A stretch of 64,000 nucleotides of DNA from Leptolyngbyaceae cyanobacterium (GTDB taxonomy: Bacteria; Cyanobacteriota; Cyanobacteriia; Phormidesmidales; Phormidesmidaceae). The stretch is taken from assembly GCA_965263355.1 (NCBI GenBank), contig CBDHHL010000032.1, positions 3,648,001-3,712,000 on the forward strand. The letters are read 5' to 3'. The notes under the pieces were generated by a model that saw nothing but the letters and a program-made list of their open reading frames with translations, was not told the origin of the DNA and ran no database searches. The position numbers were made by a program, and so were the translations under genes. Of the stretch, positions 1 through 64,000 are shown piece after piece. Position 1 is the stretch's first letter, and each line of letters begins with the position of its first letter.

Positions 1-586
1 GTTCTTCGTAGTAAGCCATTTTGTCGTCAGGGATGCGAATGCGCTCTTGGAATGCGATCGCATAGTTGTAGTCACCTGCATCAATGGCCCGCGCTACGCG
101 AGAGTTGGCACCATCGGCACCAATCACTAGGTCTACCTGTAGCGTCTTCGCGTCTCCCTGGAGAGTGCCGTTGGAGTGATCGGCGTAATGCAGCGTGTAG
201 GGATCCTTGTCATTGCCAGGGATAACTAGCTTGTGTACAGTGCCGTTAATTACCTTAGCGCCAAGCTTTTCAGCTCGCTGGCGTAAGAAGCCATCTAGCA
301 CTTCACGTCGGCACATGCCGATGTACTCATCATCCTTGAGAGTGCTGCCGATATTTACCTCGATATTTGAGGGAGAGATCATTTTCATCTTACGCACGCG
401 ACGGTCAATGATCTCAGGGGGCAAATCAAACTCATCCACCATGCACAGGGGGATTGCGCCACCACAGGGCTTGGCATTGTCTAACTTGCGCTCAAATAGA
501 TAGGTTTCAATACCTGCTTTTACTAATGTCTCAGCAGCAGAGGAACCTGCTGGACCGCCTCCAACAACCGCAACCCGAAGTGCCAA
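1..586 (-). CDS. chlP: Geranylgeranyl reductase, 5' part (runs off window start)
   Basis: Not in the ORF track. Manual minus-strand translation from TTG at 586: MALRVAVVGGGPAGSSAAETLVKAGIETYLFERKLDNAKPCGGAIPLCMVDEFDLP...IGADGANS...AIAFQERIRIPDDKMAYYEE; GGAG upstream. Confidence 0.95.
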   Translation of the reverse strand, partial: MALRVAVVGGGPAGSSAAETLVKAGIETYLFERKLDNAKPCGGAIPLCMVDEFDLPPEIIDRRVRKMKMISPSNIEVNIGSTLKDDEYIGMCRREVLDGFLRQRAEKLGAKVINGTVHKLVIPGNDKDPYTLHYADHSNGTLQGDAKTLQVDLVIGADGANSRVARAIDAGDYNYAIAFQERIRIPDDKMAYYEE

Positions 587-780
587 GGTATTTTTCTCCA
601 AATCTTTAAAAGCTATGGTGTGTATGCTATCACGCTGATTTGAGCTGGTTGGATACACTCTCGTAGATGTAACAAAAATGAAACAGAGTATAGAGGTAGC
701 TCAAACTAATTTCCAGGTTTTTGGAGTAACAGATTAATTCGTTTGGGGGCAATTGCATATGGGGTAGTCTTTATACTGTT

Positions 781-1005
781 GTGGACTCAGCAACCAAGGT
801 TTTTCTATCGCCCTACCCATGTGCTGCAAACGACGCCAGAGTCCCATTTGAGATGGGGCAAAAGCTATATAATGCAGCCCTTGGCCCTAAAGAGTTGATA
901 TTGTACGCATCTAATGTTCACCACAATGCGGTGGATGTATTTAAAGAGCCTAACTATGTCGCCAAGCTAAAACAATTTGTAGAGCAATCCCTGGCTGCTG
1001 CATAG
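781..1005 (+). pseudogene. C-terminal remnant of an alpha/beta hydrolase
   Basis: DARVPFEMGQKLYNAALGPKELI...HHNA resembles the catalytic Asp/His end of alpha/beta hydrolases; no GxSxG nucleophile region, only 74 aa. Confidence 0.55.
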
Positions 1006-1112
1006 AGAGTTTCGTTTAAATCCTGCTTTTACAAGGGCGTAGACCTAGCAAGCCAGCTTTGATTTTCCTCGGCTAGAATTCAGGGGGTCTATATAGGTGG
1101 GTTTTCTCTTAG

Positions 1113-3173
<2,061 letters not shown>

Positions 3174-3216
3174 GGATAGTTTTTGGGCGTTTTCCGGCAC
3201 GAACATAAGGTTATCT

Positions 3217-5010
3217 ATGAAACGAGTCTGCTTATCAGCTGCGATCAAATCTTGCCAGAGCCTGATTCTAGGTCTCGGAGCGATGTTGACGGTGGTGGCT
3301 CTACCAGGTAAGGCTGCAGAACGAATTACATTCGCATTTGGGCCGATTGAACGTTCCATTGAACTGACGGATTTAGAGCGGCTGGTTGAGGATGGCGTAG
3401 TTAGTGATGATCTGGCCTACTATGCTCGGTTTTTACCCGATGACTACGATATCGATGCCCTTAGACGAGCCCTGACTTGGCGATTAGAGCGAGATGTGGA
3501 CACCATTGATATAGATGTCGTGTTGCTGGATCGATTTTTCTACACACAGCAGGGGGAATATCTACTGGGCATTGCAGCTGACTTTATTCGTACCGAAGCA
3601 TTGCGCAGTGATCTGCGGGCATTGCGAGGCGCTATTTTAGTGGCGGTTGCTGATGAAGATGAAGGTTTGACTCTATTGAATGCAATTCGTAAGTTTCCGT
3701 CGCCGGAAATGCGGATTGAGTTAGACCGGGGATTAGGGCTGCTACGGGAGATTGAGCGAGCGATTTATGAAACAGATGCATCGATTGCGCTGCTAGAGCG
3801 TTTGGGCGCTGCCACAGGTGAGCTTTCAGATATACAAAAGGCGCAGCTGAGGGCTTTAGTTAACCAGGCGCGCCAGCCTGGACGCTATGAGGTGGAGCGC
3901 CAACAATTAGCTAGGAATGCCCCGATTCCGGCAGATATTTATTTGCCAGTGCTAGGAGGACAACGTCAACGTAATCGTCCGACGGTGATTATTTCCCATG
4001 GTTTAGGGAATGATCGGACATCCTATGCCTATCTTGGGCGACACTTGGCATCCCATGGATTTTTGGTAATCAATGTCGAACACCCTGGCAGTAATGCCGA
4101 GCAGATCAATGCGCTATTGGTGGGTAAATCGGCTGAGGTGGTTGCCAATGACGAGTTTATTCAACGGCCCAGACAAATCTCTGCCTTACTGAATTATCTG
4201 GAACGGGAGGCGACTCAATATGGCAGTTTAATTAATTTTGGTCAGGTGGGTGTTGTGGGGCAGTCTTTTGGCGGCTATACAGCATTGGCGTTAGCAGGTG
4301 CTACCCTTGACTTTGAAGTCCTGCGGGCTAGCTGCCCGCCCAGTTCACTGACATTAAATGTGTCATTGTTACTGCAGTGTCAGGCTGGTCAACTGGCTGA
4401 GCCTAGTGAAACGATGCTGTCGCTACAGGACGGACGGGTGAGGGCTGCGATCTCAATCAACCCCATTACCAGCGTCCTCTTTGGCGAAGAAAGTATGGGG
4501 CAAGTTACCACACCTACCATGATTGTTTCCAGCGGTGCCGATACCGTAGCCCCGGCCCTACAGGAACAATTAGTTCCCTTTACCTGGCTGACCCAACCTG
4601 ATCGCTATCTATTACTGATGCGGCAGGGCACCCATTTTTCTACCATTGCGTTGACCGAAACTGGTAGTGAAGCCTTTGATCTCCCGACTCAGATCATTGG
4701 CCCGGATCCGTTTCTGGCCCAGGATTATTTAGAAGCGTCGAGTCTGGCCTTTTTAACTCAGCATTTAAGTGGCGACCTTACCTACCAGGCACTGTTAACC
4801 GCTGACGGTATTCAGCAGCTCAATCAAGAGCCGATTAAACTCACCCTGGTGCAAACGCTTACCGGCCCTTCCCTGGTAGAGGAGCTAGGGCGACCGCCCC
4901 GTTCGGCGGCAGACGTGGTTGAACCCCCTGCAGCAGACTCATCCTTAGGCCCATCCCCACCAGTTGAGATTCCTGTGGAAGACCCACCAGTGCCGACATT
5001 GGCTCCATAA
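3217..5010 (+). CDS. DUF1400-type alpha/beta hydrolase
   Basis: Signal-like N-terminus then AAERITFAFGPIERSI, SHGLG, GQSFGG nucleophile elbow, GTHFS. Confidence 0.85.
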   Translation: MKRVCLSAAIKSCQSLILGLGAMLTVVALPGKAAERITFAFGPIERSIELTDLERLVEDGVVSDDLAYYARFLPDDYDIDALRRALTWRLERDVDTIDIDVVLLDRFFYTQQGEYLLGIAADFIRTEALRSDLRALRGAILVAVADEDEGLTLLNAIRKFPSPEMRIELDRGLGLLREIERAIYETDASIALLERLGAATGELSDIQKAQLRALVNQARQPGRYEVERQQLARNAPIPADIYLPVLGGQRQRNRPTVIISHGLGNDRTSYAYLGRHLASHGFLVINVEHPGSNAEQINALLVGKSAEVVANDEFIQRPRQISALLNYLEREATQYGSLINFGQVGVVGQSFGGYTALALAGATLDFEVLRASCPPSSLTLNVSLLLQCQAGQLAEPSETMLSLQDGRVRAAISINPITSVLFGEESMGQVTTPTMIVSSGADTVAPALQEQLVPFTWLTQPDRYLLLMRQGTHFSTIALTETGSEAFDLPTQIIGPDPFLAQDYLEASSLAFLTQHLSGDLTYQALLTADGIQQLNQEPIKLTLVQTLTGPSLVEELGRPPRSAADVVEPPAADSSLGPSPPVEIPVEDPPVPTLAP

Positions 5011-5087
5011 GTGTCTTAGCCAATAGCCTGCAACCATCACCGCCATCACCCTGATAGGATCCGTGTATCGTTCTCCACGACTAGCCC

Positions 5088-5993
5088 ATGCCCGACGGCT
5101 TTTTGAATCTCCATAAACCTGCCGGATGGACATCCCATGATTGTGTGGCCAAGTTACGTCGTCTTCTCAAAACCAAAAAAATTGGTCATGCGGGCACGTT
5201 AGATCCAGCGGCAACCGGTGTCTTACCCATGGCCGTGGGACGGGCCACCCGGTTACTGCAATATTTACCTAGTGACAAGGCCTATCGGGCAGTTGTTCAG
5301 TTGGGTAAGACCACCGATACAGACGATTTAGAGGGTATAGTTCTGACTCAAACCCCAGCGGACTATTTGACGCTCTCTAATGTGCTCGAACAGCTCAGGC
5401 ATTTTCAGGGAGAAATTCAGCAAGTGCCGCCGATGTACAGTGCTGTGCATGTTAATGGTCGGCGATTGTACGACTTAGCTCGTCAAGGCAAAACCGCAAA
5501 TATTGAGGTTCCCAATCGCACTGTTGTGGTGCATCGGATTGATTTAGTCGATTGGCAGCCCGGTAACGTCTCAACCATTACCTTAGATATCACCTGTGGA
5601 GCTGGTACCTACATTCGTTCGATTGCTCGTGATCTAGGTAAACGTCTGGGAGTGGGTGGCACTCTAGCTTCGTTGTTACGTACAAAAAGCAGTGGGTTTA
5701 CCTTAGATACCAGTATTTCTTTGCAGAGACTATCTGAACCTGAACAGATAGATCAGTTGCAATTTATTTCTCCAGCCATGGCCATGGAACATTTGCCAGG
5801 GATTACGTTATCGGCTGAATTAGCCCGTCGTTGGTGCCTGGGGCAGCGTTTACCGATGGCTCCGACCATTGAGCTGGACCAAGCTTTGCGAGTAATTACT
5901 GAAGCCTGTCCATTTTTGGGCATTGGTGTATTTAGACTTAAGGATGAACAGCCCCATTTGGTTCCCAAAATGGTATTTGCACAGACTTATTGA
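5088..5993 (+). CDS. truB: tRNA pseudouridine(55) synthase
   Basis: GFLNLHKPAGWTSHD, KIGHAGTLDPAATGVL, QVPPMYSA, GTYIRS. Confidence 0.97.
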   Translation: MPDGFLNLHKPAGWTSHDCVAKLRRLLKTKKIGHAGTLDPAATGVLPMAVGRATRLLQYLPSDKAYRAVVQLGKTTDTDDLEGIVLTQTPADYLTLSNVLEQLRHFQGEIQQVPPMYSAVHVNGRRLYDLARQGKTANIEVPNRTVVVHRIDLVDWQPGNVSTITLDITCGAGTYIRSIARDLGKRLGVGGTLASLLRTKSSGFTLDTSISLQRLSEPEQIDQLQFISPAMAMEHLPGITLSAELARRWCLGQRLPMAPTIELDQALRVITEACPFLGIGVFRLKDEQPHLVPKMVFAQTY

Positions 5994-6144
5994 CGCTAAA
6001 TTGATTTTTGTTTCAGTAATTGTCCGTAGCCACTAATCAGGATATGTAGATATTAGGGAAACCAAATCATTATTAGATGTGTCTTTTGACTGTGCATCCC
6101 CGTAATTTTTACTAGTTTTTTGTCGTTCATAGTACAAGACAGTC

Positions 6145-7332
6145 ATGTCTCACTGGGGTTCCTCGTCTGCACTCAAGCGCTTCCAGGTAGGCGAAGTCAT
6201 TTTCTCTGAGGGTGATCCTGGAGATTCAGCCTACATCATTGAGTCAGGCAGGGTGGAAGTTGCTGTTAGTGTTGATGGTCGACCGTTACCGTTGCGGATT
6301 CTAACCAGCGGTGATGTTTTAGGTGAAATGGCGGTCATGGATACGGCTCCCCGTTCTGCCTCGGCCAAAGCGATTGAAGAGACGGTGTGTGTGGCTATTT
6401 CCAGCCGTCAAATTTCAGAACGTATTCAAGGGGCAGACCCCATCGTGCAGCTTTTGGTGACTACCCTACTGCATCGGATACGCAGTACCCCCCAGATCAC
6501 CTTATCGGGGCATCCCAAAGTAGCGACGGGGCTGCAATATGCGGCGGAAAACGATGAGGTTCTGGACAAAATGCGTTTGGAATCGGAATTGCGAGCGGCC
6601 TTAGAGAATCGACAACTGCGCCCCCACTACCAGCCCTTGGTGGACATTCAAACCCGGCAAGTGTTGGGATTTGAAGCCTTGATTCGATGGCGGAGCGATA
6701 CTCGTGGTAACGTGTCGCCTGGGGAATTCACCAGCATTGCTGAGGAAACGTCGCTGATTATTCCGATTGGTCAGCAGACGCTACAGCAAGCCTGTCGTGA
6801 TTTGGTGCAATTTCAGCAGGCTTGCCCAGATAGGCCTTTGTTTATGAGTATTAATGTGGCCCCACGGCAGCTAGCTGAATATACGTTTTTGCCAGAGTTG
6901 CGAGCCATTGTCCAGCACCATGGCCTAGCGCCTTACCAGGTTAAGCTTGAGGTAACAGAGCGAGTCTTTATGGCAGATCCGGTTGCCTTAGAAATGTTAA
7001 AACACTGTCGGCAGGACGGTTTCCATATTGCCTTGGATGATTTTGGTACCGGCTTTTCGAGTCTTAACTATCTGACTCGTTTTGAAGTGGATGGCTTTAA
7101 AATTGATCGAGCCTTTGTCCAAGAACTGCTGACGAATTCACGGACTCAAGTCTTGTTGCAAAGCATGCTAGCGATGGCCCATGGCTTAGGCATGCAAACG
7201 GTGGTGGAAGGTATTGAAACGGAGGAGCAGCTGAAGGTTTTACAGCAGTCTGGGTGTGATATTGGCCAGGGATACCTGTTTGGGAAGCCGCTGCCTTTTG
7301 ATGAGGTACAGCAGTTACTGGAGTTGGCTTAA
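6145..7332 (+). CDS. Cyclic-nucleotide-binding domain + EAL phosphodiesterase
   Basis: IFSEGDPGD...GEMAVMDTAPRSASA (cNMP); FEALIRW, LEVTE, DDFGTGFSSL, KIDRAF, EGIET, QGYLFGKP (EAL). Confidence 0.92.
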   Translation: MSHWGSSSALKRFQVGEVIFSEGDPGDSAYIIESGRVEVAVSVDGRPLPLRILTSGDVLGEMAVMDTAPRSASAKAIEETVCVAISSRQISERIQGADPIVQLLVTTLLHRIRSTPQITLSGHPKVATGLQYAAENDEVLDKMRLESELRAALENRQLRPHYQPLVDIQTRQVLGFEALIRWRSDTRGNVSPGEFTSIAEETSLIIPIGQQTLQQACRDLVQFQQACPDRPLFMSINVAPRQLAEYTFLPELRAIVQHHGLAPYQVKLEVTERVFMADPVALEMLKHCRQDGFHIALDDFGTGFSSLNYLTRFEVDGFKIDRAFVQELLTNSRTQVLLQSMLAMAHGLGMQTVVEGIETEEQLKVLQQSGCDIGQGYLFGKPLPFDEVQQLLELA

Positions 7333-7406
7333 ACCATCATGTCTAAGCTGAAACCTGTCGGTTCTTCTCTGTAACAACGACCTTTCTGGTCGTGGATAAG
7401 CTATTA
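7330..7406 (+). repeat. ~73-bp dispersed element family A (diverged, 77 bp)
   Basis: TAAACCATCATGTCTAAGCTGAAACCTGTCGGTTCTTC...GTGGATAAGCTATTA; first TAA is the EAL gene stop. Confidence 0.8.
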
Positions 7407-7428
7407 GGCCTTAGGTTAACCATAGGCA

Positions 7429-9663
7429 TTACAAGGCTAGCAATGTATAACGGCCTGCTTGTTCGACTAACAGGGTGACTGGTTGGTCTTGCTTCTTGTC
7501 AGTTAGTGCCAGTAACGACTGGGCTTGACCGATGTCGCTGTAGAGCAGCTCACCAGTGTGAGAGAAGATCAGGGTTTTGCCTGGGGTGAGAGCTAACTCG
7601 GGGGGACTGTCAGGGCCAATAGAGACAAGATGCTCTTTTGATAAATCTTCGACCAGGTCAACTCTGGCATATTGCAGATGGGGGTAAAGCTGAGCGGTTT
7701 GTTCAGAGGTAAGCCCCAATTGGTGACCTAGGGTGGCTGCTATTAAGTTTACTGGTGCTGGACCAGGGGGGGAGTCACTGGTCGTTAATGTGTCTGGACT
7801 TTCAGGCGGCGGGATCGGGGGAGCAGACTGCCAGGGAAAAGTGGCTAGCCACCGAAGGCTGTTGTCGGTGGTCACTAGCAAAGGACCATCGATTTGAGGC
7901 CCTGCAGCTAATAGAGCGATGCCAGTTTCAGTCAGCTTGACCCCGTGGGCGGTCACTCTGGCTACGGCGGTTTTATCCTTAAAAAGCCGCATCTGACGTC
8001 GCAGAGGTAGGGACTCCGTCCAAAAGTTAGTTGGTCTGGTGGATATGGAGGGTAAGTGCCAACCAGAGTCATCCTGAAGCAGTTGTATCTCAATGTGGTA
8101 CCAAGTGTGACCGGAGGCAAGCGTTGGCAGGGTTTGAGATCGCACCCATCCCCCATCTGGTGTGCCAATTACCCTGGCTTCGCCAATCAGGCTGCGATAG
8201 CGCCCTGGGGTATCAGCTGTGAATGGCTCCGCTGCATGCCCTACCAGATTGGTCTTCTCCTCGTCGGGCAGACTGTTGCTATCCTTTGCCGCACGACCGT
8301 CTACAGTCTGCAGGCGCTCTAGTGTTTTTTGGGAACGCGTTTTTTTCTGTAACCACTCCTCACCAAGGTCCGATGATTGACGGGCCGTTACCAGTAAGGC
8401 TCCCCATATCTGTGATGACTCGTCCTGGGGATGGACCTGCAAATGTGTGGTGACACTGCGCCATAGGGCATCAAAGTCCCGTTCTAAGCGTTTGAGGGTG
8501 GAGTCATAGATGGTGGGGTTGTCTTCCAGAGCAATTAGGGCCTTTTCCCATTGGCCATCGATCAAGTAGGCCAAAATGTGTTGCTGTTGACTTGACCAGG
8601 TTTGTTCCGTTTGGGCATTGGTCCGTTCCGCATGGAGTTGAATTAAATCTAGCTGAGCTTGGGCGGCGGGCGACCAGTTAGTTGCCAATCCTTGCTTGGC
8701 CGATTGCATCATTTGCAGACTGTGGGACCATACACCTCCCTGGGCCAGTTTTAATGCTTTGTCATAGAGAGACGTGCCCAGGTCCGATGCGTAAACTGAG
8801 CGATAGAGCGAGATTTCTCGTAAACGAGGAGGATCGTTGGGGACTAGCTGGTAGAGCAAAAAATTAGGGCGTAATCCAATGGTTTGATCGATTAATAACT
8901 GCTGGTCTCCAGTGTCGCTAGCCTGCCATTGGGGGGGCTGGTCGGCTGGGCTCGACCAATTTAACAATCGATGTAGGCGGTGGGTGTTAGGCTGATAGCT
9001 CAAAATTTGGCCATAGCGCATGACGGTGTTGCCATAGCGGCGCTTACCCTCTAGTAAGAGCCAGGGACCTTCTGGCGATTGGCTAGGTATGATGTTGATA
9101 TCTGTTAGGGTGGCATCACTATCTACACTGGCCACTTGAGACGCTGTACCGACTAACGGTGTAGTGATAAACGATTCTTTTATGGGGCGAATGGTAACTT
9201 GGTCAATTCGTTGCTGCTGACTACCTCTTACCCGGTAGACCCACAGTTCTCGAATCGCCTTGCTATCAGGGGCCAAGATTGGATAAAACCACACTTTTGG
9301 CTGGTCGAGCTGGGGCCAGGGTATGGGCTGATCAGCGGTAATGCCCTGAGATCGCATCTCTGCTCGAATTTCATCTGTTGTCTGGGGAGCAGTTTCAAAG
9401 CTGTTGACCAATTGAGGAAATGCCGTCTTTAGCCAGTTAGGACTGTAGGGGTCAACAATCAGCCGGGCTCCCGACAGGATCACCATGAGCAAAAAAACTG
9501 CACCGCTTCCTAGGGTCAACCAACTTAGCAATGACCAGGGAATACGTCCTGAGGTTGAACTGACTAGCAGCGTTACCTGGGGGGTGGATGGATTGTGTTT
9601 GCTCAAACCCATGGAGGTGGTTATGGGTAGTTTTCTAGGCCCTAGACTGTTGTCCCTGGCCAT
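7429..9663 (-). CDS. Hypothetical membrane-anchored protein
   Basis: 744-aa ORF with one N-terminal hydrophobic segment; starts 5 bp after the GT4 stop, so probably co-transcribed. Confidence 0.75.
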   Translation of the reverse strand: MARDNSLGPRKLPITTSMGLSKHNPSTPQVTLLVSSTSGRIPWSLLSWLTLGSGAVFLLMVILSGARLIVDPYSPNWLKTAFPQLVNSFETAPQTTDEIRAEMRSQGITADQPIPWPQLDQPKVWFYPILAPDSKAIRELWVYRVRGSQQQRIDQVTIRPIKESFITTPLVGTASQVASVDSDATLTDINIIPSQSPEGPWLLLEGKRRYGNTVMRYGQILSYQPNTHRLHRLLNWSSPADQPPQWQASDTGDQQLLIDQTIGLRPNFLLYQLVPNDPPRLREISLYRSVYASDLGTSLYDKALKLAQGGVWSHSLQMMQSAKQGLATNWSPAAQAQLDLIQLHAERTNAQTEQTWSSQQQHILAYLIDGQWEKALIALEDNPTIYDSTLKRLERDFDALWRSVTTHLQVHPQDESSQIWGALLVTARQSSDLGEEWLQKKTRSQKTLERLQTVDGRAAKDSNSLPDEEKTNLVGHAAEPFTADTPGRYRSLIGEARVIGTPDGGWVRSQTLPTLASGHTWYHIEIQLLQDDSGWHLPSISTRPTNFWTESLPLRRQMRLFKDKTAVARVTAHGVKLTETGIALLAAGPQIDGPLLVTTDNSLRWLATFPWQSAPPIPPPESPDTLTTSDSPPGPAPVNLIAATLGHQLGLTSEQTAQLYPHLQYARVDLVEDLSKEHLVSIGPDSPPELALTPGKTLIFSHTGELLYSDIGQAQSLLALTDKKQDQPVTLLVEQAGRYTLLAL

Positions 9664-9668
9664 TTTCC

Positions 9669-10892
9669 CTAGGAGGATAACACCTGGGCGTATTGTTGCC
9701 CGAGGCTCTCCCAGTTAAATTTAGCTTCAATCATCTGACGAGCATTCTGGGACAGGGTTTGACGCAAGGTGGAATCTTCAAATAATTGCCCAATGGCCTT
9801 CACATAGTCTTCGGGGGCATTGGCCCGTAGTGCTCGCAACGGTACGCCTTCCCCATCTACATCCATCCCTTCAAGCCCCCGATCACTGCCTACGACAGGC
9901 ACGCCCACTGCCATGGACTCAAGGGTTTTGGTTTTAATGCCGATGCCTGCACGCAGGGGGACCACACTGATAGTCGATTGTTGTAAGCATTCTGTAATCG
10001 ACGGTACCCGTCCAGTCACAGTCACACCAGGGATATCGTTTAGCGCTTTGACAGCAGTTACAGGGCGGGTACCCACCAAACTCAATGTTGCCTCAGGATA
10101 GCGCTGTTTTACCAGCGGAAAGATTTCCCGAGCCAGATAGCAAGCTGCATCAATATTGTGGGAAGAGTCCATGGCACCAATAAAAATCAAGGATTGACCA
10201 CCGGGGTCATGGGAGCGATAGGGCGACGTTTCTAAATCAACACCCGTTGAGACAATGTGGATGTTGGCATCTGGCATCAGGGTTTGAATATGTTGGCGAT
10301 CATGGGGAGTGGTCACCACTAGATGGGTAAATTTAGCGCAATATCGCTTTTCGTAACGGGCCAAAAGCGGTAAGTAAAGCCGATCGCGCAGGGGATTTTC
10401 AGACGCTCCGGCCTCTAAATGGTCCAGTACCCAGCCATAAACAGAGCTGTGGATATCTGCGACCGTCTTAACCCGGTCGCGAAACGTAGGATCGACATAC
10501 ATTTCATTCACACCATGCTCGCAGATGACAGCATCGTAGTTGCTGGTTTCAACCTGCTGACTCACCCAGGCATAGACCTCTGGAGAAAACCGAAAGGTGA
10601 CACTGGGCGGAGTGCCACTAATCACAAATTGAGCCAGACGCAGCGCTTGCTTGAGTGGATTACGATCGTGATTGGAAACTTGCTTGTCAGGGAGAGGAAA
10701 GGTTTTAATTTCGTTTACCCATTGCTTTAAGGTCTGAATATTGGCCTCAGTTGCATTGGGGGTTTGATGCGCGACTAGGGTGATGTCATGGAGCGGCCCA
10801 ATCTGTCTGAGTAAATTAAATGTGCGTACCTCAGCAGCCCCATGGCTAGGCGGGTAGGGAAACGTATTCAGAGAAAGAACAAGCAGACGCAT
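9669..10892 (-). CDS. Glycosyltransferase family 4
   Basis: FPYPPSHG, LIFIGAM, GIKTKTLESMAVGVPVVGS. Confidence 0.9.
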   Translation of the reverse strand: MRLLVLSLNTFPYPPSHGAAEVRTFNLLRQIGPLHDITLVAHQTPNATEANIQTLKQWVNEIKTFPLPDKQVSNHDRNPLKQALRLAQFVISGTPPSVTFRFSPEVYAWVSQQVETSNYDAVICEHGVNEMYVDPTFRDRVKTVADIHSSVYGWVLDHLEAGASENPLRDRLYLPLLARYEKRYCAKFTHLVVTTPHDRQHIQTLMPDANIHIVSTGVDLETSPYRSHDPGGQSLIFIGAMDSSHNIDAACYLAREIFPLVKQRYPEATLSLVGTRPVTAVKALNDIPGVTVTGRVPSITECLQQSTISVVPLRAGIGIKTKTLESMAVGVPVVGSDRGLEGMDVDGEGVPLRALRANAPEDYVKAIGQLFEDSTLRQTLSQNARQMIEAKFNWESLGQQYAQVLSS

Positions 10893-10915
10893 AAAAAAAT
10901 GTTAAGAGAGTAATT

Positions 10916-10976
10916 GTAGAGTGGGCACTGCCCGTCGTTTACTTGATTTAACGCGATAGACCAGACAGCGCCCACC
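10916..10976 (+). repeat. GTAG-type REP-like palindrome
   Basis: GTAGAGTGGGCACTG...CAGCGCCCACC between two glycosyltransferase genes. Confidence 0.6.
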
Positions 10977-11005
10977 GTTTAATTTAAGCTAGATAGCTCA
11001 TTGCC

Positions 11006-12004
11006 CTAATCGCTATCTAGCCAGGCAATTTCCTTAGCATTGTCCGGTAATTTTGACTCTCGTTGGCCTTGGCTGCGCGCCCGAAAACAATATAAGCCGA
11101 TGGGGGTCATGGCTAAATCGATCAGATCGGCCTTACCCATCGCTAATTTCAATAGTCCTTTGGGCAGTTCCTTTGCCAACCAGCGGGCCATGGTATAGCG
11201 AACTTCGCGAGGCATTAGAGGTCGAGTCAGCTTGATGCCATGAATCTGATGTAAATACCGGTTAGAGCGTCCATAGCGATACCACTGTTTGTGAAGTTCT
11301 TTCAAGGTAGACCGATGATGATGCTGGACAATGGCTGTTTGGGCGTAGTGTAACTGCCAACCCCCGTCTTTTTGCAGTCGCCAGCAGATGTCAGCATCTC
11401 CCCCGGTGGTCATATGGGGACGAAAGAGACCTATTTTTTTGAAGGCAGAGGCCCGAATGGCAATATTGGCTGTTTGACCATAGGGGCAGAATGCATGCTT
11501 GAGGGTGTCCTGTTGGGACATGATGTTTTTGCGCTCGGCATAGCGTTCCAGCCAGGTGTTACCTGGCAATGCCGTAATTTCGCCTACACATAGACCGACA
11601 GCATGATCTTGAAAGCCTTGGACCAAGTTTTCTAGCCAGGTGGATGCGGGATAGCAGTCAGCGTCCGTAAAGGCTAGAATTTCACCCGTTGCTGCCCGAA
11701 TGCCAGTGTTGCGAGCAGCGTAGGCACTTTGTATCTGGGTTTCACTGAGATGCTTGAAGGTTAGACCGATAGATTGAGCTTGGGTAACCGCAGCTTTGAG
11801 GATGGTGGGGGTGCGATCGCAGCTACCATTATCCACCAGTAGATAATCCACCCGCTCTGTTGGATAGGTTTGTCCTAGCAGGCAGTCAATCAAACCAGGT
11901 AAATCGGTTTCGCCATTGTAGATAGGTACAATCACCGAGACCGTTGGGAAAAAACTGACGGGCTGGGTGGGTAAGTCATTGGCAACCATAGAAGCTTGGG
12001 GCAT
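11006..12004 (-). CDS. Glycosyltransferase family 2
   Basis: VSVIVPIYN, VDNGSCD, ARNTGI, FTDAD, GGDAD, QWYRY. Confidence 0.92.
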   Translation of the reverse strand: MPQASMVANDLPTQPVSFFPTVSVIVPIYNGETDLPGLIDCLLGQTYPTERVDYLLVDNGSCDRTPTILKAAVTQAQSIGLTFKHLSETQIQSAYAARNTGIRAATGEILAFTDADCYPASTWLENLVQGFQDHAVGLCVGEITALPGNTWLERYAERKNIMSQQDTLKHAFCPYGQTANIAIRASAFKKIGLFRPHMTTGGDADICWRLQKDGGWQLHYAQTAIVQHHHRSTLKELHKQWYRYGRSNRYLHQIHGIKLTRPLMPREVRYTMARWLAKELPKGLLKLAMGKADLIDLAMTPIGLYCFRARSQGQRESKLPDNAKEIAWLDSD

Positions 12005-12192
12005 TGGTTCTCAACTCAATCTACAGCGACATTTACAGGTAGTTTTGCCACCCATACGTCGAGAATCAACATATAATTGCTGGTCTTTCTAAGGGGGCTC
12101 AGGGTTACTAAGCTGAAGCAATTCTGACAGGTCATATAAAGCCAATCTGTTTAATGCAGGTGATCTTTATGTAATCCTTACTGACATCAAAA

Positions 12193-12324
12193 GGGTATCC
12201 ACTCAAGCCGGGAAATTCTGGTTAAGTAGGAATCTAGAATCCAGGAACCAGAATTCAGAAAGGATATGGCTCCTGGCTCCTGACGTCTATCCTTGAGAAA
12301 ACTTCCCGCTTTAAGTTAGTACCC
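12193..12324. mobile_element. MITE family B, copy 1 (132 bp, 8-bp TSD CATCAAAA)
   Basis: Ends GGGTATCCACTCAAGCCGGGAAATT / AACTTCCCGCTTTAAGTTAGTACCC; CATCAAAA at 12185-12192 and 12325-12332. Confidence 0.92.
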
Positions 12325-12374
12325 CATCAAAACTGGTACTACATCAAGATTAAAATTTCAATTAGGGAATTGAA

Positions 12375-12447
12375 TAAACCACGTTTCAGCTGGAACCTGT
12401 AGGCTCTTCTACGGAAAAAATTTAATTTTGGATATGACTAAGGTTTA
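12375..12447 (+). repeat. 73-bp dispersed element family A
   Basis: TAAACCACGTTTCAGCTGGAACCTGTAGG...GGATATGACTAAGGTTTA. Confidence 0.85.
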
Positions 12448-12524
12448 ATTCATTTGCTTTGGTAGCTACACCTGGTTCTATATCTTTAGCCCGAATTGTC
12501 TGACCTGAGAGACTTATTCACATG

Positions 12525-12597
12525 TAAACCATGTCCAAGTTGAAGCCTGTAGATTCTTCACCGGAAAAACTTCAGTTCTAGATGTGGACAAGGTTTA
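12525..12597 (+). repeat. 73-bp dispersed element family A (near consensus)
   Basis: TAAACCATGTCCAAGTTGAAGCCTGTAGATTCTTCACCGGAAAAACTTCAGTTCTAGATGTGGACAAGGTTTA. Confidence 0.92.
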
Positions 12598-12645
12598 GAT
12601 TCTGTACCCATAGTTTAGATTCTGTACCCATAGATTTATAGTCCT

Positions 12646-13638
12646 GTGCCTAGAGTTAGTATTTGTATCCCTACCTATAATCGGTCTCAAATTTTGCCCT
12701 ATGCGGTAAACAGCGTTTTGAATCAAACCTATAGCGATTTTGAGCTGATTATCTGTGATGATGCCTCTCCCGATAATACAGCTGAGGTCGTAGCCCAATG
12801 GGACGATCCACGCATTCGCTATATTCGCCATCCGCAAAATATTAAACGAAGCCGCAATATGCGCTCGGGGTATGAGGCTGCCCAGGGCACCTATTTCATC
12901 AAATTTGATGATGATGATGCCCTAACGCCTACATTTTTAGAACGCACGGTTGCTGTCATGGAAAAGCAGCCCAATGTAGATTTTGTTTGTACCGATCACT
13001 GGGTGATTAATGCCCGCAATCAGCGAGATGAAGCGGCCACGGCGGCTAACTCTGCCAAATGGGGCAAAGACCGTTTACCTGAAGCCATAATCGAGGATTT
13101 ACTCAAAGAAACTTTTGTCCACCAAAGTTTGCAGGTGGGATCCACGCTTTTTCGTAAAGCCTGTTTAGGGGCAGTGGACTTTATGCGCTTTGAGGCTGAT
13201 GGCTGTGAAGATTTTGACCTGCTGGTACGGTTGGCGGCGGCGGGCAAAACTGGCTATTTTATCCCTGAAAGGCTGATGGAATATCGATTCCACGGTGGAC
13301 AAACCAGCCTAAAGCAGGATATTCATTTCCTATCCGCTAAGATCTTATGTCTAACCAGTTACCAGTTTGCTGATCGCCCTGAACTAGAGACGGTTCGTCG
13401 TTCTAAGCTGACGGGGTTAAAGCAAGTATTAGCCCTGCGTTTAATTGAGAAAGGCGACGCTCAACAGGGCCGTCAATTGATTCAAGAATTGGCCTCCCTC
13501 GGTCCCTTATCCTCTAAAGCTAAGCTGGGTCAGCTATTGTCATACCTGCCGCTCAGTATTCGTCAGCTGATTTTCCAGGGAGTGCGTCAATTGCGGCCTG
13601 AAGACTACAGTGAGCGAGTGCGTAATGCAGCTGGATAA
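12646..13638 (+). CDS. Glycosyltransferase family 2
   Basis: VSICIPTYNR, DDASPD, FDDDD, EDFDL. Confidence 0.92.
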   Translation: MPRVSICIPTYNRSQILPYAVNSVLNQTYSDFELIICDDASPDNTAEVVAQWDDPRIRYIRHPQNIKRSRNMRSGYEAAQGTYFIKFDDDDALTPTFLERTVAVMEKQPNVDFVCTDHWVINARNQRDEAATAANSAKWGKDRLPEAIIEDLLKETFVHQSLQVGSTLFRKACLGAVDFMRFEADGCEDFDLLVRLAAAGKTGYFIPERLMEYRFHGGQTSLKQDIHFLSAKILCLTSYQFADRPELETVRRSKLTGLKQVLALRLIEKGDAQQGRQLIQELASLGPLSSKAKLGQLLSYLPLSIRQLIFQGVRQLRPEDYSERVRNAAG

Positions 13639-14569
13639 TAAGAAGCCATGGTTAGGGCTAATGCTATCTGTTTGGCTGGGGGTAGCAGGCAGTTTGGCCC
13701 AATGTGCTGTGCCATCAGACTCTGAGCCATTACCTCAGGCAAATATGGCTGTTCAACAACGAAAAGAGTGGCCTCGACCTACCCTGACAATGTACAACTG
13801 GCCGAACAACGATGCGCCCCTAGCTCTGGTTCACGTGGTGACCATTCCCCCCGATTATCCAGTTGAGGTGGCCATTGGTGATCAACTCAAAACGGTAGAA
13901 GAGTTTGCTGCGGATACTGGGGCTGTCGCAGTGCTCAATGGTGGCTTTTTTGACCCCAATAATGGGGAAACGACTTCATTTATTACTATCAATGGCGAGC
14001 TTGTGGCCGACCCTCGCCATAACCGTGGATTAATCGAGAACCCTGATCTAGCGGCTTATATGGATAAAATTCTCAATCGTTCTGAGTTTCGTCGCTATGA
14101 TTGTGGGGGAGCTGTCCGTTACGATATCACGCTCCACAATGCTCCTTTTGCCAATGGCTGTACATTGCATAGTGCTCTGGGGGCAGGGCCACAGTTGCTG
14201 CCAGATACTGCTCAAGCTGAAGGGTTCACTGACTATGCTGACGGTAACCTGACGCGTGATGCCATTGGAAGTCAGCAACGCAATGCTCGTAGTGCCATTG
14301 GTATAAAGCGAGATGGCACGTTGCTTTGGGCTATGGTGGCACAGACGGCGTCAACCAATGGCATGACCTTAGCCGAGCTAACCCAATTTATGGCAACAGT
14401 TTTGGCGGCTGAGAAGGCGTTGAATCTAGATGGTGGTAGCTCATCATCGCTATATGTGACCGAGGCTATCAGCCATAATGGTTTGACTCAAAGCTATTAT
14501 GGACGGCTGGATCAAAACGGCAATACAATACAGCGCCCTGTCAAGTCTGTTTTATTAATGCTGAGATAA
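13625..14569 (+). CDS. Phosphodiester glycosidase (NAGPA-like) family protein
   Basis: NGGFFD, GAGPQL, ARSAIG, ALNLDGGSSS; ATG at 13625 preferred as start. Confidence 0.85.
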   Translation: MQLDNKKPWLGLMLSVWLGVAGSLAQCAVPSDSEPLPQANMAVQQRKEWPRPTLTMYNWPNNDAPLALVHVVTIPPDYPVEVAIGDQLKTVEEFAADTGAVAVLNGGFFDPNNGETTSFITINGELVADPRHNRGLIENPDLAAYMDKILNRSEFRRYDCGGAVRYDITLHNAPFANGCTLHSALGAGPQLLPDTAQAEGFTDYADGNLTRDAIGSQQRNARSAIGIKRDGTLLWAMVAQTASTNGMTLAELTQFMATVLAAEKALNLDGGSSSSLYVTEAISHNGLTQSYYGRLDQNGNTIQRPVKSVLLMLR

Positions 14570-14655
14570 GTAATTGTTACGTCAAGCTCAAAATTTTTTG
14601 AGTAAGACAGAAATGGTGATTGGTAAATGGTGTTGGTGTTTCAACAGTCTGATAT

Positions 14656-15132
14656 CTATGAATCTTTAGAGTGAAGAGTAGCCTGTTGTAAATAGCCGAG
14701 TTGAATCAGCACCCAACAGATGGCCCCGTAGACTGCACCTGCAGTGATGAGAATTTTGTACTCTGGATCGACTGCAATTTGCATGGCTGGTGGTGTCAAA
14801 ATCATTCCTGAAAGGATAGATGTGATTACAGATGTCACCACAAAACTAAAGGAGCCAATCACACGCTTAACGCGTTTAGTCGTAATTTTGGAGGAGTGTT
14901 TAGCTTGGTTGAGCAGTGACTGTACACTTTCCAAACGCACATCGACCCAGGGCCAGAGCCGCATGCCGGTAATAAAGGCAACGGGAAACATCAAGAATCC
15001 AACCAGACCATGCCATTGCGAATAGGGGGCGATCATGGCAGTTAGATGGGTCCCTCCGAAACTACCGCCAAAAAGAAGTAGTGCTGATGTAAAAAAGTTA
15101 ACTGTCGACCTTGGCGTTGGGGACGATGACAT
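14656..15132 (-). CDS. Hypothetical membrane protein (about 4 TM)
   Basis: 158-aa ORF with four hydrophobic stretches. Confidence 0.6.
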   Translation of the reverse strand: MSSSPTPRSTVNFFTSALLLFGGSFGGTHLTAMIAPYSQWHGLVGFLMFPVAFITGMRLWPWVDVRLESVQSLLNQAKHSSKITTKRVKRVIGSFSFVVTSVITSILSGMILTPPAMQIAVDPEYKILITAGAVYGAICWVLIQLGYLQQATLHSKDS

Positions 15133-15238
15133 TGGGGCGGGGTGATTTAGATTTATCTATTACGCTTACAGACAAATCCAGAGGATGTACGGAAAGTCAT
15201 CATGAACTTATGGATAAGTATTCTTTATAAATTTTTAT

Positions 15239-16672
15239 TTAGAATAGACGGGTACTGATGGCTTGAGGCATCGGCAATACAATCAATGCTAAAAGCGCCA
15301 TTGCTAATAAACCCAAGGCATCGCGCATGCCATCAAGTTCGCTGACGTCGTCAAGGGCTGGCTCATCTCGGCTAGGCATAAATATGAGTAGCACTGCCCA
15401 CAGCAGATATGCCTGCTGAATAAATGCCATAGCGGCGACCAAAATCCGAGCAATATTGCCAATTGCGGCTCCCCCCCAGCGACCATACATAGCATGGACA
15501 ATATGGCCTCCATCAAGCTGTCCAACGGGCATTAGATTCAAGGCTGTCAGAACCAGGCCTAGACAACCTGCGATCGCAACCGAATGTAAATAAATGGCAT
15601 GGTCCATCTGTAAATTGGCTCCCAGGGCCAACTTACTCAGCAGTGCCAATAGCATTGAACCTTTGGGGTCTAGGGACTGAAAGTTAAACAGGCTAGATTC
15701 CTCGGTGAGGTTTACGATTTGGGAATGGGCCAAGCCCCAAATCACAATTGGCAAAGTGACTATAAATCCTGCCAGGGGACCCGCTATGCCTAAATCAAAT
15801 AGAGCCCGACGGTGGGGAGCAGGGGCTTTGATGCGGACAAAAGCGCCAACAGTGCCAAGGAAATAGGGAACCGGAATAAAAAATGGAGCCGATGCTGGGA
15901 TGTGATGGCGACGAGCCATGGCGTAGTGGGCTAGCTCTCGAACGGCCAAAATCATCATTACTGCCAGACTATACCCTAGACCTTTGACCACAATGGCTGG
16001 CTGAGAACGCAATTCTACAAACGAGATATCGCCTACTAGAACTAGTCCCGCCAGGGTAGTCGTGCATAAGGTCAAAATAAATAACAAGATTGATAACAAC
16101 CATCCACTACCCTTCGCTGATTGGGGTGCCTCCCGATTGGGTACCAGGGTGAACACCGGATGGCCATTGCGTTCTTCTTGCAGAACAACTAAAAACTGAT
16201 TGCCAAATTGCGATCGCACATTTTTCTGAACGGTACTGTGGGCTACTGCTGGTGTCGCTTTCAGTCGTCCACGACAGATCATCATTTGTTGACGGTGCTC
16301 AATGGTTTGTAGAAAGTAAACAGACCAAGGAAAACATGTTCGCAGTCGCTCTTCCTCTTCCCGTGCCATGAGCATTGGCGGTGGTTCTGGGCGTGGCCGC
16401 GGCGATGATACAGGTATCTTTGCCTGGGGGCGTCGTCCCAACAAGACTACCCACGTGTAGACCAAGGGGCAAACAATAAATAGCCCCAAAATCAAAGGAT
16501 TAGGTGGCGTATCGCGACCATACTTGAGAACCCATGCGGTGAGGGAAAAGATAGGCGTCATCACAATCAGCCACAATAACCAGACCGGTGAACGTGTCAT
16601 CGTTGCCACTCCACGATGAATCACCCAGTAGGTCAAAATTCCCAGTAATATCGATAACAATACAAATGTCAT
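15239..16672 (-). CDS. Site-2 protease (peptidase M50) family protein
   Basis: IAGPLAG and LNLMPVGQLDGGHI motifs, many TM segments; HExxH site reads RELAH. Confidence 0.9.
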   Translation of the reverse strand: MTFVLLSILLGILTYWVIHRGVATMTRSPVWLLWLIVMTPIFSLTAWVLKYGRDTPPNPLILGLFIVCPLVYTWVVLLGRRPQAKIPVSSPRPRPEPPPMLMAREEEERLRTCFPWSVYFLQTIEHRQQMMICRGRLKATPAVAHSTVQKNVRSQFGNQFLVVLQEERNGHPVFTLVPNREAPQSAKGSGWLLSILLFILTLCTTTLAGLVLVGDISFVELRSQPAIVVKGLGYSLAVMMILAVRELAHYAMARRHHIPASAPFFIPVPYFLGTVGAFVRIKAPAPHRRALFDLGIAGPLAGFIVTLPIVIWGLAHSQIVNLTEESSLFNFQSLDPKGSMLLALLSKLALGANLQMDHAIYLHSVAIAGCLGLVLTALNLMPVGQLDGGHIVHAMYGRWGGAAIGNIARILVAAMAFIQQAYLLWAVLLIFMPSRDEPALDDVSELDGMRDALGLLAMALLALIVLPMPQAISTRLF

Positions 16673-16693
16673 AAACCCACGGCAAAGCCTTTT

Positions 16694-17458
16694 TTGGAGA
16701 TCTTGGTGTCTATTTCAGAAACAAATCTGGGCAATAGCCCTACAACTAGTGAAACAGCTCGATCGACCGCAAAGCTTCCCCAGTCGGTATTTGGCAGTGA
16801 CGCTGTTGCCTATGCGTTCCCCCCCAATCGTGAGACACTTGGGGGTACAGCTTACTTAGTAATGCATACGTCTGCATCAGACAGCAATTCTGTTGCAAGA
16901 AAAAACATTCTAGTCGACTGTCCTGCCTGGACTGAGACCAATGTAGACTTTATTGCCCAGCAGGGAGGACTCCAATGGCTGGTGATTACCCACCGGGGTG
17001 GCAGCAGTCATGTCCGTGACTGGCAAGCTCACTTTGAGTGTGATGTTGTGCTTCAAGAGCAAGAGGCCTATTTATTGCCCCAGGTCAATACTCAAACATT
17101 CCATCGCGACTTAAGGTTGACTCCTGAGCATTGGCTTCTGTGGACCTCTGGTCATTCACCCGGCTCAGCCTGTCTTTACAGCTCAGCCCAAGGCGGCATC
17201 CTATTCAGTGGGCGTCACATTTTGCCTACCCGTCAGGGTGGAGCTGCTCCCTTGCGTGTTTCCAAAACGTTTCATTGGCCACGCCAGCTGCGATCTATCA
17301 AACAGCTGATAGATGAATTTACGCCTCAAACCCTGAGCTATATTTGCCCAGGGGCCAATACTGGGTTTCTGAGGGGGCAGCGATTTATTAGTGGGGCCTA
17401 TGGCCAGTTGGCTGCCTTAGATTTTCAGGAATTGGCGAGGCAGCAAGTTTTACTTTAG
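16694..17458 (+). CDS. Metallo-beta-lactamase-fold protein
   Basis: AFPPNRETLGGTAY, ILVDCP, ITHRGG, GHSPGS, LFSG; start codon uncertain. Confidence 0.85.
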   Translation: MEILVSISETNLGNSPTTSETARSTAKLPQSVFGSDAVAYAFPPNRETLGGTAYLVMHTSASDSNSVARKNILVDCPAWTETNVDFIAQQGGLQWLVITHRGGSSHVRDWQAHFECDVVLQEQEAYLLPQVNTQTFHRDLRLTPEHWLLWTSGHSPGSACLYSSAQGGILFSGRHILPTRQGGAAPLRVSKTFHWPRQLRSIKQLIDEFTPQTLSYICPGANTGFLRGQRFISGAYGQLAALDFQELARQQVLL

Positions 17459-18723
17459 GAAGTTTTTATTGCTAAGTGCTGCTCCAATATTTCATCCACG
17501 GGTAGATTTGCTGGATGCATAAGCCAAGTACGGTGGCAGGGTTGAATCAGCGTTTGCACCAGGGGAGATAATTGGCTTATGGCGACTAATCCTGCATGGG
17601 TTTTGAGCTTAATACCACGCTGGTAAAGGGTATAGCCGCGATTGCGTATATGGCGCAGACTGACATAGATTTCTGGGTTGGGCACAATGCCATAGGCTCG
17701 GCATCGTGCGGCTGATAGGATGTCGGTCTGTTGTGAATAAGTATATTGACTGATTTCTGTTGCCTTTGGCAGTCGACGATTGACAAACCGTTGGCATAGG
17801 TCAGCTAAGATCGAATCCCTGTGAGTTTGCCAACGCTGCAAGTGATAGTGCAAAACGTAATCATCCTGAGCTAAATAGTCTGCCAAAGAGAGTTGATCAA
17901 TCTCGTGGCTTAACCAAGCAGTCATGGTATTGTCTGCCTCTAAAGCCTTGTCAGCCATGAGCTTACGTGCTCTACGCATAGCTTGCTCTAAAACCCACGT
18001 AGCCACTAAGTTCTTGGGGTGGTTATAGATTTGGGCATACATAAAATAGCGCACCACAAGATAGTGTTCGATTGAGCCTAATCCTTTTCTGGCAACAATT
18101 AATTGCTGGCTGGTTGGATCATAGTCCAGGGCTAGGATAATTCGATCAAGATCGAGTTGGCCATAGGAAGCCCCGGTGAAATAGCTGTCCCGCATGAGGT
18201 AATCGATGCGATCGCAATCCAACTGACTCGATACCAATTGCCACACACAGGGCACAGGATGCTGATGCTGATAAATTTGCTGAATCTCAAGTTGTAGATT
18301 TAACGAAAATGCATCCAACCGTTGCCGTATTTCAGGAGATTCCTTCAGGATGCGTATGGTCCAATGCTCATGATGTCCACCAAATACTTCTTCAGCAGTA
18401 TGGCTAAAGGGACCATGGCCCACATCATGGAGTAGCGCCGCACATAGGACTGCCGCACGATAAGTACCTAATTCTGGATAAATTGCAGCGAGTCGGTCAA
18501 ATGCTCGTCGCGCAATAGCCATCACTCCTAAAGAATGGGTAAAGCGTGAACTTTCTGCACCATGAAACGTTAGGCTTGCTGGCCCTAACTGTCGAATTCG
18601 TCGCAGTCGCTGAAACGGAACTGTATCAATCAGCTCAATCAGTAGTGCCTCTACCGGGTCAGCCCGATCTAGAGTAATAGCACCGTGAAGCGGATCGTGA
18701 TAAGTACGAGTTTTGGGCGACAC
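17455..18723 (-). CDS. HD-domain phosphohydrolase
   Basis: FQRLRRIRQLG, SRFTHSLG, LLHDVGHGPFSH, LDCDRIDYLMRD. Confidence 0.92.
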   Translation of the reverse strand: MSPKTRTYHDPLHGAITLDRADPVEALLIELIDTVPFQRLRRIRQLGPASLTFHGAESSRFTHSLGVMAIARRAFDRLAAIYPELGTYRAAVLCAALLHDVGHGPFSHTAEEVFGGHHEHWTIRILKESPEIRQRLDAFSLNLQLEIQQIYQHQHPVPCVWQLVSSQLDCDRIDYLMRDSYFTGASYGQLDLDRIILALDYDPTSQQLIVARKGLGSIEHYLVVRYFMYAQIYNHPKNLVATWVLEQAMRRARKLMADKALEADNTMTAWLSHEIDQLSLADYLAQDDYVLHYHLQRWQTHRDSILADLCQRFVNRRLPKATEISQYTYSQQTDILSAARCRAYGIVPNPEIYVSLRHIRNRGYTLYQRGIKLKTHAGLVAISQLSPLVQTLIQPCHRTWLMHPANLPVDEILEQHLAIKTS

Positions 18724-18742
18724 GATTATGGCATGGAGGATA

Positions 18743-20014
18743 TTAAGTCGTAGAGGTGATTAGAGATTGCATGAGCGTTTCAACAGCTGCCCGATACTGT
18801 GCATCTTCACTAGTTGCAAACTGAGCACGGGTCAACGGTTCGGTCGTCACTGTCAGATCAGGCGTAATGCCTAACTTATGGATATCGTGATGGTTAGGGG
18901 TTTCATATTTAGCAACCGTCACCGCTAGGCCAGACCCATGGTTCAAATCAAATAATGACTGAATTAATCCTTTACCAAAAGTAGTTTCTCCCACCAATTG
19001 GGCGCGATGATTATCTTGAAGCGCGCCTGCTAAAATTTCACTCGCGCTAGCAGTTCCTCCATTAACGACCAAAACCAATGGCTTCTGAGTTAACGCATCA
19101 GCTCCAGCTTCAAAACTTTCTAATATGCCTTGGCGATTGACCGTATAAACAATAGTGCCCTCATTCAGCCACAGCCTAGCGATTTCAATCCCCGCTTGCA
19201 ACAGTCCGCCTGGATTATTGCGTAAATCCAGAATGTAACCCATGGCCCCTTGGTGCTCCAATTGCGTTATGGCTGCGCTAAGATCTTCAACGGCATTACC
19301 GTTAAATTGTCCTAATCGCAGGTACCCAAGCTTACTGTCATGCTCAGAACGTAATTCTGAGAATACGGGATTTAGGTTAATACGTTCACGGGTTAGATTG
19401 ACCTCAAAGGGTACAGTTTCTGCACGTTCAACACCAAGGGTAACAATCGTACCCGCTGGGCCACGCATCCGAGCCGCAGCTTCATCCAATGAAAAGGCTT
19501 CGGTTGATACCCCATTAATTGAGACAATCTTGTCCTTGGGGGATAATCCTGCTCGGTCTGCCGGGGATCCAACGATCGGTGCAATCACTCGCAAGTGCTG
19601 ATTTTCATCATCCTTAGCAATTTGTAACCCTACTCCTAACAGTTCTCCAGAGGTATTGGTTTGCAAGCTTTGATATTGCTCGGGAGGTAAAAAGCGTGTG
19701 TAAGGGTCATCCAGATTTTCTAGCATTGTCTGGGCTTCCTTGTAAGCATCGTCCCAAGTATTGAGTTGATGTTTTAAGGCTTTGTTGCGGATGAACCACC
19801 AATTGTGATGATTAAAGGTTTCGTCTAAATAGGCTCGATTAACAATTCGCCAAACTTCCATTACCAGCTTCTGTTGCTCTGTAAAAGCCAGTGCAGGTGT
19901 ATGGCCAAACCCCAAATTTATAATCGTTGCGATACATACTGCACAGACACTTCTCAAAAGAACTACGCGTAGCAGCCCAATTTTTCTCATTCTTCGCCAT
20001 AGCTCAAACAACAC
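18743..20014 (-). CDS. ctpA: D1 C-terminal processing protease (S41)
   Basis: LDDPYTRFL, PDZ region, LDLRNNPGG, TASASEI, FGKGLIQ; divergent from petB as usual in cyanobacteria; start uncertain. Confidence 0.92.
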   Translation of the reverse strand: MLFELWRRMRKIGLLRVVLLRSVCAVCIATIINLGFGHTPALAFTEQQKLVMEVWRIVNRAYLDETFNHHNWWFIRNKALKHQLNTWDDAYKEAQTMLENLDDPYTRFLPPEQYQSLQTNTSGELLGVGLQIAKDDENQHLRVIAPIVGSPADRAGLSPKDKIVSINGVSTEAFSLDEAAARMRGPAGTIVTLGVERAETVPFEVNLTRERINLNPVFSELRSEHDSKLGYLRLGQFNGNAVEDLSAAITQLEHQGAMGYILDLRNNPGGLLQAGIEIARLWLNEGTIVYTVNRQGILESFEAGADALTQKPLVLVVNGGTASASEILAGALQDNHRAQLVGETTFGKGLIQSLFDLNHGSGLAVTVAKYETPNHHDIHKLGITPDLTVTTEPLTRAQFATSEDAQYRAAVETLMQSLITSTT

Positions 20015-20157
20015 TGTTGCTTAACCGAAAATAAAATTTCGTCGTTAAGCGGACACCTTTAACCGTTCCTTTTAGCCAGGATAGCGGCTTCCTCAGAATA
20101 CTGTGATCCTCCACATATATATGACTGGAATTCACAAAGACCTTAGTCTATTGATAC

Positions 20158-20175
20158 AAAGTAAAGCTTTGTAAA
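20158..20175 (-). promoter_or_regulatory. HLR1 (RpaB) site candidate between ctpA and petB
   Basis: Minus strand TTTACAAA-GC-TTTACTTT fits the (G/T)TTACA(T/A)(T/A)-N2 direct repeat. Confidence 0.6.
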
Positions 20176-20376
20176 TAATTCTCAGCAATAACTTAACTAC
20201 TTTTATGGTGGCCTCAATGCCGGACGTTTCTTTCTGAATGTCTTGTTCTGAGCCAATTATGTGGCTCATTTTTTGGCGATAACACAGTTTGAAAGTTGCA
20301 AGATGAGCGGTTTCTCAAGGACGGTTGTGTTACATTTTTTAGTAACGGCATAGATCTATTTTTATATCCGCGCTTC

Positions 20377-21045
20377 ATGTTTACTAAGCAAGTCACCGAC
20401 TCTAAGGCCTATCAGTGGTTTAATGAGCGTCTTGAGATTCAGGCTCTCGCTGATGATATCTCCAGTAAGTATGTACCGCCCCATGTCAATATCTTCTATT
20501 GCCTTGGTGGTATTACTCTAGTTTGCTTCATTATCCAGTTTGCTACTGGATTCGCTATGACCTTCTATTACAAGCCAACTGTGGTAGAGGCGTTCAACTC
20601 AGTGCAGTATTTAATGACTGATGTCAGCTTTGGTTGGCTAATCCGGTCCATTCATCGTTGGTCTGCCAGCATGATGGTCCTGATGATGATTCTCCACGTT
20701 TTTCGGGTTTATCTTACAGGCGGCTTTAAAAACCCCCGTGAATTGACTTGGGTGACAGGTGTCATCATGGCTACTGTTACTGTCTCCTTTGGAGTGACAG
20801 GTTATTCATTACCTTGGGACCAAGTGGGTTATTGGGCTGTGAAAATTGTGTCTGGTGTACCTAGTGCTATTCCTGTTGTGGGCGGTTTGATGGTTGAGTT
20901 TATTCGCGGCGGCGAAAGTGTTGGCCAAGCTACACTAACTCGCTTCTACAGTCTGCACACGTTTGTGCTGCCTTGGCTGATGGCCGTGTTTATGTTGACT
21001 CATTTCTTGATGATTCGTAAGCAGGGTATTTCTGGTCCTTTGTAA
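20377..21045 (+). CDS. petB: Cytochrome b6
   Basis: [38 protein letters not shown]; 222 aa from ATG 20377. Confidence 0.99.
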
Positions 21046-21207
21046 GTGTGAGAAGCAGCTTAACCTTTGGCTAAGGTTTTTTGCTTTTGTCTATGGCCGA
21101 ATGTTTTAGATAATTGCCAAATGTAGCCTCAAGTTTAGTTCGAGGTTAAGCTGTTTTAACCAGATCGCAAATTCTGTTTAAAGGTAAATTAGGAGACAAT
21201 TTGAGCT

Positions 21208-21690
21208 ATGGCAACGATTAAGAAGCCTGACCTCAGTGATCCTCAACTTAGAGAGAAGCTGAAGCAAGGTATGGGCCACAATTACTATGGTGAGCCTGCA
21301 TGGCCTAACGACTTGCTGTACATATTTCCTGTGGTAATTCTGGGTAGTATCGCTTGTTGTGTGGCTTTGGCTGTTTTGGATCCTGCACTTGTGGGTGAGC
21401 CTGCTAATCCATTTGCTACACCCTTGGAAATTTTACCTGAATGGTATTTGTATCCAGCATTTCAAATCCTTCGGGTTGTTCCCAATAAGCTGTTGGGTAT
21501 TGCTTTGCAGACGGCTATTCCTCTTGGTTTGATGCTGATTCCCTTTATTGAAAGTGTGAACAAGTTTCAGAACCCTTTTCGTCGTCCAGTTGCGACAGCC
21601 GTTTTCTTGTTTGGTACCTTGGTGACTCTTTGGTTGGGTATTGGTGCGGCTCTACCTATTGATAAGTCTTTAACACTGGGTCTTTTCTAG
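21208..21690 (+). CDS. petD: Cytochrome b6f subunit IV
   Basis: [18 protein letters not shown] motif, 160 aa. Confidence 0.99.
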
Positions 21691-21724
21691 ATATTGATTG
21701 GCTCATTGTAGGTTGCTTAACATT

Positions 21725-21773
21725 AGCTTCTTGATTTTTCGCTTTATGTCTGCGAATTTTCAAGAAGCTTTTT
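21725..21773 (+). terminator. Intrinsic terminator after petD
   Basis: AGCTTCTTGA...TCAAGAAGCT followed by a T run. Confidence 0.65.
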
Positions 21774-21878
21774 AATGTGTCAAGATACGGCAAAGACTGC
21801 AATTATACTGGTCTTATCTATAGATTTCTCAGTTGATTTCGGGCAAACTATTGGTGCGAACGTGCCGGTTAATCGGAC

Positions 21879-22295
21879 ATGTTGAAGCAAGATCAATTGA
21901 TAGTTCAAAGTAAATTAGAAGACTTAACTCAAGTACAGCAGTGGTTTGATCGTTTTTGTGCGGCATCCCAACTACCATGGCTTGAGGCTGTTTTCGATCA
22001 AGTAAATTTAGCTTTAGCAGAAGGGTTTACTAACGCCGTTAGGCATGCCCATAAGCACTTGCCAGCAGATACCCCCATTAAAATAGATTTGTTTCTCTGG
22101 GAAGAAAAGTTAGAAGTGCGAGTGTGGGACATGGGAGAACCCTTTGACCCTGATCAGCTGCCTGAGCCCAAGCCTGGCACGCTTAAAGTCGGTGGCTATG
22201 GTTGGTTCCTAATGCGACGGTTGGCCGAGGTAAATTACGAACGCCATGATTTGGGGCGAAACTGTCTGCGTATAGTGAAATCTTCTACTGCTTAG
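21879..22295 (+). CDS. Anti-sigma factor / RsbW-like ATP-binding protein
   Basis: LALAEGFTNAVRHA, VWDMGEPFD, GGYGWFLM. Confidence 0.9.
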   Translation: MLKQDQLIVQSKLEDLTQVQQWFDRFCAASQLPWLEAVFDQVNLALAEGFTNAVRHAHKHLPADTPIKIDLFLWEEKLEVRVWDMGEPFDPDQLPEPKPGTLKVGGYGWFLMRRLAEVNYERHDLGRNCLRIVKSSTA

Positions 22296-22307
22296 CGGCG
22301 TTTACTT

Positions 22308-22377
22308 ACAACTATGTCAAAGTTTAAGCTGTAGATTCTTTCCTGAAAAAACGGGCGTTCAACGTGTATATGGTTGA
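22308..22377 (+). repeat. Family A element, degenerate
   Basis: AACTATGTCAAAGTTTAAGCTGTAGATTCTTTCCTGAAAAAACG...GTGTATATGGTTGA. Confidence 0.65.
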
Positions 22378-22468
22378 GCTATTCAGTTAGTTCTGTGAAC
22401 AGTGTTTGAGAATACTTAAAGACTAATCAAGTTGGGTTGGGTTGATTATTGAATAATGGGTAGCCTAA

Positions 22469-23686
22469 GTGCCATACAAAACGGGAGCTTTGCATATGCA
22501 ATTAGCTCGTGGTAAGAGGGCAAAAGATACGTTTGTTTTTATTGAAGTTTTTGGTTGCGAAGGAGGAATTCAGTCGTACATCAAGGATGTACTGATGGCT
22601 TATATGCCTCTGCATACAATTGAGCCTGCTGATATTTTTTTACTACGTGACCAGTTAGATAATATTCCACCTGAGTTTCGGTCTTGTTTTAGGTTTCACT
22701 GTTTTCAGTCAGGACGACCTATGCTGGATCGGTTTCGGTTGGCCTTGGCTTTGGGGAGCCATCTGTTGCTCAGGCGTCCACGTCGCTTGTTTTGCGGCCA
22801 CATTAACCTGGTGGTTATGACGCGTCAGCTAGCTCGATTAGCACGGGTGCCTTACACTGTCCTCACCTATGGTAAAGAAGTTTGGTTCCCTCTAAAACCG
22901 TCTGAAGGGGATGCTTTGCGAGCCGCGGATAACATTTGGACCATTAGTCGATACAGTCGTGATTTGGCCTGTGATGCCAATCAACTAGAGGCTAGCAAGA
23001 TTGAAATTTTGCCTTGTACAGTGGATGGTGACGCATTTACACCTGCGATCGCATCCTCTGAGTTGCAGCAACGCTATGGTTTGGAAAATGCGCTTGTCCT
23101 GATGACTGTCGCTCGACTGTGGCGAGGAGATCCCTATAAGGGAGTAGATGTCACTATCCGGGCATTGCCCAAGATTACCGCAGCCTTTCCCAGTGTTAAG
23201 TATTTAGTCATTGGCCGAGGAGACGATCAACCGAGATTAGCGCAGTTAGCTGAGGATTTAGGAGTCAATGATCAAGTGGTATTTGCTGGGTTTGTTCCTA
23301 ACGAAGAATTAGTTGAGCACTATCGCCTTGCCGATGTATACGTCATGCCTTCCCAGGAAGGATTTGGCATTGTTTATCTAGAAGCAATGTCTTGCGGTAT
23401 TCCAGTGATTTCTGGTGATAACGATGGTTCAGCGGATCCGTTGCAAGATGGTCTATTGGGTTGGCGTGTTCCCCATCGGGAGCCAGAGGCAGTAGCCGTT
23501 GCCTGTATGGAAGCCCTACAAGGCGATGATCATCGCTGTCATGGGCCCTGGTTACGGGAACAAACCCTGGCTAAGTTTAGTAAATCAGCATTGACTAGTC
23601 AGTTGAAACACCTTTTAGGTGATGATGCTACGGCTAAAACAAACGACCTGCATCAACCAGAAGGTAGTAGTATCCGAACAAACTAA
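22469..23686 (+). CDS. Glycosyltransferase family 4
   Basis: GGIQSY, LMTVARL...KGVD, EGFGIVYLEAMSCGIPVI; start may be 22496. Confidence 0.9.
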   Translation: MPYKTGALHMQLARGKRAKDTFVFIEVFGCEGGIQSYIKDVLMAYMPLHTIEPADIFLLRDQLDNIPPEFRSCFRFHCFQSGRPMLDRFRLALALGSHLLLRRPRRLFCGHINLVVMTRQLARLARVPYTVLTYGKEVWFPLKPSEGDALRAADNIWTISRYSRDLACDANQLEASKIEILPCTVDGDAFTPAIASSELQQRYGLENALVLMTVARLWRGDPYKGVDVTIRALPKITAAFPSVKYLVIGRGDDQPRLAQLAEDLGVNDQVVFAGFVPNEELVEHYRLADVYVMPSQEGFGIVYLEAMSCGIPVISGDNDGSADPLQDGLLGWRVPHREPEAVAVACMEALQGDDHRCHGPWLREQTLAKFSKSALTSQLKHLLGDDATAKTNDLHQPEGSSIRTN

Positions 23687-23764
23687 ACTGCGTCAGTAAA
23701 CTAAGACATTGAGACAGAGACTATAGAATATAGATCCAGCAGTGCAGCCATAGGAGGCGACAGC

Positions 23765-24202
23765 ATGGCTCCCAACGGTTTTAGACAGTTACAGCTTAAC
23801 TTCTCGGGGATGGGATGTTGGTTAACCCTGACCATTGGGTTTGTCTTGATGACAACTGTCGGTATTGGTTGGCTCTTAAAGTCTTTGTTGGTGCTGATCG
23901 CGCTTTTGGTTTTTATTCCTATTGTCTTGGTAGTTGGTGTCCAGTTTTGGCTTAGGCGCAATCTAGTTGAAGGGCCTTGTCCATCCTGTGCTAGTCCGTT
24001 AACTGGATTTAGACATATTCCCATGTCATGTCCTAGCTGTGGTGTGTCGTTAGAAGCCAGTAGTGGCAGTTTCGTCAGAATAACGCCTGAAGGGACTATT
24101 GATGTAGATGTGATTAATGTTGAAAAATCTGATGTTGGAAATGACGCCACAGATAATGTGACTGTTGTTGATGTAGAGGTTTTGCCTCCTGGTGATAATT
24201 AA
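23765..24202 (+). CDS. Hypothetical membrane protein with zinc-ribbon motif
   Basis: Two TM segments, CPSC...CPSC, GTIDVD tail; GGAGG RBS. Confidence 0.8.
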   Translation: MAPNGFRQLQLNFSGMGCWLTLTIGFVLMTTVGIGWLLKSLLVLIALLVFIPIVLVVGVQFWLRRNLVEGPCPSCASPLTGFRHIPMSCPSCGVSLEASSGSFVRITPEGTIDVDVINVEKSDVGNDATDNVTVVDVEVLPPGDN

Positions 24203-24273
24203 ATCATGTCCAAGTTGAAACCTATGGGTTCTTCACCGGAAAAACGACCATTCTAGGCTTGGAGCAAGGTTTA
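24200..24273 (+). repeat. Family A element (74 bp)
   Basis: TAAATCATGTCCAAGTTGAAACCTATGGGTTCTTCACCGGAAAAACGACC...CAAGGTTTA; first TAA is the stop of 23765..24202. Confidence 0.9.
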
Positions 24274-24363
24274 GAACGGTCTATCGCCCTCTAGAGATTT
24301 TAGTAGTCTTTAAAGGGCGATTGTTGCAGAGATATTCCTCTGCTGGAAACCTATATTGGAAAT

Positions 24364-24762
24364 TTACTGTTGGACAGTCAGTGTAAATGGGGCACCAGAA
24401 CCGTCGATATCGCCCACATAAAGGCTGTAACTTCCTTGTTTATATAATCCTCGGGATTGAATGGCACCCCCGTCAAAGTCATGGGCCAGGATACATTCCC
24501 GTGAATTATCAGGCCCCACCATTAGCAATGTGTAATCATTGCTGCCTGATACTTCGATTGATACCGATGCTGCTGACTGAGTGATATTGAAGGAATAGTC
24601 GGGTTGAGCAGGGACAAACCCACAATCTGAGGATGTTTGGGGACCTCCGCTAGTGCCGCTGATTTCCGTTGCTGATTGACCATAAACAGCATTGGTGGGT
24701 GCAGCGACCACAGCGGCAGCAATGAGAAGAGAAGCAATGTTTTTTGTGGCAATATTTTTCAT
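24364..24762 (-). CDS. Secreted hypothetical protein (PPC-like beta domain)
   Basis: Signal peptide, CGFVPAQPD...LLMVGP...GSYSLYVG. Confidence 0.7.
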   Translation of the reverse strand: MKNIATKNIASLLIAAAVVAAPTNAVYGQSATEISGTSGGPQTSSDCGFVPAQPDYSFNITQSAASVSIEVSGSNDYTLLMVGPDNSRECILAHDFDGGAIQSRGLYKQGSYSLYVGDIDGSGAPFTLTVQQ

Positions 24763-25038
24763 CGATAGCACCTCGGCAACTTATGGGGTAGCCTTACGAG
24801 AACACTAGGTCTTTGTCTGAATACTATTCCTAAGGAATGTATATCTCAATACTAGTGACAGGATATAACTAACGTTGTTAGCTATGTGCCAGTTTGCCAA
24901 GAGTTAATAAACTGGAATTTTCATATAGCCTGTCATATCTAAATTTTCTGATTTAGATATGAGTGCCAATCAGTCAGTCTGGCCTAGTCAGGTTAGGAGT
25001 ATCCCTCGTTAGATTACTGGCAATATCAAGGTCGCTAA

Positions 25039-27315
25039 ATGGCTCAGCAAATCATGAATGTTCAGAGCTCGATAGTTCTTGTCCCCAAACTGCGGTCAGT
25101 TAAATTGACCGGTAGGCGTTTGGTGGCTTGGAGTTTAGAGCTTGGCTTAGTGGCTATGAGTGCTGTAGTGCCTTGGGGGGTAGGCCAGTATGTGTTAGTG
25201 AATGCGACTACAAAGCTTCCCCCAATTGAGGAAATAATTGAGGAACAGCCGTTTCAGGACTCATTGGAAGTGAGCCAAGTTACCCTGCATCCTTTGGTGC
25301 GCCATGCACAAAAGCGATGGGCGTGGATTGTGCAGATACCTCCGTACCAACTGCATCGCACCGTACCACGCCTGACCAATTTTTGCTGGACTATTGCGTT
25401 GCTTGCACCGATTGTTGTTGGGGTTGGGCAACTGACGCAGCTGAGCTATACCGGACAGACATGGCCCAAGCGATGGTTAGGAATTCAGGTACTTTCGACC
25501 ACAAGTAGCCATCTTAGATTCTGGCAGGGATTAGTGCGTGAGTTGGTGCGCTGGGGTATACCCCTAATACTGGTAGGGGGAGTAACCGGCGCGACGGGTT
25601 TGTCATTAGGACTATGGACTCCGATGGTAGTTGGTTTTTTAGCCATGATGGAGGGAGGCATAGCCCTCGTTCTTGATAAACAATCTTTGCATGATCGGAT
25701 TGCCAGGACTCAAGTTGTTATGGCAACTGCTCCTTCTAGGTATTTACCCATTTCCGGTGAATCACTCAGTTATTCTCTACCATTGAATGGTTCTTTTGCT
25801 CAACCAAAAGCTGACGAACTTCAACTTTATGGTGAAACGAATGATGATGACGACTGGTGGTTGACAGAGTCCGCAGGTAATTTGACTTCGTTAGTTTTAC
25901 CACCGCGCTCTGGCCCCCAAAACGATGGTGGTAGCTTGGTCTTGTCTCCCCCTCGGTCATGGGGGCAACCATGGTGGCTAGTGACTGGGGGCATGTTTTT
26001 TGCCTGCATTGCTGGTTTTGGGATTGGCCGTCTAGTGCAGGCTCCCACATCTGTTCAGGCTGAAGATGACGCTTTTTTGCAGATGGCTCAGGCGCTGATG
26101 GCCAAGACCCAGACGGGGCAGACAAGTGGAAACTATAATGCGGCGATCTTAATGTTGGCTCAGGTCGATGATCCTCGTACTGTTGACTATTTAACCGATC
26201 TATTGAGTCAAAGCTCACAGCCAGAAACGTTAGCGACGATTCAGCAGGCCCTGGTAAGTCAAGGCCTAGATAGTGTGCCATCGCTGCTAGCATTGGGACG
26301 TGTGCTTGAAAGTGAACTGCAGCAATCGTTAGATCCGGCCATTCGATCAATTCGTTTGGAACAACGCCATGTAGTGCAGGGGGCGATCGCAAAATTACTT
26401 GCTGTTCACAGTGACGAACTAGTGGGTATTCGTCTAGATCGGGTGAACCTAGGGCGGTACCACGATTCTGACCGGGCGTTCCGTTTAATTCAACCGGGTT
26501 TATTGGCCGCCGGGACTAGTTGGCAAGGTGCAAACTTAAGCCAAGCCAACCTGGCGGGGGTTAGCTTCTTTGATGTTGGGGCTGATGGCAGGGCAGATTC
26601 CTATGACGATATTATTAGTGACCTCACTGGTATTACTCTGGTGGCGGCCAGATTGGAGGAGGCGAATTTACAGGGGGCTCAACTAAGTCATGCAAATCTG
26701 AGGCGTGCAGAGCTTAAAGATGCCAATTTAGCCCATGGCAATTTAGAAAGGGCCCTGTTAACCAATGCTAGTTTGATCCATGTCAATGCCGCTCAGAGTC
26801 GATGGCAGGGCAGTAATTTAGTGGGTGCAGATTTGACTCAAGCAATTTTTGATGGTGCTGATCTTAGCCAAGCCAGACTCAACCGTATCGAAGCTGCCCA
26901 TAGCAGTTGGGTTAAGGCAACACTCCCTCAGTCTGATTGGGTAGGCGCTAATTTACTCGGGGCAGACTTTAGTCAAGCGAATTTAGTGGGTGCAGATTTT
27001 CAAGGGGCACAGCTGGATAGTGTAGATTTTACTCGAGCCGATTTGAGACAGGCGAATTTACGAGATGTTGATCTGAGGCAGGCGACGCTGACGGGAGTGA
27101 ATCTAACAGATGCTGATTTGGGCGGTGCCATATTTGATGATGGTACTAATGTTGCCGGTAGTTTTATTACCCCCAATGCTCAATTAAGGTCAGATAATCA
27201 TTTTCAAGGGGTGAATTTTAGCCGCGTCCGTAATTTAGATGGTCGCCAGTTAAACTACATTTGTGCCCAGGGGGGGATTCATCCCGCTTGTAAAAGAGTG
27301 CCAGATGTTGATTAG
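25039..27315 (+). CDS. RDD-domain + pentapeptide-repeat protein (HglK-like architecture)
   Basis: RRLVAWSLE, GQTWPKRWLGIQV, SLHDRIA (RDD); long A(D/N)Lxx repeat tract at the C-terminus. Confidence 0.85.
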   Translation: MAQQIMNVQSSIVLVPKLRSVKLTGRRLVAWSLELGLVAMSAVVPWGVGQYVLVNATTKLPPIEEIIEEQPFQDSLEVSQVTLHPLVRHAQKRWAWIVQIPPYQLHRTVPRLTNFCWTIALLAPIVVGVGQLTQLSYTGQTWPKRWLGIQVLSTTSSHLRFWQGLVRELVRWGIPLILVGGVTGATGLSLGLWTPMVVGFLAMMEGGIALVLDKQSLHDRIARTQVVMATAPSRYLPISGESLSYSLPLNGSFAQPKADELQLYGETNDDDDWWLTESAGNLTSLVLPPRSGPQNDGGSLVLSPPRSWGQPWWLVTGGMFFACIAGFGIGRLVQAPTSVQAEDDAFLQMAQALMAKTQTGQTSGNYNAAILMLAQVDDPRTVDYLTDLLSQSSQPETLATIQQALVSQGLDSVPSLLALGRVLESELQQSLDPAIRSIRLEQRHVVQGAIAKLLAVHSDELVGIRLDRVNLGRYHDSDRAFRLIQPGLLAAGTSWQGANLSQANLAGVSFFDVGADGRADSYDDIISDLTGITLVAARLEEANLQGAQLSHANLRRAELKDANLAHGNLERALLTNASLIHVNAAQSRWQGSNLVGADLTQAIFDGADLSQARLNRIEAAHSSWVKATLPQSDWVGANLLGADFSQANLVGADFQGAQLDSVDFTRADLRQANLRDVDLRQATLTGVNLTDADLGGAIFDDGTNVAGSFITPNAQLRSDNHFQGVNFSRVRNLDGRQLNYICAQGGIHPACKRVPDVD

Positions 27316-27318
27316 CCA

Positions 27319-27651
27319 ATGCAACGAACACGTTTAAGCATATTAGTCGAACAGGCAGGTCAACGCTTTAGTCAGTGGGTGTTTAATCCTTGGCGACGTA
27401 TTTCTTTGGCGGTGATTAGTCTTTTGTTTGGTAACTTCTTTGCTACAGCGATTTCAGCTACGGCAGGTCAGACAGCAGAGATTGACATTTTGATTGCGGC
27501 TATTTTAGTGGCAATGGTAGAACTCATTAGCTGGCTATACCATCGCTCTCGCTCTAATGACCAACGTACAGTGCTCCCTGAACTACTCAATTCATTTAAG
27601 TTGGGTATGATTTACGGCTTATTTGTTGAGGCTTTTAAGTTGGGTAGCTAG
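27319..27651 (+). CDS. ycf20: Ycf20/DUF565 family protein
   Basis: MQRTRL...NPWRR...LNSFKLGMIYGLFVEAFKLGS. Confidence 0.9.
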   Translation: MQRTRLSILVEQAGQRFSQWVFNPWRRISLAVISLLFGNFFATAISATAGQTAEIDILIAAILVAMVELISWLYHRSRSNDQRTVLPELLNSFKLGMIYGLFVEAFKLGS

Positions 27652-28341
27652 AGGAATGGTGTCAATCGACTTTACAAGTTGCGTAGCTCGTTGTTGGATA
27701 GTTTTCCATTGTTTATGACGCACATGGTCAGCTTCAAATAAACCACTGGAAATTCCGACTGCGGTTGCGCCAGCCACTAGTAGCTCTGCTGCGTTTTCCG
27801 GAGTGACACCGCCGGAGGGAATTAGTGGAATATGGCCTAAGGGACCCTGCAAACATTCAATATAGGTGGCGCCTCCAAAAGCTTTGATGGGGAAGATTTT
27901 TACACTAGCTGCACCAGCTTCCCATGCGGTCAGGATTTCGGTTGGGGTCATTGCTCCTGCCACGGTAGGAATATGTACTGTACGACCATGGCGGAGTAGG
28001 GCTAATGAGGTGTGTGGGCTAAAACAAAACTGAGCGCCGGTTGCGATCGCAATCCGTAAGTCTTCTTCCTTGAGAATTGTACCGACACCAATGGTGCAGT
28101 AAGGCAAGGCTTGCTGAATCGCTTGTAAAAGAGCTACAGGCTGATAGCTATTCCAGGTGATTTCAATCAGCTGAATTCCCCCTTCTGCAGCGGCTAGGGC
28201 CATGTTTAGGCCACTTTCCACCGTCTCCGCCCTAATCACAGCAATGACTCGATGGGTGCGTAGGGTATAGAGCCAACGTTGCTGATATTCATATTCAACA
28301 GTAGATCGCAAGTTTAAGCGAGCCGAATTTAAGACTGTCAT
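27619..28341 (-). CDS. eda: KDPG/KHG aldolase
   Basis: VIAVIR, IEIT, IGVGTI, GAMTPTEI, VKIFP, IPSGGV. Confidence 0.93.
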   Translation of the reverse strand: MTVLNSARLNLRSTVEYEYQQRWLYTLRTHRVIAVIRAETVESGLNMALAAAEGGIQLIEITWNSYQPVALLQAIQQALPYCTIGVGTILKEEDLRIAIATGAQFCFSPHTSLALLRHGRTVHIPTVAGAMTPTEILTAWEAGAASVKIFPIKAFGGATYIECLQGPLGHIPLIPSGGVTPENAAELLVAGATAVGISSGLFEADHVRHKQWKTIQQRATQLVKSIDTIPLATQLKSLNK

Positions 28342-28495
28342 AAACTGAAGTGGTCTTGAATATTAAACCTATTGTGCAGGCGACTATCATATCTGTTTCC
28401 AGCTCTTAGGCTTTTAGACCAATTTGCAATACAGATTTTTTGCTTTTGCTAAGTGCTGTTAACAATTCACCAAACTATGTAACAAAAATGAAACA

Positions 28496-28526
28496 AACAA
28501 AAAGCCGTAGGATTTCCTACGGCTTT
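28496..28526 (-). terminator. Intrinsic terminator after ftsH
   Basis: AAAGCCGTAGGA-TT-TCCTACGGCTTT with an A-rich left flank (U tract on the minus strand). Confidence 0.8.
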
Positions 28527-28575
28527 GAGCACCAAACTTTTAAGGAGTAAACCTGGGAAACGTTTGCCAGTAATC

Positions 28576-28648
28576 TAAACTACGTCCAAACTAAAACCCA
28601 TAGGTTCCTCACCGGAAAAACGACCGGCTTGGACGTAGAAAAGGATTA
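28576..28648 (+). repeat. Family A element (73 bp)
   Basis: TAAACTACGTCCAAACTAAAACCCATAGGTTCCTCACCGGAAAAACGACC...AAAAGGATTA; terminal TTA is the ftsH stop. Confidence 0.85.
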
Positions 28649-30490
28649 AGCAATGCTTGCCATACTGACATTGTTATCAATTAGCAAACGCTGTAGCTCA
28701 TCAGAATCAACCGTTTCCTTGTCAACCAACATGTCAGCTAGCTGATCTAAGACGTTACGATTTTCAACCAGGACCTGCTTAGCACGGCTGTAAGCTACGT
28801 CCACCAGGCCGCGCACTTCTGAATCAATCACAGCTGCCGTTTCTTCAGAGAAATCACGCTCAGTCGCAATATCCCTTCCCAAGAAAGGATTGCCTTGCTG
28901 ACGTCCCAGCGCTACTGGGCCCAGCCTTTCGCTCATACCAAAGCGAGTTACCATCTGGCGAGCTACGCGAGCAACTTGCTGGAGGTCGTTAGAAGCACCT
29001 GTAGTAACTTCTTCATCCCCAAAGACAATTTCCTCGGCTAGGCGACCACCGAGGGCGACAGCCATCTGATTTTGCAAGTAGGAGCGGGAATACAAACCGG
29101 ACTCCAAGCGTTCCTCGCTAGGAGTAAACCAAGTGAGACCACCTGCTTGGCCACGGGGAATGATACTGATCTTCTGTACAGGATCGTAGTCGGGCATTAA
29201 CGCACCCACTAGAGCATGGCCTGCTTCATGGTAAGCCACCAAAGATTTGCGCTTTTCACTCATCACCCGATCTTTCTTCTCAGGACCCGCTAAGACGCGA
29301 TCAATGGCGTCATTAACCTCATCCATAGAAATTTCGGTCAGGTTGCGACGAGCCGCTAAAATGGCTGCCTCATTTAACAAATTTGAAAGGTCTGCACCTG
29401 TAAACCCAGGCGTACGACGGGCAATCTTTTCTAGATCCACATCTTTACTAAACGTTTTACCGCGAGAGTGAACCTTAAGAATTTCCAGGCGACCAGAGTA
29501 GTCGGGACGATCAACCACCACCTGGCGATCAAAACGACCAGGGCGTAGAAGGGCTGCATCCAATACATCGGGACGGTTTGTGGCCGCAATGATAATAATC
29601 CCCGTATTGCCTTCAAAACCATCCATTTCTGTTAGCAACTGGTTTAGAGTTTGCTCACGTTCATCATTGCCACCGCCAAGACCTGCACCCCGTTGACGAC
29701 CTACAGCATCAATCTCGTCAATGAAGACGATACAGGGGGCATTGTTTTTGGCTTGTTCAAAGAGATCGCGAACGCGGGAGGCGCCAACACCAACGAACAT
29801 TTCTACAAATTCGGAACCAGAGATGGAGAAAAACGGCACCCCAGCTTCTCCAGCAACAGCCTTTGCTAGTAACGTTTTACCTGTACCCGGAGGACCAACA
29901 AGCAGTACACCCTTAGGAATCTTTGCACCAACCGCAGTAAAGCGATCAGCATTCTTTAAGAAGTCAACTACCTCAGTTAGCTCCAACTTGGCTTGGTCAA
30001 TACCGGCGACATCACCAAAAGTGACCTGGGTCTGAGGCTCCATTTGAACGCGAGCTTTGGACTTACCAAAGTTCATAGCTTGGCTGCCGGGGCCATTCTG
30101 AGCTCTGCGAAGGACAAAGAATAGAACTACCAATAGCAAAATTGGTATCAGTAACGTGCTAAGTACTTGCAGTAAACGATTTTCCTCAGCTTGACGTGTG
30201 ACCTCAATATCGACACCATTTTCAGTAAGAATGTCAACTAGACCAGGGTCGCTAGGTAGGTTAACCACAATCCGACCGGCTTCGCCCGTTGGGTCAGGGA
30301 AATAGGCTTGACTACGATCAGCGGTAATATTTACTTTCTCAATGGCACGGCTTTCGACTTCGTTGATAAAACGACTGTAGCGCCAGTCTTGAACTTCAAT
30401 GCGCTCTTGGTCTAAGAATGCGGTAGCCAGTGCGATAACAACAACTACCAATAATACGTAGAGTCCTGCGTTTCTCCAGCGCTTATTCAC
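28646..30490 (-). CDS. ftsH: ATP-dependent zinc metalloprotease FtsH (FtsH3-type N-terminus)
   Basis: [28 protein letters not shown] motif, HEAGH. Confidence 0.98.
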
Positions 30491-30572
30491 AGGGAGTAAG
30501 CCTCCTAAAGTTTATACTTGTCAGCGGTTTCAGCGAAGTTACCTATGCTGAACTGATATTTGTTAACTTATG

Positions 30573-31418
30573 TTAACGCATTTCAGGATTTTGCATGGTG
30601 TGCTCAGTAGCTGTGTCGCACATCGAAGCACTGTAAAACATATGCCTGAGGGTGCTGAGACCTTTGTGATTAGATTTATAGTTTAGTTTAATATTTCCAA
30701 ATAGAACTGTGTGGATTGGGAGCAGCTCTATGACGCAGTTGCTGTAGGCTAAGCATTCAAATTGGTTCACTAATTCTAGGGTCCAAGGTTTGTCGATAAT
30801 GGTCTGGTTGGCGAAGCTGTGAAGCAATCGAGTTCGGCTGATGCCGGGTAATATACCTGAGGCTAGGGGTGGGGTCCACCATTGGCCAGCTTTGTATCCC
30901 CACAGATTGCCAGTACTGGTTTCTAGCCATTCTCCAGATGGGGTTGTCAAAATGGCATCACGAGCGCCATTGGTTTTGGCGGCTTGCAGGGCTAGCCAGC
31001 AAGGCAGGTAGTTACTGGTTTTGTGACCAGGTAAGCTGCGCTGAAATTGGGGACCTTGGGCAACCCAGACAGTCACTCCTTCACGTTGTTGTTGGTGAAG
31101 ATTAGGGGGGAGTGGCCGACCTGTAACCATGGCTTGACCATTGGCTAGAAGCGTTAACCGTAACACTGGGTAGTCAACCATCATGGCCTGACATCCTTGA
31201 GCAATTTCTTGCCAGTCAGGTTGGGGCCAATCAAAAAAATGGAGCGATTTGGAGATGCGATCGCAATGCCTGTTCCATGCCGTTAATGGATGCTCTAAGC
31301 TTCTCTCATAAATCCGTATTGTCGTAAAGACACTGGCCCCATAAGCTAGGGCCGGATTATTAACAGCAATCGTGATCTGCTCGCCTTTGTATAATTGGCC
31401 TGCAAACCAATAAGTCAT
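30573..31418 (-). CDS. Aminotransferase class IV (ADC lyase-like)
   Basis: YGASVFTT, HKTSNY, LETSTGNL, GILPGISR. Confidence 0.88.
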   Translation of the reverse strand: MTYWFAGQLYKGEQITIAVNNPALAYGASVFTTIRIYERSLEHPLTAWNRHCDRISKSLHFFDWPQPDWQEIAQGCQAMMVDYPVLRLTLLANGQAMVTGRPLPPNLHQQQREGVTVWVAQGPQFQRSLPGHKTSNYLPCWLALQAAKTNGARDAILTTPSGEWLETSTGNLWGYKAGQWWTPPLASGILPGISRTRLLHSFANQTIIDKPWTLELVNQFECLAYSNCVIELLPIHTVLFGNIKLNYKSNHKGLSTLRHMFYSASMCDTATEHTMQNPEMR

Positions 31419-31432
31419 TACGTTTTCCGAGT

Positions 31433-32527
31433 TTAAGCAATGCCTTCAATCATGGGATGGAAGAAAAAGGCTAGACCAATAATGGTGTAAGTCGCTAGTA
31501 ACAAAGTCCCTTCCAACCAATTAGAACTGCCATCACTGCTAATGGAGTTGGCAATCAAAACAGACACCGCTACTACAATCAACTGGAAATTATTAAAGTC
31601 CAGATCCATTGGTTTGCCCATTAGCCAACCAACAATTACCAGTACCGGTGCGACAAATAAAGCAATTTGCATACTGGAGCCCACGGCCACAGATAAGGAC
31701 AGGTCCATCTTATTTTTTAAGGCTACGGTTACAGCAGTAGCGTGCTCAGCTGCGTTACCAATGATGGGCAGTAGAATAACCCCGGTAAATAGCTCAGAGA
31801 GTCCAAGCTGTTGAGTGGCCACTTCTAACGATCCCACCAGCCATTCAGATTCCACTGCAACGATAAGGGTAGCTGCCAAAAGTACACCAATCCACAGTGT
31901 CAGGTTCGGCTTTTCGTGATGCTCTTCTTCTATACCTTCGTCTGACGCTGTGCCAACATCGTAGAGGTAGGTGTGGGTTTTCATCGAAAATAGCAGCGTT
32001 AAAGCATAAACCAGAATCAAGACAATGGCCACAGATACAGAAAGACGCTGCAATGTAGCTTCAGTAATGGATGGGGAGGTAAAATCCACTGCTGTCGGTA
32101 ATAAGATCGCGATCACCGCCAGATTCATGGACGATGCATTCATGCGAGCAATCACTGGCTGGAATTTCTGTTCTTTAAATTTAATGCCTCCTAGCAGCAT
32201 AGACAGGCCCATGACCAGTAGCAGGTTACCAATGATGGAGCCCGTAATACTGGACTTAACGATATCAATCAGGCCTGCATTTAATGCAATCAGAGCAATA
32301 ATCAATTCTGTGGCGTTACCAAAGGTGGCATTGAGTAAGCCTCCCAAGGATGGCCCTAACACCACAGCGATTTCCTCAGTGGCATGCCCCATCCAACCCG
32401 CTAACGGAATAATGGCAATGGCAGCCGTAACAAAAACCGCCAGGTCACCCCACCCAAGGAAATAAGCGGCGGCTGAAATAGGCACAAATATAAGCAGACC
32501 AAAGAAAATTAGGTTTTTGATGGACAT
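31433..32527 (-). CDS. cax: Ca2+/H+ antiporter (CAX family)
   Basis: GGLLNATFGNATE and GNAAEH repeat motifs. Confidence 0.93.
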   Translation of the reverse strand: MSIKNLIFFGLLIFVPISAAAYFLGWGDLAVFVTAAIAIIPLAGWMGHATEEIAVVLGPSLGGLLNATFGNATELIIALIALNAGLIDIVKSSITGSIIGNLLLVMGLSMLLGGIKFKEQKFQPVIARMNASSMNLAVIAILLPTAVDFTSPSITEATLQRLSVSVAIVLILVYALTLLFSMKTHTYLYDVGTASDEGIEEEHHEKPNLTLWIGVLLAATLIVAVESEWLVGSLEVATQQLGLSELFTGVILLPIIGNAAEHATAVTVALKNKMDLSLSVAVGSSMQIALFVAPVLVIVGWLMGKPMDLDFNNFQLIVVAVSVLIANSISSDGSSNWLEGTLLLATYTIIGLAFFFHPMIEGIA

Positions 32528-32801
32528 GAAGGCCTTAAATCAATGGTTAGATCGAGGGTTTACTAAGAAACGAACGCTATTGAAAAAATACTCAACTCAA
32601 ATGTCGGCTTTTTTCCAAAAGAGCTGAGCGTTACTCTAACTCTCAATGGCAACATCAGATTACCCAAAGGCGGGACATGTGAGGGAATAATTCCAATTAT
32701 TCTTGGAATGAATTTTACAAGTTGTGCCAGTATCTGCAGGCCTTAATCATTACCGCATTAGATTGATTACTGGTGTTGAGTACCGGTCCAGTAAGGGTGG
32801 C

Positions 32802-33788
32802 ATGGCTTTAAAACTAGTTCTAGCAAGTCTGGGTTCATTAGTCTTGGCTTTGATAGTGTTCTATTTCTGGGCTACCTCCGGTAGCTATCCTCGCGAGAAA
32901 TATACAGAAATCTTCACCTACGATGTTGAAGATATTAGTGCCGATAGCGATACATTTTCCCTGGTGTCTTATAACATCGGTTACCTGTCGGGGTTGACTA
33001 ATCAAGAGGCGATAGAGCGGCCTAAAAGCCTATTTGATCATCATTTAGACAGTGCGATCGCTACCCTAGGTTCGATTAATCCAGATATTATTGCTGTTCA
33101 AGAAATTGATATTGCTTCAAACCGCTCCTACAACGTTAACCAATTGGCTGCCCTGGCGAATGCTTTAGGATTACCCTATGCAGGGTTGGCAATTACCTGG
33201 AATAAAAACTATGTGCCATTTCCCTACTGGCCTATATCAGTCCATTTCGGCAAAATCGTCTCAGGTCAGGCTCTATTAAGTCGTTATCCAATTGTCGAAA
33301 ATGAGCGCATCGTACTCGAAAAAGTAGCCAGTCATCAGTTTTTCTATAATGCTGTCTACTTAGATCGTCTGGCTCAGATCACTCAAATAAATATTGATGG
33401 GCGTTCGCTAGTGATCATTAATGTTCATCTAGAAGCCTTTGATAACCCCACTCGGTTTAAGCAAACCTATGCTGTGCGGGAAATAGCTGAAAGCTATGCC
33501 AAGGACTATCCGGTCCTATTAGTGGGGGACTTTAATAGTGCTCTAAATCGACCTAAGGAAGGTGAGCGGTCGATTGAAGTTATGGCAGAGTCAGACCTTT
33601 TCAAATCTGCCCTACCAAGGGAGCAATGGACTGATCAGCCGACATTTCCATCTGAGCTTGCCGAGTATAAACTGGATTATTTGTTCTACACTTCCATCAG
33701 TCTTGAGCTAAAAGATACTCGAGTGATCTCTGAAATAGGGACAGCTTCGGATCACTTACCTCTAATGATGACTTTTTCCTTTAAGTGA
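32802..33788 (+). CDS. Endonuclease/exonuclease/phosphatase family protein
   Basis: SYNI, AVQEID, NVHL, GDFNS, LDYLF, SDHLP; N-terminal anchor; ATG 32802 preferred. Confidence 0.9.
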   Translation: MALKLVLASLGSLVLALIVFYFWATSGSYPREKYTEIFTYDVEDISADSDTFSLVSYNIGYLSGLTNQEAIERPKSLFDHHLDSAIATLGSINPDIIAVQEIDIASNRSYNVNQLAALANALGLPYAGLAITWNKNYVPFPYWPISVHFGKIVSGQALLSRYPIVENERIVLEKVASHQFFYNAVYLDRLAQITQINIDGRSLVIINVHLEAFDNPTRFKQTYAVREIAESYAKDYPVLLVGDFNSALNRPKEGERSIEVMAESDLFKSALPREQWTDQPTFPSELAEYKLDYLFYTSISLELKDTRVISEIGTASDHLPLMMTFSFK

Positions 33789-34441
33789 TGTTCGGTTTAG
33801 CACTCCACACATCTACAACTGAATTGGGGTTGGCTATCAGTGATTTTGATACAATCCATCGCCATCGAACCTGGGATCTAGGTCGCGATTTATCGAGTCA
33901 ACTTCATGGTCTACTTCAAGAGTTCTTACCATCTCAGCACTGGTCGGAGCTAACGTTTATTACTGTTTGTATTGGACCGGGTGGCTTTACCGGGACCCGT
34001 ATTGGTGTGGCGACTGCCCGTACGCTAGCACAACAGCTAAATATTCCGTTGTTTGGAATTTCTTCGCTGGCTGCGATCGCTCATCACAAGATCACAGATA
34101 ATAACCCTGGATCAGCCCAAGGCCAGCAACCGATTGATATTGCAGTTACCATGCCGGCTAAACGAGGAGCGGTCTATGGTGCTATTTATCACTGGAATGG
34201 TTCAACTCTGCTGTCTAAGCTGACAGATGCGGTTTTACCTGCTAGCGACTGGGAAGCAAAACATACCCATTGGCCCCAGCCACTGTTACCCGTATCTGTG
34301 GAGTCAGGCATTGGCTTAGCAGACACCACACTATCGCTGCTGCAGCTGGGATACGAACAGTTTTTATCTGGCAACCATGTCGACTGGCGGCAGGTGATGC
34401 CGTTTTATGGCCAGCATCCCGTTAGGGATGTAGGTAATTAA
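33785..34441 (+). CDS. tsaB: tRNA threonylcarbamoyladenosine biosynthesis protein
   Basis: LALHTST, GPGGFTGTRIG, LFGISSL. Confidence 0.93.
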   Translation: MMFGLALHTSTTELGLAISDFDTIHRHRTWDLGRDLSSQLHGLLQEFLPSQHWSELTFITVCIGPGGFTGTRIGVATARTLAQQLNIPLFGISSLAAIAHHKITDNNPGSAQGQQPIDIAVTMPAKRGAVYGAIYHWNGSTLLSKLTDAVLPASDWEAKHTHWPQPLLPVSVESGIGLADTTLSLLQLGYEQFLSGNHVDWRQVMPFYGQHPVRDVGN

Positions 34442-34779
34442 TCCTGGTTGGCTTGACCATCGCGACGACCGAGTTCATAGACACCGCTACTGATGCAGGC
34501 AATAATGCCCCAGCTGATTGTCCAGCTATGGCCTAAACCAACGTTAAGCAAATAGCTTAACAGACTGCCAACTAGTACAAAGGGCAAGATGCTGAGGATG
34601 GAAGCGTAGAGTTCTGAAAGGTTTGATTTCGTTGTTTGAGATCGCTTAGTAGAGGCCAACCACTTCATAGCCTGTTGTTCCAGAACAGTCACTAACCTAG
34701 AAACCAAGGGCGAAAACATCAGGTAAAGTGCCAGTGCCCACAAAAATATGCCAGAAATCCAAACCGGATCAACAATCAT
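34438..34779 (-). CDS. Hypothetical membrane protein
   Basis: Three TM segments, ends GVYELGRRDG; ATG 34779 preferred. Confidence 0.75.
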   Translation of the reverse strand: MIVDPVWISGIFLWALALYLMFSPLVSRLVTVLEQQAMKWLASTKRSQTTKSNLSELYASILSILPFVLVGSLLSYLLNVGLGHSWTISWGIIACISSGVYELGRRDGQANQD

Positions 34780-34881
34780 TGGATAAAAAATTCTAGAAGC
34801 CCTGATTTGAAATCGCACAAAGTGCCAGTCCAGTATTTTTGAGCTTCTTAAAATAAGTTTGCATAAATATAGTTTTGCACA

Positions 34882-34954
34882 TAAACCTCGTCCAAGTTGA
34901 AACCTATAGATTCGTCACAAAGAAAATGCCAATTCTGGATGTGGGCAAGGTTTA
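34882..34954 (+). repeat. Family A element (73 bp)
   Basis: TAAACCTCGTCCAAGTTGAAACCTATAGATTCG...TTCTGGATGTGGGCAAGGTTTA. Confidence 0.9.
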
Positions 34955-35119
34955 TACCCCATAAAGTGATCGCTAGAGGCTTTAGATAACCATTGCTATG
35001 GGCAGCTCATAATATTTTGAAGCTACTTCTTTGGCGAAAGAAATCAACAACAAGGCTTTAACATTTGAAGCCCTAATCACGACTCACTGCTTATCCCAAA
35101 GCTAGAACTTGAAGCAGAC

Positions 35120-35713
35120 CTAGCGTTTGACCGTGACCGTAGTGCCTAGGTCTACATAGGTATATAAATCTTCAATATCCTCATTGAGCATACGAATACA
35201 GCCATGGGAGATCGCCTCCCCAATTAAACTTTCTTCATTGGTGCCGTGAAAGCCAATCTGACCATCATTGTTCGATAAAAAGCCAATCCAGTGTGAGCCT
35301 AGAGGGTTTTGCTTGTTACCTGCTGGGATGATTTCTCCAGTGATGGGATGTTCCCAGGCAGGATATTCACTCTTCTGAATCACCTCAAAGCTACCGACCG
35401 GTGTTTCCCACTCGGTCTGTCCAATGGCAACCAGGTATTGTTTGATGATTTCACCGTGATGATAAACGTCTATCGTGCGCTTGTTTAACTTCACGACAAT
35501 TTCTATATCGGATGGGGGTGTGGATTTTGTTATACGAGGTCTACGTCCCTGGAAAATTGGGATACGAGTACTAAACGCATTAGTCTCTTGGTTTGAACGA
35601 GCATCTGCCGGTTGTAAATCCAATGGATCGCGCCACTGTAGCCAAGCCAAACCCAAGGCTGAACTAATACACAACAGGGCAAAACTACTGGCTAAGGGGT
35701 GAAGACCTTGCAT
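35120..35713 (-). CDS. L,D-transpeptidase (YkuD family)
   Basis: VAIG...ETPVG, NPLG, IGFHGT...SHGCIRM. Confidence 0.93.
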   Translation of the reverse strand: MQGLHPLASSFALLCISSALGLAWLQWRDPLDLQPADARSNQETNAFSTRIPIFQGRRPRITKSTPPSDIEIVVKLNKRTIDVYHHGEIIKQYLVAIGQTEWETPVGSFEVIQKSEYPAWEHPITGEIIPAGNKQNPLGSHWIGFLSNNDGQIGFHGTNEESLIGEAISHGCIRMLNEDIEDLYTYVDLGTTVTVKR

Positions 35714-35781
35714 TACGACAAAGGATAAGAAGACGTTACAGACAGTAGATCTCGCGACAACAGATATCTAATCAATATATG

Positions 35782-35920
35782 GGGTATCCACTCAAGCCGG
35801 GAAATTCTGGTTAAGTAGGAATCTAGAATCCAGGAGCCAGAATTTATAAGGGATATGGTTTCTGGCTCCTGACTTCTGACGTCTATCCTGAGGAAAACTT
35901 CCCGCTTTAAGTTGGTACCC
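35782..35920. mobile_element. MITE family B, copy 2 (139 bp, 8-bp TSD AATATATG)
   Basis: Near-identical to 12193-12324; AATATATG at 35774-35781 and 35921-35928. Confidence 0.92.
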
Positions 35921-36068
35921 AATATATGTTTATTTTGTCGGATTCATTGAATAAAGCCAGTAGGGCAATAATAAATGCAGCAGGTCTGTGGTCTGGGACG
36001 GGAGTTGTTAGAATCAAGAGTGCTGTGGACTACCTAACATAGCAACCCACTCGTAAAGGCAAATTAGT

Positions 36069-36980
36069 GTGACCGTTAAACCAGACTGGCTGAGGGTCAA
36101 AGCCCCTCAATGGGAAAGAGTTGGCAATGTTAAAGGTATTTTGCAAGACCTAGCCCTTAACACAGTATGTGAAGAGGCGTCTTGTCCAAATATTGGTGAG
36201 TGTTTTAATGCTGGAACGGCCACGTTTTTGATTATGGGACCTGCTTGTACGCGAGCCTGTCCTTACTGCGATATTAACTTTGAAAAAAAGCCCCAGGTTC
36301 TGGATCCTACTGAGCCTTTACGTTTGGGTGAGGCGGTACGACGCATGGGGTTAAACCATGTCGTAATTACCTCGGTAAACCGCGATGATCTCCCCGATGG
36401 TGGCGCTAGCCAATTTGTCCGCTGTATTGAGGAAACCCGGAAGCTATCGCCGAAAACCACTATTGAAGTATTAATTCCTGATATGTGTGGTAATTGGGAT
36501 GCTCTGGCCATCATCCTGTCGGCTACCCCTGAGGTGATGAACCACAATACAGAGACTATCCCTCGGCTGTATCGCCGGGTAAGGCCCCAGGGCGACTACC
36601 GACGCAGTCTTGAGTTACTACAACGTACCCGTGAACTAGCACCCTGGGCCTACACCAAGTCAGGCATTATGGTGGGGCTTGGGGAAACCGATGATGAAGT
36701 GCGGCAAGTGATGACTGATCTGCGGGCTGTGGACTGCGATATCCTTACCATTGGTCAGTACTTACAGCCCACTCAAAAGCATCTTGGCGTAGAAGAGTTT
36801 GTCACCCCTGAACAGTTTGATCAGTGGCGACAGGCTGGGGAGGCCATGGGATTTTTACAGGTGGTGTCGTCACCCCTCACTCGTAGCTCTTATCACGCAG
36901 AAGAGGTCAGACGACTGATGGCTGAATATCCTCGAACAGCGCCCCCAGTCCCAAGCTATCTAGGCATTAAAGAGCGGTAG
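36069..36980 (+). CDS. lipA: Lipoyl synthase
   Basis: [24 protein letters not shown]. Confidence 0.97.
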
Positions 36981-37952
36981 TGCTTTCTCTAAGGTGTGTC
37001 GTACTGACTGGGCCGAGGTTTCTAGCGCAGCTTGTTCATCCATGGTGAGGGATAGCTCAACAACGGAGTCTGCGCCATTCCTGTCGAGACGGCAGGGGAC
37101 ACCCAGATAAATATCATTGAGACCATACTGGCCATCAAGGTAGGCTGACACCGGTAAAATGGCTGACTGATTTTGAAGAATGGCGGCTACCATAGTGGCT
37201 GTTGCCGCTGCTGGAGCGTAGTATGCGCTGCTGGTTTTGAGGTGATTGACAATTTCTGCGCCACCGTGGCGGGTGCGGTCTACAAGTGCCTTAATTTTGG
37301 CAGCGGGCAGTAGGTCTGTTAGAGGAATGCTACTAACAGTGGTGTGACTGATCAGGGGAACCATCAAATCGCCATGGCCACCAAGGACCATGGTTGATAC
37401 ATCCTGGGGCGGAACGCTCAACTCGTGGGCAATAAATGTGCGAAATCTAGCGGAATCTAATATACCTGCCTGACCCATAACCCGGCTAGGGGGGAGGCCG
37501 CTTGCTTGCCAGGCCAGGTAAGCCATGATATCTAACGGGTTAGTGACCAGAATGAAATGGGCATTGGGCGAATGGGGTAAGGCCTTGGCAACGACATCTA
37601 AAATAATGCCACCATTGATCTTTAATAAATCATCCCTGGACATGCCTGGTTTGCGAGGCAATCCCGCTGTAATCACAATCACCTGGGAATCTGCTGTATC
37701 TTGATAGTCGTTGGTGCCAATGATGTGATGGTTGCAGCCTTCTAATGGACAAGCTTCGGCCATATCTAGGGCTAAGCCTTGGGGGCGACCGGTGACAATA
37801 TCTAGTAGCACAACATTGCCTAAGTTTTGGGAGAGTAGACTGCGGGCCAGACTTGCACCGACATTACCAGCCCCGATGATAGAGATTGTTGGGATAGTGA
37901 TAGACGTTGGTTTGGGAACAGTCGTTTGAAGGGATGGAATTGTTACTGCCAT
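36960..37952 (-). CDS. mdh: Malate dehydrogenase (LDH-like)
   Basis: [39 protein letters not shown] upstream of ATG 37952. Confidence 0.95.
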
Positions 37953-38201
37953 GGGACTCCTTACAGACCGCTTGAGGGCACCTTGGCCAATCAATTGCTG
38001 CAGGTCGCCCAGGGACGGTTCACTAAATGGGTTTAAGCTATACCCATGAAGCCAATAGTTTGGTTTTGGATCTAGCTATAGCTCCATTGTGTCCAGGGCA
38101 ATTAACCTTGGGGGTATTCCATGGAGATTCTTAATACGTGGGGTTAATTGCTGCCCATTGACGTGGGGTATTTGTGTAGAGTCAAAAGGGCCAAGGTGAT
38201 A

Positions 38202-38417
38202 TTACTGAAACTCTTCGAGTTGAGCTAACTGTAGCCAAATATTGGGAGTGGGGACACGGCCAAATTTGACCAGGGCGTAGTCGTCACGAATGTCCATGAT
38301 TTCTCCTTGGGTTTCAAAGATATAGGGGGGAAATCGAGTATCGCTGGCGGTGGCTTCTACACTGTTTTCTAGCTTTTCTCGTACAACGCGAACAAAAGTA
38401 CCCTTTTTGATGGCCAT
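38202..38417 (-). CDS. ndhO: NDH-1 subunit O
   Basis: [33 protein letters not shown]...VPTPNIWL. Confidence 0.93.
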
Positions 38418-38472
38418 CACTTAGAAAAATAACTGCTCAATATATTATCGCTTCACGATTCACTACTCACCT

Positions 38473-39318
38473 CTATTTCTGACAGTTGGGGCAATAATGA
38501 GCGGAGCGTCCGGCTAGTTTAATCCGTTTAATGTGAGTGCTGCACACTCGGCAGGGTTCGTCTTCGCGGTCGTAAACCCAGGCAACACCGCCGTAGTTGC
38601 CGTTGATGCCGTGGATGTCGCGGAAGTCGCTAAAGGTGGTACCTCCGGCTTCGATACTATCAGTAAGAACTTTTCGAATGGAGGTATGTAAGCGTTTGAG
38701 ACGGGACTGAGAGATGCGATCGCACCTCACCTTGGGGCGAATACCGCTCAAAAACAACGCTTCGTCAGCATAGATATTGCCAATGCCTGCCACCATGGCC
38801 TGATCTAGGAGCAAATTTTTGACAGGTCGTTTTCTGTGTCTAAACCAATGCTGCATATAGTCTAAAGAAAACTCATCGGCAAAGGGTTCTGGACCTAACT
38901 TCTGTAAGCCTGTCATGATCTGCTCGGGCCGTTTGTCTGGAGGGACCCACCACAGCCGCCCAAAAGTCCTTTGATCAACGTAACGAAGCTCTCTTCCATG
39001 ATCAAAAAAGAGACGTACACGGCAATGGGAGGACACTGGCATTGACTGCTCAACCCACAAGAGCTGTCCCGTCATACGTAGATGACATCCTAACCACCCA
39101 GCTGGTTGTTGTTGACGCTTTAAAACTGCCAGTAAATACTTGCCCCGGCGTTGCCATGCAGTAATTTCAGCCCCGAGGACCGCTGGTAAAAACTGCTCAA
39201 TAGAAACGGGGTGAGCAATGCTGCGGTCTAGCAACACATTTCCACCCCGAATAGGTTGATTTCGAGTAACTCGACTGAGCCCTCGTCGAACAGTTTCTAC
39301 CTCAGGAAGTTCTGGCAA
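38473..39318 (-). CDS. mutM: Formamidopyrimidine-DNA glycosylase
   Basis: PELPEVE, HLRMTG, GIGNIYADE, C-terminal Zn finger. Confidence 0.98.
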   Translation of the reverse strand: MPELPEVETVRRGLSRVTRNQPIRGGNVLLDRSIAHPVSIEQFLPAVLGAEITAWQRRGKYLLAVLKRQQQPAGWLGCHLRMTGQLLWVEQSMPVSSHCRVRLFFDHGRELRYVDQRTFGRLWWVPPDKRPEQIMTGLQKLGPEPFADEFSLDYMQHWFRHRKRPVKNLLLDQAMVAGIGNIYADEALFLSGIRPKVRCDRISQSRLKRLHTSIRKVLTDSIEAGGTTFSDFRDIHGINGNYGGVAWVYDREDEPCRVCSTHIKRIKLAGRSAHYCPNCQK

Positions 39319-39376
39319 GGTGTATTGACGAATAACTGCGCTAATTTTACCAAGCCGCCCTCAGCTGCTAACGCTA

Positions 39377-39562
39377 CTAAACTTCCTTCAGCTCAGATTC
39401 GCCAAAGTTGTTGGTATTAACTCCGGCGTAGTTAACTTTGTCAAAACGAACAACTACTGGATACTTGATACCACTTTGGTCAACGGAAGCAACCGTACCA
39501 ATATCTTGAAACCAATAAGACTCTTTCCGCAGGATACGTACTTTAGATCCACGCTTAACCAT
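39377..39562 (-). CDS. psaE: Photosystem I subunit IV
   Basis: [17 protein letters not shown]...[16 protein letters not shown]. Confidence 0.98.
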
Positions 39563-39661
39563 GAAGATTCCTCTCTTGTTCAAAGATGCATATTAATGCG
39601 AGCAGCAAGCTACCTGTTCACCAGATTACTACTCCTCTGAGCCTAACTGACATTCCGACCA

Positions 39662-39679
39662 TTTAAGAATTGTTGCATA
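39662..39679 (+). promoter_or_regulatory. HLR1 (RpaB) site candidate upstream of psaE
   Basis: TTTAAGAA-TT-GTTGCATA (3 mismatches); candidate -10 TAATCT on the minus strand at 39623-39628; RpaB control of PSI genes is established. Confidence 0.45.
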
Positions 39680-39832
39680 TCGAAGATTTTGGCAATAATT
39701 CTTAAAGACCTCAAAAGATTGCTGATTTTCATGCAATAAGCTAAAGCCATCAAACGTCTTGAGCCATTTAGCTAGGAATGTTTGATGGCTCAAGATGGTT
39801 TCAAGGCTGTGTAGAGATGTGAAATAAAGCAG

Positions 39833-40735
39833 CTAAATGCCAGGACGAGCCAAAGATGGCAGACTGCTAATTGTGGAAACAGCCTCTGTTGAAGGTTCTT
39901 CTTCTTCAACTGGTTCGTCTGCGGCGGTCACCAGACGTTCTACCTCAATACCGTTCTCAACCAAAATTACTCGCGGTTCTATTGACCCCGTATCAATGCG
40001 CTTGACAAAGACGCTACCACCAGCAATTCTTTCACCTTGTCTGACATAGCGTTCTATTTCGTTCGGTGCTTTAACAATGGCATAAGGAGATCCACCAATT
40101 TGGATCACACCTGATACCCTAACAGCCCTAGCAGTGGTGGGCTGAGGAATTTCAGGTAATACTGCTATTTCCGGAGGTGCCGACTCGACCTGACGTTCTG
40201 ATATGCTCGGGCGTCCCTCTTCAGTGCCACCAGCGTTTCTTGATGAGCCTGCTGGCACTGTACTTCCTCGGGTTAATGTCCTCGGGGAGGCTGGGCCAGA
40301 AGCAGCGTTGTTACTGCTAGCTCTAACGTTATTACTGCTGGCCCTAACGTTATTATTGCTAGCCCTTACCGCTTCTGGAACTTCGATCGGTTCAGGAGGA
40401 ATTAGAGGAATTGTTAATTCTGCAAAGGGATCATTGCGAGTCCGCTCTACCCCAATAGCCCTTTCATTTGGATCGGTAGACTGAATTAAATCGCGGGCAA
40501 TGATCGTAGGAGAATTTTCTGAGATTGAAACTATACCATCTGAATCTTCTCCCTCAGGGATATCAGGGAGCTTCCCTTCCGATTTTTTTATCGGTTGAGT
40601 AATTGGCTCAGTTGAGGGAGCTGGATCTTCAGCAACATCGGTGTTGCGATTAAAGAACCCACAACCGCTCAGGGAAATTGCCCCAGTTGTTATTAGCAAT
40701 ACCAAGAGCAGACGCTGCATCTTTCCATCCTCCAA
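39833..40735 (-). CDS. Lipoprotein with a PilP/GspC-like C-terminal domain (tentative)
   Basis: Lipobox LSGC, RNDPF, long low-complexity linker, VRVSGVIQIGGSPYAIV...YVRQGERI. Confidence 0.65.
   Translation of the reverse strand: MEDGKMQRLLLVLLITTGAISLSGCGFFNRNTDVAEDPAPSTEPITQPIKKSEGKLPDIPEGEDSDGIVSISENSPTIIARDLIQSTDPNERAIGVERTRNDPFAELTIPLIPPEPIEVPEAVRASNNNVRASSNNVRASSNNAASGPASPRTLTRGSTVPAGSSRNAGGTEEGRPSISERQVESAPPEIAVLPEIPQPTTARAVRVSGVIQIGGSPYAIVKAPNEIERYVRQGERIAGGSVFVKRIDTGSIEPRVILVENGIEVERLVTAADEPVEEEEPSTEAVSTISSLPSLARPGI
40307..40369 (-). repeat. 3 x 21-bp coding tandem repeat (VRAS[NS]NN)
   Basis: Units at 40307, 40328, 40349 inside the lipoprotein linker. Confidence 0.9.
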
Positions 40736-40785
40736 GGTCTTTTGTTCGCAAAGTATAAAGCAAGATCTGCCGAATGCATAGAGGT

Positions 40786-41580
40786 TTAGACAAAATCTTT
40801 TTCCTCATCTTCCTGAGGAGTCATTAAATCTCTCAGTCGATTCAGTCCACTTTTAACTCGACGCGAAACAGTGACGGCACTAATACCCAACCGCTCAGCT
40901 GTTTCTTTCTGAGTCAAGTCATGTAGAAAAACAAATTCCAGTACTTCTTGTGTTCTACGTTCTAGCTGGGCGAGTCCTTGTTGTAGACGAATACGATCTT
41001 CCTGAGCTAATTGAAAACTTCGATACTTAGGATCAGGTAGCAAATCGCTGAGGGAAGCAGAACCACTCCCCTCGTCTTGGATGGGGGCATCTAGGCTTAA
41101 TAGTGAGCGATTTCGACTGGCTAACTTAACATCTTGCCACTCTTGAACTGTAATTTTTAGATGGTCTGCAATTTCCTGGTCAGTGGGCTTACGGTCTAAG
41201 GTCTCTTGTAATTGACGAATCACCCGGGCTGATTGGTGCTGTAAGGATTGCCAACGTCTTGGTATGCGAACTATGGCGCTACGATCTCGCAAATAGTGTT
41301 GAATTTCGCCACGGATATAGGGAATAGCAAAGGAGCTAAATGCGTAACCCTTGGACATGTCAAAACGCTCAATGGCTCGAATGAGGCCCAAACTACCAAC
41401 CTGCATCAGATCATCAAAGGTTTCATTCGAGTGGTATAACCAATGATGAGCTTCTCGGCGTACTAAGCCTAGGTTCATCTGTACTAGTTTGTTGCGTAGC
41501 TCAGGTGCATTGTTTTTTTGGTAATCATTCAGCAGTTCTAGAGTTTCGCTTTTGAGTGCGTTGTTGAGTTTAGACGACAT
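40786..41580 (-). CDS. sigF: Group 3 sigma factor SigF
   Basis: RNKLVQMNLGLVR, AIERFD...AFSSFAIPYIRGEIQHYLRD, SFQLAQEDRIRLQQ. Confidence 0.94.
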   Translation of the reverse strand: MSSKLNNALKSETLELLNDYQKNNAPELRNKLVQMNLGLVRREAHHWLYHSNETFDDLMQVGSLGLIRAIERFDMSKGYAFSSFAIPYIRGEIQHYLRDRSAIVRIPRRWQSLQHQSARVIRQLQETLDRKPTDQEIADHLKITVQEWQDVKLASRNRSLLSLDAPIQDEGSGSASLSDLLPDPKYRSFQLAQEDRIRLQQGLAQLERRTQEVLEFVFLHDLTQKETAERLGISAVTVSRRVKSGLNRLRDLMTPQEDEEKDFV

Positions 41581-42015
41581 GGGGAACCCCTTTGATGTTA
41601 TATGCTCAACTCTATGCCCGCTGGGATAGATGCAGTATTGAGCTAAAAAAGATAGCAACTTAAATGGCTATCCACTATTGGATTAGTGCGCAAATGCCAT
41701 ACCCCAATAGTGGATAGCCTAGATAAAGTTCACAGTGACTGAAATCACAGCCTTCTAAATAATTAGTGACAGCCTAATCCTTAACATTTTCTCTTAACAA
41801 CTAGGTATATACGGAAGTCTAGACCGATGGTTTTCAATAGGCTGCTCTGTAATCCTAATATTCTTTACGATAGCTTTACGTTGAGACCCTCATCTTTAAA
41901 GTGAGAAAGGGCAGCAGCTCCGGAAAGCTATCTACCCTACCCATAAGTTCGACCAGTTTTAATGTCTAAGAAATCCAGCTGGATGTAATGTCATCAGCAT
42001 GAACTCTCAAAAGTG

Positions 42016-42849
42016 CTACGCATCAACGGTCTCTATGCGGCCATAAAATAAGCCTTGGACCTTAACATCAGAGGGCTCAGCTGTCCCCATGTCTGTGTCA
42101 GAAGGCTGCTCACACTCAAATGTGCCAGCAATTTCGCCTGTAATGCTATCTACCTTCTCAACTTGAAGGGACATGGTGCCTTGTCCAACTTTGAAGGCCT
42201 TCATATTCTCTTTGACTAACTCTTCGGTATCACCACCAGCTGGTAAAGCGACAGCAGTGTCATAGCCCGTGGTTAAACCACGACCTTTTGGATCCAAGAA
42301 ATTAGATGTGCGGTAAGACGGCACACGATAGTCACCAATAAAGTCAGTAGATGACGTTACAGCATTCAACCCACTCTGAGACTTGGCAACTAGACCCTTG
42401 ATAGTGAATAAGAAAGGAATCTCTTCACCGCCTGGTAGCAAAACAGTGACGGCCTGAAAATCCATGCCATCTTTTTCGCGGAATACAAGACTGCCGTCCT
42501 CATTAGCTTCTAGGGCACCACGTACCTGGTCCAAACTAGAGGTGTAGCGGGTTAAGGATTTGCCAGGGACAAATTCAGCTTCCCGACGCTTGTTAGCAGC
42601 TTCCTCTTTAACAAAGAAGCTAGTCGGCTCTAAGCATAGACCCGCAATCTGATATGATTGACCATCTTCAATAGCAATTTCCCCGCGACGAACACTAGAA
42701 ATTTGGGGACAGCTGTTGGCTAATCCTGTATTTCTAATCTGGTCGTAGGTTAGGGGGGTGTTGCCGTCAGCACTAGGAACATCGCTACATGCTGTTAAAA
42801 CACCCATGCAGAGTGCTAGAAATGCAACGATTAGGGCACGATACCTCAT
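42016..42849 (-). CDS. psbO: PSII manganese-stabilizing protein
   Basis: MRYRALIVAFLA, GLANSCP, FLDPKGRG, QPSDTDMG. Confidence 0.98.
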   Translation of the reverse strand: MRYRALIVAFLALCMGVLTACSDVPSADGNTPLTYDQIRNTGLANSCPQISSVRRGEIAIEDGQSYQIAGLCLEPTSFFVKEEAANKRREAEFVPGKSLTRYTSSLDQVRGALEANEDGSLVFREKDGMDFQAVTVLLPGGEEIPFLFTIKGLVAKSQSGLNAVTSSTDFIGDYRVPSYRTSNFLDPKGRGLTTGYDTAVALPAGGDTEELVKENMKAFKVGQGTMSLQVEKVDSITGEIAGTFECEQPSDTDMGTAEPSDVKVQGLFYGRIETVDA

Positions 42850-43183
42850 GGTTAACCTCAAACAAAAAAGATTTTATGTAAGAAAATTTGTCAGTGGTTA
42901 TATAACCGACTAGGGGCTTATGATGTTGCCTATGCCTCAAGCTTTCTGTTGCAAAAAGCCCTTTACCTAGGCTTGCCGAAGACGCCCTCAGGATAGCCAA
43001 CTAATCTTCCCGAGAGTATTTTACACGGACGAGCCCCCGGTGAATGCTGAAAATTACCAAATCTGGTGCATTGATTGGCACTTGGAGTCTAGATAGCGTT
43101 ATCAGTGAGTTAATCACTAATTTGGTCTACACTATCTGCATCATTAGGCTTGGATTCTCTCAAAATTAATTAGAATTAACACT

Positions 43184-43256
43184 TAAACCACATTTAAGTT
43201 GAAACCTGTAGATTCTTCACCGGAGAAGCGGTCGTTCTGGGTGTGGACAAAATTTA
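43184..43256 (+). repeat. Family A element (73 bp)
   Basis: TAAACCACATTTAAGTTGAAACCTGTAGATTCTTCACCGGAG...TTCTGGGTGTGGACAAAATTTA. Confidence 0.88.
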
Positions 43257-43275
43257 TATTTAATGGACCTGTTAG

Positions 43276-43596
43276 ATGGAACTGTATTCTTCAGATACTG
43301 CCTGTGGGCCAATAGCTGATATTGAGGAAATTCGACTAGTGGTGCAAACAGCCGCTCAAAAGAGAGTAAAGGATTGTGAGGCTCTCCTGGCGTTGTTAAG
43401 GCAATTAGAAGAACTCCATCGGGATATTCGTGAGACCCTCTTTCAGGAGTCGTTACCTACTAATCGGCAGCACTTGTATCATTTGCTGCGGGATATTGAG
43501 GTTAATGGTGGATGGCCTTATATACAGCGAATGAAGCTCACAGAGTTACTCAAAACTATAGAGAATGACTCTGGGGTAGAAATGCCGAGTAAGTAG
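43276..43596 (+). CDS. Hypothetical protein
   Basis: LLALLRQLEELHRDIRE...LPTNRQHLYHLLRDIE..GGWPYI, a motif I recall from cyanobacterial proteins. Confidence 0.8.
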   Translation: MELYSSDTACGPIADIEEIRLVVQTAAQKRVKDCEALLALLRQLEELHRDIRETLFQESLPTNRQHLYHLLRDIEVNGGWPYIQRMKLTELLKTIENDSGVEMPSK

Positions 43597-43720
43597 TCAT
43601 GTTTGTCATAACTTAATGGGTGTTGGCTGTTCTATGGCTAACACGATGGTTTTGTGAACATTTACACAAAGGGTGATACAATCTGCCAGTTTTTAGGGCT
43701 GGGTTTAAGTGATGGATTAG

Positions 43721-45289
43721 TTGCTTGAGGTTGGTTGCGGGTTGGCATATTTTTGCAACGGCCCTGTTAGTTGTTCGTCGTGGTATTGCATGGCTATGGT
43801 AGGTCTTCAGCATTTGAGTCATCGTTGTTTAGCAGGGTTGTTGGCCTTATTGAGTGTGGCTACAATGCATCGCCCTGGGTTAGCTCAAGTCGGTGAACTC
43901 AATCGCTATTGCCAATTGTCTCAAGTTGAAGTTGATGCTAAGGAGGACTTACGGCAGCAGGCGGCTAATGGAGATGCGGTTGCGATCGCACAATACGGGG
44001 ATCTGCTCAAACGCCATACTGATATGTTGCGCTCGTGTCGTCAGCGTCAGTGGCCTCGGCAACAGGCAATTTGGCTCAGGCTATATCCTTGTGATTTGCG
44101 GCCAGGGGTTCTGGATGCCTTGATGGATCGGGTGGTTAACCTGGGGTATACCGAAGTTTATGTCGAGGTGTTTTATAACGGTCAGGTCCTGCTTCCCAAG
44201 CAAGAAAACCGGACTGCATGGCCCAGTGTGGTTCAGCAAAAGGGATATGAAAATCGAGATTTGTTGGCAGATGCGATCGCAGCAGGGCGTCGACGTGGGC
44301 TCAAAGTCTATGCCTGGATGTTTACGATGAACTTTGGCTATTCCTATGGCCAGAGACGCGATCGCCAACAAGTATTAGCCCGTAATGGTAATGGTGAAAC
44401 TACGTCAGCCTTTGCCAGTCGTGGTGGTAGTAATAATCCTGAAGAAATTTTTATTGATCCCTATAACTATCAGGCCCAGAGCGATTACCTACGCATGTTG
44501 GCTTTGGTCTTGCAGCGTAAACCTGATGGTGTCCTCTTCGACTATATTCGCTATCCAAGAGGGTCTGGCAGCAATTCAGTTGTAGGCCAGGTGGGCGATT
44601 TGTGGATCTATGGCAATGCTGCTCAAAATTCATTGATTCAGAGAGCCTTGAATAATAAAGGTAGAGAGCTTATTCGTCAGTTTCTCAATCGAGGCTACTT
44701 AACTGATGGAGACCTTGATCGCATTGATCGGCAGTTTCCTAATGAAGCGGAACCGTTATGGCAAAGTCGCAGGGAGAATGGTAGTACGAGCGATTTACCT
44801 GCGGCTGCCCGTCGTCCCGTTTTGCAGTTAGAACTATGGCGATTAAGCGTTGCCCATGCTGTCCAAGGTGTCATTGACTTTCTCAATGCAGCGGCTCAGC
44901 CAGTAAAGCAGCAAAATATTCCTGTGGGAGCTGTTTTTTTTCCCAGTGCCAATCAACCTGTTGGTACCCAAGGTTACGATTCGCGGTTACAACACTGGAA
45001 TCGTTTTCCTACCTCAATAAGCTGGCACCCAATGGCCTATAGCATTTGCGGCAATACGCGTTGCATTGTGCAAGAGGTGCAGTCAGTGCTACGGCAAGGC
45101 AATGCTAGGAATGTTCGGCCTGCTCTGGCAGGAGTATGGGGAAAATCTATCAACAATCGACCATCCTTAGAAGCCCAGATGGCTGCTATTCAGCAGGCCG
45201 CCCCGAATATTAATTCAGTCAGCCATTTTGCCTATTCTTGGCAAGATCCAGAATTTGATCGAGTTAGGAAATTTTGCGCTTTACCTTAA
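43721..45289 (+). CDS. Glycoside hydrolase-like family 10 (DUF187) protein
   Basis: AIWLRL, GYTEVYVEVFYNG, GLKVYAW, PDGVLFDYIRYP; real start probably near 43790-43796. Confidence 0.85.
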   Translation: MLEVGCGLAYFCNGPVSCSSWYCMAMVGLQHLSHRCLAGLLALLSVATMHRPGLAQVGELNRYCQLSQVEVDAKEDLRQQAANGDAVAIAQYGDLLKRHTDMLRSCRQRQWPRQQAIWLRLYPCDLRPGVLDALMDRVVNLGYTEVYVEVFYNGQVLLPKQENRTAWPSVVQQKGYENRDLLADAIAAGRRRGLKVYAWMFTMNFGYSYGQRRDRQQVLARNGNGETTSAFASRGGSNNPEEIFIDPYNYQAQSDYLRMLALVLQRKPDGVLFDYIRYPRGSGSNSVVGQVGDLWIYGNAAQNSLIQRALNNKGRELIRQFLNRGYLTDGDLDRIDRQFPNEAEPLWQSRRENGSTSDLPAAARRPVLQLELWRLSVAHAVQGVIDFLNAAAQPVKQQNIPVGAVFFPSANQPVGTQGYDSRLQHWNRFPTSISWHPMAYSICGNTRCIVQEVQSVLRQGNARNVRPALAGVWGKSINNRPSLEAQMAAIQQAAPNINSVSHFAYSWQDPEFDRVRKFCALP

Positions 45290-45344
45290 ACCATTGCAAA
45301 ATTAACCAATGGAGTTAGTTTCGGGGCTGTGATACATTTTGCTA

Positions 45345-48300
45345 CTATTCCACACCTTCAATGCGGTTTTCCACTTCCTCGTAAAGTTCCTGCAAACGCT
45401 CAATGTTTTCATCGCTAGTTTCCCAGTAGCCTCGACCATTGACTTCCAGTAAGGTAGTCACCATGCGACGGAAGGAATTGGGGTTAAGATCCATGAGCCG
45501 CTTACACATTTCCTCATCTTGAATAAATGTGGTGTTGGTATCTTCGTAAACCCAGTTGTCTACGGCATCAGCTGTGGCGGACCATCCCATTGTGTTCACC
45601 AAGCGGTTAGATAGTTCGCGCACACCTTCGTAGCCGTTAGACAACATACCTTCGTACCACTTCGGATTGAGCAACTTAGTACGGGAATCCAAACGAACTG
45701 TTTCAGATAGGGTACGTACCTGAGCATTTGCAGTGGTGGTATCGGCCACAAAGGAAGAGGGCTTTTTGCCATCATCACGCAGCTGGCTAATCACCTTAGT
45801 GGGATCAGAATCAAAATAATGGGAAACGTCAGTTAGCGAAATTTCAGACGAGTCCAGATTTTGGAAGGTGACATCAGCTGTTTTCAGAGATGCCTCAAAC
45901 AAGTCGCGCGACTGGTCCATAACACCAGGATTGTCGGAGTTAAAGGCAAAGGACTTGCGCTTTAGGTACATTTCCTGCAGTTCGGCTTCCTCTTCCCAAC
46001 TACTGTTTTCAACCGCCAGGTTGACGTTTGCTGCATAGGAGCCCGATGCATTAGAAAAAATCCGAGTAGCTGCTTCTCGAAGGGACAACCCCATGTCCTC
46101 GGCCTGCTTTAGAGCGTGTTTACGGACAAAGTTCATCTCCAGGGGCTCATCCGCTTCAGCGGCCATTTTCACAGCTCGGTCTAGTAGAGCCATTTGGTTG
46201 ACAAATAGATCGCGGAATACGCCAGAACAATTAATAACTACGTCGATGCGTGGACGGCCTAATTCTTCTAGGGGAACAATCTCTAGCTTGTTCACTCGTC
46301 CTAATGCATCGGGAATCGGCTTAACACCGACAAACCATAACATCTGAGCCAAAGACTCACCATAGGTTTTAATGTTGTCGGTACCCCAGAGCACGGAAGC
46401 AATGGTTTCAGGATATTGGCCACCGTTCTCTTGGCGCTGACGCTCTAGCAGTCGATCTACTACGATCTTGGCGGACTGAACTGCTGCAGTTGTCGGAATG
46501 GACTGAGGATCCAGGGCATGCAGGTTTTTGCCAGTAGGCAGAACATCTGGGTTGCGTATGGGGTCTCCTCCAGGACCCGGTAAGATATATTCCCCATCCA
46601 ATGCTCTTAACAAAGAGGACAGCTCATTATCGGCAACAACTTGCTTCAAGCAGAACTGGAGATACTCAAACAAAGGTTTGAGAGCGTTCTCGTCGACATT
46701 CTGGTAACCATGCCTATGCAGTGCGTCTACCCAAGGATCTCGGCGCTTACCAACGTTAAAGATCGTCAGCATCGTCTTGAGGGAGACACGACCTTCATCA
46801 TCTACCTGTTCATTAACGATGGCACCAACAGCAGCCCGAGTGGCTTCATTGATGTCGTACAAGAGCTGGACGTCATCTAAAACACCCAGGTCACTATTGT
46901 TGTAGATTTCATCAATGTCACGTTTGATGCTCTCGGCAATGATGCGCTGCAAACTCTTAAAGCCTTCTTCTTCACGATCGAGACTCGCGATATTCACCAG
47001 GGTAGCCACTGCTTCTTCAGCGGTGGGGGGCTTGCCAATAACGTGTAGACCACAGGGCAATAGACGAGATTCGATTTCCATCAGTTTGATGTAAATCTTA
47101 CCGACGAGGGTATCGCGCTCTTCCTTACTGATCTCGCTAGCGTCGTCTACATCCGGTAGAGGCACGTCGCGTTCCAGATTAACCTGACGAGCTTGTTCGA
47201 TAATGGCATTGACAATAGAAATGGCGCGACCACCTTCTTTGAGACTTTGATAGGAGCCAATTAATTCGCTCAGCTCCTTTAGCCCCTTGTATAAACCTGC
47301 ATTTTCTGCTGGCGGTGTGAGGTAACTGATGGTTTCTGCATAGCCACGGCGTTTTGCAATGGTGGCTTCAGAGGGGTTATTGGCAGCATAGTAGTAGAGG
47401 TTTGGCGTGCTGCCGATTAAGTTATCGGGATAGCACTGTCCAGACATTCCCATCTGTTTACCGGGCATAAATTCCAGGGAGCCATGGGTACCAAAATGCA
47501 GCACTGCATCCGCTTTCCAAATCTTCTCGATAAAGGTGTAGTAAGCGGCAAAGCCATGGTGGGGGCTAGCCGAGCGGGAGAATAGGAGTCGCATGGGGTC
47601 ACCTTCATACCCGAAGGTAGGCTGTACCCCAATAAACAGATTGCCGTAGGTCTTTCCGTAAACCAACAGACTCTGACCATCGGTGTTGAGGTTTCCTGGG
47701 GGTGGACCCCAGTTCTCTTCTAGACGCTCTGAGTAAGGCGTGAGCTGTTCATACTCGGCCACCGACATGCGATAGGCGATGTTTAGTTCGGGACTGTTGT
47801 ACTGGGCTTGAGCATCGTTGATCACCTCAAGCATCAAATCCTCAGCTGATTCAGGCATGTCTTTGATGGTGTAGCCCTGGGCATGCATTTCGACCATGGC
47901 TTCATAAATCGAGCCAAAGACATTCAGGTAAGCAGCGGTACCTACATTACCCTTGTCAGGGGGGAAGCTAAAGACGGTAATGGCCAGCTTCTTGTTCGCT
48001 CGCTCAACTCGACGTAGATTGGCCCACTTAAGAGCACGCTGGGAAATGATTTCAACCCGATCCTGGATAGTAATTGCGCGACCCGTCATGCCATCACGAC
48101 CTGAAACCACAATGGGGTCAATGGCTCCGTCCAGTTCAGGAATTGCCATTTGTAAGGCAACCTGAATTGGGTGCAGACCCAGGTCACTGCTTTCCCACTC
48201 TTCAGTTGTTTGAAAGACTAGGGGCAGGGCCACCATGTAGGGACGGTTGAGTCTCTGTAGGGACTCGATTGCTTTGGGGTGATCTTGACGGGCGGGACCA

Positions 48301-49340
48301 CCTACTAGCGCAAAGCCAGTTAGAGAGACAACGGAGTCTACTAGCGGTTCCTGACTCACTGGCTCATAAAAGAACTGCTCTACCGGCTTAGAGAAATCAA
48401 GGCCACCCGCAAAGACTGGAATGATCCGAGCACCCAAATATTCAAGTTCCTGGACCATAGAAGCATAGTGAGCTTCATCACCGGTTACTAGGTGCGTGCG
48501 CTGTAGTACTAGACCCACGCAGGGAGCGTCATCGCGTTTATGGGAGGCTGGTAGGTCGTGGCGTGAGTTATACCAGTTAAGGTATTCCTTAACATCTTCA
48601 TACATACAGGGGGCGAGGGGATGCCAGATACCAGTATCGGGATAGGTGATGGGTTCCTCGTACTCCATCTTGTCTGGCGCACCTTCGATACCCTTATCGC
48701 CGAACATATAGCGGTCAGCCAGCATCAGCATGAAGTTCTCCAGGTTTTCGGGAGAACCGCCCAGCCAATACTGAAAGCTGAGCATAAAGTTACGGGCATC
48801 TTGAGCTTTGTCTACTGGCAGGTACTTAAGTACCTTTGGAAGGGTGCGCAGTAGCTTGAGCATAGCGTCTTCAAAGCTGCCGCCTTGCTTTTGGCGACGC
48901 TTTTTCATGAATTCGCCAATGGCACTCTTGGACTGACCCAGTTGAGCCATGGAAAAGCTGCCCATTTTGTTGAGGCGCATTACCTGGGGCATGGATGGGA
49001 AAACCACTGCTACATCGAGGTTGTCACGGTGAGGGGTAACGGCTGCAACAACCTTCTCAGCCAGCTCTTCGATAAAGATTAGGGAGGCTACAAAAACATT
49101 TGCTTTGGAGACGTCCTCTTTAAATGCTTCGTAGTTTGCATTGTCACGAAGTTCTTCAATCAGATAGCCACTAACTTCTACAGCAATGTGAGGATTTTTA
49201 GCGTTAATGGACTTAACAGCTGCTGATAAAGCACTTTGATACTGTGGCTCTAAAACGACGTAGACCACTTTCATCAAGGACCGTTCGCCAAGATTCTCGG
49301 GTGAGATATGTCTCACAGTGGGCTTGACGTTGGTGAACAT
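45345..49340 (-). CDS. chlH: Magnesium chelatase subunit H
   Basis: [41 protein letters not shown]; 1331 aa. Confidence 0.98.
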
Positions 49341-49363
49341 GCAGTTTACTCCTTCCTCTGTTT

Positions 49364-49400
49364 TTAACCTTATCTACGTCCAGAACGGTTGTTTCAGTAA
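49364..49400 (-). repeat. Family A element, right half only, inverted
   Basis: Reverse complement reads ...AAACAACCGTTCTGGACGTAGATAAGGTTAA; immediately upstream of the chlH RBS. Confidence 0.7.
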
Positions 49401-49763
49401 TCACGCAACGTAAAAAAACGTTTTACAAAATTGAAGTGGCTACTGTATTGAGAAACACTCAATAACATCTAAATAGGTCTTTAAACCTATTGTGTTTGTA
49501 TCAGAAAATCCCTGCTGACTAGGGATACAGCTATGGATGCGATACAAATTGACATATTGCAACCTACTTTATGTAACGGATTCGTTACATAAAGTGAGAG
49601 TAGTACTTATCCTTATACTTCAAATAAAGTAAAAAAATAAGGGTTGACAAAACTGGTCTTATGATAATTTCGCTGGTTTTAGGATTTTGCCTTTGCCAGT
49701 GCAACAATCTTCCATAAAATCTGAAATCTAAGAGATTTTCTATTGTTTTTTTGGGGGGTGGTT

Positions 49764-50681
49764 ATGCAGATTTTGGTGATGGGTGGAACTCGATTTATTG
49801 GGGTTTATCTGACGCGTTTATTGCGGTTGGCAGGTCATGAGGTGACGCTGCTGAACCGGGGCAATCGGCCTGCGCCTGAAGGGGTGGAAGTGGTGAGGTG
49901 CGATCGCAAATCCCCCGATACTCTCAAAGCAGCCTTATCTAACAGAGCCTTTGACGTCATCTATGACAATAACGGTCGCGAGCTGAGCGACACCCAGCCC
50001 TTGGTTGAACTCTTTGGAGGCACCGTCAAGCAATTTATTTACGTCAGCTCAGCCGGTGTTTATCTCAAAAGCGATCAGATGCCCCATATTGAGGGCGACC
50101 CCGTTGACCCCAACAGCCGTCATAAAGGTAAGCACCACACCGAAGATTATCTAATGCGTCAGGGTGTCCCCTTCACCTCCATTCGACCGGTCTATATCTA
50201 TGGGCCAAAAAACTATAACCCAGTGGAAAAATGGTTTTTTGATCGCCTCAGCCATGACCGTCCATTACTTATTCCAGGGGATGGTAAAGCGATCACTCAG
50301 CTAGGTCACTGTGAAGACTTGGCCCGAGCCATGGTGGCTGTCTTAGGTAACCCCAAGGCCATTGGTCAGATTTACAACATTTCAGGGAATCGCTATGTCA
50401 CTTTTGATGGCTTGGCCCATGCCTGTGCTGACGCCATGGGTAAGGCAGCTCCAGATATTCGCCATTATGACCCGAAGCAATTTGACTTTGGTAAGCGTAA
50501 GGCCTTTCCCATGCGGGTACAGCACTTTTTTGCGGCCATTAACAAAGCCCAACGCGAGCTTGATTGGTATCCTCGCTATAGTTTGGTCAATGGCCTCAAA
50601 GATTCCTATCAGAACGATTACTTGCAGTCGGAGCAATCGGTGGACTTTGATTTAGACGAACAAATTCTGGCAGCTATGTAG
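49764..50681 (+). CDS. NAD-dependent epimerase/dehydratase family (CSP41-like RNA-binding)
   Basis: ILVMGGTRFIG, YDNNGRE, SSAGVY, FDFGKRKAFPMR. Confidence 0.9.
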   Translation: MQILVMGGTRFIGVYLTRLLRLAGHEVTLLNRGNRPAPEGVEVVRCDRKSPDTLKAALSNRAFDVIYDNNGRELSDTQPLVELFGGTVKQFIYVSSAGVYLKSDQMPHIEGDPVDPNSRHKGKHHTEDYLMRQGVPFTSIRPVYIYGPKNYNPVEKWFFDRLSHDRPLLIPGDGKAITQLGHCEDLARAMVAVLGNPKAIGQIYNISGNRYVTFDGLAHACADAMGKAAPDIRHYDPKQFDFGKRKAFPMRVQHFFAAINKAQRELDWYPRYSLVNGLKDSYQNDYLQSEQSVDFDLDEQILAAM

Positions 50682-50722
50682 CCTTATCAGGCGGCCCAAC
50701 CCTCCCTAGAACCGAAATCCAG

Positions 50723-50738
50723 GTTCGGTAACCCCCCC
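50723..50738 (+). promoter_or_regulatory. K-box candidate upstream of dnaK
   Basis: GTTCGG-TAAC-CCCCCC versus recalled consensus GTTCGG-NNAN-CCNNAC (1 mismatch). Confidence 0.6.
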
Positions 50739-50885
50739 TTCAGGGAATTGCTCAGGATTAGCACTATAGTAATGAGCTTTTAAGAAACCAATTTTCAGGT
50801 TTGTGTAGGAGCAACGCTATTGCTGATTGATGGGATATGCCTAAATCAGTAGAGCTAAGGATATGATTCAGCCGGAGCAATTGAT

Positions 50886-52799
50886 ATGGGAAAAGTAGTT
50901 GGAATTGACTTAGGTACTACAAACTCTGTAGTCGCTGTAATGGAAGGGGGTAAGCCCACTGTAATTGCAAACGCAGAAGGCTTTCGTACCACACCCTCTG
51001 TGGTTGCCTATGCCAAGAGTGGCGACCGCTTAGTGGGGCAAATTGCCAAGCGTCAAGCTGTCATGAACCCCATGAATACGTTTTATTCCGTAAAGCGTTT
51101 CATCGGTCGTCGCAATGACGAAGTTGGTAACGAGTCTTCAGAAGTTCCTTATAACGTTCTAAACGTCAACGGCAATGTAAAAATTGAGTGCACCAACGCT
51201 GATAAGCAGTTTGCCCCCGAAGAAATTTCTGCCCAGGTATTGCGTAAGCTTGCGGATGACGCCAGTAAGTATCTCGGTGACCAGGTCACTCAGGCAGTGA
51301 TTACTGTTCCCGCTTACTTTAACGACTCCCAGCGTCAGGCAACTAAGGATGCTGGTCGAATTGCTGGTCTAGAAGTATTACGGATTATCAACGAACCAAC
51401 GGCGGCTGCCTTGGCCTATGGCTTGGATAAGAAGAGCAATGAGACCATTCTGGTTTTTGACTTGGGGGGTGGTACCTTCGACGTTTCTATTCTGGAAGTA
51501 GGCGACGGTGTCTTTGAAGTATTGTCTACATCTGGTGATACCCACCTGGGGGGTGACGACTTTGACAAGAAGATCGTGGATCACTTGGCTGAGCAGTTTA
51601 TGTCTCAGGAAGGTATTGACCTGCGTAAGGACAAGCAAGCGCTACAGCGCTTAACTGAGGCAGCTGAAAAAGCCAAGATTGAGCTTTCTAGCGTTACCCA
51701 GGCAGAAATCAACCTGCCCTTTATTACTGCTACTCAGGATGGTCCTAAGCACCTTGACCTTACCTTGACTCGGGCACAGTTTGAAGAGCTAGCGTCTGAT
51801 CTAATTGACCGTTGTGGTGTCCCGGTAGAAAACGCTATTCGCGATGCCAAGCTGGCTAAGGGGGACATCAATGAAGTTGTACTGGTGGGTGGTTCCACTC
51901 GTATTCCTGCGGTTCAAGAGCTAGTCACTAAGATCTTGGGTAAAGAGCCCAACCAGAGTGTTAACCCTGACGAAGTGGTTGCCATTGGGGCGGCGATTCA
52001 GGGGGGTGTCTTGGCAGGTGAAGTCAAGGATATCTTGCTGCTCGACGTGACGCCTCTATCCTTGGGTGTAGAAACTCTGGGGGGTGTCATGACTAAGCTA
52101 ATCCCCAGAAATACCACAATTCCTACCAAGAAGTCTGAGGTATTCTCCACAGCGGTAGACGGTCAGACTAACGTTGAAATTCATGTGCTCCAGGGTGAGC
52201 GTGAGATGGCCAACGATAATAAAGACCTGGGTGTGTTCCGTCTAGATGGAATTCCGCCTGCGCCCCGTGGGGTACCTCAAATTGAGGTCACATTTGATAT
52301 CGATGCCAACGGTATTTTGAACGTCACCGCTAAGGATAAGGGTACTGGTAAGGAACAGTCTATTAGTATCACGGGTGCGTCCACCCTCTCTGACGATGAA
52401 GTTGACCGGATGGTGCGAGATGCGGAAGCCAATGCCTCTGCTGATAAAGAGCGCCGCGATAAGATCGATGTCAAGAACCAGGCCGATTCGTTGGTTTACC
52501 AGGCTGAGAAGCAAATGGGTGAATTGGGCGATAAGGTTTCTGAGGATGATAAGTCCAAAGTGGAAACTGAGATTGCCAGTTTGAAGGACGCGCTTGCATC
52601 CGATGATGCTGACAAGATCAAAGCAGGCACTGAGTCGTTACAGCAAGCACTATTTGCCTTGAGCAGCAGTATGTACGGCGGTGCTGATGCAGCAGCAGCG
52701 GCGGCTGATCCAGGCGCTGCTGGCGGTGGTGATGCCCCCAGCGGTGGCGGTGACGACGATGTCATTGATGCCGAATTCTCAGAAGAAAACGATAAGTAA
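50886..52799 (+). CDS. dnaK: Hsp70 chaperone DnaK (DnaK2 type)
   Basis: [26 protein letters not shown]-terminal DDDVIDAEF. Confidence 0.99.
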
Positions 52800-52876
52800 C
52801 TTCAACCACCACGGCGGCTCTCCTTTTAGGATTAGCTGCCGTGGCATAGCCGACAAACTTGCTCCGGCTAGCAAGG

Positions 52877-52907
52877 GGGTGGATGGTTTTACCATTCACC
52901 TTTTTTT
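52877..52907 (+). terminator. Intrinsic terminator after dnaK
   Basis: GGTGGATGGT-TTT-ACCATTCACC then T7. Confidence 0.85.
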
Positions 52908-53072
52908 GTTGTCTTAAATGCTTTGTAACCTCTGTCAGGTTAGTTCAGGCAATAGATATGCCCAAAAGTCTCTAATGACAACAGCTAACCTGATCCGATA
53001 TCGACGAATAAATTACTGCCTGCAACAACTCTCAGCTTTAGCTCAGGCTTTGATGTATTTACACAAATTTCT

Positions 53073-53086
53073 GTAGTTTTTGATAC
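53073..53086. promoter_or_regulatory. NtcA-type box upstream of the porin gene
   Basis: t-GTA-GTTTTTGA-TAC-a, exact GTA-N8-TAC with flanking T/A. Confidence 0.6.
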
Positions 53087-53374
53087 ATAGACTCTCAGGA
53101 GGGATTCAGGCTACTAATCTATGTTTCCTATTGTTAGGAATTCCTAGTTGGATGACCTGGCAAAAACATTATTTCCAGCTTTCTCTAGACCAGCAAAGCC
53201 AATTTTTATATAGATACATAGGGGATTAGAACATTGCTGTTCATTTCTTAAGAGGAATTGAACAGCATCCTCGGGGATTAGTCTGAGGATGGTTGCTTAT
53301 GTTCTATTTAAGAAAAATTCTTGTTTGGTGATAGAGCTTGCTGCGTTGAAATGTGTGGTGATTAAGGAAAAGAC

Positions 53375-54811
53375 ATGCTTTCTAATTCAATGCGTAACGC
53401 ACTGTTGGCTGGTGCTCTGTTCACAGCAACCGCTGGTCAATCAATGGCGGCAGAAACTGTTGCTATCGATGGTTCATCTTTAGAAAATTCCACGATTCAG
53501 CTGGCTCAAGTAACTAGTGTGTCTGAGTTATCTGACGTACTCCCCTCTGACTGGGCTTACACTGCATTGCAGCGTCTGGTAGAAGAGTATGGTTGCCTTG
53601 AGGGCTACCCTGATCGCTCATACCGTGGTAATCGCGCGATGACTCGCTATGAGTTTGCTGCCGGTCTGAATGCTTGTTTGGATGTCATTGTGCAGCTGAT
53701 TGATGGTGGCGATGGCACTGAGCTTGAAACAGTTCGCCGCTTACAAGAAGAGTTTGCCGCTGAGTTGGCGACTATTCGTGGTCGTGTTGATACCCTCGAA
53801 GCTGATGTGGCTGAGCTAGAAGCTAACCAGTTTTCGACTACAACTAAGTTAAAAGGTCAATTAGATAGTCAACTCGTCATTCCATTTGACGCTCCTGACG
53901 ATGTTGATGAAGTCACGTTCGAATACCGGGCTCGCTTGAACTTCGATACTAGTTTTACTGGTGAAGATCGTCTGCGTCTACGTTTACAGGCGTCTGATGA
54001 TATGGATGCGCCTAATGATTATTTGCTTGATGGTCTTGCAGATTCCAGTGGCAGCGGTGGGGAAGACAATCTTATACTCGATGACGTTCTATATCAGTTC
54101 CCACTGGGCGATCGCATTGACGTAGAAATTGCTCTAAACAGCCGTTCTGCTGGTCAGCTAAACAGTAGCAATATAGTACCTTACGCTAGCAATGCTGTGG
54201 CTGAATTTGGTGAAGATGGTTTCTTTGAGTCCGCCTTTGACCAGGATGACAACTTTGCTATCGGTACTAACATTTCCTTGACCGATAACATCGTCCTGGA
54301 CCTTGCCTTCTCTGCTGATGATACTAATAACTCTGAAACTGATTTCTTCGATGAGTATGAGTACTTAGTTCAGCTCAACTATCTTAGCGATGGGCTGATT
54401 GATGCAGCTGTCGTATTTCAAGATGGTGAAGACCCCAACACGACTGTTGATTATGTCATTGGTGGTCTGCTGAATTTTGACTTTGGTGCCCTTGAGCTGG
54501 GTGGCTACTATGCCTTTATTGAAGGAGAAGGTGGCATCGGTGAGCAAGAAGAATGGCAGGTTGGTATTGCTGTGAATGACTTCTTAGCCCCTGGCAATCA
54601 ACTAGGCATCTATGGTGGCGACGCCTTTGATGAGGACAATGCTCCGTTTAACTTTGATAGTGACGCCGTCATTATTGAAGGATATTACGCGATGAAACTG
54701 AACAAGTATCTGACCATTACTCCTGCACTAATTTATGCTGACCCCGATGGTGTAGATGGCAATACTGAGGAAGGCTTTATTGGCGTTCTTCGGACTACCT
54801 TCAAGTTCTAG
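53375..54811 (+). CDS. SLH-domain outer-membrane porin (Som/OprB type)
   Basis: QVTSVSELSDV.PSDWAY, TRYEFAAGLNACL, NQFSTTTKL, terminal RTTFKF. Confidence 0.95.
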   Translation: MLSNSMRNALLAGALFTATAGQSMAAETVAIDGSSLENSTIQLAQVTSVSELSDVLPSDWAYTALQRLVEEYGCLEGYPDRSYRGNRAMTRYEFAAGLNACLDVIVQLIDGGDGTELETVRRLQEEFAAELATIRGRVDTLEADVAELEANQFSTTTKLKGQLDSQLVIPFDAPDDVDEVTFEYRARLNFDTSFTGEDRLRLRLQASDDMDAPNDYLLDGLADSSGSGGEDNLILDDVLYQFPLGDRIDVEIALNSRSAGQLNSSNIVPYASNAVAEFGEDGFFESAFDQDDNFAIGTNISLTDNIVLDLAFSADDTNNSETDFFDEYEYLVQLNYLSDGLIDAAVVFQDGEDPNTTVDYVIGGLLNFDFGALELGGYYAFIEGEGGIGEQEEWQVGIAVNDFLAPGNQLGIYGGDAFDEDNAPFNFDSDAVIIEGYYAMKLNKYLTITPALIYADPDGVDGNTEEGFIGVLRTTFKF

Positions 54812-54844
54812 CGGGTTCCTGTTCGATTTTTCTCACACCTGACT

Positions 54845-54878
54845 AAGGCCATCAGTTTTAAACTGGTGGCTTTTTTTT
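54845..54878 (+). terminator. Intrinsic terminator after the porin gene
   Basis: AAGGCCATCAGTTT-T-AAACTGGTGGCTTTTTTTT. Confidence 0.85.
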
Positions 54879-54914
54879 GTTGTCTATGGTCGTTTCCTAT
54901 TAGTGTTGCAGAAT

Positions 54915-55085
54915 CTATTTAAGGCCAATCAGCGAAACAAGACTCTGACCAGTGAAATACTCGATGGCGATCAAAATTAAGAAACCTACCATGGCAGCTC
55001 GTCCATTGAGCTGTTCAGCATATTCGTTAAACCCGTTTTTGGGGCGTTCAAGTTTGGGGCTAATGGAAGGCTTAATGTCAGTCAC
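54915..55085 (-). CDS. hli: High-light-inducible protein (HLIP)
   Basis: From GTG 55085: ...PKLERPKNGFNEYAEQLNGRAAMVGF (ExxNGRxAM motif). Confidence 0.92.
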   Translation of the reverse strand: MTDIKPSISPKLERPKNGFNEYAEQLNGRAAMVGFLILIAIEYFTGQSLVSLIGLK

Positions 55086-55258
55086 GATGTTAGACGCTGC
55101 GTTATACCTACTTATTCTCGCTATCAAAGGGAAAGTTCGTCAATCAGTTTTCACAGTTGGGGAATTTTACCCTAGATAAGTTTTCCTTTATGTAAGAGCG
55201 TTAAGCTAGAGCTAGGCGTCTGTGCAGGCTATGGCTGTTTACAGGGGAGGTAGTACCT

Positions 55259-56335
55259 ATGCAAATTGGTGTGCCCAAAGAGATCAAAAATCTAGAGTTT
55301 CGGGTAGGTCTGAGTCCCAGTAGCGTCAGAACACTTACAGAACAGGGGCATCAGGTCAAGGTAGAGACTGATGCTGGCGTGGGTTCAGGATTTAGCAATG
55401 ACGATTATCAACAGGCCGGTGCAACGATTGTGACGGCATCCGATGCTTGGCAGCAGGCCATGGTGGTCAAGGTTAAAGAGCCATTGTCTAAGGAATATGA
55501 CTATCTGCAGCCAGACCAGCTGCTGTTTACTTATCTGCATTTGGCCGCTAGTCGAGAGCTGACTGAGGCGTTAATGCAGAGTGGTGCGACGGCCATCGCT
55601 TACGAAACGGTTGAGAAAAACCATCAGCGTCCTTTGCTCACACCCATGAGTATCATTGCTGGACGGTTATCGGTGCAGTTTGGGGCCAGGTTTCTGGAAA
55701 AACAACAGGGAGGCCGAGGGGTTTTACTAGGGGGTATTCCGGGGGTCTGTCCAGGGCATGTGGTGGTGCTAGGGGGCGGTGTTGTCGGCACCGAGGCGAC
55801 CAAAATGGCTGTAGGTCTTGGTGCTCAGGTGACCCTGATTGATATCAATCTAGAGCGTTTAAATCAACTAGAAGAATTATTTGGTTCACGGGTGCAGTTG
55901 CTTTATAGCAACTCCGCCAATATTGAATTAGCCGTTTCTCAGGCAGATTTACTGATTGGTGCTGTCTTGGTGCCTGGGCGTCGACCGCCGACGTTGGTTT
56001 CCTCGGCCCTGGTGGAAAAGATGCCTGAGGGCGCTGTGATTGTCGATGTGGCGGTCGATCAGGGAGGCTGTATTGAAACAGTGCGACCCACATCCCACAG
56101 TGAACCGATTTATGTGGAGTCAGGTGTATTGCATTATGGGGTGCCGAATATGCCGGGGGCGGTGCCTCGGACAGCAACGGCGGCGTTGAATAACAGCACC
56201 TTGCCCTATGTGCTTAAGTTAGCCGATATGGGGTTAGATGCCTTGGCTACAGATAGTGCTCTAGCCGAAGGACTCAATGTTGTCAATAACCAGTTAGTGC
56301 ATCCAGCGGTTAAAGCGTCCTTTCCAGACCTGTAG
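55259..56335 (+). CDS. ald: Alanine dehydrogenase
   Basis: [35 protein letters not shown]. Confidence 0.97.
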
Positions 56336-56381
56336 TGTTTTAGAGATTGATAGGGTTTTGTCACCCGATTAAATGGGTTTT

Positions 56382-57074
56382 CTAACCCTGAAGATTTAAC
56401 ATGGCCTGGCGGGTTTGCATTTGTAGCCAGCCTACTTGTTCATGTTTATCCAGATGGGCAACGGGTCTCAGGGTAATGGCTTTACCGATTCTTATGTCGG
56501 CAGCGCGGTAACGAGCGATGGATTGAACATTAGCCAGGTCGTAATGCTGTTCTATGTGGGGACGTATGGCAGGTGGGATGGTGATAGGTTCTAGTTTTTC
56601 TGCCTTGGGGATGATCATGGCTGGAATGACGGGCACTTGTGCACCGTAAGCTAGATGGGCAAAGCCTGATTGCAATTGGGCCAGGGGCGCATTAAAGTCG
56701 TTGGCAAAGATATAATCTTCACCTTCAGGGAAAATACCCAGCAGCTTTCCCTGCCGGAGGCGATGGAAGGCTTGTTTGATGGATGATGGGGTTGGCTGTC
56801 CTTCGGTTTTGACCGGTACCATGCCCGTGAGGTTGAGAACTTGACTAGTGACCGGTACGGCTGTCATATAATCGGCCACCATCCAAGCGATATAACGGGG
56901 TAGGGCCATGGTTATGAGCAGACCGTCGGTGTCGGAACGGTGGTTGCAGACGATGATGGCTGCACCATGCTGGGGAATATGGTTGACGCCATAGGTTGCG
57001 ATCGCAACTCCCCTCAACAAAAAAGGACGTAACAGCCAACGCAGGCTATGGTAGAAAGCTATTTGAACATCCAT
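56382..57074 (-). CDS. Lysophospholipid acyltransferase (PlsC family)
   Basis: NHRSDTD (HX4D), IFPEG, VPVIP. Confidence 0.9.
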   Translation of the reverse strand: MDVQIAFYHSLRWLLRPFLLRGVAIATYGVNHIPQHGAAIIVCNHRSDTDGLLITMALPRYIAWMVADYMTAVPVTSQVLNLTGMVPVKTEGQPTPSSIKQAFHRLRQGKLLGIFPEGEDYIFANDFNAPLAQLQSGFAHLAYGAQVPVIPAMIIPKAEKLEPITIPPAIRPHIEQHYDLANVQSIARYRAADIRIGKAITLRPVAHLDKHEQVGWLQMQTRQAMLNLQG

Positions 57075-57282
57075 ACCGTCATCATTGAGAATGATAGTGA
57101 ACCTGACGTCATCTAGGCTAGCGCTTTCGGGGTATTACCCCCCATCAAAAAAATCTATGACCCCTGAAGAACTTTATAAATTAGCCGCTGTATTAGATGC
57201 CTCCATGGGCAATGGGGTATAGGCGACGTTTGGTTTGATGGCAATGGTGGAATATGGTTTCATACTTAACCCAATTTTTTCC

Positions 57283-58134
57283 ATGCCTACACCCCGCGAA
57301 ATTTTAGAGGCCCTATTGCCTAGTCTGAAAATAGCCGCAGGCTATGCCCAGAAAATTCAGACCAGTATTGCGGCCCATCCCGATAAGTTTGACTCCGAAA
57401 ATTTCTTTGCGACAGCCTTGACCGATGCCGATCTTTCCATTCAAACGTTTATTGAAGTAACTCTACTGTCACTCTTTCCTGATATTCGTTTCTATGGTGA
57501 AGAGTTTGAGAAAACCTACAACACTAAATATTTTCGCTCCATTGAACTAGGCCCCCAGGATGACTATCTGGTCACCCTCGACCCCATCGACGGTACCCGG
57601 TTTTATATGGATGGTCATCCCAACTATCAGATTATTCTTACCGTTCTCAATGCAGATAGTTTTGAAGCGGTGATTGCCCTCAGTCCGGCGCTGGATCGGT
57701 TTTATTACAGCCTGCGCGGGCAAGGCACCTTTTACGGCACCCTAGCCGATAACCTGGATAGCTGCCAACCCTTAAAAATAGAGACGCCCAAGGATCAAGT
57801 ATTGTTGAGCTGGGCGCTGACCCATCTGGCCGATGCTTTGCAGGGACAATTTGAAACAATTTGTGTCAAGACTGACTATTCCCGAGAAGTTGCGATTCCA
57901 AATACCAATGGTTTGTTAACGGGGGACTTGACCGGAGTGATTTTGGCAGCGGGGCAATTTATTGATGGCGCTGCCCTTAGCTGGATGGCTCAGGAAATGG
58001 GCTATATCATCACCGATCATCAGGGCAATCCGCTGCCTGCGCTGAGTGAGTGTGAAGACTATAAGTGGCCAGGTATTGTGGTGGGCTCATCGCCAGAGGT
58101 ACACCAAAAACTTTTGGCGGTGTTTTTGCAGTAA
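57283..58134 (+). CDS. Inositol monophosphatase family protein
   Basis: TDADL, YGEE, LDPIDGT; ATG 57283 preferred. Confidence 0.88.
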   Translation: MPTPREILEALLPSLKIAAGYAQKIQTSIAAHPDKFDSENFFATALTDADLSIQTFIEVTLLSLFPDIRFYGEEFEKTYNTKYFRSIELGPQDDYLVTLDPIDGTRFYMDGHPNYQIILTVLNADSFEAVIALSPALDRFYYSLRGQGTFYGTLADNLDSCQPLKIETPKDQVLLSWALTHLADALQGQFETICVKTDYSREVAIPNTNGLLTGDLTGVILAAGQFIDGAALSWMAQEMGYIITDHQGNPLPALSECEDYKWPGIVVGSSPEVHQKLLAVFLQ

Positions 58135-58310
58135 TCCGACGTAATCGCTAAAACCTGGTTATAGGCGTAGACCTATCCATACGCTATCAAAATTTTCATT
58201 AACCCCGATTAACAGGACAATCCTGTACGGGGGCAGTAAGGGGCAATCCCTTGTGGATGCCCTGCTGATATCGGCTATCCACAAGGATTTCGTATCGGTT
58301 CGATAGATTC

Positions 58311-58331
58311 GTAGGGTGGGCATGACCCACC
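58311..58331 (+). repeat. GTAG-type REP-like palindrome
   Basis: GTAG GGTGGG CATGA CCCACC. Confidence 0.7.
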
Positions 58332-58338
58332 ATTCTAA

Positions 58339-58737
58339 TTAATCGTCCTTAGGAAACTTACATTTCACCTCGACCTCAAAGTTGCTCTCAGCTGAGCCGT
58401 TAACCAGCACCGGGACATTCGCACCACCGCTAAACTTGAGCCCAAACTTAAAATTCAGTTCTTCCACCTCTGCACCGCCCATATTTTTAAACGCATCAAT
58501 CACAAACCTGGCGTAGGTGCTAATGGTGCCATTGATTTCTCGCAGTTTGACCAACGTTTCTTTAGCAACGGTGGAGCGAGGTTGACTACCGTAAGATTCA
58601 TCGTCGTCCCAAAGGGTACCATCGCGTTTGGCATCTTTTTTAGGGGCACTGGGCACAACATCATCATCGGTTTGAATATAAACGGTATATTCGGCACCGG
58701 ACTCGTCTTGGACCACATAGGGTTGAATTTTGCTCAT
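58339..58737 (-). CDS. Trypco1 / CU044_2847-like protein
   Basis: C-terminal pattern EVEELNFKFGLKFSGGANVPVLVNGSAESNFEVEVK matches my recollection of the family; needs an HMM check. Confidence 0.75.
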   Translation of the reverse strand: MSKIQPYVVQDESGAEYTVYIQTDDDVVPSAPKKDAKRDGTLWDDDESYGSQPRSTVAKETLVKLREINGTISTYARFVIDAFKNMGGAEVEELNFKFGLKFSGGANVPVLVNGSAESNFEVEVKCKFPKDD

Positions 58738-58845
58738 GGGGGGAATTAGGAAATTGCTAGATAATCAGACCGGATCGGGAATGTTCGCTATGGTATTTGG
58801 AGAAATTGATAGATACGTTGAACCTTAAGCCTTTGTTTGTGTGGC

Positions 58846-61800
58846 ATGGCTAAATACGCCCTGGTAATCGGTCTAACTGACTATAGTAATGACTTTAACC
58901 CGCTCACCAGACCGGCAGCGGATGCTCAGGCCGTAGCCCAGATACTACAGACCAGCGGCTATCGCATTACGCCGATTTTAGCGGCGGCAAACTACGACGA
59001 TATTGTGGCCCAGCTAAAATCGTTTTTGCAGCAGACGGCCCATAAACATGAGGCGCTGATCTACATCACGGGCCATAGCTTTCTCGTGCAAGACGACTTG
59101 ACTGACGAGCAGGCTGGCTATATTGCTACCTCTGACTGTCGGGTGCGGTACGACGGCAACGACACCATTGTGGAACAGCGCGGTGGCATTCCGTTTGTGA
59201 ACTTTAACAAGCTGATTGCCAGGGCAGAGTTAAGTAATTTGGTGCTGCTGTTGGATACCTGCCATAGTGGTGGGCTGATTGAGCAGGGGCTGTTTCAGCA
59301 GAGCTTTAGCAGCTTTGGCCAAAAGACCGACTACTTTTTTATTACCGCTGCCCGCAGTTCAGAAGCGGCCTGGGCTAAGGCGGGGGCGGAGCACAGCGTA
59401 TTTACAACGGCATTGCTGAGTGGGTTGGCAGCAGAAAATGCGCCAGAGGGTGGAGCCATTACTGGGGATGATTTGTTTGCCCATATTGTTCGGCAGGTGA
59501 AGCATGAGCAGCAGGAACCCATGCGGCTGGGCCAGGGACGGTCGATTGAGATTGTGCGCCATGGCACAGCCAAACTGAATGCCCAAGTAAGTGAAAAGAA
59601 CCCCTATCAAGGTCTAAAGGCGTTTGACGAAGACTCTAAAGCGTTCTTTTTTGGGCGAGAAAGAGAGATTGAGCTGTTGCTGGCGAAACTGAGCCAGACA
59701 AACTTTGTGCCAGTGATTGGGGTGTCGGGCAGTGGCAAGTCGTCGGTGGTGCGGGCGGGGCTGATACCGGCACTGCGGCAGATGGGCAACTGGCGAATTT
59801 TAGCGCCGATCAAGCCGGGGATAGAGCCCATGGCGATGCTGAAAAATGCATTTTGTCAGCTAGTCAGCCACAGTCGCGATGTAAACCGCATGGCGGAGTG
59901 CATTGGTGAGAAGGATTTACTGGGGGCGGTGGCGCTGCTGCCGGACAGTCTGGACACCGAAAAACTATTGCTGGTGGTGGACCAGTTTGAAGAAGTGTTT
60001 GCCCTGGGCTCGCCAACATCAGAAAAGCAGCAGTTTATTGACTGTCTAACCAAGATTGCCAGGGTAAAAGACTCGCCACTGGCCATTGTCACCACCATGC
60101 GGGCGGACTTTTTGCCAGACTGGTTGAGCTATGGGGAACTGATCGAGTCGATTCAGCAAGATGCCGTATTTCTGGGGCGGTTGCAGGGGCAGGCGCTGCT
60201 AGATGCGGTGGAAAAACCGGCCCTGGTGCAGGGGCACAGCATTGAAAACGGTCTGCTGCAGCTAATTGCCGATGACATGAAAGCAGCCAGTAATGCCCTG
60301 CCGCTGTTGGAGTTTGCACTAGAAGCGCTGTGGGATCAGCGGGATACCCAGAACCACTGTTTGACGGTGGATGCTTACACGGGGATGGACCGGCTGAAGG
60401 GAACGTTGGATAGCCAGGCGACGAAGGTGTATGACCGGTTGGCGAAGACTGAACAGAGCTGGTGCCGTCGGGTGTGTTTAAGCCTGATTCGCATAGGTAA
60501 GGACGGAAAGGATACACGGCAGCGGCAGCCCCGAGAAAAGCTGCTGGCCATGGGGCAGACCGACAGTGAAAAAGAACTGATTGACTATGTGATCGATCGG
60601 CTGGTGGGGGCACGGCTGTTGGTGACCGGTGGGGATGGACAGCAGCGCTATGTGGATATTGCCCATGAAGCGCTGATGGATGGGTGGCAGCAGTTTGCCG
60701 ACTGGCGACAGGAAAATCGAGATTTACAACGGCTGGGGCAGCGGACACGGGATGCCTATGAGGAATGGGTGGGCCATGGTAAGCATCCGGACTATTTAAT
60801 CCCTAGCGGGTTATTAGCAGAACTACGAGAGCTGGCCGGTACGGTGCGAAACGATGTGCTATTGGCTACGGACCTGCGCACGTTTTTTACCCGCAGTGAC
60901 GAACAAGATCAGCAGCAACGGGCTGCTCTAGAGAAGGCTTTAGCCGATGCTCAAATCCAGGACCGCTCCCGTAAAATTCGTGACAAGCTAATCAATTTGC
61001 CTCAGTACACCGTCGAGGCCACCCTGGAAGCCATGGACACGGTCAACGATAGCCTGGTGGCGTTTAAAGGTGAGGTAAAACACTCGGCTCAATATGCCCT
61101 TAACCAAACCTGGCAGAAAATTCTTGAACGGCTAAAGCTGGAGGGCCATAGCGGCTCGGTTTTGGCCGTGGCCTTTAGCCCCGAGGGGGATCGGATTGTC
61201 TCCGGCAGCAAACCCTGCGCCTGTGGGATCGCGAGGGCAACCCCATCGGTGACCCCCTCCAGGGCCATAGCGACTCGGTTTGGGCCGTGGCCTTTAGCCC
61301 CGAGGGGGATCGGATTGTCTCCGGCAGCGATGATAAAACCCTGCGCCTGTGGGATCGCGAGGGCAACCCCATCGGTGACCCCCTCCAGGGCCATAGCGAC
61401 TCGGTTAGGGCCGTGGCCTTTAGCCCCGAGGGGGATCGGATTGTCTCCGGCAGCGGTGATAAAACCCTGCGCCTGTGGGATCGCGAGGGCAACCCCATCG
61501 GTGAGCCCCTCCAGGGCCATAGCGACTTTTGGCCGTGGCCTTTAGCCCCGAGGGGGATCGGATTGTCTCCGGCAGCGGTGATCAAACCCTGCGCCTGTGG
61601 GATCGCGAGGGCAACCCCATCGGTGACCCCCTCCAGGGCCATAGCGGCTCGGTTTAGGGCCGTGGCCTTTAGCCCCGAGGGGGATCGGATTGTCTCCGGC
61701 AGTAATGATAAAACCCTGCGCCTGTGGGATCGCGAGGGCAACCCCATCGGTGAGCCCCTCCAGGGCCATAGCGGCTCGGTTTTGGCCGTGGCCTTTAGCC

Positions 61801-62800
61801 CCGAGGGGGATCGGATTGTCTCCGGCAGCGATTGTCTGATCAAACCCTGCGCCTGTGGGATCGCGAGGGCAACCCCATCGGTGAGCCCCTCCAGGGCCAT
61901 AGCGACTCGGTTAGGGCCGTGGCCTTTAGCCCCGAGGGGGATCGGATTGTCTCCGGCAGCGATGATAAAACCCTGCGCCTGTGGGATCGCGAGGGCAACC
62001 CCATCGGTGAGCCCCTCCAGGGCCATAGCGAGGGCCGTGGCCTTTAGCCCCGAGGGGGATCGGATTGTCTCCGGCAGCGGTGATAAAACCCTGCGCCTGT
62101 GGGATCGCGAGGGCAACCCCATCGGTGAGCCCCTCCAGGGCCATAGCGGCTCGGTTAGGGCCGTGGCCTTTAGCCCCGAGGGGGATCGGATTGTCTCCGG
62201 CAGCGGTGATCAAACCCTGCGCCTGTGGGATCGCGAGGGCAACCCCATCGGTGAGCCCCTTAGCGACTCGGTTTGGGCCGTGGCCTTTAGCCCCGAGGGG
62301 GATCGGATTGTCTCCGGCAGCCCCGAGGGGGATCGGATTGTCTCCGGCATGATCAAACCCTGCGCCTGTGGGATCGCGAGGGCAACCCCATCGGTGAGCC
62401 CCTCCAGGGCCATAGCGGCTCGGTTTTGGCCGTGGCCTTTAGCCCCGAGGGGGATCGGATTGTCTCCGGCAGCGATGATCAAACCCTGCGCCTGTGGGAT
62501 CGCATCCGCTGGCAGGACTGGCTCCACGACTGCTGCACCAAGCTGTTGCACCACAGCGACCTGGTGCGACCCAAAACTGATGTGGCGAAGCAGGCCTGTC
62601 AAGTCTGCATGGACCATGGCTGGACTCCACAGGAGCGGGCAACGTTTTTGGTGGCCCAGGGTAAGTCGCTGGCCTATTACCAGCAAGATGTGGACGGGGC
62701 AGTGGCGAAGTTTGAGGCAGCGTTGGCGATTGACGAGGCGGCGTTAGATACCGAGCCGAGGGCGCTGGCGGAGAAAATAAAGGAGTGGGCCTCTCCCTAA
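58846..62800 (+). CDS. Caspase (C14)-nSTAND1 NTPase-WD40 repeat NLR-like protein, frameshifted within the repeats as assembled
   Basis: KYALVIG, YITGHS and LDTCHSG (His/Cys dyad); NPYQGLKAF, FFGRERE, GVSGSGKSS, VVDQFEEVF, LPLLEFAL, IAHEAL; WD40 units from 61141; TPR-like tail to TAA 62800. Confidence 0.9.
61141..62503 (+). repeat. 11 tandem ~126-bp WD40-coding repeats
   Basis: Unit starts at 61141, 61260, 61386, 61512, 61634, 61761, 61892, 62018, 62136, ~62261, 62405; consensus QGHS[DG]SV[RLW]AVAFSPEGDRIVSGS[DGN]D[KQ]TLRLWDREGNPIG[DE]PL. Confidence 0.97.
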
Positions 62801-62890
62801 GAGTCGCCCTGAGGTGTTTGTAATGGAAAACGGATGTAATGGAAAACGAACAGTGACGATATCTCCCGCCTGTAGCGCCTGTCCACTCAT
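62798..62890 (-). pseudogene. N-terminal remnant of a MazF/PemK-like toxin
   Basis: ATG 62890 gives MSGQALQAGDIVTVRFPL; removing a 16-bp duplication continues QTPQGDS*. Confidence 0.6.
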
Positions 62891-62935
62891 GGCCGAACGA
62901 TAATTGTGCCACCCTACGGCTGATTTCCAGGGGCT

Positions 62936-62997
62936 GGTGGGTAAGGGCATTGGCTACGGTTTATTGTCTACAGATTGGGGACCATTACCCACCCTAC
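62936..62997 (-). repeat. GTAG-type REP-like palindrome with long loop
   Basis: Reverse complement GTAG GGTGGGTAA...TTACCCACC. Confidence 0.7.
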
Positions 62998-63316
62998 GGA
63001 TTGACCACCTGGATCTTCCCCCCTCACGAAGAGCAGGGCTACTTCATTGTCTAGACAGAAAATCTGAGGGCATTGAAAGCTCATTTGAGGAAGACATGCT
63101 CTACCTAGAGCTGGGCCAAACAACAATGCGATAACCTGATTAATCGTCCCTGCCGTAACCCTTATTTATGCAATTAAGGACAACTCAGTAGGCCGGGTTC
63201 TAGGGCGGCCTCTGGCCCTAGCCATGGGGGTTTGGGGAACTCGGAGGGACCCCAAGCAACCGGTTTTGGTTCCCGCCGGTCGTATCTCCATGATATGTGC
63301 CCATGGTAGCTATTTT

Positions 63317-64000
63317 TTATCCCTCAGGCAGTTCACCAAACCGTTGCCGATAGCGCTCTAACAAAGCCGTTTGCTCGGCCAAAACCTCCTCCGCCGTCCG
63401 ATACCGCTGCCCCTGTCGATCAAACCAATACAGCGCCTCAACCGTTTGCCCACCGTCCTGGTAAGCCCCCCGACCAATGCCCAACCCAATTTCCGGCATC
63501 CAAAACGGCTCACCCACCTGCAATCGATACTCACCGTCGATCAGCTTGTATAGCTCAAAGGGCTGCTGTCGATCCCGTTGCCAAAACTCAGGGTTATAAA
63601 CCAGATAATAAAGTACACCCAGGGTTTGATAAATACTCTTTTTCTCGTCATATTCCCCACCTGGCGTTTGGGAAACCATCTCCAACACAAAGCTGGGTGG
63701 AACATCATTTTCTTCCCACAGCACATAGCTCCGTCGAGACTTCCCCCCTTTTTTCCGCTCCACCCCCATACTCAGAAACCCATCCGGCACCACAGGCACC
63801 TTTGGACTCACCCCTGTCGTGTGGTACACCGCCATATCCACACCAAAGTACCAATCCCACCGTTCAGCCCAAATAAACTTCAAAATAAACAGCAGCAGAT
63901 TGGGCAAAAAATTCTGGTCCTCATTGTCCACAGGACTATCGTCAGAGTACGGCAGCTCTGCACTAGTGGGTAATTGTATAAGTGTGTTGGCATCGGTCAT
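63317..64000 (-). CDS. Uma2 (DUF820) family endonuclease
   Basis: LPYSDDSPVDNEDQ, VVPDGFLS, VLEMVS, EYDEK...LGVLYYLVYNP; ATG sits at the window edge. Confidence 0.93.
   Translation of the reverse strand: MTDANTLIQLPTSAELPYSDDSPVDNEDQNFLPNLLLFILKFIWAERWDWYFGVDMAVYHTTGVSPKVPVVPDGFLSMGVERKKGGKSRRSYVLWEENDVPPSFVLEMVSQTPGGEYDEKKSIYQTLGVLYYLVYNPEFWQRDRQQPFELYKLIDGEYRLQVGEPFWMPEIGLGIGRGAYQDGGQTVEALYWFDRQGQRYRTAEEVLAEQTALLERYRQRFGELPEG

Follow-up and report, generated by a model that had tools for sequence, protein, structure and literature searches.

A gene for a small Trypco1-type protein and a gene for a caspase-nSTAND1-WD40 protein stand head-to-head in a 64,000-nucleotide stretch of DNA from a Leptolyngbyaceae cyanobacterium (the window), and we consider it reasonably likely that the large protein is a sensor that cuts its small neighbor, releasing a cell-killing pore. 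The sensor would likely oligomerize upon binding a ligand, probably from phage; the caspase part is predicted to cleave Trypco1 within the linker that precedes the helix, and the freed helix and hairpin would form or open a β-barrel pore in the membrane and kill the cell. STAND-driven activation of the protease and pore formation by a cleaved Pepco protein are taken by analogy from published relatives; the caspase-Trypco1 substrate relation, the N-terminal site and the phage trigger are what we infer. The features are as follows.

58339 to 58737, minus strand: Trypco1/CU044_2847 (Pepco-superfamily) gene, 132 aa, above cut-off with PF19493 and NF041216
58573 to 58629, minus strand: predicted linker stretch, aa 37–55, with candidate cleavage points R38-D39, Y49-G50 and R54-S55
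58738 to 58845, no strand: head-to-head intergenic region, 108 bp
58852 to 59517, plus strand: orthocaspase domain (Peptidase_C14), His77/Cys139 dyad, acidic pocket Asp26 and Asp137
59602 to 60789, plus strand: nSTAND1 NTPase with Walker A and B (PF20703, E 2.3e-105)
61142 to 62503, plus strand: WD40 units, 11 near-identical units of 126 bp, putative sensor propeller
62504 to 62800, plus strand: C-terminal helical tail of the large protein

The small gene, originally predicted to be CU044_2847/Trypco1-like, scores over the cut-off of both profiles (PF19493, Trypco1, in Pfam: E 1.4e-15, 58.1 bits against 24.6; NF041216, CU044_2847, in NCBIfam: 60.6 bits against 23), and profile searches returned no EACC1 match in Pfam and no match to PF24393 at E 0.1. 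Low-confidence monomer models (pLDDT 49–53) give its protein an N-terminal hairpin (aa 3–23), an acidic linker (24–58), an amphipathic helix (59–84) and a long alternating strand pair (89–102 and 116–128), followed by a tail of 4 residues. At E 0.001, Foldseek matched the models (pLDDT 53 and 49) to no PDB structure, and a profile search of PDB sequences found none. The alternation of hydrophobic and charged residues in the two strands is kept across 54 caspase-linked rows, and helix 66–83 has hydrophobic and charged faces (moment 0.56), both features being patterns of sequence. A helix-first Pepco linked to trypsin has been shown to be a pore that a cut in the C-terminal tail activates, a 9–10-mer barrel with cleavage-dependent toxicity from which a tail of ~2 kDa is removed after an Ile (Evans et al., bioRxiv 10.1101/2025.11.14.688446). 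By analogy to it, the window protein is predicted to be a latent pore, and, because the alternating strand pattern is conserved as well, it is more likely a death effector than an adaptor; of the two roles first proposed for it, substrate is the one that we infer, and adaptor gives way to pore effector. Caspase-linked Trypco1 proteins carry a median of 6 and a maximum of 15 residues beyond the last strand (Ile in 3 of 54), too short for release of a 2-kDa tail as in SsPepco, and such C-terminal cleavage was rejected for the window protein with its 4-residue tail.

The pairing was surveyed in 301 cyanobacterial genomes, 58 of which held 123 Trypco1 matches, with 115 intact Trypco1 ORFs counted. 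A caspase partner was present in 31 of the 115, head-to-head in every case (31/31) and with nSTAND1 in 27, and a trypsin partner in 51, always in tandem (51/51); no Trypco1 had both proteases beside it (0/115), and 33 had neither. Pfam upheld the partner classes in all those checked (6/6 short caspase partners, 6/6 trypsin partners). The proposal that a caspase takes the place of trypsin as partner therefore holds well beyond this locus, and a local profile found no trypsin-type ORF in positions 54001–64000 of the window, in agreement with the absence of trypsin noted originally. Of the four closest relatives, three retain the pair, and these lie in two or more distinct neighborhoods, the fourth stopping at a contig edge; all 5 plasmid loci read, out of 7 records matched, have a divergent caspase-nSTAND1 partner. 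In a tree built without the linker, the caspase-linked (22) and trypsin-linked (42) rows fall on the two sides of one branch (support 99/96). Pepco and caspase distances correlate (Spearman 0.67, 0/999 permutations, near-copies included), and paralogous pairs in one genome are each nearer to a pair of another genome. The pairing is thus conserved and exclusive, with a branch of its own and correlated divergence. That two unrelated genes lie adjacent by chance has a nearly negligible probability: orphans exist on both sides, and nothing else speaks for it, against 31 of 31 head-to-head loci on a single branch that diverge together, so that the survey refutes it.

The linker motif of Trypco1 switches with the partner protease. 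With patterns that were picked after the alignments had been viewed, [VI][SGA] occurs in 37 of 39 trypsin-linked linkers (shuffle mean 20.6; reached by 0/2000) and [RK][GD] or YG in 22 of 23 caspase-linked ones (shuffle mean 9.4; reached by 0/2000), each at background in the opposite class (9/23 and 6/39, respectively). The V/I of the former agrees with the cut after Ile in the trypsin-type Pepco system (Evans et al., bioRxiv 10.1101/2025.11.14.688446), and orthocaspase specificity agrees with a basic P1 in the latter. Y49-G50 of the window protein is in register with a near-invariant Gly column (the G50 column, with 90% or more conservation over 83 rows). Since the window's own subgroup has Tyr in place of Arg/Lys before this Gly (YG in 16/54), and some YG linkers lack any basic residue, the P1 residue of window-type linkers may be Arg/Lys or Tyr; caspase alignment columns varying with the YG motif follow kinship. 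The original prediction had singled out this linker (…ESYG…) as acidic and seemingly exposed; its acidity is borne out, and the protease-matched motif is added to it. In this Trypco1 branch the tail is nearly absent, the strand pattern of the barrel is preserved and the linker motif switches with the protease, from which N-terminal activation is predicted, a geometry opposite to that of the one Pepco tested so far. Bait and substrate alike could carry a linker motif matched to the protease, and Trypco1 could instead be a non-lytic adaptor or bait-type inhibitor whose linker binds the caspase and determines its threshold, with the lethal substrate lying elsewhere. Similar caspases occur without an upstream Trypco1 in 39 of 70 cases, and a DGR paper, in its available part, terms Trypco1 an adapter domain. 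We nevertheless judge this clearly improbable, as the conserved alternating hairpin and the amphipathic helix match the tested pore, and in 8 of the 39 caspases without Trypco1 another small divergent gene occupies the same slot, as exchangeable effectors would. This other partner bears no Pfam, NCBIfam or Atlas name and may resemble CATASP.

The large gene, which would be the sensor in the cleavage-and-pore reading, starts with an ATG at 58846 on the plus strand, facing away from the small gene across the 108 bp described originally; common control of both genes from this region may be surmised, and a promoter scan of it found no sigma-70-like site (0, shuffle mean 1.4). Peptidase_C14 matches aa 3–224 (58.6 bits, Pfam cut-off 21.4). 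The dyad is encoded at 59074–59076 (His77) and 59260–59262 (Cys139); across 51 partner caspases D137, H77 and C139 are invariant and D26 nearly so, Asp26 and Asp137 aligning with the metacaspase ND and D-x-C positions. By these residues, a His-Cys dyad with an acidic pocket, the window caspase is classed as an orthocaspase. The residue after His77 is Ser where Gly is usual: of the 61 rows of locus caspases, HG stands in 51 and HA in 2, the 7 rows with HS come from the window and from close relatives, and 1 row has a gap. The nSTAND1 domain spans aa 253–648 (353.8 bits), with Walker A (GVSGSGKSS) at 59719–59745 and Walker B (LVVDQFEE) at 59971–59994, so that dyad and Walker motifs are intact, as claimed from the start. 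PADLOC reports only a generic caspase model for the locus. To judge from these domains, the large protein has an NLR-like effector-STAND-repeat architecture with intact Walker motifs and repeats that are frameshifted in the assembly.

The reading frame of the large gene is interrupted in the window. Of the 10 intervals from one WD40 unit to the next, 6 have lengths that are no multiple of 3 (119, 122, 127, 131, 118 and 152), and one of 117 is a loss that stays in frame. This broken frame raises the alternative of a dead or switched-off copy, in which real frameshifts, by decay or by slippage between the repeats, leave a sensor-less caspase-nSTAND1 protein; split forms do exist elsewhere, as at plasmid locus L201. 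We think it unlikely. All indels fall at the two places where the units differ, and the caspase and nSTAND1 segments are free of breaks. At the first break (61208–61209), read-derived contigs of runs X1, X2 and X3 (all from a single study, the source sample perhaps among them) have 7 more bases, and no listed piece from these runs bridges the deleted form; in X3 a contig of depth 307.7 closes a clean 126-base cycle. The large genes of relatives stay open for 1436, 1258 and 1058 aa, up to contig ends. Because contigs collapse repeat copies and drop rare variants, they cannot prove every copy whole. Depth is 0–4 in bin 62300–62333, which contains the 30-base duplication, and above 100 elsewhere in the repeat, a low cover that proves nothing, and the repeat-to-unique contig depth ratios, roughly 10–13 in X1 and 8 in X3, are not copy numbers. 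The WD40 frameshift is probably an assembly error, and the large gene would then be whole in the organism. The dead-copy alternative bears on the window copy, not on the family. The tail matches the in-frame tail of an intact relative, L001, at 53 of 68 residues; the TPR-like character first ascribed to it was dropped as unproven, the only match, to TPR_2 (E 0.065), falling short of the cut-off, and it is described here as helical.

Cleavage and pore could be the same and the trigger other than phage, the pair being a stress or developmental death switch of filamentous cyanobacteria with orphans cut in trans. In the family of L001 the branch is present in 96 of 120 genomes, a near-universal presence unlike that of a patchy defense gene. 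Among its 30 best loci, 11 have a divergent caspase (3 being repeats of L001–L003), 17 lack one and 2 lie at a contig edge; 15 of the 17 form one subgroup with housekeeping surroundings and still keep the K-G motif. The window pair is itself flanked by housekeeping genes (inositol monophosphatase, acyltransferase, Uma2), with no known defense genes in the flanks examined, and viral contigs gave 8 pattern matches, none confirmed as a relative. Against this stand sensor parts that differ between loci (WD40, pentapeptide, iSTAND), plasmid modules beside recombinases and transposases, up to three divergent pairs per genome and Trypco1 of any kind in only 58 of 301 genomes, which together make the pattern of a conflict system. 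A non-phage trigger is accordingly quite unlikely in our view, and a phage-sensing module remains the preferred reading.

The concept of a protease-gated Pepco pore is already known, since a Pepco pore has been demonstrated and the occurrence of Pepco with cysteine proteases stated (Evans et al., bioRxiv 10.1101/2025.11.14.688446); the pair extends that logic and founds no new one. The tail-poor Trypco1 branch with its kept barrel pattern and protease-switched N-terminal linker motif was not found in print, though the pairing itself may already be published, and the literature yielded no experiments on any Trypco1-type or caspase-linked Pepco. Trypco1 proteins might conceivably make up another class of Pepco pore, locked at the N-terminus, with a linker motif rewritten when one branch in cyanobacteria changed from trypsin to an orthocaspase, so that the receptor opens the pore directly, a reading that we hold to be possible but short of probable. 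With equal reserve, the receptor might be an Apaf-1-like caspase-STAND-WD40 protein with a hypervariable repeat sensor, and the circuit a two-gene bacterial inflammasome-to-pore. STAND/WD40-fused orthocaspases are abundant in cyanobacteria (83 of 473 carry WD40; PMC8283722) and long suspected in programmed cell death. The window pair offers a candidate orthocaspase substrate with a narrow candidate site, and the pair occurs intact on plasmids of cultured strains, with homologous plasmid pairs in Nostoc sp. C057 and Acaryochloris marina MBIC11017; if the reading is true, a large set of cyanobacterial orthocaspases would for the first time have a natural substrate named, and the set might include a Tyr-specific subgroup.

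Several known systems resemble the pair in part. Apaf-1-like caspase-STAND-WD40 sensors have been noted in cyanobacteria (bioRxiv 10.64898/2026.01.04.697583), where the available text names no substrate or partner and the terms "Pepco" and "nSTAND1" are absent from the main text. Trypco1 was described as a trypsin neighbor, and caspases as paired with α/β-hydrolases (Kaur et al. 2020, PMC7159879); the Trypco1-trypsin pairs share PF19493 with the window gene, which has no adjacent trypsin, lies on the opposite side of the branch, and differs in linker motif and C-terminus (xKCxFP versus LxW). The PF24393 "Pepco" genes, of the same Pepco type, are likewise linked to a caspase in cyanobacteria (22/25 loci), and their linkers carry [GDN]-x-[RK]-[GSA] in 23 of 25; they form a separate set of loci, in tandem upstream of another caspase type only ~23–27% identical to the window caspase. 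In EACC1-caspase systems a caspase-STAND sensor cleaves a small neighbor (Kaur et al. 2020, PMC7159879; KrEACC1-KrAvs12, Evans 2025), and removal of an N-terminal β fragment frees the pore, a mechanism predicted for the window pair too; EACC1 belongs to a different family that has a TM helix and a tandem layout, and the window pair falls outside it (caspase at 78.4 bits against NF047832, cut-off 140; small protein Trypco1). SsPepco-SsAvs4 of Streptomyces subrutilus is helix-first, in tandem with a trypsin-like Avs4 and cut after Ile97 in the C-terminal tail, SsPepco being Trypco2-like by eye only (Table S1 versus loci L202–L206); the window protein instead carries a hairpin and a linker at its N-terminus, has hardly any tail, and is paired head-to-head with a caspase-nSTAND1-WD40 partner. 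The window module thus departs from that of Evans 2025 in the ~2 kDa tail removed after Ile, for which it has 4 residues, and resembles it in that the Pepco/Trypco gene adjoins a sensor-fused protease and that its strands, like those of the Pepco barrel, alternate hydrophobic and charged residues.

The divergent gene pair in the window was largely as described. Two curated profiles, Trypco1 and CU044_2847, agree on the Trypco1-like identity claimed for the small gene:

58339-58737, minus strand: Trypco1/CU044_2847 small gene, matched by two curated profiles

Profile search placed a Peptidase_C14, nSTAND1, and WD40 gene 108 bp away in the opposite orientation, the layout originally proposed, and its sequence encodes His77, Cys139, Walker A, and Walker B, so the caspase dyad and both Walker motifs stand. 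The residue after His77 is Ser, as in 7 of 61 caspase rows (Gly in 51); because it is common to close relatives among these rows, it is a subgroup trait. The C-terminal tail shares 78% identity across 68 residues with the in-frame tail of a relative, and the TPR-like character ascribed to it was not borne out, no TPR match exceeding the Pfam cut-off. The host lies near the cyanobacterium Leptolyngbya cf. ectocarpi LEGE 11479 (89% identity). Just 3' of the caspase gene, a multi-copy element at 63030-63290, marked in three runs by a several-fold rise in contig depth and many loose ends, is suggestive of a MITE or another short dispersed repeat.

The WD40 region comprises 11 units of 126 bp, with the frame broken in 6 of 10 unit-to-unit intervals and all indels falling at either of two sites of between-unit difference. 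At the first break, contigs from three sequencing runs (X1-X3) carry 7 extra bases relative to the window, no bridge across the deleted form was found among the contig pieces listed, and a clean 126-base cycle closed in one of the three runs. Since these contigs merge all repeat copies and the runs belong to one study, they support assembly error without proving it. In relatives the frame stays open for 1436, 1258, and 1058 aa, as far as the contig ends. The WD40 frameshifts are probably an assembly error. Position 59127 is T in the window and X1, and C in unique contigs of X2 and X3. In three full-length units examined, differences fall at D/N/G, D/E, and D/G positions and at the residue preceding AVAFS, which we take to be reminiscent of fungal NLRs, whose WD40 sensors are near-identical and hypervariable.

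A PF19493 (Trypco1) survey of 301 cyanobacterial genomes returned 123 matches in 58 genomes, all taken with 1.5-2 kb flanks; removing 8 lacking an intact ORF left 115. The original prediction had a caspase standing in for trypsin, and a head-to-head caspase gene indeed accompanies 31 of the 115 (nSTAND1 in 27), including the locus holding the intact relative of the window pair. Trypsin lies immediately downstream of 51, neither protease occurs within the flanks of 33, and none of the 115 has both. Local profile classes agreed with Pfam in 12/12 cases, short partners having been submitted. The adjacency is kept in relatives: among metagenome loci selected by similarity, 25 of 30 have a caspase, divergent in 24, and plasmids carry a divergent caspase-nSTAND1 gene in 5/5 loci read (7 hits), with partner C-termini that vary (pentapeptide, WD40, or others). 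The Trypco1-caspase pair is a genuine conserved module. On Acaryochloris plasmid pMB04 (L197:5001-10348) it occurs twice within 5 kb; an ISKra4 transposase truncates the second Trypco1 and a tyrosine recombinase adjoins.

A tree was built from the final 72 residues (helix and hairpin, linker omitted) of 64 rows below 80% identity, orphans omitted. One branch of this unrooted split separates caspase-linked from trypsin-linked rows (support 99/96). A quick tree including orphans recovered a 72-row group of 54 caspase-linked rows and 18 orphans (support 91), with no trypsin-linked rows within it. Pepco and caspase distances correlate at 0.67, near-copies included.

The name Pepco reportedly comes from Nicastro 2023. 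By its sequence, the window Trypco1 retains the Pepco barrel pattern: helix 66-83 is amphipathic, and strands 89-102 and 116-128 show hydrophobic/charged alternation in 54 caspase-linked rows. Its C-terminal tail has 4 residues (class median 6); for the trypsin-linked SsPepco, Evans et al. (10.1101/2025.11.14.688446) reported a pore that is activated when the C-terminal tail is cut. In low-confidence predicted monomer structures, Trypco1 has a hairpin and flexible linker ahead of the helix, whereas SsPepco is helix-first, as Trypco2 proteins are (compared by eye). With patterns picked after looking at alignments, the linker carries [VI][SGA] in 37/39 trypsin-linked representatives and [RK][GD] or YG in 22/23 caspase-linked ones, each far more frequent in its own class than after shuffling, and no commoner than background in the other; judged from these motifs, the linker is matched to the partner protease. 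The V/I motif fits the preference for Ile that was measured in the trypsin-type system's serine protease (10.1101/2025.11.14.688446), and the basic motif fits the Arg/Lys specificity given for orthocaspases in PMC8283722. Conserved caspase Asp26 and Asp137 are consistent with this preference. Predicted cleavage residues in the window Trypco1 are:

R38: candidate cleavage residue
Y49: candidate cleavage residue, in the register of the conserved Gly
R54: candidate cleavage residue

We infer, by analogy, that the caspase would cut the linker and thereby strip an inhibitory N-terminal hairpin; the same kind of activation, removal of an N-terminal inhibitory part, has been shown for the caspase-linked EACC1 family.

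Orphan Trypco1 genes and Trypco1-less caspases argue that the two genes are not strictly bound together. Caspase-branch Trypco1 is carried by 96 of 120 genomes in the intact relative's family; the best 30 of about 166 matches comprise 11 loci with a caspase, 2 at contig edges, and 17 without. Fifteen of these 17 form a single subgroup in housekeeping surroundings that retains the K-G motif (L248, L249, L252, L254, L256-L265, L267; linker T-R-T-[AS]-K-G). Such protease-less proteins are perhaps cut in trans or serve another role. The YG subgroup, to which the window belongs, has a caspase at 8 of 10 loci with sufficient flank. In reverse, among 70 partner-like caspases (just 9 candidates scored per genome), Trypco1 accompanies 31 and is absent from 39, 2 of them at contig edges; in 8 of the 39, another small gene fills the slot:

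L159:1564-2025, L166:1248-1727, L176, L179, L182, L189, L191, L193: other small helical gene family, head-to-head slot

This family, unnamed in Pfam, NCBIfam, or Atlas, may be CATASP-like. Upstream of the trypsin-side orphans (L091, L100, L107, L119, L120, L126, L129, L136) is a conserved gene that weakly matches the SWIM zinc finger, as checked at L100.

Protease-gated Pepco pores and Pepco beside cysteine proteases are already published (10.1101/2025.11.14.688446). Also in print are cyanobacterial caspase-STAND-WD40 Apaf-1-like receptors (10.64898/2026.01.04.697583), nSTAND1 together with caspases (PMC8195603), Trypco1 close to caspase-like genes at DGR loci (10.1101/2023.09.22.558884), and Trypco paired with trypsin only (Kaur 2020, PMC7159879). 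We found no literature description of N-terminal activation of Trypco1 or of the head-to-head Trypco1-caspase-nSTAND1 branch, a pairing that Nicastro 2023, Burroughs and Aravind 2020, or Evans Fig. 5A/supplement may cover. The separate Pepco family PF24393 (L213-L237) is caspase-linked in 22/25 loci, where it precedes, in tandem, a caspase gene of a distinct type; 23/25 have a basic motif in the linker. It is a second, independent Pepco-caspase lineage. The window pair lies within the Trypco1 family and outside the trypsin pair, the PF24393 pair, and the EACC1 system; on balance, it appears to work like the Pepco-protease pore systems.

Follow-up and report, generated by a model that had tools for sequence, protein, structure and literature searches.

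A cyanobacterial caspase-nSTAND1-WD40 receptor-like gene with a homogenised, predicted top-face-variable repeat array

Tandem WD40 units that are nearly identical to one another, apart from a handful of codons, raise the question of whether a cyanobacterial gene carries a variable sensor comparable to those of fungal HET-E receptors, and whether the breaks in its reading frame belong to the gene or to its assembly. In this work, we analysed a 64-kb stretch of DNA from a Leptolyngbyaceae cyanobacterium (hereafter, the window). As judged from its sequence, the gene is an NLR-like caspase-nSTAND1-WD40 receptor-like gene with an 11-unit array as its predicted sensor, and the locus comprises the following features:

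58339..58737, minus strand: Trypco1/Pepco gene, 132 aa (Pfam Trypco1 E=1.3e-15), head to head with the receptor gene
58846..59517, plus strand: caspase (Peptidase_C14) effector domain (Pfam E=9.5e-16)
59602..60789, plus strand: nSTAND1 NTPase (Pfam nSTAND1 E=2.3e-105)
60790..61143, plus strand: linker between NTPase and propeller, kept in orthologs and without frame break
61144..62503, plus strand: WD40 array, 11 units of 126 bp (42 aa), the last of which stops at WD-R
62504..62800, plus strand: conserved C-terminal tail, 98 aa, helical in the ortholog model

The caspase residues His80 and Cys142 (numbering from the TTG at 58837) are unchanged in 11 of 11 aligned homologs, and alignment of the nSTAND1 domain with its homologs revealed Walker A (GxSGSGKSS) and Walker B (LLVVDQFEE) motifs; an effector-NTPase-repeat architecture with intact Walker motifs is that of NLR-like STAND receptors. 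The caspase, nSTAND1 and WD40 domains together support the receptor reading proposed in an initial annotation of this DNA. The unique, non-repeat part of the gene (about 2.3 kb) and the tail are intact, with no frame break. The tail displays 83% identity in the related loci L001 and L005 and 73% in L094, is predicted to form helices at 316-410 in the model of the ortholog L005, and has no PADLOC or NCBIfam match. For the locus as a whole, PADLOC and NCBIfam returned no named system, only a caspase profile, with an EACC1-type caspase model below cut-off. The closest solved structure to the WD40 array is PDB 2YMU (E=6e-173), which we take to be Npun_R6612.

The array was recovered as annotated, with 11 units and a period of 126 bp, bounded at 61144-62503. 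Mean unit-to-unit nucleotide identity, measured on the first 93 bases of the unit, is 0.976 (97.6%), and 5 residues among the 42 of each unit are variable, which places the array within the definition of HIC sensors (>85% repeat identity over at least 100 aa; PMC4986451). Eight bases of the unit vary, corresponding to seven amino-acid alleles and one silent allele, with no substitution in the remaining 118 bases across the 11 units. With codons struck by indels masked, the allele counts in the window array are GAC/GAG = 3:7 at codon 4, GAC/GGC = 5:5 at codon 11, TTG/TGG/AGG = 3:2:3 at codon 14, AGC/AGT = 9:1 at codon 29 (silent), GAT/GGT/AAT = 3:4:1 at codon 30, and AAA/CAA = 5:5 at codon 32. 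This per-codon count shows the substitution list of the initial annotation to be correct and complete, and its five combinations (DSVW/DDK, DSVR/GDK, DSVR/DDK, GSVR/GDQ and GSVL/DDQ) correspond to units 2, 3, 7, 9 and 11; the accompanying statement that units are otherwise identical is true of substitutions, but seven of the ten unit intervals carry indels. Likewise, nearly all substitutions do change the amino acid (7:1), but, with silent sites at 24%, that excess alone is within chance (P=0.39). The amino-acid alleles are clustered, six of the seven falling on 6 of 42 codons (P=5e-5), at positions 11, 14, 30 and 32. A 16-mer search of the 64-kb window found no further copy of the 126-bp unit.

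The same positions vary among relatives. A family survey examined 119 hits, of which 36 had at least five units and 27 had internally conserved arrays; only positions 8-38 were scored. Mean within-array diversity in these 27 homologs is highest at positions 30, 12, 14, 11, 32 and 10 (0.74-0.40), the next position reaching 0.26. In het-d/het-e, the classification sites are 10, 11, 12, 14, 30, 32 and 39, with strongly selected pairs on either side of a conserved residue, both in the d-a loop and in the b-c turn; among WD40 top-face hotspots, codon 14 corresponds to R1 and codon 30 to D-1. DSSP assignment on an ortholog model (pLDDT 92.5) placed positions 10-12 in the loop leading into strand a and positions 30-32 between strands b and c. 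Variation, here and across the family, is concentrated in the d-a loop, where strand a begins, and in the b-c turn, that is, on the modelled top face of the propeller. The parallel with HET-E drawn from the sequence at the outset holds at these hotspot positions, and the per-codon comparison and propeller mapping suggested with it, both of which were run, place the variable codons on the predicted top face. A metagenome scan yielded 77 loci, mostly distant, of which only one reached 0.75 internal identity; these were left out of the codon counts. Two 7-bladed propellers would need 14 units, the number present in several relatives, rather than 11.

Unit identity within the gene (0.976) exceeds that to orthologous arrays (0.84, 0.84 and 0.75), the pattern expected of concerted evolution, and four silent differences are fixed between the window units and those of the ortholog G004, which at the sequence level independent amplification would fit equally well. 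Further, 8 of 10 variable-site pairs in the window array show all four allele combinations, and mosaic combinations also occur in the open-frame G004 units. The proposal that new specificities arise by repeat shuffling or gene conversion is supported as far as within-gene identity goes, but the combinations in the window are weak evidence for it, since these are the very sites at which the assembly is garbled. Bacterial variable-repeat receptors of this kind have already been described, cyanobacteria included.

The garbling consists of seven indels: 7 of 10 anchor-to-anchor intervals deviate from 126 bp (-7, -4, +1, +5, -8, -9 and +26), and six of these shift the reading frame. Read from 58837, the ORF departs from the frame of the WD40 units at 61209, in unit 1, and terminates at 61545; the sensor frame broken here is open in the related loci L001-L005. 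The indels, all given on the plus strand, are:

61208..61210, plus strand: 7-bp deletion, unit 1 codons 30-32, the first frameshift
61525..61531, plus strand: 4-bp deletion, unit 4 codons 12-14
61647..61658, plus strand: 1-bp insertion, unit 5 codon 14, resembling a blend of two alleles
61828..61841, plus strand: 5-bp insertion, unit 6 codon 30, copying bases just upstream
62030..62033, plus strand: 8-bp deletion, unit 8 codons 11-14
62255..62276, plus strand: 9-bp in-frame deletion of Q-G-H, units 9/10, the sole indel off variable sites (6 bases away)
62320..62354, plus strand: 30-bp duplication with 4-bp deletion, unit 10 codons 29-30, net +26

Six of the seven touch a variable base (P ~0.001-0.002). 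Each occurs in a single copy, in contrast to the common substitution alleles, which are each found in 2-7 units. At the junctions there are 0-3 bases of microhomology, and adjacent sequence is copied. The indels are not homopolymer slips, as all 12 copies of the G5 run are intact. In 29 other loci, a hand tally found 5 of 173 intervals out of frame; no frameshift occurs in the G104 array, on a 5.5-Mb contig, or in six others of 12-14 units, although as controls these long arrays are unmatched, being less homogeneous (0.55-0.90) than that of the window. A further locus, G144, has all four of its array insertions at codons 10-14 or 29-30, together with two +1 frameshifts in short A/G runs outside the repeats, as in a noisy long-read assembly. 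It was dropped as a biological replicate of indels at variable codons on account of those outside frameshifts and kept as an analogue of noisy assembly; a chlH control for G144 was not found.

Public sequencing runs bear on the array, three of which (X6, X7 and X8) may be the window's own source and so are not independent of it. Relative to single-copy depth, contigs cover the joint between units 9.4x in X6, ~13-15x in X7 and 7.1x in X8, and a tandem array of about 11 units exists in the reads. In X6, two short gapless contigs across codons 30-32 have a total depth of 32.2, which is 0.74 of the joint depth of 43.3; the expected ratio is ~0.3 if the window is literal and ~0.6 with three repaired units. 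Single-copy depth in X6 is only 4.6x, so that these are low-depth ratios, from contigs that drop rare variants; they suggest that more units are intact than in the window. Overall, the reads lean toward an intact sensor frame without deciding, and, among the variants listed, none of the indels was spanned by a read. Close to the last unit, the contigs of X7 and X8 depart from the window sequence, and joint depth (7-15x) varies among runs; site-2 variants are merged in the X8 contigs, and run X1 (share 0.21) represents a relative with many differences.

With the integration of these findings, we consider it probable that the locus is a cyanobacterial NLR-like death module, in which a Pepco gene stands divergently to a caspase-nSTAND1-WD40-tail gene with a homogenised, top-face-variable sensor, and that the indels are consensus or polishing errors of a long-contig assembly. 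The seven indels most likely arose where misplaced reads from different units disagree, because they are unique, six of seven lie at variable bases, relatives are mostly in frame, and the X6 depths favour intact units. Repeats are where polishers leave most errors, and short-read assembly fails to reproduce WD40 arrays correctly when their units are near-identical. The gene itself is probably open, with ~1316 aa if it has 11 units. Since the assembly is probably artefactual, allele order, and perhaps unit number, in the window are unreliable; the initial annotation had named a collapsed or chimeric assembly as grounds for abandoning its reading, and a probable mis-assembly of the array is what we find, in part.

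By comparison with known systems, a foreign, probably phage, protein would bind the top face of the propeller, the STAND NTPase would then oligomerise, and the clustered caspases would cleave neighbouring Pepco, which on cleavage would permeabilise the membrane, so that the infected cell of the filament dies. Unequal recombination and conversion between 126-bp units, as in Podospora het-d/het-e, may keep the framework uniform while reassorting the small number of surface codons that selection would keep variable; a dedicated mutator would not be needed.

Unlikely, in our estimation, is that one blade was recently amplified and that the gene is now a true young pseudogene with indels made by slippage. 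Highly repetitive propellers do arise by independent recent amplification, and their disruption is reported to be common and possibly real; inactive het-d/het-e alleles are common as well, and 11 units are not a multiple of 7. However, decay does not predict indels at variable codons only, the 2.3 kb of unique gene and the tail are intact, and the four combinations at 8 of 10 site pairs, if their order is real, do not fit amplification without exchange.

We find it quite unlikely that an intact gene carries a real array whose homogeneity reflects recent amplification and surface-codon selection rather than ongoing shuffling, and/or that the receptor acts in developmental or self-recognition signalling rather than phage defence. 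The fixed silent differences noted above fit independent amplification as well, the orthologs G002 and G003 have diverged arrays (0.55 and 0.72), and PADLOC matched nothing beyond the caspase profile. Against this stand the mosaic combinations in both the window and G004, the enrichment of HIC repeats in NLR-like proteins, and the role of Pepco-protease-STAND modules in anti-phage death.

Very unlikely is a reading in which the indels are real and targeted: heteroduplexes between misaligned units would mismatch only at variable codons, whose error-prone processing, by substitutions and short indels, would mutate them. The array would act as its own mutator at the binding face, reinforcing itself with no retroelement involved, and this lineage would have a dead allele. 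The position of six of the seven indels, their junctions and the G144 insertions would suit it. However, selection is gone past the first frameshift, yet the 118 constant bases are unchanged and none of the indels has spread to another unit; G144 is frameshifted outside its repeats too, the frameshift-free G104 and six other long arrays do not fit, and the X6 depths point to intact units. The joint of the 30-bp duplication is also absent from the contigs of 4 of 4 runs, a weak argument since bubbles are removed. If this reading were true, the sensor alleles linked to the caspase-Pepco death switch would differ from cell to cell along a filament and would often be dead; a new mutational mechanism is indicated only if the indels prove real.

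That a diversity-generating retroelement (DGR) rewrites the variable codons is scarcely credible: an A allele is present at 5 of 8 variable bases and DGRs diversify nSTAND1 sensors in multicellular bacteria, but 16 of 21 adenines of the reference unit, an AAC codon included, are invariant in the 11 units (the rest being at variable sites), DGR variable repeats lie mostly in C-type lectin domains, and adenine-specific variation with a template repeat and a reverse transcriptase was not found in the window, where there is no second unit copy and no reverse transcriptase was seen by eye among the ORFs.

The preferred death-module reading has its closest counterpart in the het-d/het-e genes of the Podospora anserina HNWD/NWD family (Paoletti, 2007, PMC1805685; Ament-Velasquez, 2025, PMC12222747), which combine a STAND NTPase with WD40 units of 126 bp (42 aa) that are very highly identical to one another, top-face variation at positions 10-14 and 30-32, 11 conserved units, and an array that is hard to assemble. 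The present gene differs in being bacterial, in the absence of RIP, and in position 12, which is invariant in the window array, though variable in relatives; inter-gene exchange and repeat-number polymorphism are known for the Podospora side only. It carries Peptidase_C14 and nSTAND1 in place of HET and NACHT, and by analogy would work like HNWD receptors, of which it is not a member. Among cyanobacterial propellers, Npun_R6612 of Nostoc punctiforme and the WRAP group share near-identical blades, no silent changes and diversity at hotspot sites (Hu, 2017, PMC5587647; Pereira and Lupas, 2022, PMC9218822), and the highly repetitive propeller PDB 2YMU varies at the same position 14 (W/R/N); the window array differs in its 42-aa unit with an NPIG(D/E)P linker, compared to 41 aa, in its fusion to caspase-nSTAND1 and in its pairing with Pepco. 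Bacterial HIC NLRs (bioRxiv 2020.01.06.895854; Ament-Velasquez and Saupe, 2026, PMC13449251) and cyanobacterial Apaf-1-like caspase-STAND-propellers (PMC13581612) are similar in architecture and taxon. The accessible portions of these three texts already propose reshuffling as a source of repeat diversity, and hold no per-codon map of hypervariable sites for the cyanobacterial caspase-STAND family.

The locus offers a clear bacterial case of the route that fungal het-e takes to a variable receptor, with the same six surface positions varying in 27 cyanobacterial arrays, and its likely complete output (caspase and Pepco) makes ligand, cleavage and repeat shuffling testable in a single compact module. 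It also cautions that long-contig assemblies can err exactly at the informative codons of such arrays, errors that would inflate counts of 'decaying' propellers and apparent shuffling.

As for that output, a Trypco/Pepco gene adjoining a protease with intact catalytic residues is the arrangement of Pepco-protease modules, and Pepco is, by analogy, a candidate caspase-activated death effector. Among 17 related loci in which a caspase was matched, it lies divergently upstream of that gene in 11 and is missing beside it in 6. In L001, Pepco and caspase were replaced together; their co-replacement rests on that single event because across loci Pepco tracks the caspase no better than the NTPase (rank correlation, rho 0.63 vs 0.60, not discriminating). 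A predicted caspase-Pepco complex scored 0.01, which gives no verdict either way. Compared to described Pepco (Trypco1/2)-protease modules (Kaur, 2020, PMC7159879; Evans, 2025, bioRxiv 2025.11.14.688446), the window has a caspase instead of the tested trypsin-type protease, a divergent orientation and a WD40 sensor. In the characterised Pepco, activation follows removal of a 2-kDa tail by the trypsin-type protease, whereas the window Pepco has few residues after its last strand, and hence almost no C-terminal tail, and a charged variable insert near its N-terminus.

The product of the ORF starting at 58837, catalogued as an 899-aa protein from a 3.9-Mb contig, retains His80, Cys142 and the Walker motifs, and lies head to head with an upstream Trypco1 gene:

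58339-58737, (-), Pepco (Trypco1/2) gene
residues 6-227 of the ORF product, Peptidase_C14 (caspase; Pfam)
residues 256-651 of the ORF product, nSTAND1 (Pfam)
after nSTAND1 in the ORF product, WD40 (Pfam)
61144-62503, (+), WD40 array of 11 units with a period of 126 bp

The ORF departs from the WD40 frame at 61209 and terminates at 61545; in the four closest genomes, which are labelled as filamentous-type marine cyanobacteria, the frame is open across 3, 12, 12 and 6+8 units. The array is followed by a 98-aa C-terminal tail, 83% identical in two orthologs and predicted to be helical in the ortholog piece L005 (AlphaFold, pLDDT 92.5). Protein matches also include fusions of this caspase-nSTAND1 core in which the place of WD40 is taken by GGDEF (PF00990), cyclase (PF00211), histidine kinase (PF00512/PF02518), pentapeptide or response regulator domains.

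Every unit was aligned to one intact unit, with a codon numbering that puts G-H at 8-9, a placement which we take to be right and which agrees with the pair spacing of PMC1805685. Eight bases vary per 126-bp unit, in codons 4 (D/E), 11 (D/G), 14 (L/W/R), 29 (silent), 30 (D/G/N) and 32 (K/Q), with zero variation at the other 118 bases across the array. The substitutions listed in the initial annotation were confirmed by this alignment. Its statement that the units are otherwise identical does not hold: it omitted that 7/10 anchor-to-anchor intervals deviate from 126 bp (-7, -4, +1, +5, -8, -9 and +26). Amino-acid-changing and silent alleles stand at 7:1 in the window array, which is no significant excess (P=0.39), and six of the seven amino-acid alleles fall on the 6 hotspot positions of the 42 codons (P=5e-5).

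For the family survey, 119 protein matches were examined, 36 of which had at least 5 units; over the 27 of these with internal identity of at least 0.7, scored at positions 8-38, the most variable positions were, in descending order, 30, 12, 14, 11, 32 and 10. Work on het-d/e relies on positions 10, 11, 12, 14, 30, 32 and 39 (PMC12222747), the hotspots termed R1 and D-1 in PMC3419727 coincide with positions 14 and 30, and two selected residue pairs, in the d-a loop and b-c turn and each flanking one conserved residue (PMC1805685), would by their spacing correspond to 12/14 and 30/32. The secondary structure of the L005 model, whose best fold matches are WRAP designs and 2YMU, is consistent with a loop or turn placement of the variable positions. 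The HET-E-like location proposed initially is borne out; the array is real, the analogy is correct, and this kind of receptor is already known. Highly repetitive WD40s of prokaryotes whose hotspot sites are diverse (PMC5587647), a Nostoc propeller that lacks silent changes alongside many disrupted repetitive propellers (PMC9218822), bacterial NLRs with conserved WD repeats and proposed reshuffling (bioRxiv 2020.01.06.895854; PMC4986451), and HIC NLRs, including nSTAND1, in all domains (PMC13449251) have been described. Our literature search found no paper that treats precisely this Pepco-caspase-nSTAND1-WD40 family, and none on indels directed at variable codons; figures or supplements might contain either.

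All four allele combinations are present at 8/10 site pairs, which suggests exchange between units, provided that the assembly is correct. Unit identity is 0.976 inside the window gene versus 0.84, 0.84 and 0.75 against genomes G004, G001 and G003, and this, together with four fixed silent differences from the G004 units, argues for concerted evolution or independent recent amplification. Diversification would need no more than inter-unit recombination plus selection; a DGR as the source of variation does not fit the window evidence.

The indels are quite probably an artefact. Six of the seven shift the frame and six touch a variable base (P=0.0007-0.0016 under random placement); each occurs once, most substitution alleles are common to several units, the homopolymers of the unit are unaffected, and the gene keeps its frame outside the repeats. 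Elsewhere, a hand tally over 29 further loci, counted after removal of 6 duplicates, gave 5/173 out-of-frame intervals, confined to 3 loci, an imperfect control because its long arrays are less homogeneous than the window array. Real decay or targeted mutagenesis would be the other explanation, which we consider rather unlikely. A related gene has frameshifts as well:

L122:12460-16809 (genome G144), 14 units, Pepco divergent upstream

Its array carries four +1 insertions, 4/4 at variable codons, but two more +1 frameshifts lie outside it, in the NTPase region. Near-identical WD40 arrays get mis-assembled from short reads. Repeats retain most errors after polishing (PMC8812927). Three public runs, from a single study that is perhaps the window's own source, match the flank at 0.98-1.00, and contigs placed on the last unit give unit-to-unit joint depths of 9.4x, about 13-15x and 7.1x the single-copy depth. 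In run X6, contigs match the tail with 0 differences, and two gap-free contigs (depths 12.1 and 20.1, respectively matching unit 11 exactly and differing from it once) span codons 30-32, where summed depth is 0.74 of joint depth, against predictions of ~0.3 for the window as read and ~0.6 with three broken units intact; depth is low, contigs drop rare variants, and several expected alleles are absent among the changes listed. Among the joints listed from run contigs there was no 30-bp back-joint. The window sequence is probably corrupted at the variable sites of interest themselves. Region 62476-62602 gives a hint of strain variation: contigs of X7 (mixed) and X8 (fixed) depart from the window at 62602, and also at a second base close to the end of a contig, which may belong to the variable codons of the last unit.

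Ligand-driven activation is an established pattern in tested STAND systems, and by analogy nSTAND1 would oligomerise when a ligand engages the propeller face, with activation of the caspase. An analogy for STAND activation can also be drawn from PMC13581612. Trypco1 has been linked to trypsin-type proteases (PMC7159879), and Pepco has been shown to be a beta-barrel death effector activated by an adjoining protease; its reported partners are proteases of the serine or cysteine type, and cyanobacteria often carry such pairs (bioRxiv 2025.11.14.688446); the window caspase would accordingly be expected to cut the window Pepco. In the characterised case a trypsin-type enzyme takes off the C-terminal tail (same source), which the window Pepco almost lacks, so the cut site must differ; one candidate is a charged, variable insert in which ESYG is partly conserved. 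Pepco lies upstream, head to head, in 11/17 related loci having a caspase match. Locus L001 carries new partners:

L001:5435-5922 and 6001-6690, new Pepco and caspase, 42% and 36% identical to those of the window

Unlike these, the L001 NTPase is 86% identical to that of the window, and a 32-residue remnant of window-type Pepco (91%) adjoins the new Pepco gene; therefore, Pepco and caspase were swapped together, once, in this locus. The homologous protein P0007 resembles the reverse mosaic, a window-type caspase joined to another NTPase lineage. In the window (58134-58339), L001, L002 and L094, the module follows an inositol monophosphatase gene; its setting in L004 is different. Upstream of the monophosphatase gene, L001 and L002 have a HEAT-like ORF, for which the window ORF list has no counterpart.

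Downstream of the array, many divergent contigs from all four runs stack on an intergenic multi-copy repeat (63030-63300). Other window features were:

63317-64000, (-), Uma2-family gene directly after this repeat
12593-12638, short tandem repeat, 20 bp, 2.2 copies
40306-40366, short tandem repeat within an ORF, 21 bp, 2.9 copies
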